Positions 1 through 48,480 of a stretch of DNA of 48,480 bases are shown here, in pieces (positions within the stretch are counted from its first letter, which is position 1; every line of letters begins with the position of its first letter). The translations under genes and the position numbers were made by a program. This stretch comes from Candidatus Kerfeldbacteria bacterium. Its GTDB lineage: Bacteria; Patescibacteriota; Patescibacteriia; SBBC01. Location: assembly GCA_016204585.1 (NCBI GenBank), contig JACQKH010000051.1, positions 1-48,480 of the forward strand, read 5' to 3'. The notes beneath the pieces were generated by a model. The model ran no database searches. It saw nothing but the letters and a program-made list of their open reading frames with translations, and was not told where the DNA came from.

Positions 1-271
1 AAGGGGAGGGAGGGTGGGGTCGTCACCGGCTTCCCTTTGTCAGTTATCAACGAAACTGTAACTAGCGGATTGGCAGATCACACGCTTCCGTACAACGCGC
101 ACTCTAAACCTCCAAGCCACAACGTAGGCTTAAGCCTACGCTTGACCGCTACCTCGTAACCCAGTACAAAAAGGAAAACACGAACACCGCCGCGGCCATA
201 AAGAAAATCAACCACAAGAACTGCAGCAACGACTGTTTTTTCTCGAGTGGATTATGAAACATTGTTTTTTG

Positions 272-378
272 GTCAAACGTCACTAGTCAAATGTCAAACG
301 TTCTCTTTGTCGACCTTTGATTACCTATCCACAGGATAGCACGGATGAGAACACTTGACTAGAAACGTTTGACATTTG
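272..378. repeat. GTCAAAYG palindromic repeat element, copy 1
   Basis: 272-302 reads GTCAAAC GTCACTA GTCAAAT GTCAAAC GTT in a 7-nt register. 364-377 (AACGTTTGACATTT) is the exact reverse complement of 289-302. The same arm sequence recurs at 30457-30537 and 46553-46614. Confidence 0.6.
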
Positions 379-450
379 TGATTTGCAATTTTCTTCCTCG
401 TTCCCAACTCTACCACCAAACCGCCAATCCTCCAAACCGCTAAACATCCA

Positions 451-1023
451 TTAGAAATCAACCCCCTTCGTGGCAATAATTCCACGATAATACGGATGCT
501 TCACCATCTTCATCTCGGTCACCAAGTCACAACGCTTTAATACAGCTGGGTAGGCATTGTGGCCGGTCAGAACCACGTGCACCAGTTTTGCTTTCGCGTG
601 CTTGGCTCGTTCATCCAGCAGCTTCGCAATCGCCCTGACCGGAAACAAATGCTGCTCGGAGCAAGCAATGATCTCATCGAGTATCACCAGCCTATACTTT
701 CCTGAAAACAACAACTGCTTAGCCTCGGCCAAGGCCCGGGCCGCGGCTTGCCGGTGTCGCCACCGCGGTTTTCGGTCACCCAAGATTCCGACAAAGCCTT
801 GGCCCCGGACGCGGACATCCACGCCGAGCTTTTTCAAGCTCTGCCGCTCGCCTGATGGCCACTGCTCCGACTTATAGAACTGAAAAAACAGCACGGGCCA
901 GCCGTAGCCTGCTGCCCGCGTGGCCAAACCTACAGCGGCTGTGGTTTTCCCTTTACCATCACCAACGTACGCGATGGTTAGGCCGCGATCGAGAGCGCGA
1001 AGTTTTTTAGGGGCTTTTTTCAT
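451..1023 (-). CDS. cobO: ATP:cob(I)alamin adenosyltransferase, CobA/CobO/BtuR family
   Basis: P-loop GDGKGKTTAA, then FQF.K...GE, ILDEI, VLTGHNAYPAVLKRCDLVTEMKMVKHPYYRGIIATKGVDF, colinear with E. coli BtuR. I chose the ATG at 1021-1023 (MKKAPKK) over the ORF-track start because upstream codons overlap the NUDIX gene. Confidence 0.85.
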   Translation of the reverse strand: MKKAPKKLRALDRGLTIAYVGDGKGKTTAAVGLATRAAGYGWPVLFFQFYKSEQWPSGERQSLKKLGVDVRVRGQGFVGILGDRKPRWRHRQAAARALAEAKQLLFSGKYRLVILDEIIACSEQHLFPVRAIAKLLDERAKHAKAKLVHVVLTGHNAYPAVLKRCDLVTEMKMVKHPYYRGIIATKGVDF

Positions 1024-1456
1024 GGCTCGGTTCCGTCGCATACCATTGAACAAAATCATTCACCACGCGAGACAAGATATTTGCAAAGCGCGTATTCTTG
1101 CTCTCTTCGAGTGAAACTCCAGCTAACCTTTGTCCCTCACGTAGGGTCAAGTCTTCTGCCGAGACATCCAATTTTGCCCAATACACATGCTTTACGTTCG
1201 GGCGAACATCACCCTCAAGACATTCATACACGCGAAACTTATGGAACCCTTCGAGGTAGATACCAAGCTCTTCTTGAATTTCGCGCACTAACGCTTGCTC
1301 TGGACTTTCCCCTTCTTGAACTTGCCCGCCGAAAAGGTCCCAGTAATTCGGAAACGCTATCGTAAGTTTGTCATCGCGAAGATAGATCAATAAATCCCCG
1401 TTGCGATCTAACAATATTGCTGTTGCTACCTGTGGCAGAGACTTTGGCATGAACAT
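1007..1456 (-). CDS. NUDIX hydrolase
   Basis: Nudix box GGQVQEGESPEQALVREIQEELGI (GX5EX7REUXEEXGU). Start trimmed to ATG 1454-1456 because 1464-1492 is a perfect 13-bp hairpin. Start is uncertain (1450 is also possible). Confidence 0.8.
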   Translation of the reverse strand: MFMPKSLPQVATAILLDRNGDLLIYLRDDKLTIAFPNYWDLFGGQVQEGESPEQALVREIQEELGIYLEGFHKFRVYECLEGDVRPNVKHVYWAKLDVSAEDLTLREGQRLAGVSLEESKNTRFANILSRVVNDFVQWYATEPSHEKSP

Positions 1457-1602
1457 TCTATTCAATGGGCGCGAACTACGTTCGCGCCCATTCAAAATAT
1501 TTGTTGCGACGCAGCTGCGAGGATCAGGGTGGCCCCGCTCAGCGGGGACGGGCCTCTAGGCGAGCCGCAAGGCGCGACACCGCAAAAGGGAAGGAGTGGT
1601 AT

Positions 1603-1647
1603 CGCCTGCCCGCCGTACAAAGTACCTTTGTACTTTGGCAGGCGGGG
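1603..1647 (+). repeat. GC-arm hairpin element (CCTGCCCGCC ... TTTGGCAGGCGGG) with an inner GTACAAAG-TAC-CTTTGTAC hairpin
   Basis: Arms at 1605-1614 and 1634-1646 are identical (10 and 13 nt) to the sequences flanking the nested tRNA-Val at 20250-20259 and 20152-20164, which lie on the opposite strand. Confidence 0.6.
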
Positions 1648-1680
1648 ACGAGGAAACCGTAGGTTGCCTCGCCGAGTTTT

Positions 1681-4104
1681 CTACCCGCACTTCGAAAACC
1701 CGCAATTGTGGCATTTCATGCAGCCCTCAGCGATCTCGAGCATGCTTCCGCAGTCCGGGCAGGCCGGCGCATAGCCGACGTTCGCCACCGACATTCTCTT
1801 GGCGGTTGTGACCGCGGCCGGCGTCACCTCGGCCACCGCTGTCACGGAATCACCCTTCGGCTTCAGGTCGAGCTGCGGCTGTTTCCGACCTAAATGTTTC
1901 TGCAGAATCTTGGCGATTGCGTCAGGCAAGGACAGGATTTGCCCGCCGTCATGCCAAGACACGTCCGGCCCGCGGATCCCTTTGATCTGATCAACGATTT
2001 CTTTCGGCGAGATGCCGGAGCGCAAGGACAGCGAAATCAGACGGCAGATCGATTCGGACTGGGCCGCAAAGAACCCACCGTTCTTGCCGATGGTGGCGAA
2101 AACCTCGAATGGGCGTCCATTCTCGTCGTCGTTGATGGTTATGTAGAGCGAACCGTACGGCGTGTTCACTTTATAGGTCGTCCCTTTGAGAAGTTCTGGA
2201 CGGTGGCGTGGCCCAAAGCCGTTGGTCGTTACGACTGCTGGTGCTGGCTTCTCCTGGCCGACCAGCACGGTCTTGCCGGTGGTCAGCACCTGCTCGTCCC
2301 GGCTGCCGTCGCGAAAGATGGTCACGCCCTTGCAGCCTAGTTCGTACGCCAGCTCATAGACCTTCCGCACGTCCTCTTCAGTCGCCTCGTGCGGGAAGTT
2401 GACAGTCTTGGAAATGGCGTTATCAACGTATTCCTGGAAGGCGGCTTGCATGCGGATATGGTCTTCGGGTGTGCAGTCGGCGGCGGTTACGAACATCTTC
2501 TTCCACTTGTCCGGTATCTCGTCGAACTTCTGAATCGAACCCTCGTAGGCGATTCGCTCCATCAGTTCTGGCGAGTACCATCCCTCTTGCTTAGCGATCT
2601 CCTCGAACTTCGGGTGCACGTAGACGAGCGACGTGCCGTCCATGACCGTTTTGGTGAAAACGATGGCGAACAACGGCTCTAGGCCGGAGCTGCAATCAGC
2701 GATCATCGAAATCGTGCCGGTCGGCGCGACGGTCGTGCGGGCCACGTTCCGCATTGGCACGCCCCTTTTCTCATCGTCCGAACCAGCATAGTTGGGGTAG
2801 TTGCCGCGGGACTTGGCCAGTTCGGTCGAGGCGCTGGCGGCTTGGTCGGCGATGAACTTCATCATCTTCCGACCCATCTCCAACCCGGCCTTCGAATTGT
2901 ATGGAATACCCAGCTCAATCAGCATGTCGGCAAAACCCATCACGCCCAAACCAATCCGTCGGTTAGTCAAAGTTTTCTCGGCAATCTGCGGAATCGGGTA
3001 GCGGTTCATGTCAATGACATTGTCGAGAAAGTGAACGGTCTGCCACGCTACTTTCTTCAAACGCTGCCAGTCTACCGCGGCTTTGCCGGACTTTGTCTTT
3101 TTCACGAACTGGCCGAGATTGATGGAGCCCAAATTGCAGGAATCGTAGCCGGCCAGCCACTGCTCGCCGCAGGGGTTGGTCGCTTCGAGCACCTCCACAT
3201 GCCGAGCGGGGTTGATGGCATTGGCCCGATCAATGAATAGGACGCCGGGATCGCCGGTTAACCAGGCATGATGGATAAGGAGCTTCCAAATTCTCTCGGC
3301 GGGCAACTGCCCGGTCACGCTGCCGGTATGTGGATCAACCAGGTCGTACATCCCTTTTTTCCTCAAGGCCTCCATGAACTTCTCAGTCGCCGCCACCGAA
3401 ATGTTGAAATTCTTCATCTCGTTCAAATTTTCCTTGATGGTGATGAACTGGAGGATGTCGGGATGATCAATATGGAGCACACCCATGTTGGCGCCGCGTC
3501 TGGTACCGCCCTGCTTCACGATCTCCGTGGCCATGTTAAAAATCCGCATGAAGGAAACCGGGCCAGAGGCCACGCCGTGCGTAGTCTTCACCAGACTCCC
3601 TTTCGGCCTCAAGCGGGAGAAAGAAAAACCAGTGCCGCCGCCGGACTGGTGAATAATGGCCTGGTGTTTCAACGATTCGAAAATTCCTTCGATTGAGTCT
3701 TCGACCGGCAGCACAAAACAAGCCGACAGCTGCTGGAAGTCGCGTCCGGCGTTCATCAGGCACGGGGAGTTCGGTAGGAAATCACGACTGGCGATTAAAC
3801 GGAAGAACCCCTCCTCGGTTTTCGCCACTCTCGCCGGTGAGGCCCCATACCGCGCATCCGCTTGAGCGATGTTGTTGGCCACCCGCCGGAACATGTCGAT
3901 TGGCTTTTCCGCTGGTTTGCCGTCTTTCTTCTTTAAGTACCGTCGTTCCAGAACCTTGATGGCATTGGCGCTCATGTCGGCGAGAATCGAGTCGTCCATC
4001 AGCTTCTGATTTTCCGTTAGCGCCTCGGATAGGATCTTGGCAAGCTTTTTCTCATTTACCGACTGGGTCGAAATGAGTTTATGAGAGCGGGCTGAACCGT
4101 TCAT
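1681..4104 (-). CDS. nrdJ: Adenosylcobalamin-dependent (class II) ribonucleotide reductase
   Basis: N-terminus [34 protein letters not shown], catalytic-core motifs ([15 protein letters not shown]), C-terminal Zn ribbon [21 protein letters not shown]. Start set to ATG 4102-4104, 13 nt after the nrdR stop; the longer ORF-track start overlaps nrdR. Confidence 0.9.
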
Positions 4105-4117
4105 ACGATGCGAAATG

Positions 4118-4609
4118 TTAGTTGTTCTTTGTTCGTCGCGGATTTTTTGGACGCTGCCGACCGCGCTGGAAAAGCTGAAGCTCGTTCCAGAAACTCTCGG
4201 CATCCGTGAAAGACCGATAAACCGAGGCAAAACGGATGTAGGCGACCGGATCAACCTTCTTCAAACGCTTCATCACGATCTCGCCAATCTGATGAGAGGT
4301 GATCTCGTTCCGACCCCGGAGTTGGATATCCCGTTCGATGATGTTGAGGAGCCGCTTGAAGCTTTCGTGGGTAATCGGCCGTTTTTCGAAGGCTTTGCGC
4401 AGGCCGGTTTCCAGCTTTTCCCGTGAATAGGGCTCTTGGCGGCCATCCCGCTTAACCACAGTCAGGTTGAGGATTTCTACCTCTTCGTAGGTGGAAAAAC
4501 GAAATCCACACCTCAAGCACTCCCGGCGGCGGCGGATTGCCACTGCCTCGTTCACCATTCGGGTATCAGTGACTTTTGTGTCAATGTTGTGGCACGCTGG
4601 ACAGCGCAT
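4118..4609 (-). CDS. nrdR: Transcriptional repressor NrdR (Zn ribbon + ATP-cone)
   Basis: MRCPACHNIDTKVTDTR...RRRRECLRCGFRFSTYEEVE is the canonical NrdR N-terminus. It lies immediately upstream of the RNR gene. Confidence 0.95.
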   Translation of the reverse strand: MRCPACHNIDTKVTDTRMVNEAVAIRRRRECLRCGFRFSTYEEVEILNLTVVKRDGRQEPYSREKLETGLRKAFEKRPITHESFKRLLNIIERDIQLRGRNEITSHQIGEIVMKRLKKVDPVAYIRFASVYRSFTDAESFWNELQLFQRGRQRPKNPRRTKNN

Positions 4610-4709
4610 GAATCCTCCAAAGCTTCAAAACCGCCAATAACTTGCCCTTCAGACGTCTAGCAACCCCCAAACCAGACTTAAACTACTACATCTTGTACCC
4701 CTACAGGGA

Positions 4710-4738
4710 AGTATACTACTAAATATAGGTCGAGTCAA
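4710..4738 (-). promoter_or_regulatory. Candidate sigma70-type promoter of nrdR-nrdJ with an NrdR-box-like core in the spacer
   Basis: Minus strand reads TTGACT (4733-4738), a 17-nt spacer, then TATACT (4710-4715). The spacer contains CTATATTTAG (4719-4728), 9/10 to the CwAtATaTwG core of the published NrdR box. Confidence 0.45.
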
Positions 4739-4937
4739 GATGGAGTATTGATGATATTAACCAAATTTTTCGCTTGGCTTGGCGGAAGACCGTGAAAATT
4801 CTTTTAAGTTTCGACTATGATCGATGCTGAGGGCTGTGGATATCTCCGGCGCGTAAGATCAAATGTCTTTAGGGAGGCCCCTGATCTCCCCAACTGGATC
4901 GGGGACGGGTGGTCGGGGTGACGCTGCCCGAGCGCCG

Positions 4938-6113
4938 TCACATCATTTTTTTTCGTATAAAAGCCGGAATTTCAAGGTCCTCTTCCTCTTTGGTTTTGTC
5001 TGAAGGTTTTGGAGTTTTTGGTTGAGTCGCTGGCGCAATAGTTGGGCGGCTGGACGCAGTCGAGAAGGCCGGGTACGGTACTGAGGCGGCCGGTTCAGGC
5101 ATACCAAAGCTCATGGGGCCCTGGGCGCCGATTTTCCTTACGCCTTGACGGCCCTCTCCCTTACCGAAACCGGTCGCGATAACCGTGATTTTTATTTCGT
5201 CTTTCAAGCTCTCGTCCACCACCGCGCCGAAGATGATCTTGGCGTTCGCATCGGCTGAGCTGGTGATGACTCGGGCGGCTTCGTTGACCTCGTACATGCC
5301 CAGGTTCGGACCGCCCGTGACCGTAAACAGAATGCCTTTGGCGCCGTCAATTGCCAGTTCGAGCAGGGGGGAATCAATCGCCGCTTTGGCTGCTTCCACC
5401 GCTCGGTTTTCGCCGCCCGCTTGGCCGATACCCATCAAGGCCGAACCCTGATTCTCCATGATCGCCTTGACGTCGGCAAAATCAACGTTGATCAAACCGG
5501 GGACGGTGATCAGTTCGGCAATGCCTTGGACGCCTTGGCGGAGAACATCATCGACCGTATCGAAGGCGTCAACCAGTGACGTCTTCTTGTCAATTATCTG
5601 CAGTAAGCGATCGTTCGGAATGGTGATGAGCGTATCAACCTTGTCGCGGAGTTCGAGCAACCCCTGTTCACCGATTCGTTGGCGTTGGGCGCCTTCGAAG
5701 CTGAATGGTTTTGTGACGACGGCCACGGTCAGCGCGCCGACGTCTTTGGCAATTTGCGCGATGATCGGGGCGGCGCCGGTGCCGGTGCCACCACCCAAAC
5801 CGCAGGTGATAAAAACCATGTCGCTGTTTTTCAGCGCGTCATGGAGCTCGTCGGCGTTCTCTTCGGCCGCTTTCTTGCCCAGCTCCGGGTCCATCCCGGC
5901 CCCCAGGCCCCGCGTCGTCATCTTGCCGATGTGAATCTTCGCCGGGGCGGCGTTGTGATGCAGGGCTTGGGCATCCGTGTTGATGGCGATGAATTCAATT
6001 CCCCGGATCTTCGAACGCATCATCCGATTCACCGCCGATCCGCCGGAGCCCCCAACGCCGAGGACTTTAATCTTGGCAAAAGTTTCAATTTCCGGTTTGA
6101 CCTCAGTCGGCAT
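4938..6113 (-). CDS. ftsZ: Cell division GTPase FtsZ
   Basis: [13 protein letters not shown] and [12 protein letters not shown] tubulin-signature motifs; acidic/basic C-terminal peptide [11 protein letters not shown]. Confidence 0.97.
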
Positions 6114-6174
6114 ACCTGATATTCCTTTCCTCCGCGCCAGGCGGAGTGGTTGTGGATAGTTCGACCACCCTTAC

Positions 6175-6203
6175 ATTGTAAGTGTTCATGCCGCCAATGT
6201 CAA
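6175..6203 (-). promoter_or_regulatory. Candidate ftsZ promoter
   Basis: Minus strand reads TTGACA (6198-6203), a 17-nt spacer, then TACAAT (6175-6180). It sits about 60 nt upstream of the ftsZ ATG. Confidence 0.5.
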
Positions 6204-6301
6204 AACCGCCGCCATATCATTCGTCGTGCAAAGCCACATCAAATATTTCGGCTAACTAAAGAGGTTTTTTTGGAGCATGAACACTTTCTGTGCTCAATGC
6301 T

Positions 6302-6967
6302 CTAGGATGCGTTAGTCGAGGGTATTTGGTCCGTGGCCTTGCCTGGTACGAAGCTAATCAGCCTGAGAAATTTACTAAGAATCGTTTCCGCCTCAACCGC
6401 CTGACCATCTATCTGTGGTGGGATATCTCGACGAACGGTTATGGCCACCTTTCTTGCTTTTGCCGGGTCACTCGCCATCTCAACCACCATCGCCCCGAAC
6501 AGGGTATCGGAAAGTTGCATATAAATTATATTTGTGGAATCGCCATTGAGCGTCGCCGTTCTCCCCTCCGCACTGACGATACCGGCCTCGCGAAGTTCTT
6601 GGGCAAACGCGTCGTTGAACGCGGCCACTAGACTTATTGATTCCCACGAGTCGCTTCGACGGAATAAAAACGTCGGCGCGGTGGTCGCCTGACACTCATC
6701 GTTTTTCATCGAAAAAGTCTGTCCATCTGAACAGAGTGTCATGCCCTTGGGAAGCGGGGCGGTCAGGCCGAATGACCGAGCATAGTACTTCGGCCAATTT
6801 GACGTCTCATCCAATGGCGGTGTTGACTGGTTACCGACATTGGCGGGGCGGTTCGAAACTCGACGTTGCTGGATTACGACGATGGCGGCGACGGCGACCA
6901 GAAGTAAAACAATCAGACCGCCGCCGAGCCAAAACTGGCCACGACTAGAATCACGACGGCGATTCAT
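6302..6967 (-). CDS. Hypothetical N-terminally membrane-anchored protein between ftsA and ftsZ
   Basis: 221-aa ORF. Its ATG overlaps the ftsA stop (ATGA, 6964-6967). One TM segment (LGGGLIVLLLVAVAAIVVI). I recognise no motif. Confidence 0.6.
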   Translation of the reverse strand: MNRRRDSSRGQFWLGGGLIVLLLVAVAAIVVIQQRRVSNRPANVGNQSTPPLDETSNWPKYYARSFGLTAPLPKGMTLCSDGQTFSMKNDECQATTAPTFLFRRSDSWESISLVAAFNDAFAQELREAGIVSAEGRTATLNGDSTNIIYMQLSDTLFGAMVVEMASDPAKARKVAITVRRDIPPQIDGQAVEAETILSKFLRLISFVPGKATDQIPSTNAS

Positions 6968-8208
6968 CTGAGCATGTTCTTAAACCACTGGCGCATTTTA
7001 CCGGTAACCGCATTGACCGACGACAACTCGCCGATCCTGGCCAAGAATCCGCGGGTGCCACGAGACTCAGCTCCCCAGATGACCAGACCCAGCGCGGTCG
7101 TGAAAGCTGGATCGCGCACCTTGTCAATCGCCGTTACCAGATTCTGCGGCACGCCGACCGAGGCCGGCAGCCGGAGCATCTTCTTAGCCACCTCAAGAAT
7201 TCCCGATAGCTTAGCTCCGCCGCCGGTCAAGACAACACCCGCCGGCAACAGGCCGGAGCGGTCGATTGATTGGAACTCGCGGTCGACCATGTGGAAAATT
7301 TCCTCAAGACGCGCCTCAATGATTTCCGCCACCTGCCGCTTTGACACCACCGCGTCATCGCCACCGGCAAACTCGGATAGCATTATTTCTTCTCGCTTGC
7401 CGACGCTGGCTGGCGTGGCCACCCCGAGGTGAAGCTTAACCTGTTCAGCTAAGTCAATCGAAGTGCGCAAGCCGATAGCAATATCATTGGTGATATGAGC
7501 CGCCCCGATCGGCAAGACTTTGACGTGGAGGACGTCGCCTTCTTCGAAGACCACCACACTAGTCGTGGCACCGCCGATATTCACTAGCCCGACGCCCAGT
7601 TCTTTTTGGCGCTTAGTTAGGGCCGACTCGGCGGCCGCCAGCGAACCGAGCACCAGGTCATCCACCGACAGCCCGGTGCGGAAGACGGCCTTGGTAATGT
7701 TCTTCACTTGACCGGACAGCCCTTGGATGATCTGCGCGTCGACTTCCAAACGCATCCCCGTCATGCCGACCGGGTCTTTAATGCCGTGCTGGTTGTCCAC
7801 CGAGAACGTCCGCGGAATGACGTGCAAGATCTCATAGTTTGGCGGGGTGGCCACGGCCTGGGCCGCTTCGACCGCCCGATCAATATCATCCTCCCTGATT
7901 TCCCCGTCGGAGCGCGACACGGCCACCACCCCGTGGCTCTCCATTGATGTAACGTGTGTTCCGCCGATGCCGACGAAGGCATGCTCGGTCGGGATACCGG
8001 TCATGCGCTCAACCGTTTCGAGCGAGGCTGACAGCGAACTGACGGCGTCTTCGATGCTGGTGACCGCGCCCTTAGAGATGCCTTGCGCCTCGTGTTCGGC
8101 GGCGCCAATAATGTGGATAGTCGGGTCGTTTGCTTGACGTTGTCCGACTGCCACCCGGATGGTTGACGAACCGATGTCAAGGCCGGTGATAAATTCTTCT
8201 CGAGCCAT
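6964..8208 (-). CDS. ftsA: Cell division protein FtsA
   Basis: Actin-fold phosphate-1 motif GLDIGSSTIRVAVG, then NIGGATTSVVVF and VLTGGGAKL. Position is upstream of ftsZ. Confidence 0.95.
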   Translation of the reverse strand: MAREEFITGLDIGSSTIRVAVGQRQANDPTIHIIGAAEHEAQGISKGAVTSIEDAVSSLSASLETVERMTGIPTEHAFVGIGGTHVTSMESHGVVAVSRSDGEIREDDIDRAVEAAQAVATPPNYEILHVIPRTFSVDNQHGIKDPVGMTGMRLEVDAQIIQGLSGQVKNITKAVFRTGLSVDDLVLGSLAAAESALTKRQKELGVGLVNIGGATTSVVVFEEGDVLHVKVLPIGAAHITNDIAIGLRTSIDLAEQVKLHLGVATPASVGKREEIMLSEFAGGDDAVVSKRQVAEIIEARLEEIFHMVDREFQSIDRSGLLPAGVVLTGGGAKLSGILEVAKKMLRLPASVGVPQNLVTAIDKVRDPAFTTALGLVIWGAESRGTRGFLARIGELSSVNAVTGKMRQWFKNMLR

Positions 8209-8215
8209 TGGTGTA

Positions 8216-8590
8216 TTAAGTCAAACGTAAGATGATAAGGGGAAGGAAGATAATGAGGCCGACGGCTAGCGCCGAGATTGAAGCGACCACCACCGCTGCC
8301 GCCATTAGGTCTTTGATCGCCGCCACGTAGTGGTGGGCGCGAGGCTGGACCAGATCAAGCAGTCGTTCAAAGATCGAATTGACAATTTCCAGAACGAGGA
8401 CGGAGGCGATGGCCGTGATCACGAACAGCCATTGGGTGATAGAGATTCTTAGGAGGACCGCCAGGAACAGAGCGAATAGGGCGAAAATGGTGTGGATGCG
8501 AAAGTTTCGTTCGTGTTTGAAAACGTGGCGAACGCCCTGGATGGCGAAGCGAAGACTGGACAGGAAATTCGTTGGTGAAACGAGAGACAT
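8216..8590 (-). CDS. dgkA: Diacylglycerol/undecaprenol kinase family (prokaryotic DAGK) membrane protein
   Basis: 124 aa, three TM segments, HERNFRIH and LEIVNSIFERLLD motifs typical of DgkA. Confidence 0.8.
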   Translation of the reverse strand: MSLVSPTNFLSSLRFAIQGVRHVFKHERNFRIHTIFALFALFLAVLLRISITQWLFVITAIASVLVLEIVNSIFERLLDLVQPRAHHYVAAIKDLMAAAVVVASISALAVGLIIFLPLIILRLT

Positions 8591-8591
8591 A

Positions 8592-9035
8592 TCACTGCGA
8601 AGTCGATTGACGATGAATGAGCGATGATCCGTAGAGAATTCGCCGTTCCTTCCGTTGCATCCTTATCCGTTCGGCTCGAGTTCGGTGGTCATAGCCAGTA
8701 AGGTGCAGGAGTCCATGAACAATCAGCAGACTAATTTCATCGAGCAGGGTGGTGCCGAAGCGCTGGGCCTGGCGTTTAGCTTGCGGTACGGAGATGACAA
8801 TATCGCCTAGTTCGCTCCCCATCCCCGAGAAGGATAACACGTCGGTCGTTCGATTCTGCCGTCGGTAGCGCCGGTTGAGGAATTTCATGCGAGCATCACC
8901 GACGAACGCCAGCGCCACATTCGTCGTTCGGGGGTTTAAACGAACCGCGGTAAAAACTCGAGATACCAACCGCCGGAGAAGAGACGCGGAAACACTGAGC
9001 GGAACGAGTGTCCTGAACTCGCAGGACATGGTCAC
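8592..9035 (-). CDS. ybeY: rRNA maturation endoribonuclease YbeY
   Basis: HGLLHLTGYDH metal-binding signature. Size 147 aa. Confidence 0.9.
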   Translation of the reverse strand: MTMSCEFRTLVPLSVSASLLRRLVSRVFTAVRLNPRTTNVALAFVGDARMKFLNRRYRRQNRTTDVLSFSGMGSELGDIVISVPQAKRQAQRFGTTLLDEISLLIVHGLLHLTGYDHRTRAERIRMQRKERRILYGSSLIHRQSTSQ

Positions 9036-9041
9036 GATTTT

Positions 9042-10196
9042 TCACTGACCGAGTATCGGCGGCGAATTCGTGTTGATGTTGGAATTCGTATTGGTGTTAG
9101 AATTCGCATTCGAGTTCGAGTTCGAATTGGTTGGTGTTGTCGCCGGCACCAGATGGAAGCTCCGATAAATAATTATGAAGGTCGTACGCAGGTTGGCCTT
9201 GTTAAGAGCATCGGTGTTGTAGGACAGGATATAAATCTTCGTCCCTTTCACGAAGTAAACCGAGCTCTGATCAAGACTTAGCACCCCATCAAGACCGCTG
9301 ACGGTAGCATCTTTAACCTTGCTCGGATCGACGCCTGGATTAAGATTCACATACCAGTTCTTGGCCGTCAGCTGAGTTGGGTTATCCTGGACCGTCACTT
9401 GGAAAAATTCCGAGGTGGCAAAATCAGGCGTCATGATGAGCGTCTTGTTATCCTGCGAATTCGTTACCTGCGCCACCCAGTTCCGCGGTAACCACAAAGC
9501 GTAGTTGAAGCTCGGGTTGGTGTATGTTCGCATGACCGGGCAAACAGTTGCGTCGTCCAGTCGGGCACTTCCTTTCTGGGTCGGGCAGTAACCGAGGTAT
9601 GCCTCGCCCTCAATCTTCCCGCTAGCCAGAACGCGGTAACCGTCAATGAACCCGTCGCCGTCGGTGTCTTGGCTGTTCGACTGGGTGCCGTAGACCTGTT
9701 CTTCGGTGTCGGTCAGTCCATCGTTGTCCGTATCGGCGGAGGACGGCAGCGGCGAACCGATTGTGGTGGAATTGGTGTTAGCGTTAGCGTTCTGGTTGGC
9801 ATTCAGATTGGCATTGAGATTTATGTTCGTGGTCGCGTTGACGTTTGCGTTTAATGGAGCGTTGAGGTTTAGATTTGCGTTCGCTGGGCGATTCACGTTG
9901 AGGTTGCGATTCGTCACCACATTGGTGGCGTTAGCGACGGTATTGCCGGAATTTTTATTGGCCAGTTTAGTAAAGTAGTACCAGGCGCCAGCCGCCAGCG
10001 CGCCGACAACCACGATTACCACCGCTACCACTATAATTTTTTTCCCACCCCCACCGGTCGGCCCTGACGGCGCCGGCGCTCCCACTCCAGTGTCAAGGAA
10101 ACGCTCGGGCATGGTATGGATGTCCTGCGCTACCGGCGGTGGCGGTGCCGCTGACGGCATATCTGGTGTGGTCGGGTTTGGTTCGTTCTCGAACAT
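9042..10196 (-). CDS. Membrane-anchored envelope protein with Asn-rich low-complexity tracts and thrombospondin type-3-like Ca-binding repeats
   Basis: Pro-rich N-terminus, TM segment (IIVVAVVIVVVGALAAGAWYY), NLNVN/NANLN tracts, DTDNDGLTDTEE and DTDGDGFIDG, C-terminal NSNSN tail. Confidence 0.7.
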   Translation of the reverse strand: MFENEPNPTTPDMPSAAPPPPVAQDIHTMPERFLDTGVGAPAPSGPTGGGGKKIIVVAVVIVVVGALAAGAWYYFTKLANKNSGNTVANATNVVTNRNLNVNRPANANLNLNAPLNANVNATTNINLNANLNANQNANANTNSTTIGSPLPSSADTDNDGLTDTEEQVYGTQSNSQDTDGDGFIDGYRVLASGKIEGEAYLGYCPTQKGSARLDDATVCPVMRTYTNPSFNYALWLPRNWVAQVTNSQDNKTLIMTPDFATSEFFQVTVQDNPTQLTAKNWYVNLNPGVDPSKVKDATVSGLDGVLSLDQSSVYFVKGTKIYILSYNTDALNKANLRTTFIIIYRSFHLVPATTPTNSNSNSNANSNTNTNSNINTNSPPILGQ

Positions 10197-10255
10197 AGGT
10201 TAACGTCTCCTCTTTTTTAAAGCCGACGGTTTAGCGGTCGACTCAAATCGATTGA

Positions 10256-10708
10256 TTATTGTTCAGTGTTCGTTGAGGCTGATGGTTTCTTCTCAAAGAG
10301 TTTTCCCGGCCCGGTTGGACTGTAGCCCTTCTGTACCTCCGGTCCGTCAGAGTTTCCGTCATTGTCCGTGTCGGGATTGCTTGGATTGGTTCGGTAAACC
10401 CTGACCTCGTCGAAATCGGAGAGTCCGTCTTTATCCGTATCGGGGTTGGTTGGATTAGTTCCGAGAGTGGCTTCCAGGTCATTGGTCAGACCGTCCAAGT
10501 CACTATCGGCCAGCGGACTGGCCTGACGGGCGTCAAACGTCTTGGTTGTCAAATTGGTAAGACCTCGTCCAGCCGTATTCGTGTTTTCCGCATTCTTCGG
10601 CCGTCTGACTGCCACGATAATAGCCCCAATGATTGCCGCCACGACGATTATAATTATTATACGAAAAACTGGACGATTGTACAACGGAGTTGATTCGGTG
10701 TCGGACAT
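10256..10708 (-). CDS. Small membrane-anchored protein with three thrombospondin type-3-like repeats
   Basis: TM segment (FRIIIIIVVAAIIGAIIVAV), then DSDLDGLTNDLE, NPDTDKDGLSDFDE, NPDTDNDGNSDGPE. Its start lies 14 nt after the giant-gene stop. Confidence 0.7.
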   Translation of the reverse strand: MSDTESTPLYNRPVFRIIIIIVVAAIIGAIIVAVRRPKNAENTNTAGRGLTNLTTKTFDARQASPLADSDLDGLTNDLEATLGTNPTNPDTDKDGLSDFDEVRVYRTNPSNPDTDNDGNSDGPEVQKGYSPTGPGKLFEKKPSASTNTEQ

Positions 10709-10722
10709 CGTTTCTCAGTCTG

Positions 10723-13700
10723 CTAAGGTATCGGCAGTGAATAGTTGAAGCATTGGCAGTGGGACGGCGAGGCACAGATCGTCTGGCCGGGGGCCGGACT
10801 AGCCGGGTCGCCCAGCGGGTAATTTGCCCAACTCCCAGTACCATGGTACTCGAGGTTGGCGTAGAGTTCAACTGAGCCGTCCGCTTTGTAACGATAACTG
10901 AGAATATGCGACTGCGGGTCGGGTTGTGGCTGGGAAGCTTCCGGCACGTCGGGCAGACAGAAGAATTTCTTCTTCGGCTCATTCCAGCATGTTCCGTCAG
11001 TGGCCTGTCCAGCCGGACAATCAGCAACAGTATTGATCGGATCAACGGGCAGATTTTTACCTACTTCATTGCCGAGCGTCTGCTGCCAGGACGGCCAAAC
11101 CGAGAAGGACAGCTGCGACAGGAACGATCCGGAACCTAACTGCGGATAAGTGCCATTCTTAATTTTTGCGTCACGAAGATACTGAGTAATGTCGGTGACA
11201 GCGGCCAAGCGTTTGAGGTCGCGCTGGATACAAACCTTGTTAATGTCGTTTAGACGATTGCAGATGCCGACGGAATTCGTGTCGTTATTGAAAAACCAGT
11301 TTTCGACCATCTGGCCGAAGATGTTGAGAAGGACGGGTGAGGCCTCCTGGCTGTACGAGATCAGGACGATCTTCGGGTTATAACGAGATCCGTCGAAATC
11401 CGTCATGGCCACATAGATCGTCCGTCCATCGCGCAAGGCCTCGTAACCGTCGACCGTCATGGATGACGGCGTGCCTGGTCTCGGCACGTACTTCTTGTAC
11501 CATTCGAGCGCGGACAAGCCGGCGGAGTTGTCATAGATACGAATGCCAATCCCCTCTTTCGTGGTCTGATTGAGTTCCTTGAACAGGAATTCTTTCAACT
11601 GTTTCGGCTCAGTGTTGCCGCCAGTCGCGCCGGTGATCGTATATCTGTATCTTTCCGGCGGTCCGGGGTCCTCAAGATTGAGCTTGGGCAAACCGTTATC
11701 AGCGCAGTAGGACGAGTCAAAATGGAAGTCCTGGCATCCGCCCGGGTTCAAAGTGCAGTTTGTCGCGTTGTCCTTGAATGTCCAAAGTTCAGTGCAAGCG
11801 GTTATCAAGATCGAGGCGTTGCCAAGAATGGTCGTCTTACCGCCAGTCGGCAGCGGGACGTTATCGGCCGCGGCGATTACCAGCGTTCGCCCTTTACCGT
11901 GACCAACCGGCAGTCCGACAGTCACCGATGACACGCCAGCCCTGACGCCCTGATACTCGGCTAGGGTCGGGTCTGGAATATCGCGCCAGTTCCAATCCCA
12001 GTTGTAGCTCGGGGTCGGGAAAATCTCAACGTCAGTCTCGGAGAAGGCATGAGCGGTGAAGGGATGGGTCGCATCGGTGGCAAAAGTCCAAGTTGGCGGA
12101 TCAACTTCAACGCGCTTCAACCGGCAGGGATCGGTCCGGTCCTCAGTCAGGAAGGTCCAGTCGGTCAGCGGCAGGGCCACGCCATCAGCGCTGCGAATCC
12201 TGGAGCCCTCGCTCAGACTCACACGATGATTAGTATTTCGCCTTAAGAGGTCTCGCGGAGTAATCGAAACTATCTTGCTCGAGGGATTGTAGCTGACGGC
12301 GATCGGCACCTCGCGCCAACCGCTGACGCCGCTTTTTGTAACGTACTCCTGCAGATGGACGCTGGCGGTATTGATGCTGGCCGCATCCATGGTCCGATCA
12401 AAAGTCGCGGTGGCAACGGCATTTAGACAAATACCGACGCGGCCAGCGCTTGGACTCCGATCAACCACCGTGGGGGCTTGGGCGCAGCAGCCGTTATACC
12501 CGCAACCATTGCCAGCGCCGCAGATCAAATCTTCAGTACAGGCCTGACAGCCCGGCGGCCGCACGTCGAAGTTCACCACGTTGCTCCACTCGCCCTGCTT
12601 CAATGCCACTTCCTTGCTTTGCCATTGCTGACCGTCAAGCTCATAAGCCGGATCAGTATTGTTGGCAATGCCGTTTGGCGCGGTTACTTCAACTTGCTTC
12701 TCGGACCACGGAAGTGGGCCGTAAGTCAGGACATCTTTTTCTTTGTAGAACGTCACCTTGCCTGACCCCTGAACCGAACCGAAGTTCTGACCGTAAATGT
12801 TTATATTCGGCGTGCCTTCGCTGCCGGCTGACGGCTGGATTTTGCAAATTCCCGGAACATTCACGGCTGGGTCGACCACAAAGGACGACGATGCATTAGA
12901 GCGCTTTCCATCCCAGCGCTGGACTTGAATCGGTCCGCTGGTCGCGCTCAAGGCCGCGCTGGTTTTATCAGGCACTTCGCTGAGAATGTCCGAGTCTCCC
13001 CAGTGCGTGGATGGAAGACCGCACATTGCTGCGTCCGGCCAGACGCCGCGCTTGTCACTGGTGTAGATTACTGCACTTCCGTCCTGACAGTTCTGGCTGT
13101 CGCAGTCGCGGTTCGTGTCGCAGGCATCGCCGTCGTCTGCGCCACCAACGCATTTTCCCCGCGCATAACCTCCGAAGTAGCAGCCATTGATTCCCAGCCA
13201 TGTTCCGGTCGCCCCTTGGCTGCGGCTGATTGATTTCAGTACCGGCGTACACCGACCGTTGACGCAGGCGCTACCAGGACACGTCCCACCGAGACTGCAG
13301 TCCGTGGTTTCGTCGCAGGTCGTACAGTCCACGGTCAAAGGACTCGACGACGATTTGCTGATCCCGCTGTTTGTGCCGGTTGCGCGAATCGGCGTGCTGC
13401 CAGGTACTGGAACTGTTTCCCTGACTGCGGCAACCGCGGCAGTCCACGACTGAGCTTTTGGCGTGACCGTGGCGTAGGTGATGTCCGATGACCATGTCCA
13501 GGTAAGATCGCTCGGTGTCATGATCTGTCCGACGGCAGAGCAGCTATTCGGTTCGGTGTAGGCCGTGGCCACGTAGTCACCAGGCGAATCGGCCGTACAC
13601 ATGGTGGCAGAAGCGGGCGTAATGTTAACTCGATCTAATTTACAACCGCCGCTGCCCGATTGAGTCTTGAAAACCCAGGAATAGGAATCATTGGAACCGC

Positions 13701-16554
13701 TGCCATTGTTGTAGTTCAAGTTTCCAAGCGTCCCTCCGCCTTCAGCCGGAGTAGACTTGATGGTGTTTTTGAGAATAACTCGATAGTAGGTGTCAGGATC
13801 AAAGGCACTGGCCGGTGGAAAGTGGGCGGCCTGAGTCGGCGGACCGTCGTAGAGCACGGTCGGCGGAATAATGTCAGCGCCGACAAAGCTCGAACAGGTG
13901 GTGTCGCTGCACTTTTTAATTACGATGGCTCCGCTGAACGACGCGGTGTCCATGTCCAAGGTAAACTCCGCACCCACGTCCACGCCAGTACAAGAAGTTC
14001 CGCAGTTCGGCCATTGTTTTCTCACCACCGGCGTTCCCGGCGGAACCACCGGCGGCGGAGTGACAGTAAAGTCTAGGCGGTTCGACTCGCCCTTATTATT
14101 TTTCACGTACACTTTCTTCGGAATGGCACTCGGGCTCAATGGCGGATCAGCTGGAACCGATGTTTGAATAAGTTCATTTTTCCATGTGCGCGGACTATCT
14201 GTTCGGAACGTATCAAAGTACACTTCTTTAGTGGCCGAGGTCTCGTTAAAGCGCTTGCCGAGAAAATCAACCGGCGTCAGGTTGAGTCCTTGGTTAGGAT
14301 TGATTGAAGCTAGGCACGGACCTTCTGACGGATTGCCCGAGTCTTTCGTCCAGTCAAACGGCGGGCTCGACAAGTTACCGAACGGCGCGGGAAAATCGGC
14401 TTTCACCACGAACGGTTTTGATCCGGCCGGTCCAGCCGGCACTTCCGCCGCGATCTGGGTGTCTGCCCAACTCAGCACCTGCTCGTCGGGAAGACCCTTG
14501 CGGTTAAGGTCCGCCCCGTCGTACGAGAGGTTATCGCCTGGGTTATATCCACTGACCTTGTCGAAGTTATAACCGTTGACCGTGATGCACTGACCGTCAG
14601 GACCATGAGAAGGATCAATCCAAGTAATCACCGGCGGATTGACGCACTCCCCTGCCGGCTTCACGTCAAAATGCCACTCGCCAAGCGACGACGACTGTGG
14701 CACAAACGGCTCGCCGAATCGCAAGGTTTGCGTGTCGCTGATTTGATAGCGGTTGTCCACGGCTACTCTGTACTGGGTGTTAACCCTCAACCGTGACGAT
14801 GGCGGATAAGGCGGCGGCGGCGTGAACTCATACCATTTGCACAAATTGTTGTAATCGCAAGGCCGGCCGGGGAGGCATTGGATCAAGGGATCCTGGGACG
14901 GGTTGACGTTAAATGCTTTCGGTCCAGTGCCGGGTGCCGGTCCCGGACTCAACGCCGCTTGGGTTACAAAACCGTAATTGCTCGGGTCAATCCCGACTTC
15001 ACAGCTATGCGATACAGCATCGTACATGGATAACGTGTAGCGGATGAAAATTTGCGTGTCGTCGCAGGCGTTGTTGGCGCCGTTGCGCGGATAGTGATCC
15101 GCAATGCCGGCCACCACATTATTTGTTTCAAACACCCATTGGAACGGATTGGGTTCCTGCGGGTTATTGCAAAGATCGTAAATATCCTTGACCACTACCT
15201 TATACCAGGTGAATTCATCCAGTTTTTTCCCGGGTTTCATTTGAATCACCAAGGACGTGCCGTCAGCCACCACAATGAAATCCCGCGGATCAACCGGCGG
15301 GCCCTCAGTCCCATCCTCGAAATCGGCAGTACCGGTATCGGGAGTGAAAGGAATTAAGGTTATTGAGTTGTTTCGCGGGTCAATCAGATCGTTTTGATTG
15401 ATCTGCAACCCGTCAAAGGCCTGATCAAAGTTCACGGTAATAATCGGTTCGCGCGGCACGTTCTGGTCCGGGGCTGCTCCGGCACTCTTGCAGTCATTGT
15501 CGATCGTGCAGGACTGTCCGGCCTGGCGGCCGCTCGAACAGACTTTCGGCGCGCCGACGCAGCGGGCATTGTACTCCGACGTCGGATAGGTCGAGGTGAT
15601 TCGTGGGCCCTCAGTATCAACTTGGTCACCGACCAACATGGTCCATTGATATGATGCACCGATGTCATCGCATCCTGGTACCGGCGTTACCAAATTCTGG
15701 CGGCAGGCGGAAATCGCCCGGTTATCCGTATCGGAAATATCTTTTGTAATCGTTAGACGGTAACTTGTTCTCGCTGCAAAGAGCTCGTTTCGGTGGTAAA
15801 AAATCACGGCGTTCGAAGGCTCTGGATTTTCCCGGGTCACCCAGTAAGGTTTATCGGACAGTGGCGCATCTGCTCGATATTCTTGATTGGCCACGGCCGC
15901 TTCTTGAGGATCCGCGCATGTGCCGTCTGGATCAATCGTATTGCACTGTTCAATGATGAGCTTTTTATCCCGCACCGCTGCGGCTACGGTTTCCGGCTTG
16001 ACCGGATGGTTGAAGTTGATGCTGACGCTGCTGCAGCGGAAGACGTCGCTTTGGTAGTCCGGCGGGCTTCCGCAGTCTGTCGTAATCGAGCGAATCTCAA
16101 AGCCCACCGCCGCGGTTGAACAACGCGGATCCCCAGGGATGCACGGAGGCGGCGTGGTTCCTGGCGGACCGCCAGAACTTGACCCGAGAATAACCCTGGC
16201 CACGAAGAATACGATCGCCCAGGCAATCAACACGATCACCAATCCGATCACGGCGTTTATAATCACCCGTTTTGCTTTCTCGATTCGGTCAGAATTTCCA
16301 GCCGCGGTCAGCCATAGGTATCCGCCGTACATGATGAAGCTGACCGCCACCAACGCCAAAATACCGAGCAGCCATCGGATAACGTTTATGACGATTGATT
16401 TCAAATCGGCCGTGGTCAGACCGATGGTCGTGCCAATGTCCTCGATTGAGAGTGGGGTCTGCGCCTGGGCGCTGAAGGCAACCAAGCCGAGAAAGATTAG
16501 CGCGGCCGTAATGACCAACGCTCCTTTCACCTCGATTCGCCGACGTCGTCTCAT
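10723..16554 (-). CDS. Giant (1943 aa) secreted/surface protein with an N-terminal VirB2/TrbC-like pilin hairpin
   Basis: Single uninterrupted 5.8-kb ORF. Signal/TM segment, then WLLGILALVAVSFIMYGGYLWLTAAGNSDRIEKAKRVIINAVIGLVIVLIAWAIVFF. From memory, this two-TM T4SS-pilin-like module is common at N-termini of Patescibacteria surface proteins. The remainder is Cys/Pro/Thr/Gly-rich and predicted extracellular. Confidence 0.85.
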   Translation of the reverse strand: MRRRRRIEVKGALVITAALIFLGLVAFSAQAQTPLSIEDIGTTIGLTTADLKSIVINVIRWLLGILALVAVSFIMYGGYLWLTAAGNSDRIEKAKRVIINAVIGLVIVLIAWAIVFFVARVILGSSSGGPPGTTPPPCIPGDPRCSTAAVGFEIRSITTDCGSPPDYQSDVFRCSSVSINFNHPVKPETVAAAVRDKKLIIEQCNTIDPDGTCADPQEAAVANQEYRADAPLSDKPYWVTRENPEPSNAVIFYHRNELFAARTSYRLTITKDISDTDNRAISACRQNLVTPVPGCDDIGASYQWTMLVGDQVDTEGPRITSTYPTSEYNARCVGAPKVCSSGRQAGQSCTIDNDCKSAGAAPDQNVPREPIITVNFDQAFDGLQINQNDLIDPRNNSITLIPFTPDTGTADFEDGTEGPPVDPRDFIVVADGTSLVIQMKPGKKLDEFTWYKVVVKDIYDLCNNPQEPNPFQWVFETNNVVAGIADHYPRNGANNACDDTQIFIRYTLSMYDAVSHSCEVGIDPSNYGFVTQAALSPGPAPGTGPKAFNVNPSQDPLIQCLPGRPCDYNNLCKWYEFTPPPPYPPSSRLRVNTQYRVAVDNRYQISDTQTLRFGEPFVPQSSSLGEWHFDVKPAGECVNPPVITWIDPSHGPDGQCITVNGYNFDKVSGYNPGDNLSYDGADLNRKGLPDEQVLSWADTQIAAEVPAGPAGSKPFVVKADFPAPFGNLSSPPFDWTKDSGNPSEGPCLASINPNQGLNLTPVDFLGKRFNETSATKEVYFDTFRTDSPRTWKNELIQTSVPADPPLSPSAIPKKVYVKNNKGESNRLDFTVTPPPVVPPGTPVVRKQWPNCGTSCTGVDVGAEFTLDMDTASFSGAIVIKKCSDTTCSSFVGADIIPPTVLYDGPPTQAAHFPPASAFDPDTYYRVILKNTIKSTPAEGGGTLGNLNYNNGSGSNDSYSWVFKTQSGSGGCKLDRVNITPASATMCTADSPGDYVATAYTEPNSCSAVGQIMTPSDLTWTWSSDITYATVTPKAQSWTAAVAAVRETVPVPGSTPIRATGTNSGISKSSSSPLTVDCTTCDETTDCSLGGTCPGSACVNGRCTPVLKSISRSQGATGTWLGINGCYFGGYARGKCVGGADDGDACDTNRDCDSQNCQDGSAVIYTSDKRGVWPDAAMCGLPSTHWGDSDILSEVPDKTSAALSATSGPIQVQRWDGKRSNASSSFVVDPAVNVPGICKIQPSAGSEGTPNINIYGQNFGSVQGSGKVTFYKEKDVLTYGPLPWSEKQVEVTAPNGIANNTDPAYELDGQQWQSKEVALKQGEWSNVVNFDVRPPGCQACTEDLICGAGNGCGYNGCCAQAPTVVDRSPSAGRVGICLNAVATATFDRTMDAASINTASVHLQEYVTKSGVSGWREVPIAVSYNPSSKIVSITPRDLLRRNTNHRVSLSEGSRIRSADGVALPLTDWTFLTEDRTDPCRLKRVEVDPPTWTFATDATHPFTAHAFSETDVEIFPTPSYNWDWNWRDIPDPTLAEYQGVRAGVSSVTVGLPVGHGKGRTLVIAAADNVPLPTGGKTTILGNASILITACTELWTFKDNATNCTLNPGGCQDFHFDSSYCADNGLPKLNLEDPGPPERYRYTITGATGGNTEPKQLKEFLFKELNQTTKEGIGIRIYDNSAGLSALEWYKKYVPRPGTPSSMTVDGYEALRDGRTIYVAMTDFDGSRYNPKIVLISYSQEASPVLLNIFGQMVENWFFNNDTNSVGICNRLNDINKVCIQRDLKRLAAVTDITQYLRDAKIKNGTYPQLGSGSFLSQLSFSVWPSWQQTLGNEVGKNLPVDPINTVADCPAGQATDGTCWNEPKKKFFCLPDVPEASQPQPDPQSHILSYRYKADGSVELYANLEYHGTGSWANYPLGDPASPAPGQTICASPSHCQCFNYSLPIP

Positions 16555-16558
16555 TTTC

Positions 16559-17005
16559 CTAAGCGCCTAATGTTTTTTTCACCATGACTTGAACAGCCGA
16601 ACCGTCAGCGCGTCCTTTGACCTTGGCCATTACCGCAGCCATGACCTTACCGATGTCTGACGGTCCAGTCGCGCCAACGTCAGTAATGGCTTGCCGCACT
16701 ATACCCTGAAGTTCCTGCTCCGTTAGCTGTTCGGGCAGGTATTTCTGGTAGAGGGCGACGTCGGCCTGTTCCTTCGTCGCCAGATCGGGCCGGCCGCCGC
16801 GTCCGAACTGCTCGGACGCCTCGCGCCGTTTCTTGACCTCGCGGGTGATGACCTCAATCGTTTCCTCGTCGGTCAACTCCCGGCCGACTTCAATCTCACG
16901 GTTCTTGATTGATGATTTGAGCATTCGCCAAGCCGACACTGCCGGGCGGTCATTAGCTCGGAAGGCCTGCTTATAATCGTTCTCAATTCGCGATTGGAGA
17001 CTCAT
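16559..17005 (-). CDS. yqeY: GatB/YqeY domain protein
   Basis: 148 aa. LKSSIKNREIE...EVKKRREASEQF...YLPEQLTEQEL...GKVMAAVMAKVKGRADG is typical YqeY. The usual rpsU-yqeY pairing is present. Confidence 0.9.
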   Translation of the reverse strand: MSLQSRIENDYKQAFRANDRPAVSAWRMLKSSIKNREIEVGRELTDEETIEVITREVKKRREASEQFGRGGRPDLATKEQADVALYQKYLPEQLTEQELQGIVRQAITDVGATGPSDIGKVMAAVMAKVKGRADGSAVQVMVKKTLGA

Positions 17006-17280
17006 GAAGTCTTCGGTAGACGCGGAAGAGGCTTCGGACGTTTTCCCGAACGACCGAGAAAGGTTTCGTCGAGCTTGCCGATTTTTCGGAGATATTCCTT
17101 CCGCTCACGAATGCCTTTCCGCCGGAGCGCGTCTTCACGAATTTCGCGCTTCGTCTTGGATGGTACATAGAACCTCGCTCGCTTCGCCCGCAGGAGCACG
17201 CCGCTCTGCTGAACGCGCTTCGAAAACCTCCGCAAGAGGCTCTCCATCGATTCTCCTTCTTTTCGTCTGACTTCGACCAA
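17002..17280 (-). CDS. rpsU: 30S ribosomal protein S21
   Basis: VEVRRKEGESMESLLRRFSKRVQQSGVLLRAKRARFYVPSKTKR matches the S21 pattern. I favour the TTG at 17278-17280, 6 nt after GGAGGTG, over the track GTG that abuts the SD. The stop overlaps the yqeY ATG. Confidence 0.85.
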   Translation of the reverse strand: MVEVRRKEGESMESLLRRFSKRVQQSGVLLRAKRARFYVPSKTKREIREDALRRKGIRERKEYLRKIGKLDETFLGRSGKRPKPLPRLPKTS

Positions 17281-17375
17281 CCGTACCACCTCCTTAGAAA
17301 GTACACACTCGGAAAAAAATTTGCGGTTCCATGATCGCCGTTCCGAAATGTGAAAAACTTCAAACTACCCGCGTG

Positions 17376-17405
17376 AGTATAACACAGACTGCGGGGTTAC
17401 GTCAA
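17376..17405 (-). promoter_or_regulatory. Candidate rpsU promoter
   Basis: Minus strand reads TTGACG (17400-17405), an 18-nt spacer, then TATACT (17376-17381). Confidence 0.45.
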
Positions 17406-17412
17406 AGTAGGT

Positions 17413-17793
17413 TTAGGCCATCGACCCCAGTTTTTTTCCGCCGATGAGGTGAAGATGGATGTGGTCAACAATCTGACCGGCGTGTTGCCGGACGTTGAAA
17501 ACAAGCCGGTACCCAGTCATCGCAACCCCCAGTTGTTCGGCCAGCCTCTTCGCCCGCCAAACCATCGCTCCAATCAGGCGGTCATCCTGTTCTTCAAGAT
17601 CAACTAGTGTAGCAATGTGCTTCCGCGGCACGATCAGCACATGAACCGGGGCAATCGGGCGAATATCATTGAAGGCGACTACCAAATCGTCTTCGTAAAC
17701 TATCGTCGACGGCGCTCGTTTTGCTGCAATTTTGCAAAAAAGGCACTGCTCGTTCGCCTTGTTAGAAATTGTGTTATCGATTTTTCCAGTCAT
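17413..17793 (-). CDS. HIT (histidine triad) family hydrolase
   Basis: HVLIVPRKH and the HIHLHLIGG histidine triad. Confidence 0.9.
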   Translation of the reverse strand: MTGKIDNTISNKANEQCLFCKIAAKRAPSTIVYEDDLVVAFNDIRPIAPVHVLIVPRKHIATLVDLEEQDDRLIGAMVWRAKRLAEQLGVAMTGYRLVFNVRQHAGQIVDHIHLHLIGGKKLGSMA

Positions 17794-17806
17794 GTTGACC
17801 CTTGAA

Positions 17807-17899
17807 GTTAGCTCGTTAGTATATTAGCTCGCTAGCGCCTTTGGCGTTTAGTGATCACAAACGAGCTACACGGCGCAGCCGCTAACGAGCTAAACCGCT
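17807..17899 (+). repeat. TAGCTCGTTAG four-box intergenic element, copy A
   Basis: About 93 bp, roughly four-fifths identical by eye to 28106-28198 in the same orientation. Boxes at 17809-17819 and 17825-17835 (forward) and 17858-17868 and 17882-17892 (reverse complement). Confidence 0.65.
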
Positions 17900-17905
17900 A
17901 TATCC

Positions 17906-19294
17906 TCATACCGCCACCCTCTTCTCTGGCGGGACCGCGCCGTTCGTTTTAGCCAGTCGCTTCTGTATTTCCGGTACAACTTTTTTGAAGTCAACGACTT
18001 CCTGAATTCCGCTTTCCATGTCGCGGATCAGAATAGTGTCATCCATCAGTTCTTTCTGACCAATGATTAGCGCGTACTTGACGCCCAATCGATTAGCCGT
18101 TTCCAACTGACCCTTCAGACTGTCCTTCGAAAACGACTCGGCCGCCCTAATCCCCAGCGTCCGCAGGGTGTCGTAAAGCTTCAAACTTTTCTTTCTGGCC
18201 GCCTCGCCTAATTGACCAAGGAAGATATCGGGGTGCCGGATGGGGGCGGGTACGTACTGACGTTCACGCATCCTCATCATTAAGCGCTCAACGCCGCCGG
18301 CAAAGCCAACCGCCGGCACCGGTCGGTTACCAAGTTGTTGGAGGAGGTCATCGTATCGCCCACCTCCACCCAGGTCGGTTTGACCGTAGTGATCTTCCAC
18401 TCCCTCGTCCATGATCTGCCACACCGTCCGGGTGTAATAATCGAGTCCGCGGACGATTCTGGGATTGAGCGTGTACGGCACTTCCAGTTCTCCTAAGTAC
18501 TCCAGTACGCGGACGAAATGGTCGCGGCACTGCTCACAGAGGTGATCGACGATCTGCGGCACGTCCTGGCTGACCGTATGACAATCCGGCTCCTTGCAAT
18601 CAAGAATCCGCAAAGGATTTTTCTGCAATCGCCGTTTGCAATCCTCACACAATGAATTCCGCCTAGTCCGAAAATACTCGGTCAGAATTTTCATGTAGTT
18701 CGGCCGACAGACCGAGTCGCCGAGGCTATTGATGTGGGCGGTAACTGGGACCGTCAGCGCTTTGTAGATAGATACGGCCAGATAGACTAGTTGGGCATCA
18801 ACCACCGGGTGAGCATCGCCGAGGACTTCGAACCCAAACTGCCAAAACTGGCGGTAGCGGCCGGCTTGCGGGCGGTCATGCCGGAAAAACGGGCCGAGGT
18901 AGTAGAGCCGGACTGGCTGCGGCCAGCTGATCAGGCCGTGCTCGAGGAAGGCGCGAGCCACTGGCGCCGTATTCTCCGGGCGAAGCGCGATCTTGTCACC
19001 GCTCTTATCAACGAACACGTACATCTCCTTTTCCACGATATCCGTTTCCTGACCGACTGTCCTAGTAAACAAGTTGGCCGCTTCGAGAATCGGTGTCTCG
19101 ATACGACTGAATCCCGCGCTGTGAGCGTTGTCCTCAACGACCGTGCGGATAGCGTCCCAATAAGGTTGATCGGCCGGCAATATATCCTTCATGCCCCGCA
19201 ACAACTGGGGTTGGCCCTTTACTTTCTCGAGCGGAGACGGCGGCTCAGGCGCGGTCTGGGTTTGGGGGGTAGTATTTTTTTGCTGAATCGGCAT
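17906..19294 (-). CDS. hisS: Histidine--tRNA ligase
   Basis: Class II aaRS motifs (LRPENTAPVAR, YYLGPFFRHDRPQAGRYRQFWQFG, GGGGRYDDL, GFAGGVERL). Start set to ATG 19292-19294 (MPIQQK), 17 nt after the lepB stop. Confidence 0.93.
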   Translation of the reverse strand: MPIQQKNTTPQTQTAPEPPSPLEKVKGQPQLLRGMKDILPADQPYWDAIRTVVEDNAHSAGFSRIETPILEAANLFTRTVGQETDIVEKEMYVFVDKSGDKIALRPENTAPVARAFLEHGLISWPQPVRLYYLGPFFRHDRPQAGRYRQFWQFGFEVLGDAHPVVDAQLVYLAVSIYKALTVPVTAHINSLGDSVCRPNYMKILTEYFRTRRNSLCEDCKRRLQKNPLRILDCKEPDCHTVSQDVPQIVDHLCEQCRDHFVRVLEYLGELEVPYTLNPRIVRGLDYYTRTVWQIMDEGVEDHYGQTDLGGGGRYDDLLQQLGNRPVPAVGFAGGVERLMMRMRERQYVPAPIRHPDIFLGQLGEAARKKSLKLYDTLRTLGIRAAESFSKDSLKGQLETANRLGVKYALIIGQKELMDDTILIRDMESGIQEVVDFKKVVPEIQKRLAKTNGAVPPEKRVAV

Positions 19295-19311
19295 TACTGG
19301 ATTGTTACTTC

Positions 19312-19968
19312 TTAATCTGAATACTTTGGCGACGAGAAAATGCTCAAACGCGTGACTGGCCACGCCCGCACCCAGGCGCGGCCGACGATGTTCCGCTTCT
19401 CCACCGGACCAAGGTACCGAGAGTCAAGACTGGAATCACGATTGTCGCCCAAGACGAAAAATTCGTTCGGCCCGAGCTTTACGTCCAAGGTGCCGTGGGT
19501 TCGCACATCCGGCGTGAGGTAGGATGATTCGTCAATGGTAAACCCGTTCGGGTTATCCCCGTTGTAAATGTTTACTCCACTGTTGATTATCTCGACCCGC
19601 TCCCCCGGCAGCCCGATTACCCGTTTGATGAGGAAATCCGATTCGCGGCGGGGGTTACGGATGACCACCACGTCGCCGCGGTTGGGCGCGTGAAAACGAT
19701 AGGAAACCTCGTCAATCACCAGGTACTCGTTGTCATAGAAATTTGGTTCCATTGAGGCACCCTTGACGTAGAACGGTTGGATCAGGAAGTACCGGACCGG
19801 AATGATGATGGCCAGCGCGATCACGACCACCTTCGCCACTTCCACCACAAACGAGCCGACCGATTCGGTAAAGCTCGGCACCACGTTGGCGTGGCGCTGC
19901 AGCGGTCGCCGCGGCGGATTAGAAAATTCCGGTTTCGGCGTTGTCTTCGGATTACTGTTCATTACCAT
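19312..19968 (-). CDS. lepB: Signal peptidase I
   Basis: GASMEPNF (catalytic Ser box), KRVIGLPGE (Lys box), GDNRDSSLDSR. Confidence 0.93.
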   Translation of the reverse strand: MVMNSNPKTTPKPEFSNPPRRPLQRHANVVPSFTESVGSFVVEVAKVVVIALAIIIPVRYFLIQPFYVKGASMEPNFYDNEYLVIDEVSYRFHAPNRGDVVVIRNPRRESDFLIKRVIGLPGERVEIINSGVNIYNGDNPNGFTIDESSYLTPDVRTHGTLDVKLGPNEFFVLGDNRDSSLDSRYLGPVEKRNIVGRAWVRAWPVTRLSIFSSPKYSD

Positions 19969-20051
19969 TTTTCACTACCTACTGTTAGTTTCCGATTTAT
20001 CAGACCTTCCTGGAGGAGTGAACCCCTCGGCCATCCTCTAGCCATCACTGC

Positions 20052-20100
20052 TGGCCACTGCCCCGCCCGCGGCGGGACGACCTCGCCGATCTACCCGCTC
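20052..20100 (-). pseudogene. 3' remnant of a third tRNA-Val copy (T arm replaced by a CCCGCC-GCG-GGCGGG hairpin)
   Basis: The 13-nt CGACCTCGCCGAT (20088-20100) equals 20198-20210 of the intact inner tRNA-Val. TGGCCACTG (20062-20070) equals 20174-20182. The 15-nt T arm between them is replaced by 17 nt of GC hairpin. Confidence 0.45.
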
Positions 20101-20112
20101 GCTGGTGGTCGC

Positions 20113-20297
20113 ACCTGGGCTCGAACCAGGGACCTTACGGACCCGCCTGCCAAAGCGGACTGGTGGCCACTGCTGGATTCGAACCAGCGACCTCGCCGAT
20201 GTGAACGGCGCGCTCTAACCAGCTGAGCTAAGTGGCCGCGGCGGGCAGGTGTGAACCGTACGCTCTAACCAACTGAGCTATGCGACCGTGGCGTAAA
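20113..20297 (-). tRNA. Interrupted tRNA-Val(CAC): two perfect halves separated by 108 nt at position 37/38
   Basis: 5' half (20297-20260) is GGTCGCA-TA-GCTC-AGTTGGTTA-GAGC-G-TACGG-TTCACA. 3' half (20151-20113) is T-CCGTA-AGGTC-CCTGG-TTCGAGC-CCAGG-TGCGACC-A-CCA. All four stems are fully Watson-Crick. Whether it is functional or a pseudogene is unknown. Confidence 0.55.
20171..20247 (-). tRNA. tRNA-Val(CAC), intact, CCA encoded
   Basis: GGCCACT-TA-GCTC-AGCTGGTTA-GAGC-G-CGCCG-TTCACAT-CGGCG-AGGTC-GCTGG-TTCGAAT-CCAGC-AGTGGCC-A-CCA is a perfect cloverleaf. Confidence 0.88.
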
Positions 20298-20438
20298 AAT
20301 TTGAGAAGCGCCCCCTGCCCCGCACTTGCGAGCGTTAACGAGTATAGTTCGGGGTAACCAACTGCTTGCCCCGTACCACCCCGACCTCTCGGCCGCGAGC
20401 TCGAAGCCGAGCGGGCATAGTCGAGGGGTTGGTGCAGG

Positions 20439-20451
20439 GAGCTAAGTGGCC
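20439..20451 (-). pseudogene. 5' remnant (acceptor + D-stem, GGCCACTTAGCTC) of the third tRNA-Val copy
   Basis: 13-nt exact match to 20235-20247, which is positions 1-13 of the inner tRNA-Val. Confidence 0.4.
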
Positions 20452-20675
20452 AAGCATCTTCCAGTGCCGTCAATTTAATAATTGCAATAATTGCTAAGAT
20501 AAGCGCAAAACATGGACATGATACCATCTTTTTTCAGAAAAATCAAGCTTCCTAAAGCAATACAGTTGATTTTGTGAACTGGGACGAATCAAAGAGCACT
20601 GATCAATCACAAAAGGGGCTATTGACGATAATTCCACGGCTACCCTATACTTTCCCCAACGGCACGCACTTACCC

Positions 20676-22163
20676 ATGCCGATTCAGGGTTTGCAAAAAC
20701 TTCCCGCCGAACGCGACCAGACAAACAATCAGGAACCGCCAAAACGACGGCGTTCTTGGTGGTGGTGGAAAATCACCACCGCCCTCGTATTGGTCGTGAT
20801 TGGCTTCATCGGTTTGGTTGGCTACCGACTGTTGTCGGCGGTCAATACGACCAGCAATGGAAACAAGCGCCTGTCCGTTTTCGCGCAGCTCGGCCACCTC
20901 GTCCGCAACCGCGACGCCCAGCTCCGCGGCGAAGCGCCGGATCGAGTTAACGTCCTTCTTCTAGGCATCGGCGGAGAAGGGCATGAGGGCCCCTTACTCA
21001 CGGACACCATCATCCTGGCTAGCCTGAAACCTTCAACCGGACAAGTGGCGCTCCTGTCCATCCCGCGCGACCTGGCCGTTGCCATCCCAAAGTACGGTAT
21101 CCGAAAAATCAACAACGCCAACGCCCTTGGTAAAGAGCTCAAATATCCCGGCGGCGGGGAACAACTCGCCTCAGAACTAGTTGCCAACGTCACCGGTCAA
21201 CCCATCCATTACTTCGGTCAAATCGACTTCGCCGGTTTCATGAACATCGTCGACGACCTCGGCGGCATCGAGGTCAATGTGGAGCAGCCGTTCACCGACC
21301 GCGAGTATCCGACGCCGAACTTCGGATACCAAACCATCCGCTTCGATGCGGGCCGACAACCAATGGACGGGGCAACCGCGCTGAAGTTTGTCCGCTCTCG
21401 ACACGGCAGCAACGGCGAAGGTTCTGATTTCGCCCGCAGTCGGCGCCAGCAGCTGGTGCTCGAAGCTATCGGCGACAAAATCTTCTCCTTCGGCACGTTT
21501 TTGAACCCGGTCAAGGTCGGGAATGTCCTGGGTTCGCTCGGTAGCCACACCGGTACGAACATGGAGGTCTGGGAACTACTGCGGCTGGCCCGACTGTCGC
21601 GTAAGGGAACGCCCTCGATTATCACTCGGGTGCTCGACAGCGGTCCGACCGGTGCGCTCAAGAACGTCACTGGTGCCGACGGCGCCTTCTTACTCCAGCC
21701 AAAGGACGAGACCTTTGCCGATATTCGCATTATTGCCCGAGACATTTTCATCGAGCCGCAGTACGTAATGGAGAATGCAAAAATTACTATCGCCAACACG
21801 ACCAGTCGGCTCAGTTCATCTAAAACTCTGGCCGCCACCCTCGAATCCCTCGGCTATCCGAAGGCATCCGTGTTTGAGTTAAGCAAGTTTGAAGCGGCTG
21901 AACCAATTCGCCTGGTTGATTATTCCGGCGGTCGCAAGCCGTACACCGTGGCTGGACTGGAAGATTTTTTTGGCGTCAAAAGTCTGACCACCGCCTCCCC
22001 TCTCCTGGATCCCGCCTTCCTGGCTAATACTTCAATCGGCGTCAATTCCTCGGTTAGTGATTTACCGGACCAACCACCAGATACGGACATCTTGATCGTC
22101 GTTGGGCCAGACTACCTAGATAAGCAGCTGGCAAAAAAACAGACCTCGTTTCGCGCCAGATGA
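20676..22163 (+). CDS. LytR-CpsA-Psr (LCP) family cell-envelope phosphotransferase
   Basis: N-terminal TM segment, then LLLGIGGEGHEGPLLTDTIILASL, LLSIPRDL, IRKINNANA, FAGFMNIVDDLGGIEV, LKFVRSRH, DFARSRRQQ. ATG 20676 is preferred over the GTG at 20574. Confidence 0.88.
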   Translation: MPIQGLQKLPAERDQTNNQEPPKRRRSWWWWKITTALVLVVIGFIGLVGYRLLSAVNTTSNGNKRLSVFAQLGHLVRNRDAQLRGEAPDRVNVLLLGIGGEGHEGPLLTDTIILASLKPSTGQVALLSIPRDLAVAIPKYGIRKINNANALGKELKYPGGGEQLASELVANVTGQPIHYFGQIDFAGFMNIVDDLGGIEVNVEQPFTDREYPTPNFGYQTIRFDAGRQPMDGATALKFVRSRHGSNGEGSDFARSRRQQLVLEAIGDKIFSFGTFLNPVKVGNVLGSLGSHTGTNMEVWELLRLARLSRKGTPSIITRVLDSGPTGALKNVTGADGAFLLQPKDETFADIRIIARDIFIEPQYVMENAKITIANTTSRLSSSKTLAATLESLGYPKASVFELSKFEAAEPIRLVDYSGGRKPYTVAGLEDFFGVKSLTTASPLLDPAFLANTSIGVNSSVSDLPDQPPDTDILIVVGPDYLDKQLAKKQTSFRAR

Positions 22164-22744
22164 ACTTTGCCGTCATTATCGGTTTGGGCAATCCCGGACC
22201 GCCATACGATCGCTCTCGTCATAACATCGGTTGGCGCGTGCTCGACCAGCTAGTGACCGCTGACCAAAATAAATGGTCTTCGTGGAAACTAGAGAAAGAC
22301 GCCATCGTCACACACCGAACTTACATGAACACAAAAATCTTTGCTCTTAAACCGCAGACCTTCATGAACGACAGCGGCGCTGCGGTTTCGCGATTCGTAA
22401 TTTTTTATAAAGTCCGGCTGGATCGACTGTGGGTGGTTCACGATGACGTTGACCTGCCGTTCGGCGAACTTCGTTCGGCCTTTGACCGCGGCTCAGCCGG
22501 GCACCGGGGCGTCGAGTCAATCACCGAGCATCTTGGATCACAGGCGTTCAATCGACTGCGCATCGGTGTGGGCTCGAACCGAGCGATTGGTATGGCCAGC
22601 GAGGACTACGTTCTCCAACCCTTTACCGATGAGGAAGAGCAACAGCTCGTTGGTAAAGATGGAGTAATTGCCAAAGCCGTTGACTTGCTTTCACGACAAT
22701 TGGTATCGCTGACGCATGAGCATAAAAAAGAAGACGGGGCGTAG
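22160..22744 (+). CDS. pth: Peptidyl-tRNA hydrolase
   Basis: IIGLGNPGPPYDRSRHNIGW, FMNDSG, HDDVDLPFG, GHRGVESI. The ATGA overlaps the LCP stop. Confidence 0.95.
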   Translation: MNFAVIIGLGNPGPPYDRSRHNIGWRVLDQLVTADQNKWSSWKLEKDAIVTHRTYMNTKIFALKPQTFMNDSGAAVSRFVIFYKVRLDRLWVVHDDVDLPFGELRSAFDRGSAGHRGVESITEHLGSQAFNRLRIGVGSNRAIGMASEDYVLQPFTDEEEQQLVGKDGVIAKAVDLLSRQLVSLTHEHKKEDGA

Positions 22745-23069
22745 AGATGGATGTTTACCACGTGCGCCCCGGCGGGAGTCTCCCAGTTAAGGCCATGTTT
22801 AAGCCCCCAAGAGCCCCGGACGATCAACGGGCGAAATACGACTGTGAGCTGTGGGCCGCGCACAGCGTGATCGCAATCGCATCCGCCCCGCGAAACAGGA
22901 GAGCATGGTGACACTACCAGATCGCACAAGACGCAATTTGCCGGCCGCTTGATACGACTGTTCCATGCCTCCCACAACTTTGTACCCACAATTCTACTTA
23001 CAAGCGTAAGATCTCACCCGAAAACGAATGAAACCTTAACTTGTGGCTACTTAAGGAACTTAGGAGGGG

Positions 23070-23264
23070 TTGTCCCTCGTTCACCGCTTGCAAGTAGGAC
23101 CGTGGGTACAGGATAAAAACGATCGGTTTTCAACGATTTTTCTGCGACAGAATACCTTAGCAAAACATCCAAAACGTGTCAAGAGGACATGGCCAGGTCA
23201 TTATGATTTGTTGGCCTGGACGGAACCAATGCCTCTCAGCTCTTCCAGTAACCACGCCGTATGA
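23070..23264 (+). CDS. Possible 64-aa basic protein translationally coupled to mfd (weak call)
   Basis: TTG start only 2 nt after AGGAGG (too close). Its stop overlaps the mfd ATG (ATGA at 23261-23264). I recognise no motif. Confidence 0.2.
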   Translation: MSLVHRLQVGPWVQDKNDRFSTIFLRQNTLAKHPKRVKRTWPGHYDLLAWTEPMPLSSSSNHAV

Positions 23265-26200
23265 AAAAAACTGAAGTAACGACAACGGATACGACCCTTC
23301 TTTTTGGAAAAGGAGAGCATGCCGCCTCTCTTCCACCTCTACCCGCCAATGGATCTAGCGTCCTACGGGTGTCTGGAGTTGGGCCACTTAGCGCCAAGAC
23401 GTTCCTGGTGGCCAAGTCCATTAACAACGACCGTCTCAAAACCAGAATCTGGCTTACTAACGACGAAACCGAGGCCGAGGTAATTGCCGAACAACTGAAG
23501 TTTTGGAAGTCCCGATTCACTGACCCTTTGTTCTTGACCGAGGCCGAGCTGCCGAGAATCCTGCGCCGTTTGTCGGTCGGAGAAAAACTCCTATTGGTAT
23601 CGAGCGTCAGCAGTTTTGAACGATCGGTCTTACCACGCCCAGCCTTCCACGACACCAGCATTGAACTCAGGGTCGGTGAGGTACGGAAACCGGGAGAAGT
23701 CAGCCAGGAGCTGTCCCAACGCGGTTACGGTTACGAGGGAACAGCCGCGGTCGAGGGAACGTTCGCGCGGCGCGGCGGCGTTCTTGATATCTTTCCAATT
23801 GATGGGCGTCATCCTTTTCGCTGCGAGTTCGACGGCAATACGCTCGCCAGCATCACCGTCATCGAGGGCCGGAAAAAAACAACTAAGCTCTCGCAAGCGC
23901 TGATCACGCCGGCCAAGCTGGCGACTAGTTCGGGAGCAGTACTATTTTCCTACCTCAATCCGGAAGAAACGCTCTTTATCTTGTCCGATCCGGACCAGCT
24001 GGCCGCTGTTGCGCCGCGCTGGGAACACTGGGAAGAAGTTCTGCGGCCCTACCGAGCAGTCATCTTCGAAACCTTCGGTGGAGAAGAAACGGTCCAGGTC
24101 GATTTCCACCAAGCGCCGTTCTTCCACCGTGACTACCGGGCCCTAGCGCATGACCTCAAACGCTACCGCCAAGAAGGCTGGGAAGTTGGAATCGCCACCG
24201 CCCGGCGGCCGGAAGTCGGGGAACTCTTTGGCCACCTCAAAATCCCGCTGCCGGCGATACATGAACTTCGGAGGTCGCGCGCCCTCCTGACTGGGTTCAG
24301 TGCGATGCAGGAAAAAATCCTGTTCCTGACTGATCAAGAAATTTTCGGTCGGAGCGAAGCCAAAGGCCGGGCTAGCGGAAAAGAAAAAGTCGATCTGGCC
24401 TTCCTGGCCGAACTGAAAGCGGGCGACTACGTCACGCACCTCGATCATGGAATTGGCCGGTTTTTGGGGATGACAAAGCAGCAGATTGACGGTCACGAGC
24501 GCGAGTACTTCACCCTCGAGTACACCGGCGGAGACAAACTCTTCGTCCCCGTCGAGGCGGCCGATAAAATTTCAAAATACATCGGCGTGGCTAACCCCAA
24601 ACTGCACCGTCTGTCTGGTTCAAACTGGTACCAAGTAACTCAGAAAATCAAGGCCGAAGCCATGGCGCTGGCTCAGGAGCTCCTGAAACTTTACGCCAAG
24701 CGGGCGACCGCGCACGCCACCCCACTCAATGGCACGACCGACGTCGAGGAGCGGCTGGCCAGCTCCTTCCAATACGAGGAGACCGAGGATCAGGCTGCCG
24801 CGATTGACGACGTGTTCAGAGACCTGGGGCAGCAAACGCCGATGGATCGTTTAGTTTGCGGCGACGTCGGTTTCGGAAAAACAGAGGTGGCGATTAGGGC
24901 GGCGGTCCGGGCGGCGGTCCGGGGAAAACAAGTGGCGGTGCTCTCGCCGACGACCATTCTGACGCAGCAACACTACGACACCTTCGTGATCAGACTCCAG
25001 GGCTTATCGCTCAGAACTGAACTCTTGAGTCGCTTTCGAAACGCCAAGGAACAACAACAAACTGTCGCCAGGCTGGCCGCCGGGGACGTTGATATCGTCA
25101 TCGGTACCCACCGACTGCTCTCCGACGACGTAACCTTCAAAGATCTGGGCCTCATCATCATCGATGAGGAACAACGCTTCGGCGTCAAAGACAAGGAACG
25201 CCTTAAGGAACTCCGGCAGCAAGCTCACGTCCTAACGCTGACCGCTACCCCGATTCCGCGCACGCTCAACTTCGCCCTGTCCGGCATTCGGGACGTCAGC
25301 ATCATCGAGACTCCGCCGGAAGGTCGATTACCGATCGACACGCAGATTCAGCCGTATTCGGACGCTACCGTCGTGGCGGCAATCCGCAAAGAACTTAGCC
25401 GCCAGGGACAAGTCTACTACGTTTACAATAACGTCGAGACTATCGAGCTGACTTTGAAACGGTTGAAGCGGCTTGTCCCGGAAGCGCGGTACGCCATCGC
25501 CCATGGGCAAATGGACGAACACGAACTCTCGTCGGTGATGGCCGATTTCGACACGGGTCAGGTCGACATCCTTGTTTGTTCCACCATCATCGAGAACGGC
25601 CTCGACCTGCCGAACGTCAACACCCTGATCGTCGACAACGCTGGTCGTTTCGGCCTGGCCCAGCTCTACCAACTCCGTGGCCGGATCGGCCGCGGAGCGC
25701 GGCAGGCCTACGCTTATTTCCTCTACCACTCCGCCAAGCTCACGGCCGGACCGCGGAAACGCCTGCAAGCCCTGTCCGAAGCGCGCGAACTGGGCGCTGG
25801 CTTCCAGCTGGCCCTCCGCGACCTCGAGATCCGCGGCACCGGCAGCATTCTCGGGAAGGAGCAGCACGGGCAGGTCGCGGCCATCGGCCTTAATCTTTAT
25901 ACCCGTCTCCTATCGCAGGCGATTGAAGAACTCAAGACCGGCATCAAGCAGGAGCCGCTCCGCGACATTATCATTGACCTGCCCCTTGACATCGCCATAC
26001 CGAAGACACTCATTCCGTCCGAGCCGAAACGGCTTAAGCTCTACCAGGAGATGGCGAACTTTGTGCGCATTGCCAACCTTCACGAATTCAAGAAAAAAAC
26101 GTTCGGCCACAAACATTTGCCGACCCCGCTCAACAACCTGTTCGATCTCTTGGAGATCCGCTTGCTGGCGCAGCCGACCGCCATCTCCAGCATTGTTATC

Positions 26201-26449
26201 AATACCTCGACGGTTGATAGTGTCGCTCGACGAAAACTGACTATCGAATTTTCCGACACCATCACCCCGAACATGATCGGTAAACTCCTAGCCAAAAACC
26301 CAAAATGGGATTTTACAACCAGGTTGGTCAAGATTGACTTCGATCAGCTCGGCCCTAGTTGGTTGCGCGATTTAAAGTCGTGTGTTAAAGTGTTTCAGAA
26401 GGAACCGGAACCGCTGAAGAAACCCGAAGAAACGCCGGTCAAAACCTGA
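23261..26449 (+). CDS. mfd: Transcription-repair coupling factor Mfd
   Basis: 1062 aa. Helicase motifs GDVGFGKTEVA, DEEQRFGV, TATPIPRT, QLRGRIGR. CarD-like segment GDYVTHLDHGIGRF. Confidence 0.95.
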   Translation: MKKTEVTTTDTTLLFGKGEHAASLPPLPANGSSVLRVSGVGPLSAKTFLVAKSINNDRLKTRIWLTNDETEAEVIAEQLKFWKSRFTDPLFLTEAELPRILRRLSVGEKLLLVSSVSSFERSVLPRPAFHDTSIELRVGEVRKPGEVSQELSQRGYGYEGTAAVEGTFARRGGVLDIFPIDGRHPFRCEFDGNTLASITVIEGRKKTTKLSQALITPAKLATSSGAVLFSYLNPEETLFILSDPDQLAAVAPRWEHWEEVLRPYRAVIFETFGGEETVQVDFHQAPFFHRDYRALAHDLKRYRQEGWEVGIATARRPEVGELFGHLKIPLPAIHELRRSRALLTGFSAMQEKILFLTDQEIFGRSEAKGRASGKEKVDLAFLAELKAGDYVTHLDHGIGRFLGMTKQQIDGHEREYFTLEYTGGDKLFVPVEAADKISKYIGVANPKLHRLSGSNWYQVTQKIKAEAMALAQELLKLYAKRATAHATPLNGTTDVEERLASSFQYEETEDQAAAIDDVFRDLGQQTPMDRLVCGDVGFGKTEVAIRAAVRAAVRGKQVAVLSPTTILTQQHYDTFVIRLQGLSLRTELLSRFRNAKEQQQTVARLAAGDVDIVIGTHRLLSDDVTFKDLGLIIIDEEQRFGVKDKERLKELRQQAHVLTLTATPIPRTLNFALSGIRDVSIIETPPEGRLPIDTQIQPYSDATVVAAIRKELSRQGQVYYVYNNVETIELTLKRLKRLVPEARYAIAHGQMDEHELSSVMADFDTGQVDILVCSTIIENGLDLPNVNTLIVDNAGRFGLAQLYQLRGRIGRGARQAYAYFLYHSAKLTAGPRKRLQALSEARELGAGFQLALRDLEIRGTGSILGKEQHGQVAAIGLNLYTRLLSQAIEELKTGIKQEPLRDIIIDLPLDIAIPKTLIPSEPKRLKLYQEMANFVRIANLHEFKKKTFGHKHLPTPLNNLFDLLEIRLLAQPTAISSIVINTSTVDSVARRKLTIEFSDTITPNMIGKLLAKNPKWDFTTRLVKIDFDQLGPSWLRDLKSCVKVFQKEPEPLKKPEETPVKT

Positions 26450-26459
26450 AAATCTGGGT

Positions 26460-26479
26460 GGCGCATGACAAAATGCGCC
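26460..26479. terminator. Hairpin between convergent mfd and the 26508-26903 gene
   Basis: GGCGCAT-GACAAA-ATGCGCC followed by CTTTCAACATTTTCTT on the plus strand. Confidence 0.5.
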
Positions 26480-26507
26480 CTTTCAACATTTTCTTAAAGC
26501 AAACCGG

Positions 26508-26903
26508 TCACCTCGCTGGATGACCGGTTTCACGAGCGTCTCCTTCCGGAAAGTCCGGCGGAGTGGACACGGGCTGCCAGCGCTCGTACAGCTCGGTGGG
26601 CAGGCCGGTTTGATTCATCGGGTCATAGCCCTCGCGCTCGAGGATGGTGATCAACTCTGCCGGCAGTAGACTGTACCGCGTGTCGGTCAATCCCCGACCT
26701 TGTAAACAGCGCTGCCAAGCGTCGAACAGGGTACCGCCACTGATCTGTTTGAATGCTCCCGGTGAGAGATCCACCAGCATGCTGGCGAACCATTCCCGAA
26801 ACTGCCGTTCGATCTCCGTCCGCGGGACAAAGCGTCGGCACTCAGTCCCCCACGCGGTCGTTTCGTACCGCGTGTCTCGCAGCGCGACAGTGTGCACTGC
26901 CAT
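26508..26903 (-). CDS. Hypothetical protein (131 aa), the lone minus-strand gene in a plus-strand block
   Basis: GGAGGG lies 7 nt upstream of ATG 26901-26903 (MAVHTV). I recognise no motif. Confidence 0.6.
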   Translation of the reverse strand: MAVHTVALRDTRYETTAWGTECRRFVPRTEIERQFREWFASMLVDLSPGAFKQISGGTLFDAWQRCLQGRGLTDTRYSLLPAELITILEREGYDPMNQTGLPTELYERWQPVSTPPDFPEGDARETGHPAR

Positions 26904-27023
26904 CTTTATTCCCTCCTTCAACGAGCGCTCAACAACCGCACTCAACGAATTCATTCCGCTTCAGTCCACATTTCAACAAACACTACACTGTACTCCTCTT
27001 GACGGAACTTGTCAAGCCACGCC

Positions 27024-28103
27024 ATGAACAACCATACCAAATATCTCCTCGCTTTTCAAAAACTCGGCATCGGTTATCAGACGCTGCAAAAACTACTCAC
27101 ACATTTTACCAACATTGAGGAGCTGTGGCGCGCTTCTGAATCCCAACTTCGCACAACTGCCGTTTCCCAAGAGTTCATCGAGAAATTCATGCGTCGGTGC
27201 CACACTATTCGTCCAGACCAACTCCTAGATGATGTGCAAATTCCTGGAATACAAATTATTTCCGTGGTGGATTCGCGCTATCCCGTTTTACTTCGTGAAA
27301 CTCACAGTCCGCCGCTGGTTCTGTTTGTCCGTGGTTCAATCGACAGTCTCTTCACCAAATGTCTGACCGTGGTGGGAACGAGAAAACCGACTTCCTATGG
27401 AAGATCAGCCACGCACGCGCTGATTCGGCCGATAGCCCAAGACGGCGTTACCATCGTCTCCGGCCTGGCTTACGGCATAGATACGGAAGCGCATGAAGCG
27501 GCGCTGGCGGCCGGCGGACAGACCATCGCCGTGCTGGGGAGCGGGGTGGATATGGTCTACCCTCGTCAGAACGAAGAGTTGGCCGAACGAATTCTCGCCC
27601 GTCGCGGCGCGCTGATCAGCGAGTACCCGCCTGGCACTGAGCCACAAAAACACTTTTTTCCGCAACGCAACCGGATCATGGCCGGGTTGAGTCCGGCCAC
27701 CGTAATCATTGAGGCCGGTAAAAAATCGGGGGCGCTCATCACTGCGCGCTTGGCCTTGGACGAAAACCGCGAGGTCTTTGCCGTTCCCGGCCCGATCACC
27801 AGTGATGCCTCGATTGGGCCAAACACTCTCCTCAGCCAAGGGGCGACGGTGGTCCGATACGCTCAAGACCTCCATCAATCGCTGGGCCTTGACATTTACG
27901 GCGCCGTCCAGAAGAATGATCAAATCCGAGCTGGTTCACCAACTGAGGAGAAGCTCCTCGCGCTCCTTACCGAACCCAGGCATGTTGACGAACTCGTCGC
28001 AATCAGTCATCTTTCCGCCAGTGTCGTCAACGCCACTTTAAGTGTGCTGGAAATGAAAGGACGAATTCGCCACCTTGGCGGAATGCACTACGTCAGAAAT
28101 TAG
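27024..28103 (+). CDS. dprA: DNA processing protein DprA (Smf)
   Basis: GLAYGIDTEAHEAAL, VLGSGVD..YP, FPQRNRIMAGLS, C-terminal winged-helix-like tail. ATG 27024 is preferred over the TTG at 27009. Confidence 0.9.
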   Translation: MNNHTKYLLAFQKLGIGYQTLQKLLTHFTNIEELWRASESQLRTTAVSQEFIEKFMRRCHTIRPDQLLDDVQIPGIQIISVVDSRYPVLLRETHSPPLVLFVRGSIDSLFTKCLTVVGTRKPTSYGRSATHALIRPIAQDGVTIVSGLAYGIDTEAHEAALAAGGQTIAVLGSGVDMVYPRQNEELAERILARRGALISEYPPGTEPQKHFFPQRNRIMAGLSPATVIIEAGKKSGALITARLALDENREVFAVPGPITSDASIGPNTLLSQGATVVRYAQDLHQSLGLDIYGAVQKNDQIRAGSPTEEKLLALLTEPRHVDELVAISHLSASVVNATLSVLEMKGRIRHLGGMHYVRN

Positions 28104-28105
28104 TG

Positions 28106-28198
28106 GTTCAGCTCGTTAGTTTATTAGCTCGTTGGCGCTTACCGCGTTTAGTGAATCGCTAACGAGCTAAAGAGCTAGCCGCCAACGAGCCAACCGCT
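28106..28198 (+). repeat. TAGCTCGTTAG four-box intergenic element, copy B
   Basis: Boxes at 28109-28119 and 28125-28135 (forward) and 28159-28169 and 28182-28191 (reverse complement). It fills the whole dprA-topA gap and ends 2 nt before the topA ATG. Confidence 0.65.
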
Positions 28199-28200
28199 TT

Positions 28201-30453
28201 ATGTCCAAAAACCTCATCATCGTTGAATCGCCGACCAAGGCCAAAACCATCTCGCGATTCCTCGGTAAACAATACGACGTTCAATCAAGCTTCGGTCACA
28301 TCCGTGACCTGCCAAAATCGAAGCTCGGCGTTGACGTGGAACACGGCTTCACGCCGCAATACGTCATCCCCACGAAGTCGAAGAAAACCGTCACTGCCCT
28401 GAAAAAATCAGCGGCCAAGGCGGCGACCGTCTACTTTGCAACTGACGAGGACCGCGAAGGTGAAGCGATTTCTTGGCATTTAGCTGAGCTCTTGGATCAA
28501 CCCGCCGATAAGCTCAAGCGCATCGTTTTCCACGAAATTACCGAGGAGGCCATCGCGGAAGCGCTAAAAAATCCCCGTGAACTCGACCTCCGATTGGTTG
28601 ACGCTCAACAGGCCCGACGCATCCTTGACCGACTGGTCGGCTACGAACTCTCACCGTTACTCTGGAAGAAGGTAGCCAAGGGGCTTTCGGCTGGCCGTGT
28701 TCAATCAGTGGCGGTTCGCTTGATTGTTGAGCGCGAACGGGAAATCCAGGCCTTTAAGCCGCAAGAGTACTGGTCAATCGAAGCGCTTTTTGCCAACCAG
28801 GCCGGACAACAGTTCAGTACCAGACTGGCAAAGAAAAATGGCGCATCGCTCGATCGGCTGGCGATAAACCATAAACAAGAGGCCGACGCTATTCTCAAGG
28901 CGCTCGACCGAGCTCAGTACGCTGTTGATGATGTCCAGCAGAAAGAAGTCCGGAAAAATCCTTACCCGCCGTACACCACCTCCACGCTGCAGCAAGACGC
29001 TAACCGCAAGCTGGGTTTTTCCAGCAAGCAGACCATGGTCATTGCCCAGCAACTCTACGAAGGCGTCGAGCTCGGCCGTCAAGGTCCGACCGGACTAATC
29101 ACCTACATGCGCACCGACTCAGTCAACCTGGCCGCCAAGTTCATTGGCGAAGCCGGCGCTCATATTAGCCGGGCCTATGGCGCAAACTACCATTCGCCGC
29201 GGCGTTTTCAAACCAAATCCAAGGGCGCGCAAGAAGCTCACGAGGCAATCCGGCCGGCCGATCCGACAGTTACGCCCGAGACGGTCAAACCTTATCTCGA
29301 AGACTGGCAATTCAAACTTTACGACCTGATCTGGCGGCGTGCGGTCGCCTCGCAGATGGCTGAGGCGATCATGGACTCAACCACGGTGGACATCGCCAGC
29401 ACTGGAACGACCGACAAATTCACCTTCCGGGCGAATGGGCAGGTGACGAAATTCGACGGCTACCTCAAGGTCGCCACGGAGAACGTCAAGGAAACTGAGC
29501 TTCCGCCACTCCACCGAGGCGAAAAAGTGGAACTGAAATCCATTACCCCCAGCCAGCACTTCACCGAACCGCCGGCCCGCTACTCGGAAGCGGGCCTCGT
29601 GAAAAAACTCGAGGAGTACGGCATTGGCCGGCCCTCTACCTATGCGCCGACCATTGCCACTATCATCGAACGCGGTTATGTTGAGCGGTTCGAGCGACGC
29701 CTGAAACCAACTGATATCGCCCTCATCGTCAACGATCTCCTGGTTAAGCACTTCCCGGAAATCGTGGATTATGCTTTCACCGCCAAAATGGAAGAGGAAC
29801 TCGACGAAATCGCGGCGGGGACCAAGCAATGGATGCCGGTCATCGAAAAATTCTACACGCCCTTCAAGCAGCACCTGAACACTAAACAAGAAACGCTGTC
29901 GAAGAAAGAACTTACCGAGAAGGCGACCGAGTACGTTTGCGAAAAGTCCGGTCATCCGATGGTCATCAAGTACGGCCGGTTTGGAAAATTCCTGGCCTGC
30001 TCCGGTTACCCGGAGTGCAAGAACACGAAGGAATTGAACGGCGACAATTCAATTGCGGAACAGACAAAAACCATGGAGGGTGTCGGCGAGACCTGCCCGA
30101 CGTGCAAACAGGGTAAACTGGCGCTCAAACGCGGCAGGTTCGGCCCGTTCCTCGGGTGCGACCGTTACCCGGAGTGCAAGTACATCAAGAACATTGAAAA
30201 AAAGACGGGCGTGACCTGCCCGGAGTGCGGCAAGGGCGACATCATCGAAAAGCGCTCGCGCTACGGCAAGACCTTCTACTCCTGCAACCGATATCCGGAG
30301 TGCAAGTTCGCCCTCTGGAGCAAGCCGACCGGGGAAAAATGCCCCGAATCCGGTGACCTGCTGGTCTACGGCGCGAAAGGCACGGTTCGCTGCTCGAGCA
30401 AGACCTGCAAGTACGTCAAGCAAGCTGAGCAACAGCCGCAGCCAACACAGTAA
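28201..30453 (+). CDS. topA: DNA topoisomerase I
   Basis: TOPRIM LIIVESPTKAKTI..., DEDREGE, active-site region GLITYMRTDS, four C-terminal CxxC...CxxC zinc ribbons. Confidence 0.97.
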   Translation: MSKNLIIVESPTKAKTISRFLGKQYDVQSSFGHIRDLPKSKLGVDVEHGFTPQYVIPTKSKKTVTALKKSAAKAATVYFATDEDREGEAISWHLAELLDQPADKLKRIVFHEITEEAIAEALKNPRELDLRLVDAQQARRILDRLVGYELSPLLWKKVAKGLSAGRVQSVAVRLIVEREREIQAFKPQEYWSIEALFANQAGQQFSTRLAKKNGASLDRLAINHKQEADAILKALDRAQYAVDDVQQKEVRKNPYPPYTTSTLQQDANRKLGFSSKQTMVIAQQLYEGVELGRQGPTGLITYMRTDSVNLAAKFIGEAGAHISRAYGANYHSPRRFQTKSKGAQEAHEAIRPADPTVTPETVKPYLEDWQFKLYDLIWRRAVASQMAEAIMDSTTVDIASTGTTDKFTFRANGQVTKFDGYLKVATENVKETELPPLHRGEKVELKSITPSQHFTEPPARYSEAGLVKKLEEYGIGRPSTYAPTIATIIERGYVERFERRLKPTDIALIVNDLLVKHFPEIVDYAFTAKMEEELDEIAAGTKQWMPVIEKFYTPFKQHLNTKQETLSKKELTEKATEYVCEKSGHPMVIKYGRFGKFLACSGYPECKNTKELNGDNSIAEQTKTMEGVGETCPTCKQGKLALKRGRFGPFLGCDRYPECKYIKNIEKKTGVTCPECGKGDIIEKRSRYGKTFYSCNRYPECKFALWSKPTGEKCPESGDLLVYGAKGTVRCSSKTCKYVKQAEQQPQPTQ

Positions 30454-30456
30454 CTA

Positions 30457-30537
30457 ACATTTGACGTTTTACGTTTGACCATTGACCAAAACGTGAGAAG
30501 GGTTAGTCAAATGTCAAGGGTCAAACGTCAAATGTTC
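30457..30537. repeat. GTCAAAYG palindromic repeat element, copy 2
   Basis: Left arm is AACATTTGACGTTTTACGTTTGACC (30457-30480). Right arm is GGTCAAACGTCAAATGTT (30519-30536), plus TAGTCAAATGTCAAGG. It starts 4 nt after the topA stop and ends 6 nt before the next ATG. Confidence 0.6.
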
Positions 30538-30542
30538 TAAAC

Positions 30543-30890
30543 ATGCTCCTCCGCTGGATTTTAAACTCGCTCATCATCCTGGCGCTGCCCTACCTGATTT
30601 CGGGCATCACCGTCCGTAACTTCTGGACCGCGCTGATTGTGGCTCTGGTCTTCGGCATTCTCAATGCCCTGGTCAAACCCATCCTCATCATCCTGACCTT
30701 GCCGGTCACTATTCTCTCACTCGGCCTCTTTGTTTTCATCCTCAACGCCGTTCTGCTGTGGTTAACCAGTACGATTGTCAAAGGTTTTGAAATACGCAGC
30801 TTTTCGGCGGCCGTGCTCGCAGCCGTAGTCCTCTGGGTCGGCAGCATGCTGATTAACGCTTTGTCAAAACAAAAACGGGCGCGGACTTGA
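30543..30890 (+). CDS. Holin superfamily IV / YvlD (DUF360)-like four-TM membrane protein
   Basis: 115 aa. Pattern WILNSLIILALPYLISGI....FWTALIVALVFGILNALVKPILIILTLP..ILSLGLF.FILNA..LWL is as I remember for Phage_holin_4_2. Confidence 0.7.
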   Translation: MLLRWILNSLIILALPYLISGITVRNFWTALIVALVFGILNALVKPILIILTLPVTILSLGLFVFILNAVLLWLTSTIVKGFEIRSFSAAVLAAVVLWVGSMLINALSKQKRART

Positions 30891-30914
30891 GAGTCCGCGC
30901 CTGTAACGATTTTT
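30878..30914 (+). terminator. Rho-independent terminator
   Basis: GGCGCGGACT-TGAG-AGTCCGCGCC (10-bp perfect stem; the stop codon is in the loop), followed by TGTAACGATTTTTT. Confidence 0.7.
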
Positions 30915-30944
30915 TCTCCAGCGCACCTTTTCTAAGGTGCACAA

Positions 30945-30986
30945 TGAAACAAAACGAAAAGACCCACCGGATTTCCTCCAAATCCG
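30945..30986 (-). terminator. Candidate terminator of the minus-strand small-protein operon
   Basis: Minus strand reads CGGATTT-GGAGG-AAATCCG, then GTGGGTCTTTTCGTTTTGTTTC. Confidence 0.5.
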
Positions 30987-31034
30987 ATGGGCTCTGTTGC
31001 TGCACAGAACATCTTCGCCGTTCGCGTTCGACTA

Positions 31035-31193
31035 TCACCAGTCGAACCATTCAGCGAGCTTCTCCAGGATCAGCCCGACCGGCGTGAACAGCCACCCGAA
31101 GAAATTTCCGAAGGATAACCGTGGCTGCTCACCTACATCGTTGACCCAGTCCCCCGGCGGATCTCGATGATGGTGCTTGCCCGTACTGGTCAT
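31035..31193 (-). CDS. Small protein, 52 aa (His/Pro-rich N-terminus, hydrophobic FGNFFGWLFTPVGLIL)
   Basis: AAGGGGG lies 7 nt upstream of ATG 31191-31193. The longer 75-aa version (start 31262) lacks any SD. Confidence 0.35.
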   Translation of the reverse strand: MTSTGKHHHRDPPGDWVNDVGEQPRLSFGNFFGWLFTPVGLILEKLAEWFDW

Positions 31194-31289
31194 GGCGTAA
31201 CCCCCTTGCAGTTGTTGTCCATTACCTTTGCCGAGAAACGTGTGGCTCGGCAGTACCGTCATGCGGATCGTAGTTGATGATACCGCGAA

Positions 31290-31463
31290 TCACGGTCCGA
31301 TCTTCGGTCCCAGCCATGTGGTAAGGAGTACCCACGCCACGCCGGCCAGCCATATCAGCACCAGCTTCCAGCCGAAACTGAGGGAATACTTCTTCGGCGG
31401 CGGAACGACTCGAGCCGGACCGATCGCGGGTGGAAACTTCCGCGAACTATCGGCCACGTCCAA
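31290..31463 (-). CDS. Small single-TM protein, about 55-57 aa
   Basis: GAGGAGGTGA precedes TTG 31461-31463 or GTG 31455-31457. TM segment WKLVLIWLAGVAWVLLTTWL. Below the ORF-track size cutoff; translated by hand. Confidence 0.45.
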   Translation of the reverse strand: MDVADSSRKFPPAIGPARVVPPPKKYSLSFGWKLVLIWLAGVAWVLLTTWLGPKIGP

Positions 31464-31492
31464 TCACCTCCTCACTGCCTGACGCTCACGAT

Positions 31493-31618
31493 CTAGTTAG
31501 TGAAAATGACGGTGAGCGGAATCCCGATGAACATCAGGACGATCGAACCGATCATTGCAAAAGCCATGATGATCATGGCTCTACCTGCGGTTCTGATCTC
31601 ATCACGTCCCAACTTCAT
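31493..31618 (-). CDS. Small single-TM protein, 41 aa
   Basis: MKLGRDEIRTAGRAMIIMAFAMIGSIVLMFIGIPLTVIFTN. The upstream TAG stop runs into GGAGGTG-ATG, so the SD spacing is very short. Translated by hand. Confidence 0.4.
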   Translation of the reverse strand: MKLGRDEIRTAGRAMIIMAFAMIGSIVLMFIGIPLTVIFTN

Positions 31619-31624
31619 CACCTC

Positions 31625-32296
31625 CTACTTATGGTGCGAATCCGGGACGATGTGAATGCCCCAGACCACCGTGTTGACCACGCCCAGCCCGACAGCCAGT
31701 CGGTTCTGCCACTTCGCTGACTCGTTTCGCCGATCGAGATCGCTCCGCAGGGCGTCAAACCCGCCGCGCAGCTGCGTTGCCGAACGCTGCGCTTCATCGG
31801 CCTTGGCAACGGCGGCATTGGCGACCACGAACGCCGAGTCAATCCGGTCGGACACGGCGTTGAAATCATTGTCCACCGCCTCACCCAGCTCGTTGAGATC
31901 GGCGGCCACCTGCGTTATCGCGCTGTCGAGTCGATCGGCCCGCACTTCGATGGCATACTGCCGGCTGGCCAGCTCCATCATCTTGGTGTTGATCGCCGCC
32001 AGACGCTGCTGGGTGACGCCGGCCAACTGCTTTGCCGAGTCGGCACGGGCCGCCGCCTGTTCAGCTCGGCTGTTGGCCTGCTGAGCCAATGCCGCGACCC
32101 GCTTGGCCGAGTTCAGTTCGTCCTCTAGGCGCTTAACGCGCTGGTCGTCCGCCGCCTGGCTGAAGATCATTGACACGACGGCTCCGACCAGAACGAGAAC
32201 CACTGCCCAGACACCCAAGAGCCATCCGTTCGTCTTGCCCAGCCGATCCCCAACCGTCGGTTGCGCCTTCTCCACCACATCCCAACTGCGTGACAT
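31625..32296 (-). CDS. Coiled-coil protein with hydrophobic segments at both ends (223 aa)
   Basis: GGAGG lies 8 nt upstream of the ATG. N-terminal TM segment WLLGVWAVVLVLVGAVVSMIF, about 150 aa of Ala/Gln/Arg/Asp-rich heptad-like sequence, and a C-terminal hydrophobic LAVGLGVVNTVVWGIHIV. Confidence 0.75.
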   Translation of the reverse strand: MSRSWDVVEKAQPTVGDRLGKTNGWLLGVWAVVLVLVGAVVSMIFSQAADDQRVKRLEDELNSAKRVAALAQQANSRAEQAAARADSAKQLAGVTQQRLAAINTKMMELASRQYAIEVRADRLDSAITQVAADLNELGEAVDNDFNAVSDRIDSAFVVANAAVAKADEAQRSATQLRGGFDALRSDLDRRNESAKWQNRLAVGLGVVNTVVWGIHIVPDSHHK

Positions 32297-32332
32297 GATT
32301 GTTTCCTCCTTCGCATGATACTTCAGCGGTAA

Positions 32333-32479
32333 CTACGTCAACATCGAAGCCAGGGCAAACAACGCCCCGATGATCGTTCCCCACACGATTAGTCCCATGC
32401 ATGACCTGAACATCAGACCTTCGATCAGAAGTTCCCGCGTGATCTGACCAAGGTACGCCCACTCCTCTCTGGTAGCCAC
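32333..32479 (-). CDS. Small single-TM protein, 48 aa
   Basis: GGAGGAGG lies 6 nt upstream of GTG 32477-32479. (M)ATREEWAYLGQITRELLIEGLMFRSCMGLIVWGTIIGALFALASMLT. Translated by hand. Confidence 0.5.
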   Translation of the reverse strand: MATREEWAYLGQITRELLIEGLMFRSCMGLIVWGTIIGALFALASMLT

Positions 32480-32544
32480 TGTCTTCCTCCTCCGTGATCG
32501 AACTGTCCGCCTTCAATCTCAAACAACAGTCCGGGAACAGAACT

Positions 32545-32913
32545 TCACGGAATCTCGGGGTCTGGCATGTAGATCTCGAACATCCGACACAACGCCTTCA
32601 TGCCGTCGAGCACGCCTCCCAGCTGTTCACGCGATCCGCACGTGATCTTCCATCTTCCGCCGTTACCCTCGACATCGAGTAAATAAATCGAAATCTTGGG
32701 ATCACCCACGAGGGCGTTGCGAACGACCACATTGATGGCCTTCTCACCTTCTTTCACCACTTCTGCCAGCACCTGATCGCGGCACTCTCGCAGCACCCGC
32801 TCCAGTTCCGGGCTAGATGCCCTGGCAATGAACTCATCGAGAATACGCACCATCTCGCTTTTCTTGCCTCGCCGAGCATGCACACCGATCAACGCATTGC
32901 GACTCATAGCCAT
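32545..32913 (-). CDS. Hypothetical soluble protein, 122 aa, first gene of the small-protein operon
   Basis: GGAGAGGGG lies 8 nt upstream of ATG 32911-32913 (MAMSRNALIG...). The ORF-track start at 33132 would run through the terminator/leader structures. Confidence 0.6.
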   Translation of the reverse strand: MAMSRNALIGVHARRGKKSEMVRILDEFIARASSPELERVLRECRDQVLAEVVKEGEKAINVVVRNALVGDPKISIYLLDVEGNGGRWKITCGSREQLGGVLDGMKALCRMFEIYMPDPEIP

Positions 32914-33102
32914 GACGTTTTCCCCTCTCCGAATTGTCCGCCCAAACAAAAGCGGCGAGTTGTGATCCGAACCTCCAATCTCCAACCTCCGACTTCTGCT
33001 TCTGGCACGAACAGCACCCTCCGTCCTCAAATCACAAACGGCCGTATCTTGGCACAGCGACCACGCCGCGTCAAGCGCACCCCGCGCTTGTTGAACAAAA
33101 TT

Positions 33103-33154
33103 GTAGCGTGCCCATTTATGGGCTTTGTTCATTGCCGATAAATCGGCACGCTAC
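33103..33154 (-). terminator. Compound hairpin downstream of the O-antigen-ligase-like gene
   Basis: GTAGCGTGCC (33103-33112) pairs with GGCACGCTAC (33145-33154), enclosing GCCCATTTATGGGC and GCCGATAAATCGGC. The minus strand continues AATTTTGTT. Confidence 0.4.
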
Positions 33155-33181
33155 GTAAGACAGCTACGGCGCGGGGCGCGG

Positions 33182-35440
33182 TTATTGTTTCGGCAGTCCT
33201 TCCAGTTTCTTCCCGACCTCGGTATTGGTCGGATCAAGCTGCTGCACGATCTCAAATTCCTGCCGCGCCGTGGCCGTATCTTTATCCGCTTCAGCCAGAA
33301 GTCCGAGTTCCCAGTGTGCCTGCGCCAGACCTGGTTGGAGCTGCGCCGCGCTGGTAAAGGCATCCTTCGCACTCTTCGCGTCCTTCCGATCTTTGTACCG
33401 AAGTCCGAGTTCGTACCACAGCGCGGCCATCGTCGGATTCGCTTTTGTCAACGCTTCCAAACGGTTGAAGGCCGTATCTTTCTCGCCCGCCAGTTCGTCC
33501 AGCAACACCAATCCGAACGATCCCTCAAGATTGTTCGGCTGGAGATTGAATACAGTTTCGAACTCGCTCCGACTGACGATGATGCTTTTTTGAACTTCTG
33601 GATCGCTAGCCGAGTTCCCTTTTTGAGCATAGAGCGAAGAAGCGCGCAGATAGTGTGCCTGACCCAGGTCGAGGCGTAGCTGCGGATTGTTCGGCTCCAG
33701 CTTTACCAACCGTTCAAAGGCGGAAAGCAGCAGGTCTCCGCCGTTGGCGATATTCTTGTAAAGTTGGGCGACCGATTCCAAGACTAACGGGTTGCCTGGG
33801 TCGCGGCTGACCGCCGTCTCGGCGTCGTTGATGGCCTGAGCAATCAGGTTTTGGATTTTAGCGCGGTCGGGAGACGACGACTGACTAAGTAGCTGCGCCT
33901 GAATCAACTGGTTCTGAGAGCGAAACAACCACGGCAGGGCAGCGCTAGGATTCAGTCGAATGGTCCGATCGATGCGTTGACCAATAATGCTCAAATCCTC
34001 TTGTCGGGACAGCGCGGCGGCAACTTGATTGAGACCGCGGTCGGCCAGGACCAGGCGAATTGACCAGACCAGGACAAACCCGAACGCGGCGGTGATCACC
34101 AGGAAGGACAAGGGGCTGAGCAAACGACCGGCCGTGCGCTTGAAAATTTGGGTCCGTACCTTTGTTTTTACCACGACTGAAACAAACGCCGTGGTGGCCC
34201 ACCACAGGACGAAGGTCGTCATCGTTGACGGCGCGAATACCAGCGCTGCGGTAACGCCGGCCCATACGCCGATCAGGCTGGAGATGCTTGACCATTGCTG
34301 ACCATGGTCGTCAGCCAATTGTTCGCTTTGCCGGATGAACTTCAGCAACAATCCGATGATCACGCTAAGCAACGCCAACGCGCCGAGCAGGCCGAGGGTC
34401 GCCAGTACCTGAAGACCGTCGTCGGAGGCGGTCGGCATAACCAGCGGGTTTCCCCGAACGGCGGCCGGCCGGAAGCGCACGTAGTCATACATGAACGTTG
34501 CCGGGCCGGACCCCAGAATCGGGTAGGCCTTAAGACTGGCTTTGGTTATCGACCACGACGCGGCGCTATCAAGGACTACGTCGGTCTGCAACCCACTTTT
34601 TACAAAACGATTAGTCGGCAAAAGTAAGCCGACCACGGCGATGATAACGATTAATCCGGAGACTAACAATTCAACCCGAGCGAGACGGCGAAGACTCACA
34701 AACACGATGGATACGACCATGCTGATAAGGAGACTTATCCAGCCGGCTGGCACGTCAACAGCCAGCAGCCCGATCACCGCTACCACCATTCCCGTCGCGG
34801 TTAACACCCTCCACCGAAGTTCGCGCGGCTGGTTGAAGGACATCAGACAAAGTGATGCCAGGGCTCCCATCAGGATGCCGAAGGCGGCCAGGCTATTGGC
34901 GGTAGGCAAGAAGTTCGGCGATCGGAGTTCAACCAAGGAGAAAGGAGACAATCCGGCAATCTGGAGCATGCCTATCAAACCAGCCAGACCCAGAGAGGTG
35001 GTAATCAGCGCGACAAAGAAATCAACGTCGTTCACTCCATCGAACACTTGGCCAATCAGCATCAGGAAAACGATGGCCGCCAAGAGCACCGGCAGCGTCT
35101 GGTGCACAAACGCCGAAACTCCGAGGAGCGAGGCGACGTGGCCGATCGAGAATATCGTCGACAGGACGACGACGATCGCCAAGGCCAGCAGCGGCCACTG
35201 ACCAGGAATCGGCCGCCAGCGAAGCTCGCCTGAGATGACCCAGGTCGCCGTCCACGACAACCCCGCCAGCAAAGTCAAAACAAGAAACAGCGCCGCCTTC
35301 GGAAGCTCATGCAGGTCGGTAAGTCCGGGCAGGAAGAACAGCGGTACGGAAAAAACCGCCAACGCCAGTAGGACCCTAGTCAATCCTTGAAGGGAGCTCA
35401 CCAGACGCTGGGTGGAATTGCGACGTTGGAAAAATATCAT
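33182..35440 (-). CDS. O-antigen ligase (Wzy_C)-like polytopic membrane protein fused to C-terminal TPR repeats
   Basis: More than 10 TM segments. YPILGSGPATFMYDY then SDDGLQVLATLGLLGAL follows the GxGxGxF ... HN.yLq.laE.GllG order of WaaL/Wzy_C proteins. C-terminal AWYELGLRYKD..., AHWELGLLAE... TPR units. Confidence 0.78.
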   Translation of the reverse strand: MIFFQRRNSTQRLVSSLQGLTRVLLALAVFSVPLFFLPGLTDLHELPKAALFLVLTLLAGLSWTATWVISGELRWRPIPGQWPLLALAIVVVLSTIFSIGHVASLLGVSAFVHQTLPVLLAAIVFLMLIGQVFDGVNDVDFFVALITTSLGLAGLIGMLQIAGLSPFSLVELRSPNFLPTANSLAAFGILMGALASLCLMSFNQPRELRWRVLTATGMVVAVIGLLAVDVPAGWISLLISMVVSIVFVSLRRLARVELLVSGLIVIIAVVGLLLPTNRFVKSGLQTDVVLDSAASWSITKASLKAYPILGSGPATFMYDYVRFRPAAVRGNPLVMPTASDDGLQVLATLGLLGALALLSVIIGLLLKFIRQSEQLADDHGQQWSSISSLIGVWAGVTAALVFAPSTMTTFVLWWATTAFVSVVVKTKVRTQIFKRTAGRLLSPLSFLVITAAFGFVLVWSIRLVLADRGLNQVAAALSRQEDLSIIGQRIDRTIRLNPSAALPWLFRSQNQLIQAQLLSQSSSPDRAKIQNLIAQAINDAETAVSRDPGNPLVLESVAQLYKNIANGGDLLLSAFERLVKLEPNNPQLRLDLGQAHYLRASSLYAQKGNSASDPEVQKSIIVSRSEFETVFNLQPNNLEGSFGLVLLDELAGEKDTAFNRLEALTKANPTMAALWYELGLRYKDRKDAKSAKDAFTSAAQLQPGLAQAHWELGLLAEADKDTATARQEFEIVQQLDPTNTEVGKKLEGLPKQ

Positions 35441-36312
35441 AGATTTTGATTTTTAGATTGACGGAGTCGCTTGACCAGCGCCTCGAACTCTTCGTCCGAA
35501 TAAAATTCTATGGTAATGTTACCAACCCTACCGTGTTTGTCAATTCGGACGCGGGTGCCGAACAGTTCTCGCAAGTCATCCTCCGCGGCGACGAAGGTCG
35601 GATTAGCCGGTTTTTTTAGGCGGCGATTCGGCACCGTTCGCTGGGCTAGTTGCTCGCCGCTGCGCACGCTAAGCGAGCCCTTGAGGATGGCCGCAAACAA
35701 ACGCAGTTGCTCTTTAGACGTCGGCGCGCTGGCAATAACCTTGGCGTGCCCTTCGGTGATTTTCTCCTCAGCCACGGCTGCCTGAACCTCGGCGGGCAAA
35801 TCAAGGAGTCGCAGCGTGTTGGCCACCGTCACCCTGGATTTTCCCACCCGCTTGGCCACCTGTTCCTGGGTCAGGCCGAATTCTTCAATCAGCTTGTGAT
35901 AGGCGTGCGCCCGTTCCATCGGATTCAGGTCTTTCCGCTGGACGTTCTCCACGATCGCCAGTTCGAGCTGCTGCTGGGTGGTGGCGTCGCGGACGATTGC
36001 CGGCACGGTCTTCAGTCCCAAAATCTGGGCGGCTTTCAAGCGACGCTCGCCGGCGATCAGCTGGTAGCCGCTTCCCGATTTGACCATCACCAGCGGTTGC
36101 ACAATGCCGTGCTCGCGAATCGAGTTTATCAAGTCCTCAAGGGCGGCGTGATCCTGCGATTTGCGCGGCTGGTGCGGATTGGTCACAATCTGGTGTACCG
36201 GGACTAGCAGCACGCCCGGTTGTTCAACTCCTGACTTCCGAGCGGAAGCGTTCGGAATCAGCGAACCCAAACCACGGCCGAGAGCTCCGTTCACCCCGTT
36301 AGAAATTACCAT
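35437..36312 (-). CDS. parB: Chromosome partitioning protein ParB/Spo0J
   Basis: LGRGLGSLIP, IVQPLVM, GERRLKAAQILGL, HTH segment QEQVAKRVGKSRVTVANTLRLL. Start is ATG 36310-36312, 6 nt after GGAGG. Confidence 0.93.
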   Translation of the reverse strand: MVISNGVNGALGRGLGSLIPNASARKSGVEQPGVLLVPVHQIVTNPHQPRKSQDHAALEDLINSIREHGIVQPLVMVKSGSGYQLIAGERRLKAAQILGLKTVPAIVRDATTQQQLELAIVENVQRKDLNPMERAHAYHKLIEEFGLTQEQVAKRVGKSRVTVANTLRLLDLPAEVQAAVAEEKITEGHAKVIASAPTSKEQLRLFAAILKGSLSVRSGEQLAQRTVPNRRLKKPANPTFVAAEDDLRELFGTRVRIDKHGRVGNITIEFYSDEEFEALVKRLRQSKNQNL

Positions 36313-36372
36313 GGTAACCTCCACGAGAGTGTCCATGACTGAAAAAGTTGATGACGAAATTTCTAACGGGGT

Positions 36373-37143
36373 TCATTTTGCCTCTCCAGTCCAGTGAATT
36401 TCCCGAGCCAGCCGATGATAAGCCCGCGCACCGCTCGAGTCGCGGCTGTGCTCGAAAATGGATTTGCCAAAACTCGGCGCCTCGGCTAGCTTGACGTTTC
36501 GGGGAATGACCACGCGAAAAATATGGTGCGGAAAATGTTTGTAAATTTCATGAAACACGCTGTGGCTGAGCTCGTGGTCGTCTTCGAACATAGTCATCAC
36601 CACGCCCAGCACGTTAAGATCCGGCTTCAGATTCTGCTTCACCAGTTCAATCGTTTCCAAAAGCTGTCCCAGTCCCTCGAGTGCCAAGTACTCGCACTGC
36701 ACCGGAATCAACACCTCATCCGCGGCGGTTAGCGCATTCACGGTTAACAGCCCCAAACTCGGCGGGCAGTCAACCAGCAGGTAGTCGTAGCGATGCACCA
36801 CCGGTTCCAGCGCTTCAGCTAATCGCCATTCTCGGCGTTCGACCGTCACCAGTTCCACGTTTGCGCCGGCCAGATTCTGGGTGGCCGGTAAGACATGAAT
36901 GTTCGGCCGTCCGCTCTCGCGAATGGCGTCAACCGTCGGTACCTGACCGCTGAGCGCTTCGTACACGCCGTGCTCCACCTGGCGATAGTCAATGCCAAGC
37001 CCACTCGTGGCATTCGCCTGCGGGTCGAGGTCGACGATCAGTACTTTGTGATCGTGGTTGGCCAGGGCCGCGCCGACGTTAATGGCCGTGGTCGTTTTCC
37101 CGACCCCGCCCTTCTGGTTGACAATGGAAATTTTTCTGGCCAT
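36373..37143 (-). CDS. parA: Chromosome partitioning ATPase ParA/Soj
   Basis: Deviant Walker A motif KGGVGKTTTAINVGAALA; DLDPQANAT. Confidence 0.95.
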   Translation of the reverse strand: MARKISIVNQKGGVGKTTTAINVGAALANHDHKVLIVDLDPQANATSGLGIDYRQVEHGVYEALSGQVPTVDAIRESGRPNIHVLPATQNLAGANVELVTVERREWRLAEALEPVVHRYDYLLVDCPPSLGLLTVNALTAADEVLIPVQCEYLALEGLGQLLETIELVKQNLKPDLNVLGVVMTMFEDDHELSHSVFHEIYKHFPHHIFRVVIPRNVKLAEAPSFGKSIFEHSRDSSGARAYHRLAREIHWTGEAK

Positions 37144-37164
37144 ATCACGATTGATTACACCGGT

Positions 37165-37193
37165 AGTATACTAAAGTTGCCCCAAATCCTCAA
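37165..37193 (-). promoter_or_regulatory. Candidate parAB promoter
   Basis: Minus strand reads TTGAGG (37188-37193), a 17-nt spacer, then TATACT (37165-37170). Confidence 0.4.
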
Positions 37194-37239
37194 TGATTCA
37201 TTGACTTTTTAGTGCCGACTACGTAGACTAAATCACTGC

Positions 37240-37385
37240 GCCGCGGTGGCGGAACCACAGCACTACGCGCTTCGCTTGAGTGCTGGGCGGGCTGGCAGAC
37301 CCCGCACAACGCCTCGCACGGCTCGGCGTATGCGGGGCAAGCGCGCACGACTCACCCCGTACCATGTAGGGTTCGGGGCTGTCGC
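37240..37385 (+). pseudogene. Decayed, insertion-bearing copy of tRNA-Leu directly upstream of the intact gene
   Basis: Colinear exact matches to tRNA-Leu: GTGGCGGAAC (37246-55 = 37443-52), TACGCGC (37264-70 = 37458-64), CGCGCACGACTCA (37342-54 = 37460-72), CCCGTA, AGGGTTCG (37368-75 = 37497-504). About 70 nt of GC-rich sequence lies between the D-arm and anticodon-arm pieces. There is no matching 3' acceptor strand. Confidence 0.45.
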
Positions 37386-37436
37386 TCGCAGTCATTCACA
37401 ATTACTCTTTAAAAAGTTGCAAAGTGTGCAGGTGGT

Positions 37437-37523
37437 GCCAGAGTGGCGGAACTGGCATACGCGCACGACTCAAAATCGTGTTCCCGTAAGGGATTAAGGG
37501 TTCGACTCCCTTCTCTGGCACCA
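37437..37523 (+). tRNA. tRNA-Leu(CAA), type II, CCA encoded
   Basis: GCCAGAG-TG-GCG-GAACTGGCATA-CGC-G-CACGA-CTCAAAA-TCGTG-TTCCCGTAAGGGATT-AAGGG-TTCGACT-CCCTT-CTCTGGC-A-CCA. Flanks GCAGGTGGT and ACCACCTGC extend the acceptor helix. Confidence 0.9.
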
Positions 37524-37622
37524 CCTGCATAACTTTACTAGCTGTCGGTTCGACGGAGTTTACCCCGCCCTGAGCTTGCCGAAGGGGCGGGGACCGGCGG
37601 CACCAGTCAGGAAATCAATACC

Positions 37623-38105
37623 ATGAGTGAAAAACGTAAACTACTTCGACATTTTCTTGCTGCTCTAGCATACCGAACGCAAAAAGCACTTCGCGGAATG
37701 CCTGATGGATTTGAACAATTTAGTCCGGGATCGGGAGTCAGGACTCCGCACCAGCTTATTTGCCACATGATGAGCGTGTTGGGATATGCTCGAACATTTT
37801 TTATCGGCGGAACGTTCCCTCCGCCGAAACCCACGGACTGGAAAAATGACTTGAATGCATTCCACGAACTTCTTGAAGATCTTGGCCGATACCTGGATTC
37901 GGATACTCCACTGAAAGGGACAACCGAGGAGCGCATGCTGCAAGGCCCGTTTGCTGATGCCATGACGCACGCCGGACAACTGGCAATGCTTCGACGGTTC
38001 GCGGGTTCACCGGTCCGATCGGAGAACTTTATAAAGGCGGACATCCGGTCAAACAATTTAAGCGCCGATCAGCCAAATCCGATTGCTCCGGATTTTCCCG
38101 AATAA
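37623..38105 (+). CDS. DinB-superfamily (four-helix-bundle) protein
   Basis: RTPHQLICHM ... DAMTHAGQLAMLRR matches the His...His...H.GQ pattern of DinB_2-like proteins. Call is from memory. Confidence 0.6.
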   Translation: MSEKRKLLRHFLAALAYRTQKALRGMPDGFEQFSPGSGVRTPHQLICHMMSVLGYARTFFIGGTFPPPKPTDWKNDLNAFHELLEDLGRYLDSDTPLKGTTEERMLQGPFADAMTHAGQLAMLRRFAGSPVRSENFIKADIRSNNLSADQPNPIAPDFPE

Positions 38106-38114
38106 CCGATTCTG

Positions 38115-38837
38115 ATGAAATATCATTTCTGGAAAGGTTTAAAGTTCGACATCAGCAATCCTGATGTGTATCCGCCTAAACCCGCGACTCTCTTTTTTGC
38201 AGAGATTGCGCGCAAAACTGTAAAACCAGGATCGTCAGTGCTCGAGATGGGAGGTGGTTCGGGAGCAATCGCAATAGCAGTCGCAAGATTCGTAAAAAAG
38301 ACCACCGTAGTTGCTTCTGATATCAACCCGCACGCTACCAAGGTGACTCAAATAAATGCAAAAATTAACCGGGCAAAAGTGACTGCGATCACCAGCGATT
38401 TCTTCAAACGCATGCGGACAAGAAAATTCGATGTGATTATCGTTCATCCGCCAGCAATTCCCTATCCAAAAGGAAAAACTTGGGGCATGAGTCGAGGAAT
38501 GACTATAGCGACAAACGGCGGCCCTGATGGATCAGCTCTGGTTGTGCGTTCGATAATCGAATCTGTAAAACACTTAAAATCGAACGGCACATTATTGCTT
38601 GGTCTTCCTCACTGGTCGAATACCGGAAAAGCATATCAAGTGCTATTTGAGCATTTTTCCAACATCAAAAAATTAGGTCAAAAAGAGATTCGATTTTTTC
38701 CAGTCATGGAGGGAAAACCAAGTACAACGGTTTTGCGTCACGCAAAAAAATTAGCGGGCAATGGAATAATTGAGCTTTGGGGGAAAAATAATAAACTTTA
38801 TTCAAGAGTTTCCGTAATAGAAGCAAAGAAATTTTGA
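38115..38837 (+). CDS. Class I SAM-dependent methyltransferase (HemK/PrmC-like layout, motif IV HPPA)
   Basis: Motif I is VLEMGGGSGAIAIAVA. Motif IV-like is IIVHPPAIPYP in place of NPPY. The gene is visibly more AT-rich than its neighbours. Confidence 0.75.
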   Translation: MKYHFWKGLKFDISNPDVYPPKPATLFFAEIARKTVKPGSSVLEMGGGSGAIAIAVARFVKKTTVVASDINPHATKVTQINAKINRAKVTAITSDFFKRMRTRKFDVIIVHPPAIPYPKGKTWGMSRGMTIATNGGPDGSALVVRSIIESVKHLKSNGTLLLGLPHWSNTGKAYQVLFEHFSNIKKLGQKEIRFFPVMEGKPSTTVLRHAKKLAGNGIIELWGKNNKLYSRVSVIEAKKF

Positions 38838-38867
38838 GTAAGTAAACTGCATCAGTTCTAACCCCCC

Positions 38868-39620
38868 ATGCGTCTCATCTCACTGGCTCCAAGCAATACG
38901 GAAATTCTCTACGCGCTCGGCGTTGGCGACCAGCTGGTCGCGACCACGCACTTTTGTGATTGGCCGGCGGCTGCCACCAACCTGCCTAAGATTGGCGGCT
39001 GGATTAATACTGAGCCAGAACAAATTGCCGATTTCAAACCGGATATTATTCTGACGTCGTACTTTGTGCCTGAACCACTGCGAAGTTGGTCAGGTCCGGG
39101 TACGTTGCTGCACGTTGAGCCAAAATCTCTTTCCGAAGTAATGGATAGCATCGTTCAAATCGGCCAAGCAGTGGGCGCGAACAAGCAGGCGCAGAACGTT
39201 GTGGAAACCATGCAAGCAGCCTTTACAGAACTCCGAGCGCAGCCGCCAGCGATCAGACCGACGGTGTACATGGAAGAATGGCCGCAACCGCCGATGGTGT
39301 CAGGTAACTGGGTACCAGAGCTGGTCGAGATTGCAGGTGGTCAACCAGTCTTGGCCAAATCGGGAACGCCGAGCCGCGGTTTCGAGCTACCAGAACTTAA
39401 AGACGCAGATCCAGATTTCATGATTTTCCACTGGTGCGGCTTTGGTGAACGCTTTGACCAACAAACGCTGAAGAAACGCGGGGGGTGGAATGATCTTCGG
39501 GCAGTTCGGAACGGCAACATCCACGCGCTCGACGACTCACTGCTGAACCGTCCTGGGCCAAGACTGGTTGAAGGCGCGCAACGCATTCATGCCATAGTAA
39601 AAACATTCACCACAGTATGA
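38868..39620 (+). CDS. BtuF-like cobalamin-binding / periplasmic-binding-protein type 2 fold protein without a signal peptide
   Basis: MRLISLAPSNTEILYALGVGDQLVATTHFCDWP...KIGGW...PDIILTS...WVPELVEIAGG...NRPGPRLVEGA matches Peripla_BP_2 / cobalamin-binding proteins. Confidence 0.72.
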   Translation: MRLISLAPSNTEILYALGVGDQLVATTHFCDWPAAATNLPKIGGWINTEPEQIADFKPDIILTSYFVPEPLRSWSGPGTLLHVEPKSLSEVMDSIVQIGQAVGANKQAQNVVETMQAAFTELRAQPPAIRPTVYMEEWPQPPMVSGNWVPELVEIAGGQPVLAKSGTPSRGFELPELKDADPDFMIFHWCGFGERFDQQTLKKRGGWNDLRAVRNGNIHALDDSLLNRPGPRLVEGAQRIHAIVKTFTTV

Positions 39621-40015
39621 AGAACGTCACAATCAAACAAGGCTGTATGCTCCCCGGCACCCCGCACCAAGTGTATGAAATGTTCATGGACAGCAAACAA
39701 CACGCTGCATTCACCGGCGGCGAGGCCTTGATCAGCCAGAAAGTCGGGAGCGCTTTTTCAACGTTTGACGGCTGGGCCTCCGGCAAAAACATTGAACTCA
39801 TACCTGACAAAAAAATCGTCCAAACCTGGCGGGCTGACGACTGGCCAGCCGGTCACTACTCGACGCTGACCATCAAGCTACTCAAAGCGCCGAAAGGCAC
39901 GAAGTTACTGTTCACCCAGATCGATGTTCCAGCTCAACATGCCAAATCCATTGCCCAGGGATGGAAGGATTATTACTGGGAACCAATGAAGTTGGTACTC
40001 GCGGGCAAGCGTTAA
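39617..40015 (+). CDS. SRPBCC (AHSA1/Aha1-like) domain protein
   Basis: 132 aa. The pattern PHQVYEMFMDSKQHAAFTG...FDGWASGKNIELIPDKKIVQTWR...T.I.L....GTKL.FTQ..VP is typical of the family. The ATGA overlaps the upstream gene. Confidence 0.75.
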   Translation: MKNVTIKQGCMLPGTPHQVYEMFMDSKQHAAFTGGEALISQKVGSAFSTFDGWASGKNIELIPDKKIVQTWRADDWPAGHYSTLTIKLLKAPKGTKLLFTQIDVPAQHAKSIAQGWKDYYWEPMKLVLAGKR

Positions 40016-40066
40016 ACCTATGCGATACAAAACACCCGGTCCGAGTTTGGCTCGATCCGGATGTCT

Positions 40067-40143
40067 TGGTACCAGGGGTGGGATTCGAACCCACGACCCC
40101 GGGCTTATGAGTCCCGTGCTCTAACCAGCTGAGCTACCCTGGC
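40067..40143 (-). tRNA. tRNA with CAT anticodon (elongator Met or Ile2), CCA encoded
   Basis: GCCAGGG-TA-GCTC-AGCTGGTTA-GAGC-A-CGGGA-CTCATAA-GCCCG-GGGTC-GTGGG-TTCGAAT-CCCAC-CCCTGGT-A-CCA. G1-U72 wobble and an A31-G39 mismatch are noted. Confidence 0.82.
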
Positions 40144-40418
40144 ACGACCTGATTTGTATCAGCTTTTAGGTAGTTGCGCAACATTTGTTTAAGCGTGGTT
40201 TTGCCTTTGGTGGTTTTGAAGTAGCGCCCGCGGCGTTCGGCGTCCTGTTTGTTGAGAAATGATTCAAAGAAGATCGACGCGAATGGTCGGCGCTGCGCGG
40301 TTGAAACTGTTTGTCCAGCATTGTGCCAGCGTAAACGATTAACTACATTTTGACTCAGGCCGATGTAGAATTTCCGGTCTTTGAGACTTTGTAATGCATA
40401 CACATGAAACCATGGCAT
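40134..40418 (-). CDS. GIY-YIG nuclease family protein (YhbQ/UPF0213-like)
   Basis: MPWFHVYALQSLKDRKFYIGLSQNVVNRLRWHN...RRPF...E.F....A..RE.Y.K. AGGAGA lies 6 nt upstream of ATG 40416-40418. The last 10 nt, including the TAG stop, lie inside the tRNA at 40067-40143. Confidence 0.85.
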   Translation of the reverse strand: MPWFHVYALQSLKDRKFYIGLSQNVVNRLRWHNAGQTVSTAQRRPFASIFFESFLNKQDAERRGRYFKTTKGKTTLKQMLRNYLKADTNQVVPG

Positions 40419-40550
40419 GGTATATCTCCTAGTGCCACCGAATGTCTTGTTGTTGCCATGTACCATTCGTCTAGCCCCGTTCATTACCTTAGCAACCCCA
40501 GTTTTTAAGATGTTGCGCCAGCAATGAACCTGAGCGAAGCGAATGGTTCA

Positions 40551-40622
40551 TTGCGGGAGGGGGATTTGCACCCCCGACCTCCGGATTATGAGCCCGGCGA
40601 GCTGCTACTGCTCCATCCCGCG
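40551..40622 (-). tRNA. Initiator-type tRNA-Met(CAT), atypical D and T loops, no encoded CCA
   Basis: CGCGGGA-TG-GAGC-AGTAGCA-GCTC-G-CCGGG-CTCATAA-TCCGG-AGGTC-GGGGG-TGCAAAT-CCCCC-TCCCGCA-A. C1xA72 mismatch and a GGG run in the anticodon stem, as in bacterial tRNA-fMet. The sequence is close to E. coli metY/Z along its whole length. Confidence 0.72.
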
Positions 40623-40627
40623 GGAGG

Positions 40628-40656
40628 AGTATAATGGAAGCGAGAAAATTTGGCAA
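40628..40656 (-). promoter_or_regulatory. Candidate promoter of the tRNA-fMet / GIY-YIG / tRNA-Met unit
   Basis: Minus strand reads TTGCCA (40651-40656), a 17-nt spacer, then TATACT (40628-40633), ending 5 nt before tRNA position 1. Confidence 0.5.
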
Positions 40657-40690
40657 GTCCGCCCGTTAGCCACCAGCCATCTTTCGTTAC

Positions 40691-40720
40691 AAAAAAACTC
40701 TCCACAATCCGTGTGGAGAG
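40691..40720 (-). terminator. Rho-independent terminator
   Basis: Minus strand reads CTCTCCACA-CGGAT-TGTGGAGAG followed by TTTTTTT. Confidence 0.7.
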
Positions 40721-40798
40721 CCGTGCAATACCGTGTCGTCAAAATGAACTTCTGTGACTGGAGACCCGGTTGTTCAGCCGGGGATGACCGAGATACGA

Positions 40799-40975
40799 CT
40801 AGTCATCGTCACTGGATTTGTCTCTCTGATCCTTGGAATCACCGCGGTTCTCGGAGCCGGATGACCCGCCGCTGCAAGAACCTGTGCTCTTCCAACCGAT
40901 CCCAAACCCCGGACGAGCCGCTGGGGTCGAATCAAAAAAGCTCGCCCAAGCTTCCTGATCTTGCCAGTAACCCAT
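40799..40975 (-). CDS. Small (58 aa) Trp/Gly/Ser-rich protein with an acidic tail
   Basis: AAAGGAGGAA lies 7 nt upstream of ATG 40973-40975. MGYWQDQEAWASFFDSTPAARPGFGIGWKSTGSCSGGSSGSENRGDSKDQRDKSSDDD. A strong terminator lies about 80 nt downstream. Below the ORF-track cutoff; translated by hand. Confidence 0.5.
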   Translation of the reverse strand: MGYWQDQEAWASFFDSTPAARPGFGIGWKSTGSCSGGSSGSENRGDSKDQRDKSSDDD

Positions 40976-41225
40976 TTCACTTCCTCCTTTTCCGCGTTGT
41001 CAACAAACGACACGGGTATTGCGATTACCTGCTCTTTCCCTACCGCGGTGGTGGCGGCGGTGGCGGGACAGGCTTCGGATACCACGGAACTCCCGGCGGT
41101 CCACCAGGCATTTGACTCACCCCCTTTCTCTGTCAACGAACAGTATTGTTTTCTATGCAATAGCCATCCTTGGACGGTTGTGCTATGGTTCTGAATTAAC
41201 AGGAAGGGCCAAAAACCCTCAAGCC

Positions 41226-42455
41226 ATGTCGTATACCCCCACCCCCCAGGCCGAAGTCGTGAACCGACGCCCAGCGCCGGACCTGGAGGATGTGCTCGCC
41301 GAAATCAGCGAGCGCTTGTTTGTTCATGGGCAACTCGGCGAGATGAGTCTTCCGTCGGCGCTCCGGCTCGGACCAAAAACAACCGCCGCCATACAACAGC
41401 TCTTCACCACCCATCTGCCGTGGTTCTCCACGACCGACAAAGTTCGCTACCTGCTGGAAAGCCGGACGCTCCGGCCGTATCGTCACTACTGGGGACTGCT
41501 GGCCAACGTCTTCCCGCGGCCCCAAGCACAAATCATCTCCGATCTCCTCTCACATGCTCAACCGAAATTGAGGATCATCATGTTCCTTGGTCTCATACGT
41601 CGTGAAGATGCGGTCGGGGTGTTGTCAACATATTTTGATCAGTACTTCACATCTGGTTGGCGTGACCGTGGACTTGAATTATTTCTGCACGCTTTTGAAG
41701 ACGGTGTGGTTGTTCGACCGGACGTGGTCATGAATCGTTTTCAGGCTTGCGGTTCTTCCTTGGCAACCAGTGGCATTCGAGATTTACAAAAGTCAACGAC
41801 AAGCGGAAATTTTCTCAGGGACTTCCTCCACGGATACAATAAACTCCGTACAGCAGCGCAATGGAATCCAGCTGAAACCTCCCTGGTTCTCCAGAACAAG
41901 ATACCAACAAGAGAAAATCGAACAGATGCGTATCAATTCTTTGTTACACGTGCCCTTCTACGAACAAGTCACCTCGTGGCACACGATGTATGGTCAAACG
42001 CATGGCTGTCGTCCTTGCTGCAACATGTTGAGGATCCAATCGAAGGAAGATTCTTTGCTGCATACGCCGCTCTTTCGAAAGGGAACCTCCTCAATGACCA
42101 TACAGCGAAGAACATTCTCCAACCAGCGGTTCTTGCTGATGCTTGGAATACTGTTACCTTCAATCGTTTTTTGAATGAGACGATCGATGACGTTCATCGA
42201 AGATGGCACCGTAATCCATTCCGCCGAGCTTCTAACCTCTTGCGGTTTATGATCTACCTACGCACCCATCCATATCCGAACATTGTTCATGCTGTGCCTG
42301 CTGCTAAATTACGGATTCACAATCTCATTCGCTATTTCTGGCGACAAGAATCTCGATCCTCGAAAGCCGAGCGGGTCAGGTCGCTGCCGCTCGGGCACCT
42401 GGTAATCGGTTGGGTCGGACGACTGGAGCGTTACCTCCAGACTGCGACCTGGTAA
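41226..42455 (+). CDS. Hypothetical protein, 409 aa, predicted all-helical by eye
   Basis: Long ORF. ATG 41226 was chosen as the first ATG after the divergent promoter region. The opposite-strand ORFs look like antisense artefacts. I recognise no motif. Confidence 0.65.
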   Translation: MSYTPTPQAEVVNRRPAPDLEDVLAEISERLFVHGQLGEMSLPSALRLGPKTTAAIQQLFTTHLPWFSTTDKVRYLLESRTLRPYRHYWGLLANVFPRPQAQIISDLLSHAQPKLRIIMFLGLIRREDAVGVLSTYFDQYFTSGWRDRGLELFLHAFEDGVVVRPDVVMNRFQACGSSLATSGIRDLQKSTTSGNFLRDFLHGYNKLRTAAQWNPAETSLVLQNKIPTRENRTDAYQFFVTRALLRTSHLVAHDVWSNAWLSSLLQHVEDPIEGRFFAAYAALSKGNLLNDHTAKNILQPAVLADAWNTVTFNRFLNETIDDVHRRWHRNPFRRASNLLRFMIYLRTHPYPNIVHAVPAAKLRIHNLIRYFWRQESRSSKAERVRSLPLGHLVIGWVGRLERYLQTATW

Positions 42456-42507
42456 GCAGGCCGGTAACATTTTCCGGACCAACCGCCATCCGTGAATAAT
42501 CGGCGTT

Positions 42508-43671
42508 TTGATGTCGCCTGCGGAATGGTACAATAGACGAATGTCGCCCGGTGGTCGTCGTTTTCCGCCTGAACTCAAATACATCCTGCTGCTGTTTGTA
42601 GTTACGCGGCTTGTATTGACTATCGTCGGCGTTACCGCTCGCCAGGTCATGCCGCCGTCGGCCGACCGCGCCTTGGTATACAACTACACCCCGCATAACT
42701 GGCTCAACATTTGGACGGTCTACGACAGCAAATGGTACTTGGAAATCGCGCAGCAAGGATACCCGCACGGCCCGAACATCCCGGAAGAACCGCTCCATGC
42801 CTTCGCCTTCTTCCCACTCTATCCCCTGCTCACCAAAATTCTCAGCAGCATCATTGGCAATTTCTACCTGGCCGCGATTCTAATTGCCAACGCCGCGCTG
42901 ATTACCAGCGCCTGGTTTTTGTATAAGCTGGTATATACACAATTTGGCGAACCCGCGGCTAAACGTACTATCTTGTTTCTTTTTCTCTTTCCCACCAGCT
43001 TTATCTTCTCAGCCGTCTACACCGAATCGCTGTTCCTGCTGCTGACCCTGATGACGCTGTACTTTGCGCGGCGCGGACATTGGGTAATCGCCTCAACCTG
43101 CGGCCTGCTGGCCAGTCTGACGCGCTCACTCGGTATGTTCCTTGTTGTTCCGCTGGCGTACGAATACTGGCGCAGCCGAAAAAACGAATCGCGGCCGTTG
43201 CGTTGGAACGTGCTCACGCTTTTTCTGCCCATTCTCGGATTCCTGCTTTACGCCGCTGGTAACCGTCTGGCCACCGGCAGCTGGCTTACTTTTATTCAAG
43301 TCCAGACCGTCGTCCCCTGGAACCGGACCCTCGGCAATCCGATCTGGTTCATTGTTCAAGGACTGGCCAGCCACAGCGCAGTTCTTAAAACGTGGGCCGT
43401 CGTCGCCACGGTGTCGCTGGCCGCGCTCCTGGCTGGATGGCGGCGGCTGGGAACGACGCTGGCAATTACCGGCGCGCTCTTCATTATTGTTCCGCTGGCC
43501 ACTGGCCTCTTGAGCATGCTGCGCTTCACCGCCGTCGTTTTTCCGCTGTTCATTCTGCTCGGCTTAATGACAAAAAACAAGCTAGTTGCCATGGCTGTCG
43601 CCATTATTCTCATTCCCGCCCAAATAGTCCTAATGTCGCTGTGGACGAACGCGTACTATGTTATGATTTGA
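42508..43671 (+). CDS. PIG-V/GT76-like integral-membrane mannosyltransferase family protein
   Basis: YDSKWYLEIAQQGY ... AFFPLYPLL is the hallmark I associate with Mannosyl_trans2/PIG-V-like proteins. About 9-10 TM segments. Confidence 0.75.
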   Translation: MMSPAEWYNRRMSPGGRRFPPELKYILLLFVVTRLVLTIVGVTARQVMPPSADRALVYNYTPHNWLNIWTVYDSKWYLEIAQQGYPHGPNIPEEPLHAFAFFPLYPLLTKILSSIIGNFYLAAILIANAALITSAWFLYKLVYTQFGEPAAKRTILFLFLFPTSFIFSAVYTESLFLLLTLMTLYFARRGHWVIASTCGLLASLTRSLGMFLVVPLAYEYWRSRKNESRPLRWNVLTLFLPILGFLLYAAGNRLATGSWLTFIQVQTVVPWNRTLGNPIWFIVQGLASHSAVLKTWAVVATVSLAALLAGWRRLGTTLAITGALFIIVPLATGLLSMLRFTAVVFPLFILLGLMTKNKLVAMAVAIILIPAQIVLMSLWTNAYYVMI

Positions 43672-43743
43672 TTGAATAACCTGTCGATCCCAGAACACAG
43701 CTTGTTCCAATCGCCGATTAATCGGCTTACGACATCTTCTCAT

Positions 43744-43787
43744 CCCCTAACCCCCTAACACCTAAAACCTAATCCCTAACACCTACC
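43744..43787 (+). repeat. Six tandem 7-8-nt units ending in CCTAA/CCTAC
   Basis: CCTAA at 43746, 43754, 43761, 43768 and 43775, and CCTAC at 43782. The tract ends 3 nt before the ATG at 43790. Confidence 0.7.
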
Positions 43788-43789
43788 CA

Positions 43790-44317
43790 ATGTTTCTCAC
43801 CACTCACGCCGCGGCCGGCATTTTTTTGAGCCAGTACGTCAGTAATCCAACTGCCGTCTTCGGTTTGTCATTCGCCTCGCACTTTCTCCTCGATTTCATC
43901 CCCCACGGCGACGAGAATCTTTACCACGATCACGAATGGCGACACGAGCACCGCTACCGACAGGCGGTACTGATTAACCTGATTGACGTCACTACCCTGA
44001 CTATTCTCACCCTGTGGGCGATTCAACAGCAATCGACGCCCAGTAACCTCCTGGTCATCGCCATCCTCGGCAGCATTTTACCGGACTTCCTCAGCCATTT
44101 CTTCCCATTCATTCACCAGCGCTTGTCCTGGCTGGGCTTAGTGCGCTGGATTTATGCCGCCACCAAGCCGACCGGGTTTCGCTACATGGTCCGGTTCCAG
44201 AACTGGATCCATAATGCGCTCCATCATGAGTTAGTCCGGCGCGACGTACCGTTCGGCGTCGGTCTGGTAATCCAATTAACCATCGTCCTAGTGTTGCTGA
44301 CGATCGGGGTACGTTGA
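43790..44317 (+). CDS. YdjM/DUF457-like membrane-bound metal-dependent hydrolase
   Basis: HAAAG.....SHFLLDFIPHGDE plus further His-rich loops and 4-5 TM segments. Family call is from memory. Confidence 0.6.
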   Translation: MFLTTHAAAGIFLSQYVSNPTAVFGLSFASHFLLDFIPHGDENLYHDHEWRHEHRYRQAVLINLIDVTTLTILTLWAIQQQSTPSNLLVIAILGSILPDFLSHFFPFIHQRLSWLGLVRWIYAATKPTGFRYMVRFQNWIHNALHHELVRRDVPFGVGLVIQLTIVLVLLTIGVR

Positions 44318-44333
44318 TTATCCACAATCCCCC

Positions 44334-45005
44334 TCAGGGGGATTCGGTAAGCCGCAAAACGCTCGTATCCCAGGTGAACACCGTCGGTTTGACGTTGCCT
44401 GGGATGTTCCGGAAAGTGAGTTGCAGCGTGACCGCTCCTGGGGAACCGGACGGTTTACGAAACCAGGCCACCCCGAGAACGATGCGGTCGCTGTCGACCG
44501 GCGCGACCACCGGATCAAATCGCACAAACGGATACGGCGCGCTTCCGCCCGCCTGAAGTTCGAGGATGTCCTTGAACGGTAGATTCTGTTCCAGTGCTTC
44601 GTTTCGCTCCAGGTTGATGAGAAAAGGTATTAGCGTTGGATCAGAGTTGTGCTGTATCGCCAGCAAGGTTTGCGCTTGGATCGGCGAGCGTCCAGCATAG
44701 GCGATCAGCGAGGAGACCAGCGAGGGGAAGTAGTAGACTGCTTCGACCGCCGTGTTACCGGCGCGGCCGTCAAAACGATCGCCAAGCACGTAGAGTTGGT
44801 TAAAAAGGTCTCGCTGTTCATCAGCTGGGTATAAAACGTTCGTGTTGGAGGTGGCCCGAGTCGTTGGCGGGAGTGCCGTGGTGGTACGCCGTAAGATGTA
44901 AACCAAACCGACGACGGCGATGGCGGACATTGATGTGTAAATCACAAGCCGGAACGGAGATGTTCTCCGTCCTGGAGGTTTCATCTTGCCAGGTTCTCTA
45001 TTCAA
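44334..45005 (-). CDS. Hypothetical N-terminally anchored extracytoplasmic protein, third gene of the BlaI/BlaR1 operon
   Basis: 223 aa. TM segment FRLVIYTSMSAIAVVGLVYIL. Its ATG lies 1 nt after the BlaR1-like stop. Confidence 0.7.
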   Translation of the reverse strand: MNREPGKMKPPGRRTSPFRLVIYTSMSAIAVVGLVYILRRTTTALPPTTRATSNTNVLYPADEQRDLFNQLYVLGDRFDGRAGNTAVEAVYYFPSLVSSLIAYAGRSPIQAQTLLAIQHNSDPTLIPFLINLERNEALEQNLPFKDILELQAGGSAPYPFVRFDPVVAPVDSDRIVLGVAWFRKPSGSPGAVTLQLTFRNIPGNVKPTVFTWDTSVLRLTESP

Positions 45006-45006
45006 C

Positions 45007-46008
45007 CTACTCGGAGCTCACCAACTCGATGTGGCTCATGGCCGGGACCCATGTCCGGATCGGCGCCGTACAGAGTTGCCGCATCTCCCGACATTGGCCG
45101 TTCGTCACCTGGTCAACTCGCGCGACCGCCGCGCTTACCCGAGCACTGGCTGAGCTCACGGCCGCGATGAATCCAAGACTAATCAGCACCATCACCAACA
45201 CCCAGCGCCGGCGCGGTCGGACAACTGCTTGACCGAGCAGCTGGTCAATTCGCCGTTCATTCGTTCCGAAAAACGTCACTGGCGCCGTCCCCATCCTCCG
45301 AGGCCAGCGGCTAATCGCCAGCAACTTTAACAGCGCGCTGCCCAGTCGGCGAAGCGAGCCGGAAGTTACGAGGACTGCTTCGTCGGCCGCCAGCTCAAGA
45401 CTATCCCGATACTCGCCAAGGACGCTTCTCATCCCGGGAATCCATCGCCAGGCCAGAGTCAAAACATCAACTAGAAAAATTCTGAGCGGGTCGCGCTGTA
45501 TCAAATGCTGTTGTTCATGCGTCATCACCGCCTGGAGCTCATCGCTATCAAGCGCGGTCAGGGTCTTACGCGAAATAAAAATGATGGGCTTCAAGAGTCC
45601 GGCACAGAACACTTCTGCCTCGTCTCCCTCGACTTGGCGAATCCGGTCAGTCAGGCCGAGTTCCCGGGCCATGTTCAGAAGCACTGGCGATGGCGAACGG
45701 ATAGCTTGATGAGAAACAAACCGCCTGGTCCGGCGGAGCAAGAGCAGCGTTCGCAAAAGCGTTACTAAAATGATCGCGCCGGATAGTGCCAACAGGGCGC
45801 TACCGTAAATGATGGCGCTGGTCTGCCCGGCCTGGGGTCCGAGTTGACAACCGCAGTCAAGCGAACTGGCCGACCCGAGCGTCACCAAGCGATTGACCAC
45901 TGGTGCGGTCCGAACGACCACGACGCCGGCCGCCACGACCAGCGCTGTCCCGAGGGTAACCAGCAGGATGAAAAGAAGACTGGTGTGACGACGGTGATTT
46001 CTGAGCAT
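45007..46008 (-). CDS. BlaR1/MecR1-type M56 zinc peptidase, short form without a penicillin-binding sensor domain
   Basis: HEXXH in MTHEQQHLIQRDPL; multiple TM segments. Start is ATG 46006-46008, 4 nt after the BlaI stop. 333 aa. Confidence 0.82.
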   Translation of the reverse strand: MLRNHRRHTSLLFILLVTLGTALVVAAGVVVVRTAPVVNRLVTLGSASSLDCGCQLGPQAGQTSAIIYGSALLALSGAIILVTLLRTLLLLRRTRRFVSHQAIRSPSPVLLNMARELGLTDRIRQVEGDEAEVFCAGLLKPIIFISRKTLTALDSDELQAVMTHEQQHLIQRDPLRIFLVDVLTLAWRWIPGMRSVLGEYRDSLELAADEAVLVTSGSLRRLGSALLKLLAISRWPRRMGTAPVTFFGTNERRIDQLLGQAVVRPRRRWVLVMVLISLGFIAAVSSASARVSAAVARVDQVTNGQCREMRQLCTAPIRTWVPAMSHIELVSSE

Positions 46009-46012
46009 CGCT

Positions 46013-46396
46013 TTAGTCGGCTCCTTCGCGCAGCTGGCGCCGGAGTTCCGCCAGCTTCTTCGGATCAACGTCATCGAGCACGTCAATGAACTGGGCAATC
46101 GCCACGTCGCCGAAGTACCGAACAAACTTCGCCACCGCCTGGCGCGAGCTTCGTTCGAGGAATTCTTTCTTCGATTTCGTCGCCGTGTAGCGGTAGCTTT
46201 GACCCTCCGGTTTCCGCCGCAGGACGCCCTTCTCTACCAGGCGGTTCATCACCGTCATCACCGTCGTATAGGCCGGCGCGCGGGTTGCGGCCAGCGCCTC
46301 GACCACTTCTCGAACCGTGACCGAATTCCGCGACCAGGTCACGTCCATGATCGCGCGCTCAAGCTCTCCGAGAATTGGCAGGCGTTGGTCAAACAT
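46013..46396 (-). CDS. BlaI/MecI/CopY family winged-helix repressor
   Basis: LGELERAIMDVTWSRNSVTVREVVEAL....YTTVMTVMNRLVEKGVLRR matches Penicillinase_R. Confidence 0.9.
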   Translation of the reverse strand: MFDQRLPILGELERAIMDVTWSRNSVTVREVVEALAATRAPAYTTVMTVMNRLVEKGVLRRKPEGQSYRYTATKSKKEFLERSSRQAVAKFVRYFGDVAIAQFIDVLDDVDPKKLAELRRQLREGAD

Positions 46397-46412
46397 AGGT
46401 AGAATAAACCTA

Positions 46413-46446
46413 CTACATAGTGTAGCAGGTCAAAAACATTTGGCAA
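46413..46446 (-). promoter_or_regulatory. Candidate promoter with a BlaI-type TACA/TGTA operator over the -10
   Basis: Minus strand reads TTGCCA (46441-46446), a 16-nt spacer, then TACACT (46419-46424). The perfect palindrome CTACA-TAG-TGTAG at 46413-46425 overlaps the -10. Confidence 0.55.
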
Positions 46447-46552
46447 GTGACCCTTCGACTTTGCTCAGGGTCATCCACAAGTTCGTGATTTATAAAAATT
46501 TTTGTTCTGTGACAGATGTATATGGTCATCCTGAGTTTTATCGAAGGATGAC

Positions 46553-46614
46553 TTTTGACATTTGACGCAATCGTTTATTTCTGGTCAAACGTCAACGGTC
46601 AAACGTCAAACGTT
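46553..46614. repeat. GTCAAAYG palindromic repeat element, copy 3
   Basis: TTTTGACATTTGACGC (46553-46568) faces GGTCAAAC GTCAACG GTCAAAC GTCAAAC GTT (46583-46614). It abuts the stop of the CAP-domain gene. Confidence 0.6.
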
Positions 46615-48111
46615 TTACGTCGTAATCATCACAATCGTCAAGCCGTACAGCAACAGCAGCGAGTACAGAATCACCGGTCGGTGCTGGATGCGGATTTTAA
46701 CCAGCACATTGATCGCCAGCGCCAAAAACACGAACAACCACAGGGTAATGAAGAATCCGCGAGAGAAGAACACCATCTTCGTCAAAAACTGAATGATGCC
46801 GCCCCGTTCCGGTTGAAGAACCGTAACGTTAAGCGAGGACAAGGAAGCGATCGGCACGACCGAAATGTTGTCAACAGCATCGCGCAGCTCAAAACCAACG
46901 GCCTCCGCGTCTTCTCCAACAATTGGTTCAATCCGGGCCATCAGCAGGCCTTCAGCCACCGGAACTTTCTCCCGCCTGCTACCGAGACTGACCGCCGCCT
47001 CATTAATGTCTTTTCCTTGAAGCGTGCCGCTGACCGTATAGCCTCGCTCATTGAAGTATGAAGGAAGGATGACCACCGACGCCACTGCGGCTGACGGCGG
47101 TTGTGTGTCAACGGTCAATACCAGCGGCTCACTTGGTTCGCTCTGGCCGCCCGTTCCGACAGCCACCGCCGTGATTTCGTGTCGACCGTCGGGAAAATCG
47201 TCTGACGGTTGCAGCCGGAAGTACCCCTTGTCATCAGCCACGGTCTCACCAGCTGATCGCGCATCTTGAAATAGCCGGATGGTGACGTTCGGTTGCGATT
47301 CTCCGCCGATCCATGGTCGGGCCGTCGCCAGCACGGCCGATGTAGACGGACTTGTCAGGTTCGGTCGCACCGGCGGCGGCACGTTCTGTTCCGTCGTCTG
47401 GCCGAGAACCGGCTTTGGTGATTCAACGGCCACGCTCGACGGTTTCGATTGAGCCGCCGGCTGGGGAGGCGTGACTTTCGCCACCTTGGTCGGGCGTTGC
47501 TTGGTTGGCACTGGCACGCCGAAAAATTGCACCACCACCGTGGAGGGCGCGCCGTTGAGCTTTCCGGCAACGACCGCCACCCCGATATCAACGTAGCGCG
47601 GACTTAGGAGATTCTTGCGGTGGCTGGGACTCTTTAACCACGCCTGGGTGACGTCTTCGGCCGTCAGGAAATCTAAGGCCAAGTTCTCCCCGGCGGCCAT
47701 GTATTTGTACCCGGCTTTGGTGATCCAAAACCACGGAGCCACGCCGGTTTGGCTGTAGTGCGCGAAGTATCCCTTCCTCAACATGTCGTTCCCCTTGAGC
47801 TGCGCCGCATTGTTGAGAAGCGCATTCGATTTCAAAGTGCTAAGACTGCTCGACTGGCGCGCTTGGTTAGTCAACCGCACAACATTACTCGGCGTCAGGT
47901 TCGAGGTGACCGACGGGCCGGGATAAACAAGCAAGGCGACGCTGACGATCACCTTAACCGCAATGACCGCGATGGCGTACGCGGTCAGGGCCTTGTGCCG
48001 CAAGGCATGCGGCCGATGGTCATTCCCCTCGTGCGGAATGAAAGCATTACGCAAATGGTGTTTCACCAAATGCGCATGGCGACGGACGTGATGTTTGAGG
48101 CGGTGAATCAT
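46615..48111 (-). CDS. Membrane protein with extracellular CAP/SCP/PR-1 domain and Ig-like domain
   Basis: His-rich N-terminus, TM segment, CAP motifs (YFAHYSQTGVAPW, GENLALDF, WLKSPSHRKNLL..YVDIGVAV), Pro-rich linker, Ig-like segment, C-terminal TM segments. Confidence 0.8.
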   Translation of the reverse strand: MIHRLKHHVRRHAHLVKHHLRNAFIPHEGNDHRPHALRHKALTAYAIAVIAVKVIVSVALLVYPGPSVTSNLTPSNVVRLTNQARQSSSLSTLKSNALLNNAAQLKGNDMLRKGYFAHYSQTGVAPWFWITKAGYKYMAAGENLALDFLTAEDVTQAWLKSPSHRKNLLSPRYVDIGVAVVAGKLNGAPSTVVVQFFGVPVPTKQRPTKVAKVTPPQPAAQSKPSSVAVESPKPVLGQTTEQNVPPPVRPNLTSPSTSAVLATARPWIGGESQPNVTIRLFQDARSAGETVADDKGYFRLQPSDDFPDGRHEITAVAVGTGGQSEPSEPLVLTVDTQPPSAAVASVVILPSYFNERGYTVSGTLQGKDINEAAVSLGSRREKVPVAEGLLMARIEPIVGEDAEAVGFELRDAVDNISVVPIASLSSLNVTVLQPERGGIIQFLTKMVFFSRGFFITLWLFVFLALAINVLVKIRIQHRPVILYSLLLLYGLTIVMITT

Positions 48112-48330
48112 TAACGTGAAGCTCCATGGCCTCAGCCCTCTCCGCCGAAGTAGCTTCGGCTACTAAGGCCGGGCGGCCGTGGTTTCTCTCGATTCGTGGT
48201 TCCGTGGAGCGGAACCCCGCACCGAGAGCCATTCATCCACGGGTTTACCCAGCACCAAAATCATGGTGCTGGGTTTACACCCGTGGCTTTCTGGTGCGTG
48301 GGTAAAATCAGCGTATCATAAAACAGGAAA

Positions 48331-48359
48331 GTGTAGCATGTACGCGACAAAAAGTCAAG
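48331..48359 (-). promoter_or_regulatory. Candidate promoter of the CAP-domain gene
   Basis: Minus strand reads TTGACT (48354-48359), a 17-nt spacer, then TACACT (48331-48336). This implies a leader of about 215 nt. Confidence 0.45.
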
Positions 48360-48480
48360 TGTGCGTACAGTTAACACCTAGCGCTGACAGTCGGGACATT
48401 CAAGGCTGACAGGTGTTAACTATGAGCATATGAACTCCATTACCTACCCCCAAGAGCTCCGTGGACGCTGGTACCTGTCC

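Follow-up and report, generated by a model that had tools for sequence, protein, structure and literature searches.

Three tRNA-Val(CAC) genes are stacked, each inside the next, upstream of lepB-hisS on the minus strand of the window, by which we mean the whole 48,480-nt stretch of DNA analysed here. The innermost gene, A, is intact and interrupts a second gene, B, and B, together with its own leader and trailer, is enclosed by an older, decayed copy, A'. The features are listed in their order along the minus strand; L numbers denote loci used for comparison.

20518..20546, minus strand: predicted sigma-70-type promoter, TTGATT-17-TATCAT, TG-extended, which would drive the nest and lepB
20439..20451, minus strand: A' 5' piece GGCCACTTAGCTC, comprising the acceptor 5' strand, U8-A9 and the D-stem 5' strand; equal to inner tRNA positions 1-13
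20369..20438, minus strand: GC-rich compound hairpin 1 in the A' D loop, with foot CCCTGCACCA...TGGTACGGGG, the foot also in L081 and L086
20355..20364, minus strand: A' D-loop remnant CAGTTGGTTA, with counterparts CAGCTGGTTAG (L086) and CAGCTGGTAAAG (L111)
20318..20354, minus strand: GC-rich hairpin 2 in the A' D loop, CCCCG...CGGGG
20302..20317, minus strand: CAGG, then GGGCGC (remnant of the A' D-stem 3' strand, read against L081, L085 and L086, which have GAGCGC there), then TTCTCA
20288..20301, minus strand: B leader AATTTTTACGCCAC; GCGCTTCTCAAATTTTTACGCCAC is 24/24 identical in L081
20250..20287, minus strand: 5' half of tRNA-Val(CAC) B, ending at A37, 38/38 identical to L081 B
20238..20249, minus strand: left arm of the inner cassette, 12 nt, CCTGCCCGCCGC, pairing with the right arm
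20161..20237, minus strand: tRNA-Val(CAC) A, intact, CCA encoded, presumed working (ARAGORN; Rfam tRNA, 69.5 bits)
20142..20160, minus strand: right arm of the inner cassette, 19 nt, GTCCGCTTTGGCAGGCGGG
20103..20141, minus strand: 3' half of tRNA-Val(CAC) B, U38 to CCA, 39/39 identical to L081 B
20091..20102, minus strand: B trailer GCGAGCGGGTAG, in which GCGAGCG pairs with CGCTCGC at 20334-20328
20078..20090, minus strand: A' piece ATCGGCGAGGTCG, A37-G49, comprising the variable loop and the 3' strand of the anticodon stem; matches the inner tRNA 13/13
20061..20077, minus strand: GC hairpin TCCCGCC-GCG-GGCGGGG replacing the A' T arm; L081, L085 and L086 have homologous hairpins there
20049..20060, minus strand: A' acceptor 3' strand CAGTGGCC, then AGCA (ACCA in relatives)

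The insert in B consists of tRNA A and both arms, 108 nt in all (20249-20142), and lies exactly between B nucleotides 37 and 38, at an unambiguous junction. When it is removed in silico, B forms a perfect tRNA-Val(CAC) cloverleaf that is identical at 77 of 77 positions to the uninterrupted B that the sister genome L081 has at this site. B went unreported by ARAGORN in intron mode (0-300 nt). tRNA A matches the plain tRNA resident in L083 at 75 of 77 positions. Among the loci compared, two complete nesting levels occur in this window only.

A' retains the acceptor stem, the D-stem 5' strand, a D-loop remnant, the variable region and the 3' end. It is without an anticodon arm, its T arm is replaced by a GC hairpin, and its D loop holds two more. 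TTCTCA within 20302..20317 is possibly a remnant of the A' anticodon loop TTCACA, to judge from its letters. A preliminary description of this DNA had seen A' as fragments bracketing the nested pair; the pieces are real, but A' is a whole host shell with D-loop hairpins of its own. The order given there, A'(5')...B(5')-A-B(3')...A'(3') on the minus strand, stands, every string being present in that order. The match of GGCCACTTAGCTC at 20451-20439 to inner tRNA positions 1-13 was likewise correct, and the window holds only two exact copies of it (the other at 20237-20225), with 0.05 expected at one mismatch or fewer. ATCGGCGAGGTCG and CAGTGGCCA are also present as described, the former matching at 13 of 13 positions, but both had been placed 10 nt too high: ATCGGCGAGGTCG lies at 20090-20078 rather than 20100-20088, with its second site at 20200-20188 within A, and CAGTGGCCA at 20060-20052 rather than 20070-20062, with its counterpart in A at 20172-20164. 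The spacer from the A' 5' piece to B measures 151 nt (20438-20288), not about 140 nt, and the CCCGCC-GCG-GGCGGG hairpin that had been recognised in place of the T arm is at 20076-20062. The longest exact internal repeat of the locus is 13 nt.

Between genomes with some 70-74% protein identity, parts of the shell are far more conserved than the adjoining non-coding DNA, among them the leader, shared with L081 at 24 of 24 nt, and GAGGTCGTCCCGCC, found in four genomes. Such strong conservation may be a sign of selection acting on the shell instead of decay. The A' 3' piece equals inner A at 13 of 13 positions here but L081 has ..CCAGAGGTCG, so that an extra gene-conversion step is needed. Relatives carry an equivalent TTG..N17..TACAAT at the position of the predicted promoter.

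Nesting extends beyond tRNA-Val, and a tRNA-Leu(CAA) locus in the window is built alike:

37240..37605, plus strand: tRNA-Leu(CAA) nest, with an intact tRNA (37437-37523) amid collinear pieces of an older tRNA-Leu
37240-37255, plus strand: positions 1-16 of the older tRNA-Leu
37342-37354, plus strand: positions 24-36 of the older tRNA-Leu
37547-37554, plus strand: T loop of the older tRNA-Leu
37593-37605, plus strand: acceptor 3' strand and ACCA of the older tRNA-Leu
37300-37337, 37355-37378 and 37563-37592, plus strand: GC hairpins of the Leu nest

Host and cargo differ here in the acceptor strand (GCCGCGG versus GCCAGAG). The Leu and Val nests lie 17 kb apart and have their architecture and hairpin foot in common, and all three CGGGGCARG sites of the window fall inside the Val and Leu shells.

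CCCGCC/GGCGGG was said to mark each junction. It is found in both arms flanking A and within the hairpin that replaces the T arm of A', but the junctions between B and A' carry AATTTTTACGCCAC and GCGAGCGGGTAG. The arms of the inner cassette form a plain 10-bp helix; the terminal inverted repeats, CCTGCCCGCC and GGCAGGCGGG, make 8 Watson-Crick pairs, one G.U and one C.A. The same arms recur elsewhere in the window around a filler:

1604..1647, plus strand: second arm copy with a 22-nt filler and no tRNA, CCTGCCCGCC-gtacaaagtacctttgtacttt-GGCAGGCGGG

Paired arms occur twice in the 48-kb window, against none in 400 Markov simulations, and no both-arm copy was present in the other fetched loci. 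Neither copy (20249-20142, at the 37/38 junction of B, and 1604-1647) has a target-site duplication. The 3' junction ...GCAGGCGGG|T38 is common to the inner cassette of the window and to L084, L087 and L115, while cargo and hosts differ. Left arms vary strongly, being GC-rich in the inner cassette and L084 and AT-rich in L081, L085, L086 and L111. Searching for the pattern of a tRNA 3' end followed by GCAGGCGGG proved unspecific, with 16 unrelated viral matches. Rfam (E <=10) run over the nested locus and over 1100-2200 returned only tRNA, an antisense tRNA-like artefact, and chance matches to YrlA (E=7.7) and MIR2907.

Kerfeldbacteria-like relatives have one-level nests at seven syntenic loci, where a host tRNA-Val(CAC) holds the cargo tRNA in its D loop or at 37/38; LCP, Pth, LepB and HisRS are the neighbours in all relatives. 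The host tRNA-Val(CAC) is split in this way by a cargo tRNA-Val(CAC) in L086, L111, L115 and L084, and the nested locus is identical in three assemblies (L111, L112 and L113). The L086 host, with its cargo in the D loop, is complete except for the T arm, and its stems are those of the plain tRNA in the sister L089. In L115 the T arm is normal in the host 3' half, which comes immediately after ...GCAGGCGGG|T38; this host has lost CCA and carries one stem mutation, and the L084 host is more degraded. The L084 cargo is chimeric, joining the acceptor stem and T arm of B to the anticodon arm of A. In the sister L081, and also in L085, the same A' shell surrounds an uninterrupted B, which indicates that the step that put A into B was a discrete event specific to the lineage of the window. 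The T hairpins of these two loci differ by uncompensated mismatches, not covariation, and the A' acceptor stem has two G.U pairs in L081 and one mismatch in L085.

Plain tRNAs occupy the syntenic site in L083, L089 and L002, and probably in L088, where a 3' half is all that is seen, at a contig end. L001 and L002 were the two useful Kerfeldbacteria loci that a HisRS search of genome contigs yielded. Nests are patchy on the HisRS+LepB tree: the sisters L086 (nested) and L089 (plain) clearly differ, and the nested L085 has as its sister L088, with its tRNA 3' half. An argument for horizontal spread, from B-type cargo (73-77/77) against A-type residents (63-75/77), was weak and was dropped, as window A and L083 also share 75/77.

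The syntenic loci support the earlier suggestion of repeated insertion into tRNA-Val genes by a carrier of a fresh tRNA-Val copy. We lean, at a little better than even probability, towards serial insertion of small arm-flanked tRNA cassettes into the resident gene of matching identity, the innermost copy working and the shells decaying. A cassette (arm, tRNA, arm) would enter a loop of the resident gene. The genome is taken to be roughly 1 Mb, probably with one gene per anticodon, and survival would require that the insert bring a functional tRNA matching the host in identity; that only such inserts survive would explain the constant match between host and cargo. The disrupted host would then decay and gather GC hairpins, while the cargo would become a fresh target, giving the Russian-doll recursion. 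Host and cargo have diverged as alleles, with compensation in their stems, so the cargo would have come from another lineage rather than from local duplication, plausibly via natural transformation with recombination within the tRNA halves. At the RNA level we would expect a single transcript from which RNase P and 3' processing free A, presumably the sole functional tRNA, with B and A' as by-products. The preliminary description had noted the lack of an integrase or transposase gene nearby, and Pfam scans of the window ORFs bear this out for the full 48 kb, finding no integrase, transposase, recombinase or homing endonuclease; for this reason we infer mobility from the pattern only. Tentatively, and with probability somewhat short of even, the cassettes may be an undescribed, protein-less kind that homes to the cognate tRNA gene, at 37/38 or within its D loop, and replaces it in place, the shells perhaps being reused as RNA scaffolds; the same grade covers a form of tRNA splicing or processing that is neither of group I nor of archaeal type.

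An interesting question is whether the shell is instead kept by selection, as the RNA scaffold of a functional nested precursor to which the insertion origin is secondary. We consider this unlikely, though of appreciable probability. The acceptor stem stacked on the GC hairpin, together with ACCA and the D-loop hairpins, would aid processing or stability, or part the tRNA from the lepB-hisS mRNA. Consistent with such a role, shell elements are kept among genomes with 67-74% HisRS+LepB identity whose adjoining non-coding DNA is unalignable, the acceptor stem and ACCA persist where the anticodon and T arms are gone, the Val and Leu loci are alike in architecture and hairpin foot with 3/3 CGGGGCARG sites in shells, and a D-loop hairpin is found even in the distant relative L001. 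L083, L089 and L002, however, manage with a plain tRNA, the changes in T hairpin and acceptor stem are mismatches without compensation, shell content varies strongly among genomes, and the MFE z-score of the whole nested region is only -2.0. The precise fit of the pieces bears on a further reading, namely that one-off accidents (tandem duplication with deletions, template switching, illegitimate recombination between tRNA-Val paralogues) produced the nesting by chance. Independent deletions would not give abutting halves such as those of B (38+39 = 77 nt) or the complete host of L086, and relics of a tandem array were rejected on the same exact fit of the break points, both in B, whose 38+39 nt equal the L081 gene, and for the host of L086. 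The 37/38 site and GCAGGCGGG|T junction repeated at four loci, the arms present twice in the window, and hosts and cargo that are diverged alleles, not local copies, also count against accidents, which we judge distinctly improbable even though no mobilising gene was found in 48 kb and the chimeric L084 cargo shows recombination between the two tRNA types.

If the 108-nt insert were a true intron, removed from pre-tRNA B (for example by RNase P and RNase Z cuts and joining by an RNA ligase), A and B would both be functional. This agrees with the canonical 37/38 position, with B exons that are unmutated relative to L081 and with arms able to pair, and we nonetheless hold it to be very unlikely. 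At 108 nt the insert is without a group I/II core, and Rfam (E <=10) found neither a group I nor a group II intron at the locus, tRNA being the sole real family. A bulge-helix-bulge, which takes a 4-bp helix between two 3-nt bulges at the exon-intron boundaries, was ruled out by inspection of the junctions, since 32-35 (UUCA) against the intron 3' GGCG allows 2/4 central pairs, and manual inspection found no outer helix in register. Hosts with like inserts decay in L115 and L084, excision of A would leave arm sequence on both B halves, and Pfam scans found no splicing endonuclease or ligase in the 48-kb window. An assembly artefact, in which a chimeric contig joins strains with different alleles of the locus, is suggested by the short-read contigs of relatives that end within the locus (L088, L113, L114 and L115) and by an exact LepB look-up that found no independent assembly of the organism. 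Its probability is nonetheless minimal: the junctions fall within arm sequence that is unique, not within k-mers common to A and B, internal exact repeats are at most 13 nt, independent assemblies from NCBI, ENA and Logan contain similar nests with L111 = L112 = L113, and the Leu locus 17 kb away has the same design.

Serial cassette insertion, the reading that we prefer, has partial parallels in known systems. Bacterial tRNA genes are seen as structurally uniform, and introns are called the only notable exception in a review (PMC4033280); these self-splicing group I and II introns occupy the anticodon loop, mostly at 37/38 (PMC4033280). The insert here is likewise in the anticodon loop, between A37 and U38 of B, but group I introns have a conserved catalytic core of about 10 helices and roughly 200 nt or more, which the Rfam Intron_gpI model picks up, whereas in this one tRNA accounts for 77 of the 108 nt. 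It is mainly a complete second tRNA, and hosts decay in relatives. Enzymatically spliced archaeal tRNA introns take the form of short helical insertions at 37/38 and non-canonical positions such as the D loop, with similar ones in different tRNA genes (PMC4033280). Multi-intron tRNAs and intron transposition in Thermoproteales belong with them. Here, in contrast, the organism is a bacterium, host and cargo tRNA share one identity, and the host looks abandoned instead of spliced. Exons of spliced tRNA introns should remain intact in evolution, whereas the hosts in L115, L084, L081 and L085 and the A' of the window are degraded and only window B is intact. As an example of an RNA carried within a tRNA intron, that of archaeal pre-tRNA-Trp houses a C/D box RNA.

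Integrase-borne islands and prophages enter tRNA genes and restore tRNA function (attP/attB). The likeness lies in the tRNA gene target and in incoming DNA that keeps tRNA function; these islands, however, span kilobases, encode an integrase and leave a 3' tRNA direct repeat, whereas the inserts here have 100-170 nt, no protein gene and no neighbouring tyrosine or serine recombinase gene, carry a whole tRNA, and leave host halves that are complementary and nested, the 5' piece lying upstream and the 3' piece downstream, with nothing duplicated. An attL/attR reading of the integrase type was ruled out on this last ground, and a CRISPR-repeat-like reading of the CCCCGC..GCGGGG hairpins was ruled out as there is no array. 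MITE and REP-like elements share the short imperfect terminal inverted repeats, the non-coding nature and the presence in more than one copy (20249-20142 and 1604-1647), but here there are just two copies in 48 kb, without target-site duplication and without a transposase in the window, and one copy bears a tRNA gene placed precisely at 37/38 of another tRNA.

A motif from the A' 3' part (GAGGTCGTCCCGCC N9-13 CAGNSGCCA) gave 5 chance matches in GC-rich coding DNA in a metagenome scan and none in viral contigs. Literature searches on nested tRNAs, CPR/Patescibacteria introns, bulge-helix-bulge and Kerfeldbacteria found no published account of nested tRNA genes in bacteria. A tRNA gene at the canonical intron site of a tRNA gene of the same identity is therefore undescribed for bacteria in the literature found, and the arrangement recurs at two loci, across two or three levels and among several genomes. 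If the reading is true, it adds a new in-place replacement route for essential single-copy RNA genes, and a testable route to intron-like tRNA inserts without ribozyme or splicing endonuclease.

There are also practical consequences. tRNA finders give the innermost gene only, spurious ORFs are called over the shells, and short-read contigs break at nested loci, and estimates of the tRNA complement of CPR genomes are affected. As a control, exact self-matches of at least 12 nt in unannotated flanks were sought for 156 tRNAs in 1.05 Mb of fetched DNA, and these were found only at the Val and Leu loci of the window, at a tRNA-Val(GAC) of L001 and at the tRNA-Val of L084.

The tRNA-Val locus of the window contains an intact tRNA-Val(CAC), A, within a tRNA-Val(CAC) gene that it splits, B, and both lie within a decayed outermost copy, A'. 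The preliminary description had the order of these pieces right; two of its coordinates were 10 nt too high, with the pieces themselves present, and a spacer put at about 140 nt measures 151 nt.

Features of the tRNA-Val locus in the window and of tRNA-Val(CAC) in L001, a distant Kerfeldbacteria genome (read from the sequence unless noted)
20546-20518, minus: predicted promoter TTGATT-17-TATCAT
20451-20439, minus: GGCCACTTAGCTC, 5' piece of A'
20438-20288, minus: GC-rich stretch, 151 nt
20287-20250, minus: 5' half of tRNA-Val(CAC) B
20249-20238, minus: 12-nt arm CCTGCCCGCCGC
20237-20161, minus: intact tRNA-Val(CAC) A (ARAGORN call; Rfam 69.5 bits)
20160-20142, minus: 19-nt arm GTCCGCTTTGGCAGGCGGG
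20141-20103, minus: 3' half of tRNA-Val(CAC) B
20090-20078, minus: ATCGGCGAGGTCG, after the 12 nt that follow the B 3' half
20077-20061, minus: hairpin TCCCGCC-GCG-GGCGGGG
20060-20049, minus: CAGTGGCCAGCA, 3' end of A'
19968, minus: lepB start, downstream of the nest
L001 3954-4086 and 4230-4285, strand not given: tRNA-Val(CAC) and neighbouring relic

A search of the window found copies of both 13-mers of A' only in A' and A; chance expectation at no more than 1 mismatch is 0.05 and 0.11 matches. A' also retains a D-loop remnant, CAGTTGGTTA, flanked by two hairpins. Just 3' of the promoter -10 box (20493-20506, minus strand) is a palindrome-like motif, TTTGCGCTAA-NN-TTAGCC, which reads GCGCTTATCTTAGC in the window and is conserved at the same position in L081, L083-L087, L089, and L111 at nested and non-nested loci alike. 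This motif could serve as an operator or as an element at the 5' end of the tRNA-lepB transcript. A 99-aa ORF across the nested tRNAs (20228-20527, minus strand), which a gene finder would call, is almost certainly spurious.

In silico deletion of 20249-20142 (108 nt, A with its arms) leaves B as a perfect cloverleaf tRNA-Val(CAC). A and B, identical at 60/77 positions, are distinct alleles whose stems differ in a compensated way. The sister genome L081 (74% HisRS+LepB identity to the window organism) has an uninterrupted B at the same site, and because the window halves match it at 38/38 and 39/39 positions, the insertion point is placed between A37 and U38. This is the canonical intron position, and a target-site duplication is absent. 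Judged from its sequence, B is a real gene that has been precisely interrupted.

The window organism is a CPR bacterium whose closest HisRS matches are Candidatus Kerfeldbacteria (55-57% identity). Syntenic loci, located via LepB homologues at ~70% identity, have Pth, LCP, and then divergently the tRNA locus, LepB, HisRS, HIT, S21, and YqeY. The comparison covered roughly a dozen related loci, and the two-level nest is found in the window only. L081 and L085 contain an intact B enclosed by the same shell as the window's A': GGCC(A/G)(C/T)TTAGCTC, at least one hairpin with a CCCCG...CGGGG foot, and GAGCGC, followed by a leader, B, a trailer, CAGAGGTCG, the hairpin TCCCGCC-ACC-GGGC(C/G)G(G/T)A, and CAGT(G/C)GCCACCA. 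The interrupted outer gene, or host, of L086 is a complete tRNA-Val(CAC) except for the T arm, shares its acceptor and anticodon stems with the plain tRNA of its sister L089, and is recognised by ARAGORN after removal of the inserts and grafting of a T arm; its D loop holds the cargo, a third type of tRNA-Val(CAC) with a GC helix around it. In L115, GCGAGCAGGCGGG comes after cargo B and leads into U38 and the rest of the host 3' half (stem 3' strand, variable loop, normal T arm, and acceptor 3' strand). The same ...GCAGGCGGG|T junction occurs in L084 and L087 with more decayed hosts, three assemblies identical at the locus (L111, L112, and L113) have B inside a host that kept its T loop, and L083, L089, and L002 have a plain tRNA. 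As these sequences read, the outer shell represents a host gene; the third tRNA-Val copy previously described around the nested pair is present, but as an entire host shell rather than two stray fragments (L081, L085, and L086 shells).

On the complete L001 chromosome (CP181398.1; locus 34% GC), tRNA-Val(CAC) is a cloverleaf apart from a 62-nt GC-rich two-hairpin insert in the D loop, and the adjacent tRNA-Val(GAC) has, downstream, a relic of its own 3' part whose T arm contains a GC hairpin. Downstream of the A' shell in L081 (2403-2455), a further piece resembling a tRNA 3' end, ...CAGAGGTCAAATCTCACTCATCCCCACCA, may be a remnant of yet another layer. The short-read contigs of L088, L113, L114, and L115 terminate within the tRNA-Val locus, that of L088 exactly at A37, which suggests that assemblies are broken here by internal repeats or insertion polymorphism.

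Within the arms, CCTGCCCGCC and GGCAGGCGGG can form a 10-bp helix including one G.U and one C.A pair. A second copy of the same arm pair, with 22 nt and no tRNA between the arms, lies in a non-coding gap at 1604-1647; the window thus has 2 paired copies versus 0 in 400 first-order Markov simulations. In our reading, the A' T-arm hairpin CCCGCC-GCG-GGCGGG resembles the inner part of the arms, self-closed. The gap itself (1496-1680, plus strand; 185 nt, GC- and hairpin-rich), with a class II ribonucleotide reductase gene on one side and a NUDIX/BtuR pair on the other, also holds the hairpin CCCCGC-TCA-GCGGGG at 1533-1547; Rfam gives nothing for it up to E=10, and it could be another relic or a structured RNA.

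A second nest occurs at 37240-37605 (plus strand), where tRNA-Leu(CAA) (37437-37523) is enclosed by collinear pieces of an older tRNA-Leu that has diverged from it: GCCGCGGTGGCGGAAC (positions 1-16), CTGGCA, and CGCGCACGACTCA (positions 24-36, 13/13) on the 5' side, and GGTTCGAC and ACCGGCGGCACCA on the 3' side. GC hairpins occupy the D-loop and T-arm regions, as they do in the Val nest, and the window has three CGGGGCARG sites, each closing a hairpin in the Val or Leu shell. The acceptor stems differ (host GCCGCGG/CGGCGGC, cargo GCCAGAG/CTCTGGC), with differences mostly compensated. Nesting is not valine-specific. In a control set of 156 tRNAs from 1.05 Mb of retrieved sequence, exact self-matches of at least 12 nt in unannotated flanks were found only for the window Val and Leu, L001 Val(GAC), and L084 Val.

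The strongest rival explanation is that the shell is a scaffold under selection, and its motifs are indeed conserved far better than adjacent non-coding DNA. Against it stand the plain tRNA that some relatives have in this position and the uncompensated changes in the shell stems. Splicing of B to remove the insert is argued against by the absence of any known motif and by the decayed hosts of relatives, while nesting by tandem duplication and deletion fails because the host halves fit exactly. Misassembly is unlikely since the sequence at the junctions is unique, no exact internal repeat exceeds 13 nt, and independent assemblies have the same kind of locus.

Insertions are exact, falling either between nucleotides 37 and 38 or within the D loop, and host and cargo are diverged alleles that share one identity; host decay is graded among loci and the nested state is patchy on the tree. 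We propose that small arm-tRNA-arm cassettes enter the loops of tRNA genes and that, in a small genome, only inserts supplying a functional tRNA of matching identity would survive. The host would then decay and collect hairpins, and the cargo would offer a fresh target, allowing recursion. To our knowledge, no enzyme is known for the first insertion step. Transfer between lineages could occur by natural transformation, considered possible because the window encodes DprA, and recombination within exon halves of 38-39 nt; the L084 cargo is a chimera of A and B types, which indicates that these recombine. The conserved predicted promoter would be expected to give a single transcript from which RNase P and 3' processing free A.

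According to a review (PMC4033280), bacterial tRNA genes are uniform save for introns of groups I and II at position 37/38; the same review describes intron transposition among archaeal tRNA genes. Our literature search turned up no published bacterial case of one tRNA nested in another. We file the nested tRNAs as an intervening or mobile sequence in tRNA genes. The insert does not qualify as a group I intron, a bulge-helix-bulge intron, or an integrase-borne element. For comparison with MITE-like repeats, the arms occur as two paired copies in the 48 kb covered. Rfam over the locus found no intron ribozyme, and Pfam scans of ORFs across the 48-kb window found neither a recombinase or transposase nor a homing endonuclease, bearing out the reported lack of a nearby integrase or transposase.

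A small ORF at 40134-40484 (minus strand), with a GIY-YIG nuclease as its sole domain (Pfam E=3e-10), sits between an elongator tRNA-Met (40067-40143), which its 3' end overlaps by 10 nt, and another tRNA-Met (40551-40622) whose CCA is not encoded. The hisS-HIT intergenic region (17794-17905, minus strand) contains nested inverted repeats from TAGCTCGTT / AACGAGCTA and 4 occurrences of TAGCTC.

Follow-up and report, generated by a model that had tools for sequence, protein, structure and literature searches.

Nested tRNA-Val genes and their surroundings

The minus strand of the window (the whole 48,480-nucleotide stretch of a Candidatus Kerfeldbacteria contig that was analysed) reads, from 20287 to 20103, as a tRNA-Val(CAC) gene broken by a complete second tRNA-Val(CAC) gene (Table 1); the outer, broken gene is called allele A here and the inner one allele B. 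An earlier note had described such a nest, and all the parts it listed are present, each of its coordinates being 10 too high. A promoter-like site lies upstream of the whole nested locus, with an equivalent TTGAC..TGGTACAAT site in the same place in relatives. The locus as a whole lies upstream of lepB-hisS, and its neighbors pth, mfd, lepB and a gene for an LCP protein identify the host as a bacterium.

Table 1. Positions of the nest, the older shell around it, and related features in the window
Feature	Positions	Strand	Remarks
Second arm-motif copy without tRNA: CCTGCCCGCCG, 18-nt hairpin, TTTGGCAGGCGGG	1605..1646	+	Intergenic, between ribonucleotide reductase and NUDIX genes
Shell acceptor 3' strand CAGTGGCCA, then GCA	20049..20060	-	CCA at that spot in relatives
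GC hairpin TCCCGCCGCGGGCGGGG in place of shell T arm	20061..20077	-	CCCGCC/GGCGGG arm-type motif; equivalent kept in L001, L005, L006
Shell 3' anticodon-stem and variable-loop fragment ATCGGCGAGGTCG	20078..20090	-	13-nt exact match to inner tRNA nt 38-50
Outer tRNA-Val(CAC), allele A, 3' half (nt 38-76 and CCA)	20103..20141	-	39 nt
Insert	20142..20249	-	108 nt: CCTGCCCGCCGC, inner tRNA, GTCCGCTTTGGCAGGCGGG
Trailer GTCCGC and right arm TTTGGCAGGCGGG	20142..20160	-	Sequence reading; arm motif enriched in window
Inner tRNA-Val(CAC), allele B, complete, CCA encoded	20161..20237	-	ARAGORN and Rfam, 69.5 bits; presumed working gene
Left arm CCTGCCCGCCGC	20238..20249	-	11-mer also opens cassettes of L013, L028, L142 and many metagenome contigs
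Outer tRNA-Val(CAC), allele A, 5' half (nt 1-37)	20250..20287	-	38 nt, last = nt 37; GGTCGCATAGCTCAGTTGGTTAGAGCGTACGGTTCACA
Shell D-loop fragment CAGTTGGTTA	20355..20364	-	Parted from 5' fragment by 74-nt hairpin insertion (20365-20438)
Shell 5' fragment GGCCACTTAGCTC	20439..20451	-	Acceptor 5' strand and D-stem 5' strand of B-type tRNA-Val; 13-nt exact match to inner tRNA nt 1-13
Promoter-like site: TTGATT, 17-nt spacer, TG-extended TATCAT	20518..20546	-	Upstream of whole nested locus
Small GIY-YIG nuclease ORF fused to tRNA-Met	40134..40484	-	Candidate driver class for tRNA-gene insertions

On the native sequence, both ARAGORN and Rfam call only the inner tRNA-Val(CAC), and the intron mode of ARAGORN does not call the outer gene. 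Once the outer halves are joined, ARAGORN calls a 77-nt tRNA-Val(cac) with 21 Watson-Crick pairs, which bears out the cloverleaf proposed earlier; the junction of nt 37 and 38 reads TTCACA before the break and TCCGTA after it, that is, GGTTCACA followed by TCCGTAAGG. Of the 77 positions, 17 distinguish alleles A and B, and the differences in the stems are fully compensated. The two arms that flank the inner tRNA pair at 9 of 10 positions, one G-U included, as had been counted before. The whole 185 nt is predicted to fold as a nested double cloverleaf (-78.3 kcal/mol, z = -2.06) in which the arm helix abuts the outer anticodon stem, with 6 nt unpaired on one side of the junction and 1 nt on the other. 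The earlier exclusion of a group I intron holds, as 77 nt of the 108-nt insert are tRNA and Rfam searches at the gathering score or with E as high as 1 find only tRNAs around the nest and the hairpin at 1605; a sub-threshold antisense match to a plastid UTR model was set aside as chance.

The clean double cloverleaf, with its arm helix stacked on the anticodon stem, speaks for one alternative in which the outer tRNA functions at the RNA level. The interruption could be a new kind of bacterial tRNA intron, with cleavage at the foot of the arm helix and rejoining by an RtcB-type ligase. Alternatively, RNase P and 3' processing could excise the inner tRNA and leave a split tRNA whose halves the arm helix clamps together. 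We regard a functional outer tRNA as unlikely. Any intron of this kind would have to do without a bulge-helix-bulge motif (two 3-nt bulges and a 4-bp helix): when checked by hand, nt 32-35 (UUCA) form only 2 of 4 pairs with intron positions -6 to -3 (GGCG) and so cannot pair with the intron 3' end. The 6-nt/1-nt asymmetry of the junction loop also counts against it, as does the position of other nests (described below) that break the anticodon itself, at 34/35 or 35/36.

Empty sites and the origin of the alleles

Comparison with the orthologous locus of relatives, as the earlier note had proposed, finds allele A uninterrupted at the same place in three of them (L001, L006, L022), with the insert appearing as one clean 108-column alignment gap. 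The joined outer sequence is identical at 77 of 77 positions to the intact tRNA at this locus in L001 and L022, so the nest is not a product of chance; it differs by 2-3 substitutions from L006, L007 and L010. Alignment of the junctions with the empty site reveals no duplication, deletion, microhomology or direct repeat. Because relatives hold the outer tRNA uninterrupted, the insert is a derived and exact insertion.

The inner gene has a different history. Allele B is the native allele of another lineage, since L003 has a single tRNA-Val at this locus, which matches the inner tRNA at 75/77 positions; the inner allele of L013 likewise matches native alleles of other lineages. The idea that the inner tRNA arose from A by duplication in place was ruled out by the 17/77 differences, by the compensated stems and by the nativeness of B in L003. 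Elsewhere, L004 carries an A/B chimera between arms, outer copies have decayed in L012, L028 and L142, and duplicated tRNA-Val pieces occur at at least 8 of 40 species-representative lepB loci. A look-up by exact match to the LepB protein of the window found no other contig.

Since the contig is metagenome-derived and tRNA genes are repeats between strains, an assembler might have spliced two tRNA-Val alleles of co-assembled strains. Such a join would be expected at shared sequence, without the added 12 and 19 nt of non-tRNA arms. The same architecture and arm sequence in many independent assemblies, made with different assemblers, show that the nest is not an assembly artefact, and we consider a chimera extremely improbable.

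An older shell around the nest

A broken and older tRNA-like shell surrounds the nest (20451-20049; Table 1), and the same shell is found in L001, L005, L006 and L010. The possibility that shell sequence is spliced into allele B was ruled out, the shell having neither T arm nor anticodon loop in the window. The shell had escaped the earlier note, as had the second arm hairpin and the recurrence of the arms.

That note had taken the perfect preservation of both outer halves to argue against an old pseudogene, which is sound as far as it goes; as evidence for function it is weak, because decay of the outer copies in this system proceeds through new insertions and not through point mutations.

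The arms as a repeat family

The arms (CCTGCCCGCCG ... TTTGGCAGGCGGG) are a conserved and recurrent motif built of CCYG/CRGG units. The window holds 2 matches to the motif against 0.10 expected by chance, and further copies lie in several GTDB genomes, in metagenome contigs and in two contigs of a viral collection. Bare arm hairpins stand alone in intergenic DNA and also occupy the loops of non-tRNA hairpins, and a 66-nt copy lies in frame within yqeY of L047. Dispersed imperfect-palindrome copies, intergenic with some genic, are the mark of REP/RPE-like elements, and that description suits the arms; neither the tRNA cargo nor the same-anticodon rule set out below is covered by it.

In the metagenome scan, matches above 60% G+C were mostly chance hits in coding DNA and were discarded. 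A strict tRNA-size arm pattern had 0 matches in the viral collection. The 24 matches there to a looser pattern all lie in DNA of 55-74% G+C and none contains a tRNA, so there is no sign of phages carrying tRNA cassettes; a short-loop pattern found two real bare hairpins, on contigs without an Rfam match.

Recurrence of arm-flanked tRNA nests

The earlier note took the nest for an isolated case, but the arrangement recurs. We found 19 arm-flanked tRNA nests, with 13 anticodons, in Patescibacteria genomes and low-GC metagenome contigs. Cargo between the same arms includes tRNAs for Val, Arg, Cys, Gly, Leu, Trp, Thr, Ile and Glu, and the arms sit at 37/38 of other tRNA-Val genes in L013, L028 and L142. 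ARAGORN rebuilt the outer tRNA in 12 of the 19 nests, each time with the anticodon of the cargo, and in four more (L094, L116, L142, L190) the outer tRNA is by eye of the same type as the cargo; host and cargo anticodons are thus equal wherever the outer tRNA could be rebuilt or read. Cargo and host go together in another respect. Of the 41 arm pairs examined in low-GC DNA, excision uncovers a host tRNA at 14, each of which carries tRNA cargo, while none of the 27 pairs without tRNA cargo has a tRNA host; a cargo-free arm element inside an otherwise intact tRNA gene was not found among the 41.

These patterns weigh on the intron and split-tRNA alternatives. An intron or a clamp should function whatever its cargo, or without one. 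Host and cargo are nevertheless the same isoacceptor wherever the host can be read, and no cargo-free arm element was found in an otherwise intact tRNA. The arms also occur in both orientations relative to the tRNA (11 forward, 8 reverse), which points to an element that acts at the DNA level or is purely structural. Each of the 19 inner tRNAs forms a clean cloverleaf; extra hairpins gather in outer copies (the T loop in L093, the D loop in L094, the variable loop in L113, and also L130 and L109) and never in inner ones. Decoding would be impossible for a tRNA that kept a 10-bp helix in its anticodon, D or T loop, which tells against an outer tRNA that retained its arms.

Other features favor a functional outer tRNA. 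All insertions fall in the D, anticodon, variable or T loop of the outer tRNA, never in a stem, and 12 of 19 outer tRNAs keep a full cloverleaf. No nest has the same acceptor stem on its inner and outer tRNA, even when the tRNA bodies are identical, as in L152, and such distinct stems would help a nested precursor to fold correctly. Patescibacteria commonly encode RtcB, and one nest contig (L093) carries it beside a beta-CASP RNase; the 48-kb window contains neither RtcB nor a splicing endonuclease. That the arm segments constitute a protein-dependent bacterial intron or split-tRNA system, with RtcB ligation and two isoacceptor alleles from one transcript, seems to us quite improbable. The missing bulge-helix-bulge, the two arm orientations and the unexplained same-isoacceptor cargo likewise leave little room for the Nanoarchaeum-like split tRNA and the new intron that the earlier note had offered as options.

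The recurrence also bears on a reading without any dedicated mobile element, in which the nest was built by local rearrangement and gene conversion among the tRNA-Val copies, or by DNA that was taken up by transformation and integrated illegitimately, and the arms are a common processing or terminator hairpin. Chimeras and fragments of the kind that recombination leaves (the A/B chimera of L004, the 13-nt identities between shell and B) point that way, lone intergenic arm hairpins resemble REP or terminator elements, and dprA is present in the window. We nevertheless find this reading improbable. The same arms, with the exact junction ..CACA followed directly by CCTGCCCGCCG, recur in unrelated outer alleles, and the arm sequence accompanies many other anticodons; junctions lack duplication, deletion and microhomology, and sites are confined to loops. 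Random rearrangement would not be expected to reproduce recurrent arms, exact junctions and loop-only sites.

A proposed replacement-carrying cassette

The reading that we favor, and think probable, is that of an insertion cassette that carries the replacement for the gene it breaks, with a working inner tRNA and a fresh relic outside it. An arm-flanked cassette with allele B would have entered allele A at the DNA level, exactly between nt 37 and 38, at no cost in target bases and with no target duplication. The single promoter may transcribe the whole locus. The arm helix and the inner acceptor stem would then let the inner tRNA fold alone, and the normal tRNA-processing enzymes could release it. 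Allele B would thus be the working tRNA-Val(CAC) and the two halves of A a freshly inactivated relic; the inner tRNA is probably functional and the outer one probably dead. The nest may represent the latest layer of a repeatedly hit locus, whose older B-like shell would have been broken earlier by hairpins and by the arrival of A. Across the family, arms would either form bare hairpins in the loops of non-tRNA hairpins or carry a tRNA into the loop of an isoacceptor tRNA gene, and selection would tolerate a break in an essential tRNA gene present in one copy only when the incoming element supplies a substitute. A recent insertion delivering a replacement was also the first option of the earlier note, and empty sites, anticodon matches (12 by ARAGORN and 4 by eye), tRNA insertions only with cargo, and decaying outer copies elsewhere all argue for it.

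Several points stand against a replacement cassette. Selection alone leaves unexplained why tRNA cassettes are absent from non-tRNA hairpins (0/19), and the loop-only sites and the 12/19 intact outer cloverleaves could also reflect selection on the outer RNA. A related case is that of L115 and L182, whose related Arg(TCG) cassettes occupy the same 35/36 site in very different yet well-paired outer tRNAs; the shared site implies either that insertion is site-specific or that the outer tRNA is under selection.

No enzyme is tied to the arm cassettes: the 108-nt element has no ORF, and no integrase, recombinase or transposase domain appears among the scanned ORFs of the window. A speculative lead is homing-like insertion driven by the small GIY-YIG nucleases whose genes neighbor tRNA genes in these genomes. 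Within the roughly 1 Mb of DNA examined, 6 of 6 GIY-YIG ORFs adjoin tRNA genes, and homologues lie inside or beside nested tRNAs in L052, L113 and L232. The ORF of L052 is inside a nest, and in L232 an old tRNA-Gln is split by a new tRNA-Gln and a GIY-YIG ORF. The nests of L052 and L232 do not have canonical arms, and GIY-YIG nests and arm-flanked nests may be unrelated kinds. The incoming DNA might, again speculatively, arrive by natural transformation, dprA being encoded in the window.

Significance

The recurrence of arm-flanked nests suggests an undescribed way of replacing tRNA genes. The small part of the literature that was consulted mentions CPR rRNA introns and no nested tRNAs. To our knowledge, tRNA-gene replacement by a palindrome-armed cassette has not been described. 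If the proposal is right, a tiny palindrome-armed cassette with a foreign allele of the same tRNA can drop into the loop of the resident gene, and layers of relics build up around a working gene.

Consequences can be envisioned in several areas. In annotation, standard tools report the inner gene only, and nesting is overlooked. In tRNA evolution, inner alleles here and in L013 match native alleles elsewhere, and recombination between layers may yield chimeras such as that of L004. For mobile DNA, there would be a mode of exact insertion into hairpin loops, made with no target duplication and possibly tied to small tRNA-fused GIY-YIG nucleases. The minority splicing reading, if true, would give bacteria their first known case of tRNA splicing that depends on proteins.

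Comparison with known systems

Integrative elements that target tRNA genes, such as prophages and genomic islands, also insert into a tRNA gene, often at the anticodon or T loop, keep a functional tRNA and leave the displaced piece as a relic. They differ in being kilobases long, with a tyrosine integrase and core direct repeats, and in replacing only the 3' part of the tRNA, whereas the present element is 108 nt, has no ORF or direct repeats, carries a whole tRNA and leaves both target halves outside. Assignment to this class was rejected on the lack of a direct repeat at the junctions and of an integrase or recombinase domain in the scanned ORFs of the window.

T4 SegB offers a parallel for tRNA-linked nucleases. 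This free-standing GIY-YIG homing endonuclease of a phage tRNA cluster reportedly cuts the rival allele and promotes inheritance of adjacent tRNA genes. GIY-YIG ORFs are here fused to tRNA genes, in or beside nests; unlike the T4 case, the present nest has no nuclease gene in it or near it, and SegB is not known to give rise to nested genes. Exact insertion in a conserved gene, a feature of homing endonucleases, is seen here, and a GIY-YIG ORF inside the element is absent.

REP/BIME sequences, Rickettsia palindromic elements and MITEs share with the arms short GC-rich inverted repeats in many copies, mostly intergenic, some in frame in genes (as in L047) and some in RNA genes. The arms differ in enclosing variable cargo, whole tRNA genes included, in entering hairpin loops and in making no target-site duplication, and we know of no RAYT or transposase partner for the family. 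A MITE or IS-derived element was rejected: terminal inverted repeats are present (8/11 as DNA, 9/10 as RNA helix) but there is no target-site duplication against the empty site. For an IS200/IS605-type element the lack of target duplication fits; that class too was rejected, as its two ends base-pair with one another instead of folding into a hairpin each, and no fixed target is seen in the 5' flanks of the insertions (CACA, CCGG, CTTC, TCTG, GTTC, GATA and others).

Group I introns of bacterial tRNA anticodon loops resemble the insert in their exact insertion there with no target duplication, and differ in their conserved ribozyme core (P3-P9) and in their length, which is about 200 nt or more. 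The archaeal tRNA introns, transposing introns and split tRNAs (Nanoarchaeum, Thermoproteales) summarised in PMC10714607 need a bulge-helix-bulge motif and EndA and enclose no tRNA, whereas the host here is a bacterium. Like the nests, they interrupt tRNA genes at canonical and non-canonical loop positions, their halves are joined by GC-rich complementary arms of 10-14 nt, and the introns act as mobile elements.

Layout and setting of the nested locus

At the tRNA-Val locus of the window, a complete tRNA-Val(CAC) gene (allele B) interrupts the anticodon loop of a second tRNA-Val(CAC) gene (allele A), and short complementary GC-rich arms flank the inner gene. Re-reading of the sequence bore out the content of this nest exactly as the earlier note had described it, although every coordinate there was 10 too high; the table has the corrected positions. 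ARAGORN and Rfam detect the inner tRNA-Val(CAC) as the sole tRNA at the nest (69.5 bits), and ARAGORN reads the outer halves, when joined, as a tRNA-Val(cac) that is 77 nt long and has 21 Watson-Crick pairs. The predicted fold of the 185-nt unit is a cloverleaf within a cloverleaf (-78.3 kcal/mol, z = -2.06), with the arm helix stacked on the outer anticodon stem. A 99-aa minus-strand ORF across the nest and its surroundings (20228-20527) has no Pfam match and is probably spurious.

Features of the nested tRNA-Val locus, its surrounding layer and related elements in the window
Feature	Position	Strand	Sequence or remark
Second arm copy	1605-1646	plus	bare: CCTGCCCGCCG, 18-nt inner hairpin, TTTGGCAGGCGGG
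Shell 3' piece	20060-49	minus	CAGTGGCCA then GCA
GC hairpin in T-arm place of shell	20077-20061	minus	
Shell piece	20090-20078	minus	ATCGGCGAGGTCG, identical to B nt 38-50
Outer tRNA-Val 3' half	20141-20103	minus	TCCGTAAGGTCCCTGGTTCGAGCCCAGGTGCGACCACCA
Trailer and right arm	20160-20142	minus	GTCCGCTTTGGCAGGCGGG
Inner complete tRNA	20237-20161	minus	
Left arm	20249-20238	minus	CCTGCCCGCCGC
Outer tRNA-Val 5' half	20287-20250	minus	GGTCGCATAGCTCAGTTGGTTAGAGCGTACGGTTCACA
Shell piece	20364-20355	minus	CAGTTGGTTA
Hairpin insertion	between shell pieces 20451-20439 and 20364-20355	minus	74 nt
Shell 5' piece	20451-20439	minus	GGCCACTTAGCTC, identical to B nt 1-13
hisS, signal peptidase I, HIT, yqeY		minus	neighbors of nest
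LCP-family gene, pth, mfd		plus	neighbors of nest
tRNA-Met	40143-40067	minus	overlaps end of GIY-YIG ORF
GIY-YIG ORF	40484-40134	minus	fused to tRNA-Met, TAG stop = its nt 8-10
tRNA-fMet	40622-40551	minus	then hairpin leader TGAACC...GGTTCA

Relatives keep the gene order around tRNA-Val, and tRNA-Val(CAC) stands immediately upstream of lepB in 40 of the 80 species-representative genomes fetched. The nearest LepB homologues share 70-73% identity, the named ones belonging to Candidatus Kerfeldbacteria or Patescibacteria MAGs. Elsewhere the window consists of ordinary chromosomal DNA (ribonucleotide reductase, ftsZ/ftsA, dprA, topA, parAB); genes for an integrase, a transposase, RtcB or a splicing endonuclease were not found in its 48 kb. 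The ribonucleotide reductase large-subunit ORF (minus strand, 1681-4254) gives two separate barrel-domain matches and carries a C-terminal TSCPD domain. A promoter-like site (20546-20518) with a counterpart in relatives lies upstream of the entire nested locus. Directly after this tRNA-Val/lepB/hisS promoter is a short leader hairpin (minus strand, ~20492-20508; TTGCGCTTATCTTAGCA in the window), and TTGCGCTAAGRTTAGC-like hairpins occupy the same spot in L001, L004-L007, L010, L013, L022 and L026 (L numbers denote loci or contigs from relatives, metagenomes and a viral collection), being kept also in genomes that have no nest.

A derived, exact insertion and an older shell

The earlier note had proposed comparison with the orthologous locus, and this comparison identifies the insert as derived, since allele A is unbroken at the same position in L001, L006 and L022. 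Alignment with empty-site relatives shows one 108-column gap between ...GGTTCACA and TCCGTAAGG..., with no base duplicated or lost. Allele A is identical at 77/77 positions in L001 and L022 and differs by 2-3 substitutions in L006, L007 and L010. Alleles A and B agree at only 60/77 positions, every stem difference being compensated, and B matches the only tRNA-Val at this locus in L003 at 75/77; B is thus a foreign but native-type allele rather than a local copy of A.

Around the nest lies a broken tRNA-like layer, the shell, whose pieces flank it collinearly on the same strand. The same shell encloses the working tRNA in L001, L005, L006 and L010. In relatives it keeps acceptor pairing (pair 5:68 is A-T, G-T or G-C), the hairpin replacing the T arm and the terminal CCA, and in L005 an anticodon arm bearing CAC survives as well. 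It is recognizable across genomes although their LepB proteins are only ~70% identical. This older layer points to repeated, Russian-doll-like invasion of the tRNA-Val locus. Within the otherwise GC-rich shell, AT-rich -10-like boxes (TTTTTA, TATTAC, CATAAT) occur at 20288-20320 and at matching positions in L001, L005 and L006, preceding the working or outer tRNA by 7-17 nt; they may be internal promoters introduced by an earlier cassette.

Recurrence of the arms

The window has two copies of the arm sequence TTTGGCAGGCGGG, where chance would give 0.10. The second copy is intergenic, between the ribonucleotide reductase 3' end and a NUDIX gene, in a region with no Rfam family match. The same arms recur around other tRNA-Val genes in L013, L028 (twice) and L142, in each case at position 37/38 of another outer tRNA-Val allele; L012 has them in inverted order. 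A metagenome scan for CCTGCCCGCCG, 70-100 nt and GCAGGCGGG gave many chance matches in GC-rich coding DNA; on low-GC contigs it found arm-flanked tRNAs for Val(CAC, GAC, TAC), Arg(CCG, TCG, CCT), Trp, Thr, Leu(CAG), Cys, Gly(CCC), Ile(TAT) and Glu(CTC). In every one of them the outer tRNA reads as the cargo's own type, except in L192, where that copy is too altered to read. Several nest-bearing contigs carry the bacterial markers lepA, murB, pilM and yifB.

Arm elements that are bare or have other cargo tend to occupy loops of other hairpins (for example, L034, L165 and L196), and the arms look like tetranucleotide-repeat palindromes. L183, L200 and L207 hold arrays of arm-like hairpins with CCYG/CRGG units in variable number, and L191 has an arm-flanked 99-nt element lacking a tRNA in two identical copies (2439-2538 and 4035-4134) within a repeated unit. 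In L047, a 66-nt arm-like palindrome (CCCGCCCGCC...GGGCGGG, 5094-5159) lies in frame within yqeY, resembling the Rickettsia palindromic elements of protein-coding genes. Two IMG/VR contigs classed as viral have bare arm hairpins whose loops span 5-8 nt (L086, 1385-1414; L087, 2353-2385), one of them shortly before a ribosome-binding site and start codon.

Rules of insertion and the fate of the outer gene

The following rules derive from 19 arm-flanked nests, except for the host and cargo count, which covers 41 arm pairs in low-GC DNA. The inner tRNA is a clean cloverleaf in all 19. Removing the cassette rebuilds an outer tRNA with the cargo's anticodon in 12 (ARAGORN); the other seven outer copies are decayed or have several insertions. 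Removal leaves a host tRNA for 14 of the 41 arm pairs, and all 14 carry a tRNA, while none of the 27 pairs lacking tRNA cargo has a tRNA host. Additional bare hairpins occur in outer tRNAs (L093, L094, L109, L113, L130) and never in inner ones. These last three patterns would be expected of an interrupted gene that has died and been replaced by its cargo, and we take the earlier note's first proposal, a recent insertion that destroyed one tRNA-Val gene and supplied another, as the best explanation of the nest. In an essential, single-copy tRNA gene the element would persist only by supplying that tRNA, leaving the dead outer copy free to gather further insertions. Allele B would be the working gene. 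Transcription from the upstream promoter would place it in a nested precursor, from which ordinary tRNA processing would free it; a distinct acceptor stem and the arm helix could keep the homologous outer halves from disturbing its folding. The perfection of those halves, which the earlier note took to argue against an old pseudogene, says that the event is recent and nothing more, since outer copies seem to decay through further insertion and recombination (L012, L028, L142 and an A/B chimera in L004) rather than point mutation.

Break points fall in loops in all 19 nests and never in stems: in the anticodon loop at 34/35, 35/36 and 37/38 (ARAGORN structures) or, by eye, at 31/32 in L116, and otherwise in the D loop, the T loop (56/57) or the variable loop. 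This restriction, the many intact outer cloverleaves and the prevalence in Patescibacteria of RtcB, a tRNA-splicing-type ligase, leave some room for maturation of the outer tRNA as an intron-bearing or split tRNA; L093, a bacterial contig with murB and an Arg(CCG) nest, encodes full-length RtcB followed directly by a beta-CASP/RMMBL ribonuclease gene (321-3137). We nevertheless regard such an RNA-level route as improbable. Neither the shared anticodon of host and cargo nor the lack of bare arms in working tRNA genes follows from the split-tRNA and intron proposals of the earlier note, and no bulge-helix-bulge is present at the junctions. That the arms face either way relative to the tRNA (11 forward, 8 reversed, inner and outer tRNAs always in the same direction) speaks against their sequence-specific recognition as RNA.

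The loop-only sites could reflect structure-specific insertion at hairpin loops of single-stranded or cruciform DNA, or selection on the outer RNA. The site is kept within cassette families: 37/38 for Val(CAC) with forward arms, and 35/36 for Arg(TCG) in L115 and L182. The outer tRNAs of these two related Arg(TCG) cassettes are very different yet well paired, a pattern that homologous recombination alone cannot give. Every tRNA-carrying cassette has a tRNA as its host, of the cargo's own type in all readable cases, and none lies in a neutral hairpin, so targeting is somehow tied to the cargo or to a dedicated enzyme.

GIY-YIG nucleases beside tRNA genes

The only nuclease-type genes seen near nest loci are small GIY-YIG ORFs (~90 aa, PF01541), whose homologues are widespread in Patescibacteria and Omnitrophica. 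In ~1 Mb of fetched DNA, all six adjoin tRNA genes, and in four (the window, L023, L052, L192) the TAG stop forms nt 8-10 of the following tRNA, so that RNase P cleavage would strip the stop codon from the nuclease mRNA. The fMet-GIY-Met order of the window recurs in L233, from the same MAG as L001. In L052 the ORF lies in the anticodon loop of an outermost tRNA-Val shell and precedes a D-loop nest, and in L113 it follows a Trp nest. Around a homologue of the window's GIY-YIG protein (L232), a new tRNA-Gln, a hairpin leader and the ORF together interrupt an old tRNA-Gln. Free-standing homing endonucleases occur in phage tRNA clusters, which this arrangement resembles. The analogy suggests nuclease-driven insertion, with DNA perhaps arriving by natural transformation (dprA is in the window). 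No nuclease gene lies inside or adjoining the nest at 20 kb, and the GIY-YIG nests are without canonical arms; the link to arm cassettes is accordingly hypothetical.

Relation to known systems

The element does not have the defining properties of a BHB intron or split tRNA, a group I intron, an integrase-type island, a MITE or an IS200/605-type element. Its arms fit a palindromic repeat family of the REP/RPE-like type, for which we know of neither carriage of tRNA genes nor targeting of isoacceptor genes. A limited literature search on CPR/Patescibacteria yielded rRNA introns as the only such feature mentioned, and to our knowledge complete tRNA genes in loops of same-anticodon tRNA genes have not been described. 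The nest is a real feature and one case of a recurrent tRNA-gene replacement cassette, apparently of a new kind.

Follow-up and report, generated by a model that had tools for sequence, protein, structure and literature searches.

The window, meaning the whole stretch of 48,480 nucleotides of contig JACQKH010000051.1 that was analysed, contains a tightly packed minus-strand operon of six genes in Candidatus Kerfeldbacteria (CPR/Patescibacteria), which forms one transcription unit. A conserved promoter and leader precede its open reading frames (ORFs), which measure 122, 48, 223, 41, 55, and 52 aa, and an intrinsic terminator follows them. In the direction of transcription, the features are the following:

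33046..33074, minus strand: putative sigma-70-type promoter with the -35 element TTGACG (33069-33074) and the extended -10 element TGcCAAGAT (33046-33054)
32914..33044, minus strand: conserved, structured leader of roughly 125 nt
32545..32913, minus strand: A122, a soluble 122-aa protein of unknown fold
32498..32534, minus strand: hairpin in the A-B spacer; it contains the second copy of the motif, GGCGGACAGTTCG (32499-32511), immediately ahead of the Shine-Dalgarno (SD) sequence of B48
32333..32479, minus strand: B48, with a GTG start, a charged N-terminal stretch of 25 aa, and a C-terminal transmembrane (TM) segment (tail-anchor-like)
31625..32296, minus strand: C223, with an N-terminal TM segment, a continuous helix of ~150 residues, a conserved C-terminal hydrophobic helix, and the His-rich end WQNRLAVGLGVVNTVVWGIHIVPDSHHK
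31493..31618, minus strand: D41, a 41-aa single-pass TM peptide whose SD overlaps the C223 stop (TAGGAGGTGATG)
31290..31457, minus strand: E55, with a GTG start, a Pro/Lys-rich N-terminus, and one TM segment
31194..31289, minus strand: deletion remnant in the E-F spacer, from a 67-aa Cys-rich gene that is intact in the related locus L258
31035..31193, minus strand: F52, polar and rich in His at the N-terminus, aromatic and amphipathic in its C-terminal half
30950..30992, minus strand: intrinsic terminator with a 13-bp stem and a U-run (hairpin 30992-30962), found by terminator scan
30875-30904: second, bidirectional terminator, found by the same scan

All six ORFs are present where an earlier note on this DNA had placed them, each preceded by an SD, and the note's description of a single unit around a helical protein with two hydrophobic ends, flanked by a structured leader and a terminator, is supported. 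Its expectation that routine annotation would overlook four of the ORFs proved wrong, as the independent gene caller behind the Logan contigs L266 and L267 made the same six calls. The near-identical contigs of the locus that were found are all 100% identical and offer no population variation; the DNA runs SRR12113383 and SRR12113384 contain the locus in identical form. The stem of the operon terminator is kept in L258, where a C-G pair has changed to U-A in a compensatory manner. Conservation and position both point to a promoter role for 33046..33074: TTGAC and AAGAT are invariant or near-invariant in the leader alignment (A1) and in further loci. A simple promoter scan did not list this element because its -10 is a weak match to TATAAT.

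Codon usage was scored against the true-gene segments of the same genome. The log-odds of all six ORFs fall between the 22nd and the 78th percentile of these segments, every ORF is the best among its own six frames, and off-frame segments equal the scores in just 0.1-3% of trials. On account of these three results the six ORFs exceed chance, and the genes are real or probably real. Homologues in relatives were found for A122, B48, C223, and F52. The three homologues of A122 (60th percentile) share 60-62% identity and equal length with it and are always located upstream of C in this operon. Its AlphaFold2 (AF2) model, of low confidence (pLDDT 64), has the order helix-helix-strand-strand-strand-helix, and a PDB search with A122 returned no sequence match and no fold match with E<0.01 or a TM-score >0.35. 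B48 (33rd percentile, TM segment at 26-48) is 81% identical to a homologue in L008, which is there the first gene behind the leader. F52 has a 53-aa homologue with 50% identity at the same operon position in L258 (BLASTP 7e-18), and its SD region is conserved. The earlier note had called F52 a hydrophobic peptide; such a stretch is present, but it is aromatic and amphipathic, and its Kyte-Doolittle maximum of 1.34 lies below the usual TM threshold. The note had also made conservation of the mini-ORFs as reading frames its test, and the outcome was divided: B48 and F52 are conserved (dN/dS ~0.4-0.5; ~0.43 and ~0.46, respectively), whereas neither D41 nor E55 has a detectable homologue, D41 having none besides itself among 5.8 billion proteins. 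As the note had anticipated, no member belongs to a recognizable family, since profile searches gave none for any of the six; neither Pfam, NCBIfam, PHROGs, PADLOC, nor PDB returned a match to any operon member. No paralogues of the operon were found elsewhere in its own genome, and nothing on this locus appears in the listed titles and abstracts of papers that mention Kerfeldbacteria. The operon is single-copy, chromosomal, and restricted to one family-level lineage of Candidatus Kerfeldbacteria.

The leader is composed of the following elements, from its 5' end toward the first gene:

33035-33044, minus strand: 5' box CGGCCGTTTG
33004-33022, minus strand: invariant core GGAGGGTGCTGTTCGTGCC
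32966-32993, minus strand: GGAGGT-type repeats
32943-32957, minus strand: irregular hairpin with a U-run
32930-32942, minus strand: 13-nt motif GGCGGACAATTCG, which abuts the SD of A122

The 13-nt motif (GGCRGACAATTCG), located just 5' of the SD of the first gene, pairs with the invariant core of the leader. In the alignment of this helix, which joins 33004-33019 with 32931-32942, 87.5% of the cells are paired, compared with 81.5±1.7 in shuffles and 32-50% in slid controls, and its covariation amounts to 0.182 vs 0.094 (0/500), a value carried by four loop-proximal pairs in 11 related sequences because most of the helix is invariant. A change of G4 to A in several motif variants breaks one pair, and the minimum free energy of the window's leader is not significantly lower than that of shuffled sequence (z -1.57). 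At Rfam gathering thresholds the whole window yields only tRNAs and the leader is without a family; the sole match with E<=1 at 30850-33250 is the terminator-like ncS025, which stays below threshold. The leader pattern was detected in 3 of the 401 genomes sampled from the class and is confined to this Kerfeldbacteria family. Short-class leaders form a clear hairpin built from the core and followed by a U-run (GGAGGG.../...CCCUCU-UUUUU), and long-class leaders form GGUCGG-loop-CCGACC-UUUUU; the terminator-like hairpin of the window's own leader is irregular and does not appear among the results of the terminator scan. Two known modes of control were considered for this RNA. The first, a leader peptide (MLFVP.../MP...) with ribosome-mediated attenuation, was rejected. 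A GTG located 9 nt after a GGAGG is conserved in the leader, and the upstream ORF (uORF) that it opens ranges from 2 to 72 codons, reads Met-Pro-stop in L262, varies between loci in its frame relative to the motif, and has the look of non-coding sequence with a codon score at the 2nd percentile of true genes. The second is titration of CsrA by the GGA-rich leader (a csrA gene is encoded in the genome), against which it was observed that the GGA of the motif sits inside the helix, that short-class leaders have no GGA repeats, and that the 13-nt motif is unique to the locus.

The motif recurs before internal genes inside degenerate copies of the leader, where it is predicted to pair upstream. 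Every copy with <=2 mismatches is located on the coding strand and immediately precedes an SD, and the reverse strand is free of the motif in 13 of the 14 loci scanned. The copy GGCGGACAGTTCG has one mismatch; the 1.04-Mb genome contains no further occurrence of the motif. For the A-B spacer a local hairpin is predicted (GGACUGU...ACAGUUC, mean upstream-paired probability 0.87), and the 5' arm of this hairpin, which is a degenerate internal copy of the leader, has changed in step with an A-to-G change in the motif copy. A search of genome and metagenome contigs with the 15-mer GRTGCTGTTCGTGCC was unspecific; the matches listed were chance matches, none of them with the second motif.

The locus is neighbored by a TPR/Wzy_C gene, by a PF04020 gene, and by topA and dprA. 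The order TPR/Wzy_C gene, cassette, PF04020 gene, and topA holds in seven related loci (L007, L008, L009, L257, L258, L260, and L262), and the G+C content of the locus matches that of its flanks. At this one chromosomal site and behind the same conserved leader, relatives carry different sets of genes; the recurrence of the six-gene order was checked and not found in relatives. The operon is a mosaic of exchangeable modules. One genus (g3) keeps the leader without the C gene, which makes C dispensable, and still conserves the PF04020 gene. A further trace of gene turnover is the E-F spacer, which on alignment with L258 (A7) is a deletion remnant of the 67-aa gene: both ends of the L258 gene are retained, ~130 nt are missing internally, and the SD of the remnant is lost. 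Since the remnant is in frame with F52, a 75-aa ORF results.

C223 has its N-terminal TM segment at ~22-50 and a hydrophobic C-terminal segment at 200-217. AF2 predicts a single continuous helix from residue 16 to 213, with no hairpin and a mean pLDDT of 76, although the support is modest, with an alignment of 7 sequences and a pTM of 0.28. Among 1.84 billion clusters the C223 family has 7 cluster representatives, all from one family-level Kerfeldbacteria lineage, and its invariant central block is ELASxQYAIEVRADRLDS. Compared with the distant L258, the tail shows 14 nt differences over 28 codons, 11 of which are at third positions; the C-terminal hydrophobic helix is strongly constrained and, on this comparison, is the most constrained part of the protein. 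Several homologues have a basic N-terminal flank that is, by eye, compatible with an N-in orientation. The profile of XhlA (PF10779) matches C223 with 17.6 bits (E 0.0045), below the Pfam gathering threshold of 34.7 bits, and the Rz-like i-spanin profiles PHROG 739 and 22892 match with 17-18 bits (E 0.0053 and 0.0088), which is not significant; the i-spanin matches are confined to residues ~29-117, where unrelated coiled-coil families score comparably. A weak match to TIGR04527 (E 0.022) was also obtained.

The reading that we favor, with a probability of about 45%, is that the operon encodes a conditionally expressed, lineage-specific membrane complex that is built on C223 and arranged as a mosaic behind an RNA leader. 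Transcription would start at the sigma-70-type promoter, proceed through the structured leader of ~125 nt, and cover A122, B48, C223, D41, E55, and F52 up to the intrinsic terminator. C223 would be the core, with its N-terminal membrane anchor, its helix of ~150 residues, and its constrained C-terminal hydrophobic helix with the His-rich end. B48, D41, and E55 are predicted to be single-pass proteins, whose basic N-termini suggest an N-in orientation and which have almost no residues past the TM segment. The products may assemble into a membrane-embedded complex in which C223 serves as scaffold or effector; conceivably, this complex is made only under particular conditions and takes part in envelope or membrane maintenance or remodelling, in a manner analogous to, and not homologous with, modules of the Psp/Lia type. 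The regulatory side of this proposal is partly shown, in that the leader core pairs with the 13-nt motif directly 5' of the first SD. The hairpin and U-run between core and motif suggest that the leader acts by attenuation and that initiation is controlled at the helix next to the SD. Many of the internal genes stand behind degenerate copies of the leader that close with the 13-nt motif, and the modules of the operon are exchangeable at one site.

It is also possible, if somewhat unlikely, that C223 is a rod for cell-surface or host contact, which would extend roughly 20-30 nm through the envelope of a presumed episymbiont. It would be anchored by its N-terminal TM segment, and its conserved hydrophobic C-terminal helix would be displayed at the surface or inserted into the membrane of the host; the variable partners and the mosaic would reflect host adaptation. 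The uninterrupted AF2 helix, the basic N-terminal flank seen by eye in several homologues, the constraint on the C-terminal helix, the fast turnover of gene content between close relatives, and the adjoining conserved gene for a Wzy_C/TPR protein of the surface-glycan type are all consistent with such a rod. However, the single-helix model derives from a shallow alignment, so that a hairpin whose two ends sit in one membrane is just as possible, hardly any residues of the small partners are extracellular, and the host association of the lineage is assumed.

A different kind of alternative concerns the gene list itself, namely that A122, B48, C223, and F52 are the only genes, with D41 and E55 being ORFs that arose by chance in a G+C-rich spacer undergoing decay like the adjoining remnant. 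As the earlier note had pointed out, the SD of D41 is very near its ATG, at a distance of merely 2-3 nt; moreover, both ORFs are without a homologue, ORFs of this length are common on either strand here, and a gene has demonstrably decayed immediately beside them in the E-F spacer. Against these points stand the codon scores, by which both ORFs look coding and outscore their five other frames (D41 at the 62nd percentile of true genes with off-frame equals in 0.8% of trials, E55 at the 25th percentile with 2.3%), and the clean layout of a basic N-terminus and one TM segment in both. Furthermore, translation of D41 could alternatively begin at a TTG located 8 nt past its SD. For E55, the earlier note had proposed a TM peptide of ~57 aa with a TTG start at 31463 (31290-31463); the ORF and its TM segment stand, but the start is most likely the GTG at 31457, giving 55 aa, because a GGAGG lies 9 nt upstream of it vs 3 nt for the TTG, and E was called with 55 aa on both Logan contigs (L266 and L267). 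Directly behind the C gene, 7 of 8 relatives have a small single-pass TM ORF, equivalent in position to D41 and E55, and GGAGGTGA after the C stop is conserved in 4 of the 5 inspected loci (window included). Homology of E55 to these post-C ORFs was considered and is unsupported (shuffle z-scores of 2.5-2.8, no BLASTP alignment). On balance, it is unlikely that D41 and E55 arose by chance.

Even less likely is a module for competition or self-protection, in which the variable small hydrophobic peptides would act as toxins on membranes or resemble bacteriocins, would be accompanied by immunity proteins, and would need tight control by the leader because of their toxicity. Several tiny hydrophobic ORFs, a gene content that varies between strains at one fixed locus, and a strongly structured leader with a terminator-like element that implies tight control would fit such a module, but there are no double-glycine or other leader peptides, no genes for processing or export, and no PADLOC or Pfam match to toxins or immunity proteins. 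Moreover, the peptides have N-in, tail-anchor-like layouts and not those of secreted products, and conservation is highest in the 223-aa helical protein rather than in a peptide. We would likewise give only a slim chance to a more far-reaching pair of linked ideas. In the first, C223 would be an envelope-spanning rod whose constrained hydrophobic, His-rich C-terminal helix engages the host membrane, so that the protein works as a tether or in the manner of a fusogen, aided by small partners specific to each strain. In the second, the operon would follow an undescribed modular design in which each cistron has its own leader-derived hairpin ending in GGCRGACAATTCG by its SD; this hairpin might be a riboregulatory handle common to all cistrons and at the same time provide the homology for module swaps between strains.

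An origin as a phage lysis cassette, which the earlier note had put forward, is not supported because no phage or viral relative was found: tblastn of C223 in 50,697 phage records gave nothing, IMG/VR holds no relative, no endolysin or integrase lies nearby, the site is fixed, and the G+C is native. A domesticated or decaying cassette of this kind (spanin-, XhlA-, or holin-like) working with the convergent PF04020 gene is highly improbable, as its supports, that is, the weak PHROG matches to Rz-like spanins and a holin (E 0.004-0.009), the Pfam XhlA match, the architecture of an N-terminal TM segment plus coiled coil, and the PF04020 neighbor, are outweighed by profile matches that are located on the coiled coil and score far under the cut-offs of their families, by the absence of other phage genes, and by the convergent orientation of the PF04020 gene, which possesses a terminator of its own and stays conserved where C is missing. 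That neighbor had correctly been recognized as holin-superfamily-IV-like (PF04020, Phage_holin_4_2, E 5e-31). CPR bacteria are not known to have the outer membrane on which spanins act, and by eye none of the small ORFs has the signal peptide and lipobox of an o-spanin lipoprotein.

A very large share of uncharacterized protein families is found in CPR bacteria, and no class of protein is less well annotated than the small membrane proteins. The locus is a compact and well-delimited test case, with five or six co-transcribed proteins without a known relative, a long helical membrane protein with a constrained C-terminal helix, and a lineage-specific candidate cis-regulatory RNA. It also displays gene turnover at a fixed site in the form of module swaps and a deletion remnant. 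The mosaic operon, the repeated SD-adjacent motif, and the gene remnant are new here. A functional role of the SD-adjacent hairpin before internal genes would mean that the cistrons of a single operon are coordinated, and also reshuffled, in an unusual manner; without such a role, the locus would be an ordinary lineage-specific operon of hypothetical membrane proteins.

When compared with known systems, the operon shares with phage spanins (Rz-like) and XhlA-type proteins an N-terminal TM segment followed by a long coiled coil, small hydrophobic ORFs, and a holin-superfamily-IV-like neighbor, but here the profiles are sub-threshold, viral relatives and an endolysin are absent, the chromosomal locus is fixed, and C223 adds a second hydrophobic end with a conserved His-rich tail. 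A long helix that ends in a C-terminal membrane segment is also typical of the ElaB/YqjD (DUF883) type, of SNARE-like proteins, and of the Mycoplasma MG_279/MG_280 family (TIGR04527), the first two having an architecture that resembles C223; no significant match to any of them was obtained, and TIGR04527 is named as a two-TM family.

The proposed membrane complex resembles the Psp and Lia operons (pspABCDE; liaIH) in that a helical coiled-coil protein of ~220 aa is encoded in one operon with very small single-pass or peripheral membrane proteins; these operons are conditionally expressed, and the same is proposed here. The resemblance is architectural only. C223 shows no sequence or profile similarity to PspA/IM30 (PF04012, no match at E<=1) and no profile link to PspA, LiaH, or any other family, it has hydrophobic ends of its own whereas PspA is peripheral, and control is apparently exerted by an RNA leader, with no PspF/sigma-54 or LiaRS-type regulator here. 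PspA membership of C223 was accordingly rejected. PF04012 was also absent from all 7 genomes of the family, compared with matches in 9 of 14 control genomes, and the lack of a canonical PspA/IM30 in the lineage leaves a niche open for an analog.

The leader, finally, is comparable to transcription attenuators of the trp type and to riboswitch leaders and other leader-derived regulatory RNAs. Like them, it would be a conserved RNA close to the promoter whose predicted pairings exclude one another, in which a hairpin with a U-run precedes the first gene and a helix reaches up to the SD. It differs from them in belonging to no Rfam family and in having no conserved leader peptide, and what is unusual here is that the 3' strand of the helix, together with degenerate 5' partners, is reiterated before internal cistrons.

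The operon lies on the minus strand at 31035-32913, where all six ORFs listed in the earlier note are present, each preceded by a Shine-Dalgarno (SD) sequence. The features are given below, with ORFs named by product length in amino acids:

32545-32913, minus strand: A122, a soluble protein
32333-32479, minus strand: B48, with a GTG start
31625-32296, minus strand: C223, the core protein
31493-31618, minus strand: D41, with a single transmembrane (TM) segment
31290-31463, minus strand: E, coordinates of the earlier note, start revised to 31457 (E55)
31035-31193, minus strand: F52, amphipathic
30992-30962, minus strand: operon terminator, a 13-bp hairpin with a U-run

For E, the ORF stands but its start is best revised: GTG 31457, with GGAGG 9 nt upstream, is the better start and yields 55 rather than about 57 aa. 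The cistrons are packed (the D41 SD and the stop codon of C223 overlap) into one promoter-to-terminator unit, whose 3' hairpin and U-run bear out the terminator proposed earlier. Beyond it lies a bidirectional terminator common to the convergent PF04020 (Phage_holin_4_2) gene. About 20 nt 5' of the operon terminator, a short element, (GGAGG)RTGTTCYGTG (30993-31020, minus), is conserved in all loci (L003, L008, L009, L007, L258) and is similar to the leader core GGAGGGTGCTGTTCGTG; it is probably non-coding because its frames are inconsistent from locus to locus. On the other side, a hairpin at 33103-33154 (GCCCATTTATGGGC), assigned to the plus strand by a terminator scan, separates the stop of the TPR/Wzy_C gene just upstream from the operon promoter downstream, and is probably the terminator of that gene and an insulator of the promoter.

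Coding potential was assessed with a codon-usage log-odds model, for which 316 long ORFs from this genome served as the training set. All six ORFs fall in-frame between the 22nd and 78th percentile of same-length segments of true genes, each is the top scorer among its six frames, and their scores are matched by off-frame segments in 0.1-3% of trials. Gene calls on two Logan contigs that are 100% identical to the window give exactly 122, 48, 223, 41, 55, and 52 aa. Homologues of C223 in relatives share 40-71% identity, and the three homologues of A122 (60-62%) all reside within this operon. Among the mini-ORFs, frame conservation is borne out for B48 (81% identical in L008, dN/dS about 0.43) and F52 (50% identical in L258, BLASTP 7e-18, dN/dS about 0.46) but not for D41 and E55, for which homologue searches detected nothing. 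Nevertheless, in 7/8 loci with an available C 3' flank, the ORF directly after C encodes a small single-pass TM protein and has a strong SD, and GGAGGTGA is kept right behind the C stop in four of the five loci inspected, window included. In the tail of C, window and L258 differ at 14 nucleotides in 28 codons, 11 of them third positions, so the tail is kept by purifying selection rather than by recent exchange; the substitution patterns of B48 and F52 likewise indicate purifying selection.

The six-gene order does not recur in other genomes; relatives hold differing gene sets at the same site:

Window: A-B-C-D-E-(remnant)-F
L008: B-105aa(2TM)-C-56aa
L007: C-71aa
L009, L004, L261: 221aa-C
L263, L264: A-C
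L262: 62aa(2TM)-A-169aa-C'
L258: 145aa-C'-47aa-67aa-F
L260: 55aa-C''-49aa-44aa
L257 (genus g3): leader, 68aa(2TM), HTH-like 86aa, 46aa TM, without C

The all-against-all comparison places the accessory genes in few small families with patchy distribution over the loci. In the window, the 96 nt between E and F still carry the two ends of a 67-aa Cys-rich gene that L258 has, less about 130 nt; this deletion remnant explains the 75-aa ORF. The likeness of the divergent C' of L258 to C223 is confined to the last 30 or so residues. Sequence comparison thus shows gene turnover at the locus to be modular. The 86-aa protein of L257 (G005:C2, 5594-5854, minus) has a weak match to HTH_17 (excisionase-type helix-turn-helix, E 2.7e-4).

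The position of the locus is constant, with the TPR/Wzy_C gene on one side and PF04020-topA-dprA on the other. Sometimes relA/spoT lies between TPR/Wzy_C and the locus. In L008 (2726-4207), L257 (6214-7863), and L260 (2375-3580) a relA/spoT-type gene (HD_4 + RelA_SpoT) is divergent from the leader and shares its intergenic region, whereas in the window the TPR/Wzy_C gene adjoins the leader instead.

The structured leader noted earlier proved to be conserved 5' of the first gene in all loci. It comprises TTGAC, about 17 nt, and TGnCAAGAT; next come the box CGYCGTTTG, the invariant core GGAGGGTGCTGTTCGTGCC, and a 13-nt motif GGCRGACAATTCG adjoining the first SD. In short leaders the hairpin that precedes the U-run is made by the core itself. 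The long class, to which the window leader belongs, carries GGAGGT-type repeats and a separate hairpin with U-run between core and motif. RNAalifold predicts core:motif pairing in both classes. In a trimmed alignment of 11 leaders, 87.5% of core:motif cells form standard pairs versus 81.5±1.7% in shuffles, and the covariation score is 0.182 versus 0.094 (0/500 as high in either case), the structure having been derived and tested on the same few, related sequences. Sliding the 3' partner by 1-3 columns lowers the paired cells to 32-50%. The loop-proximal pair is A-U, C-G, or G-C among leaders, and 12 of the 16 pairs have no two-sided (compensatory) change. The alignment thereby supports a conserved helix beside the first SD. 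A translated leader peptide was judged unlikely.

Within the genome the motif occurs at this locus alone. It also precedes internal genes: B48 in the window, three genes each in L008 and L262, and two in L261. Every copy (up to 2 mismatches) is on the coding strand, immediately ahead of an SD, and the internal copies sit inside degenerate leader copies. In the A-B spacer of the window a local hairpin (GGACUGU...ACAGUUC) is predicted, in which an A-to-G change in the motif is matched on the opposite arm.

Conservation of the leader exceeds that of every gene behind it, and it is retained in the genus lacking C223; its pattern is confined to this family (3/401 genomes sampled from the class). 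Given its two structural classes and the lack of an Rfam match, the leader (window 32914-33074, minus; L007, L008, L009, L004, L257, L258-L262, L264) is a candidate lineage-specific cis-regulatory RNA. Long-class leaders hold several GGA/GGAGG repeats, and the genome encodes a CsrA homologue (G000 contig C36:8499-8654; PF02599, 85.9 bits).

As the earlier note had stated, no member belongs to a recognizable family: Pfam, NCBIfam, PHROGs, and PADLOC gave no meaningful match, and neither C223 nor A122 has a PDB sequence match. A profile built from C homologues returned, in a full HMMER search, 7 representatives at E<=0.001 among 1.84 billion clusters. C223 does carry a hydrophobic segment at both ends (about 22-50 and 200-217), and its AlphaFold2 model is a single continuous helix over residues 16-213 (mean pLDDT 76), built on a shallow 7-sequence alignment. 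The low-confidence model of A122 matched no PDB fold. The hydrophobic half of F52 is aromatic and amphipathic (KD maximum 1.34), short of a clear TM segment. Basic N-termini suggest an N-in orientation of the small partner proteins.

We infer that C223 acts in the membrane as scaffold or effector and would be partnered by the small membrane proteins, with the leader gating expression by attenuation and/or control of initiation, and that the operon may help to maintain or remodel the membrane or envelope. That the operon builds a host-contact rod is unlikely, and a toxin/immunity module is more doubtful still. An origin as a phage lysis cassette, raised in the earlier note, is unsupported and a phage relic very improbable, since there is no family match, no relative was found in 50,697 phage genomes or IMG/VR, operon G+C equals that of the flanks, and the locus is single-copy at a fixed site in a genome of about 1.04 Mb. 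Canonical PspA is absent from 7/7 genomes of the family, and the likeness of the operon to pspABCDE and liaIH, without homology, is one of architecture.
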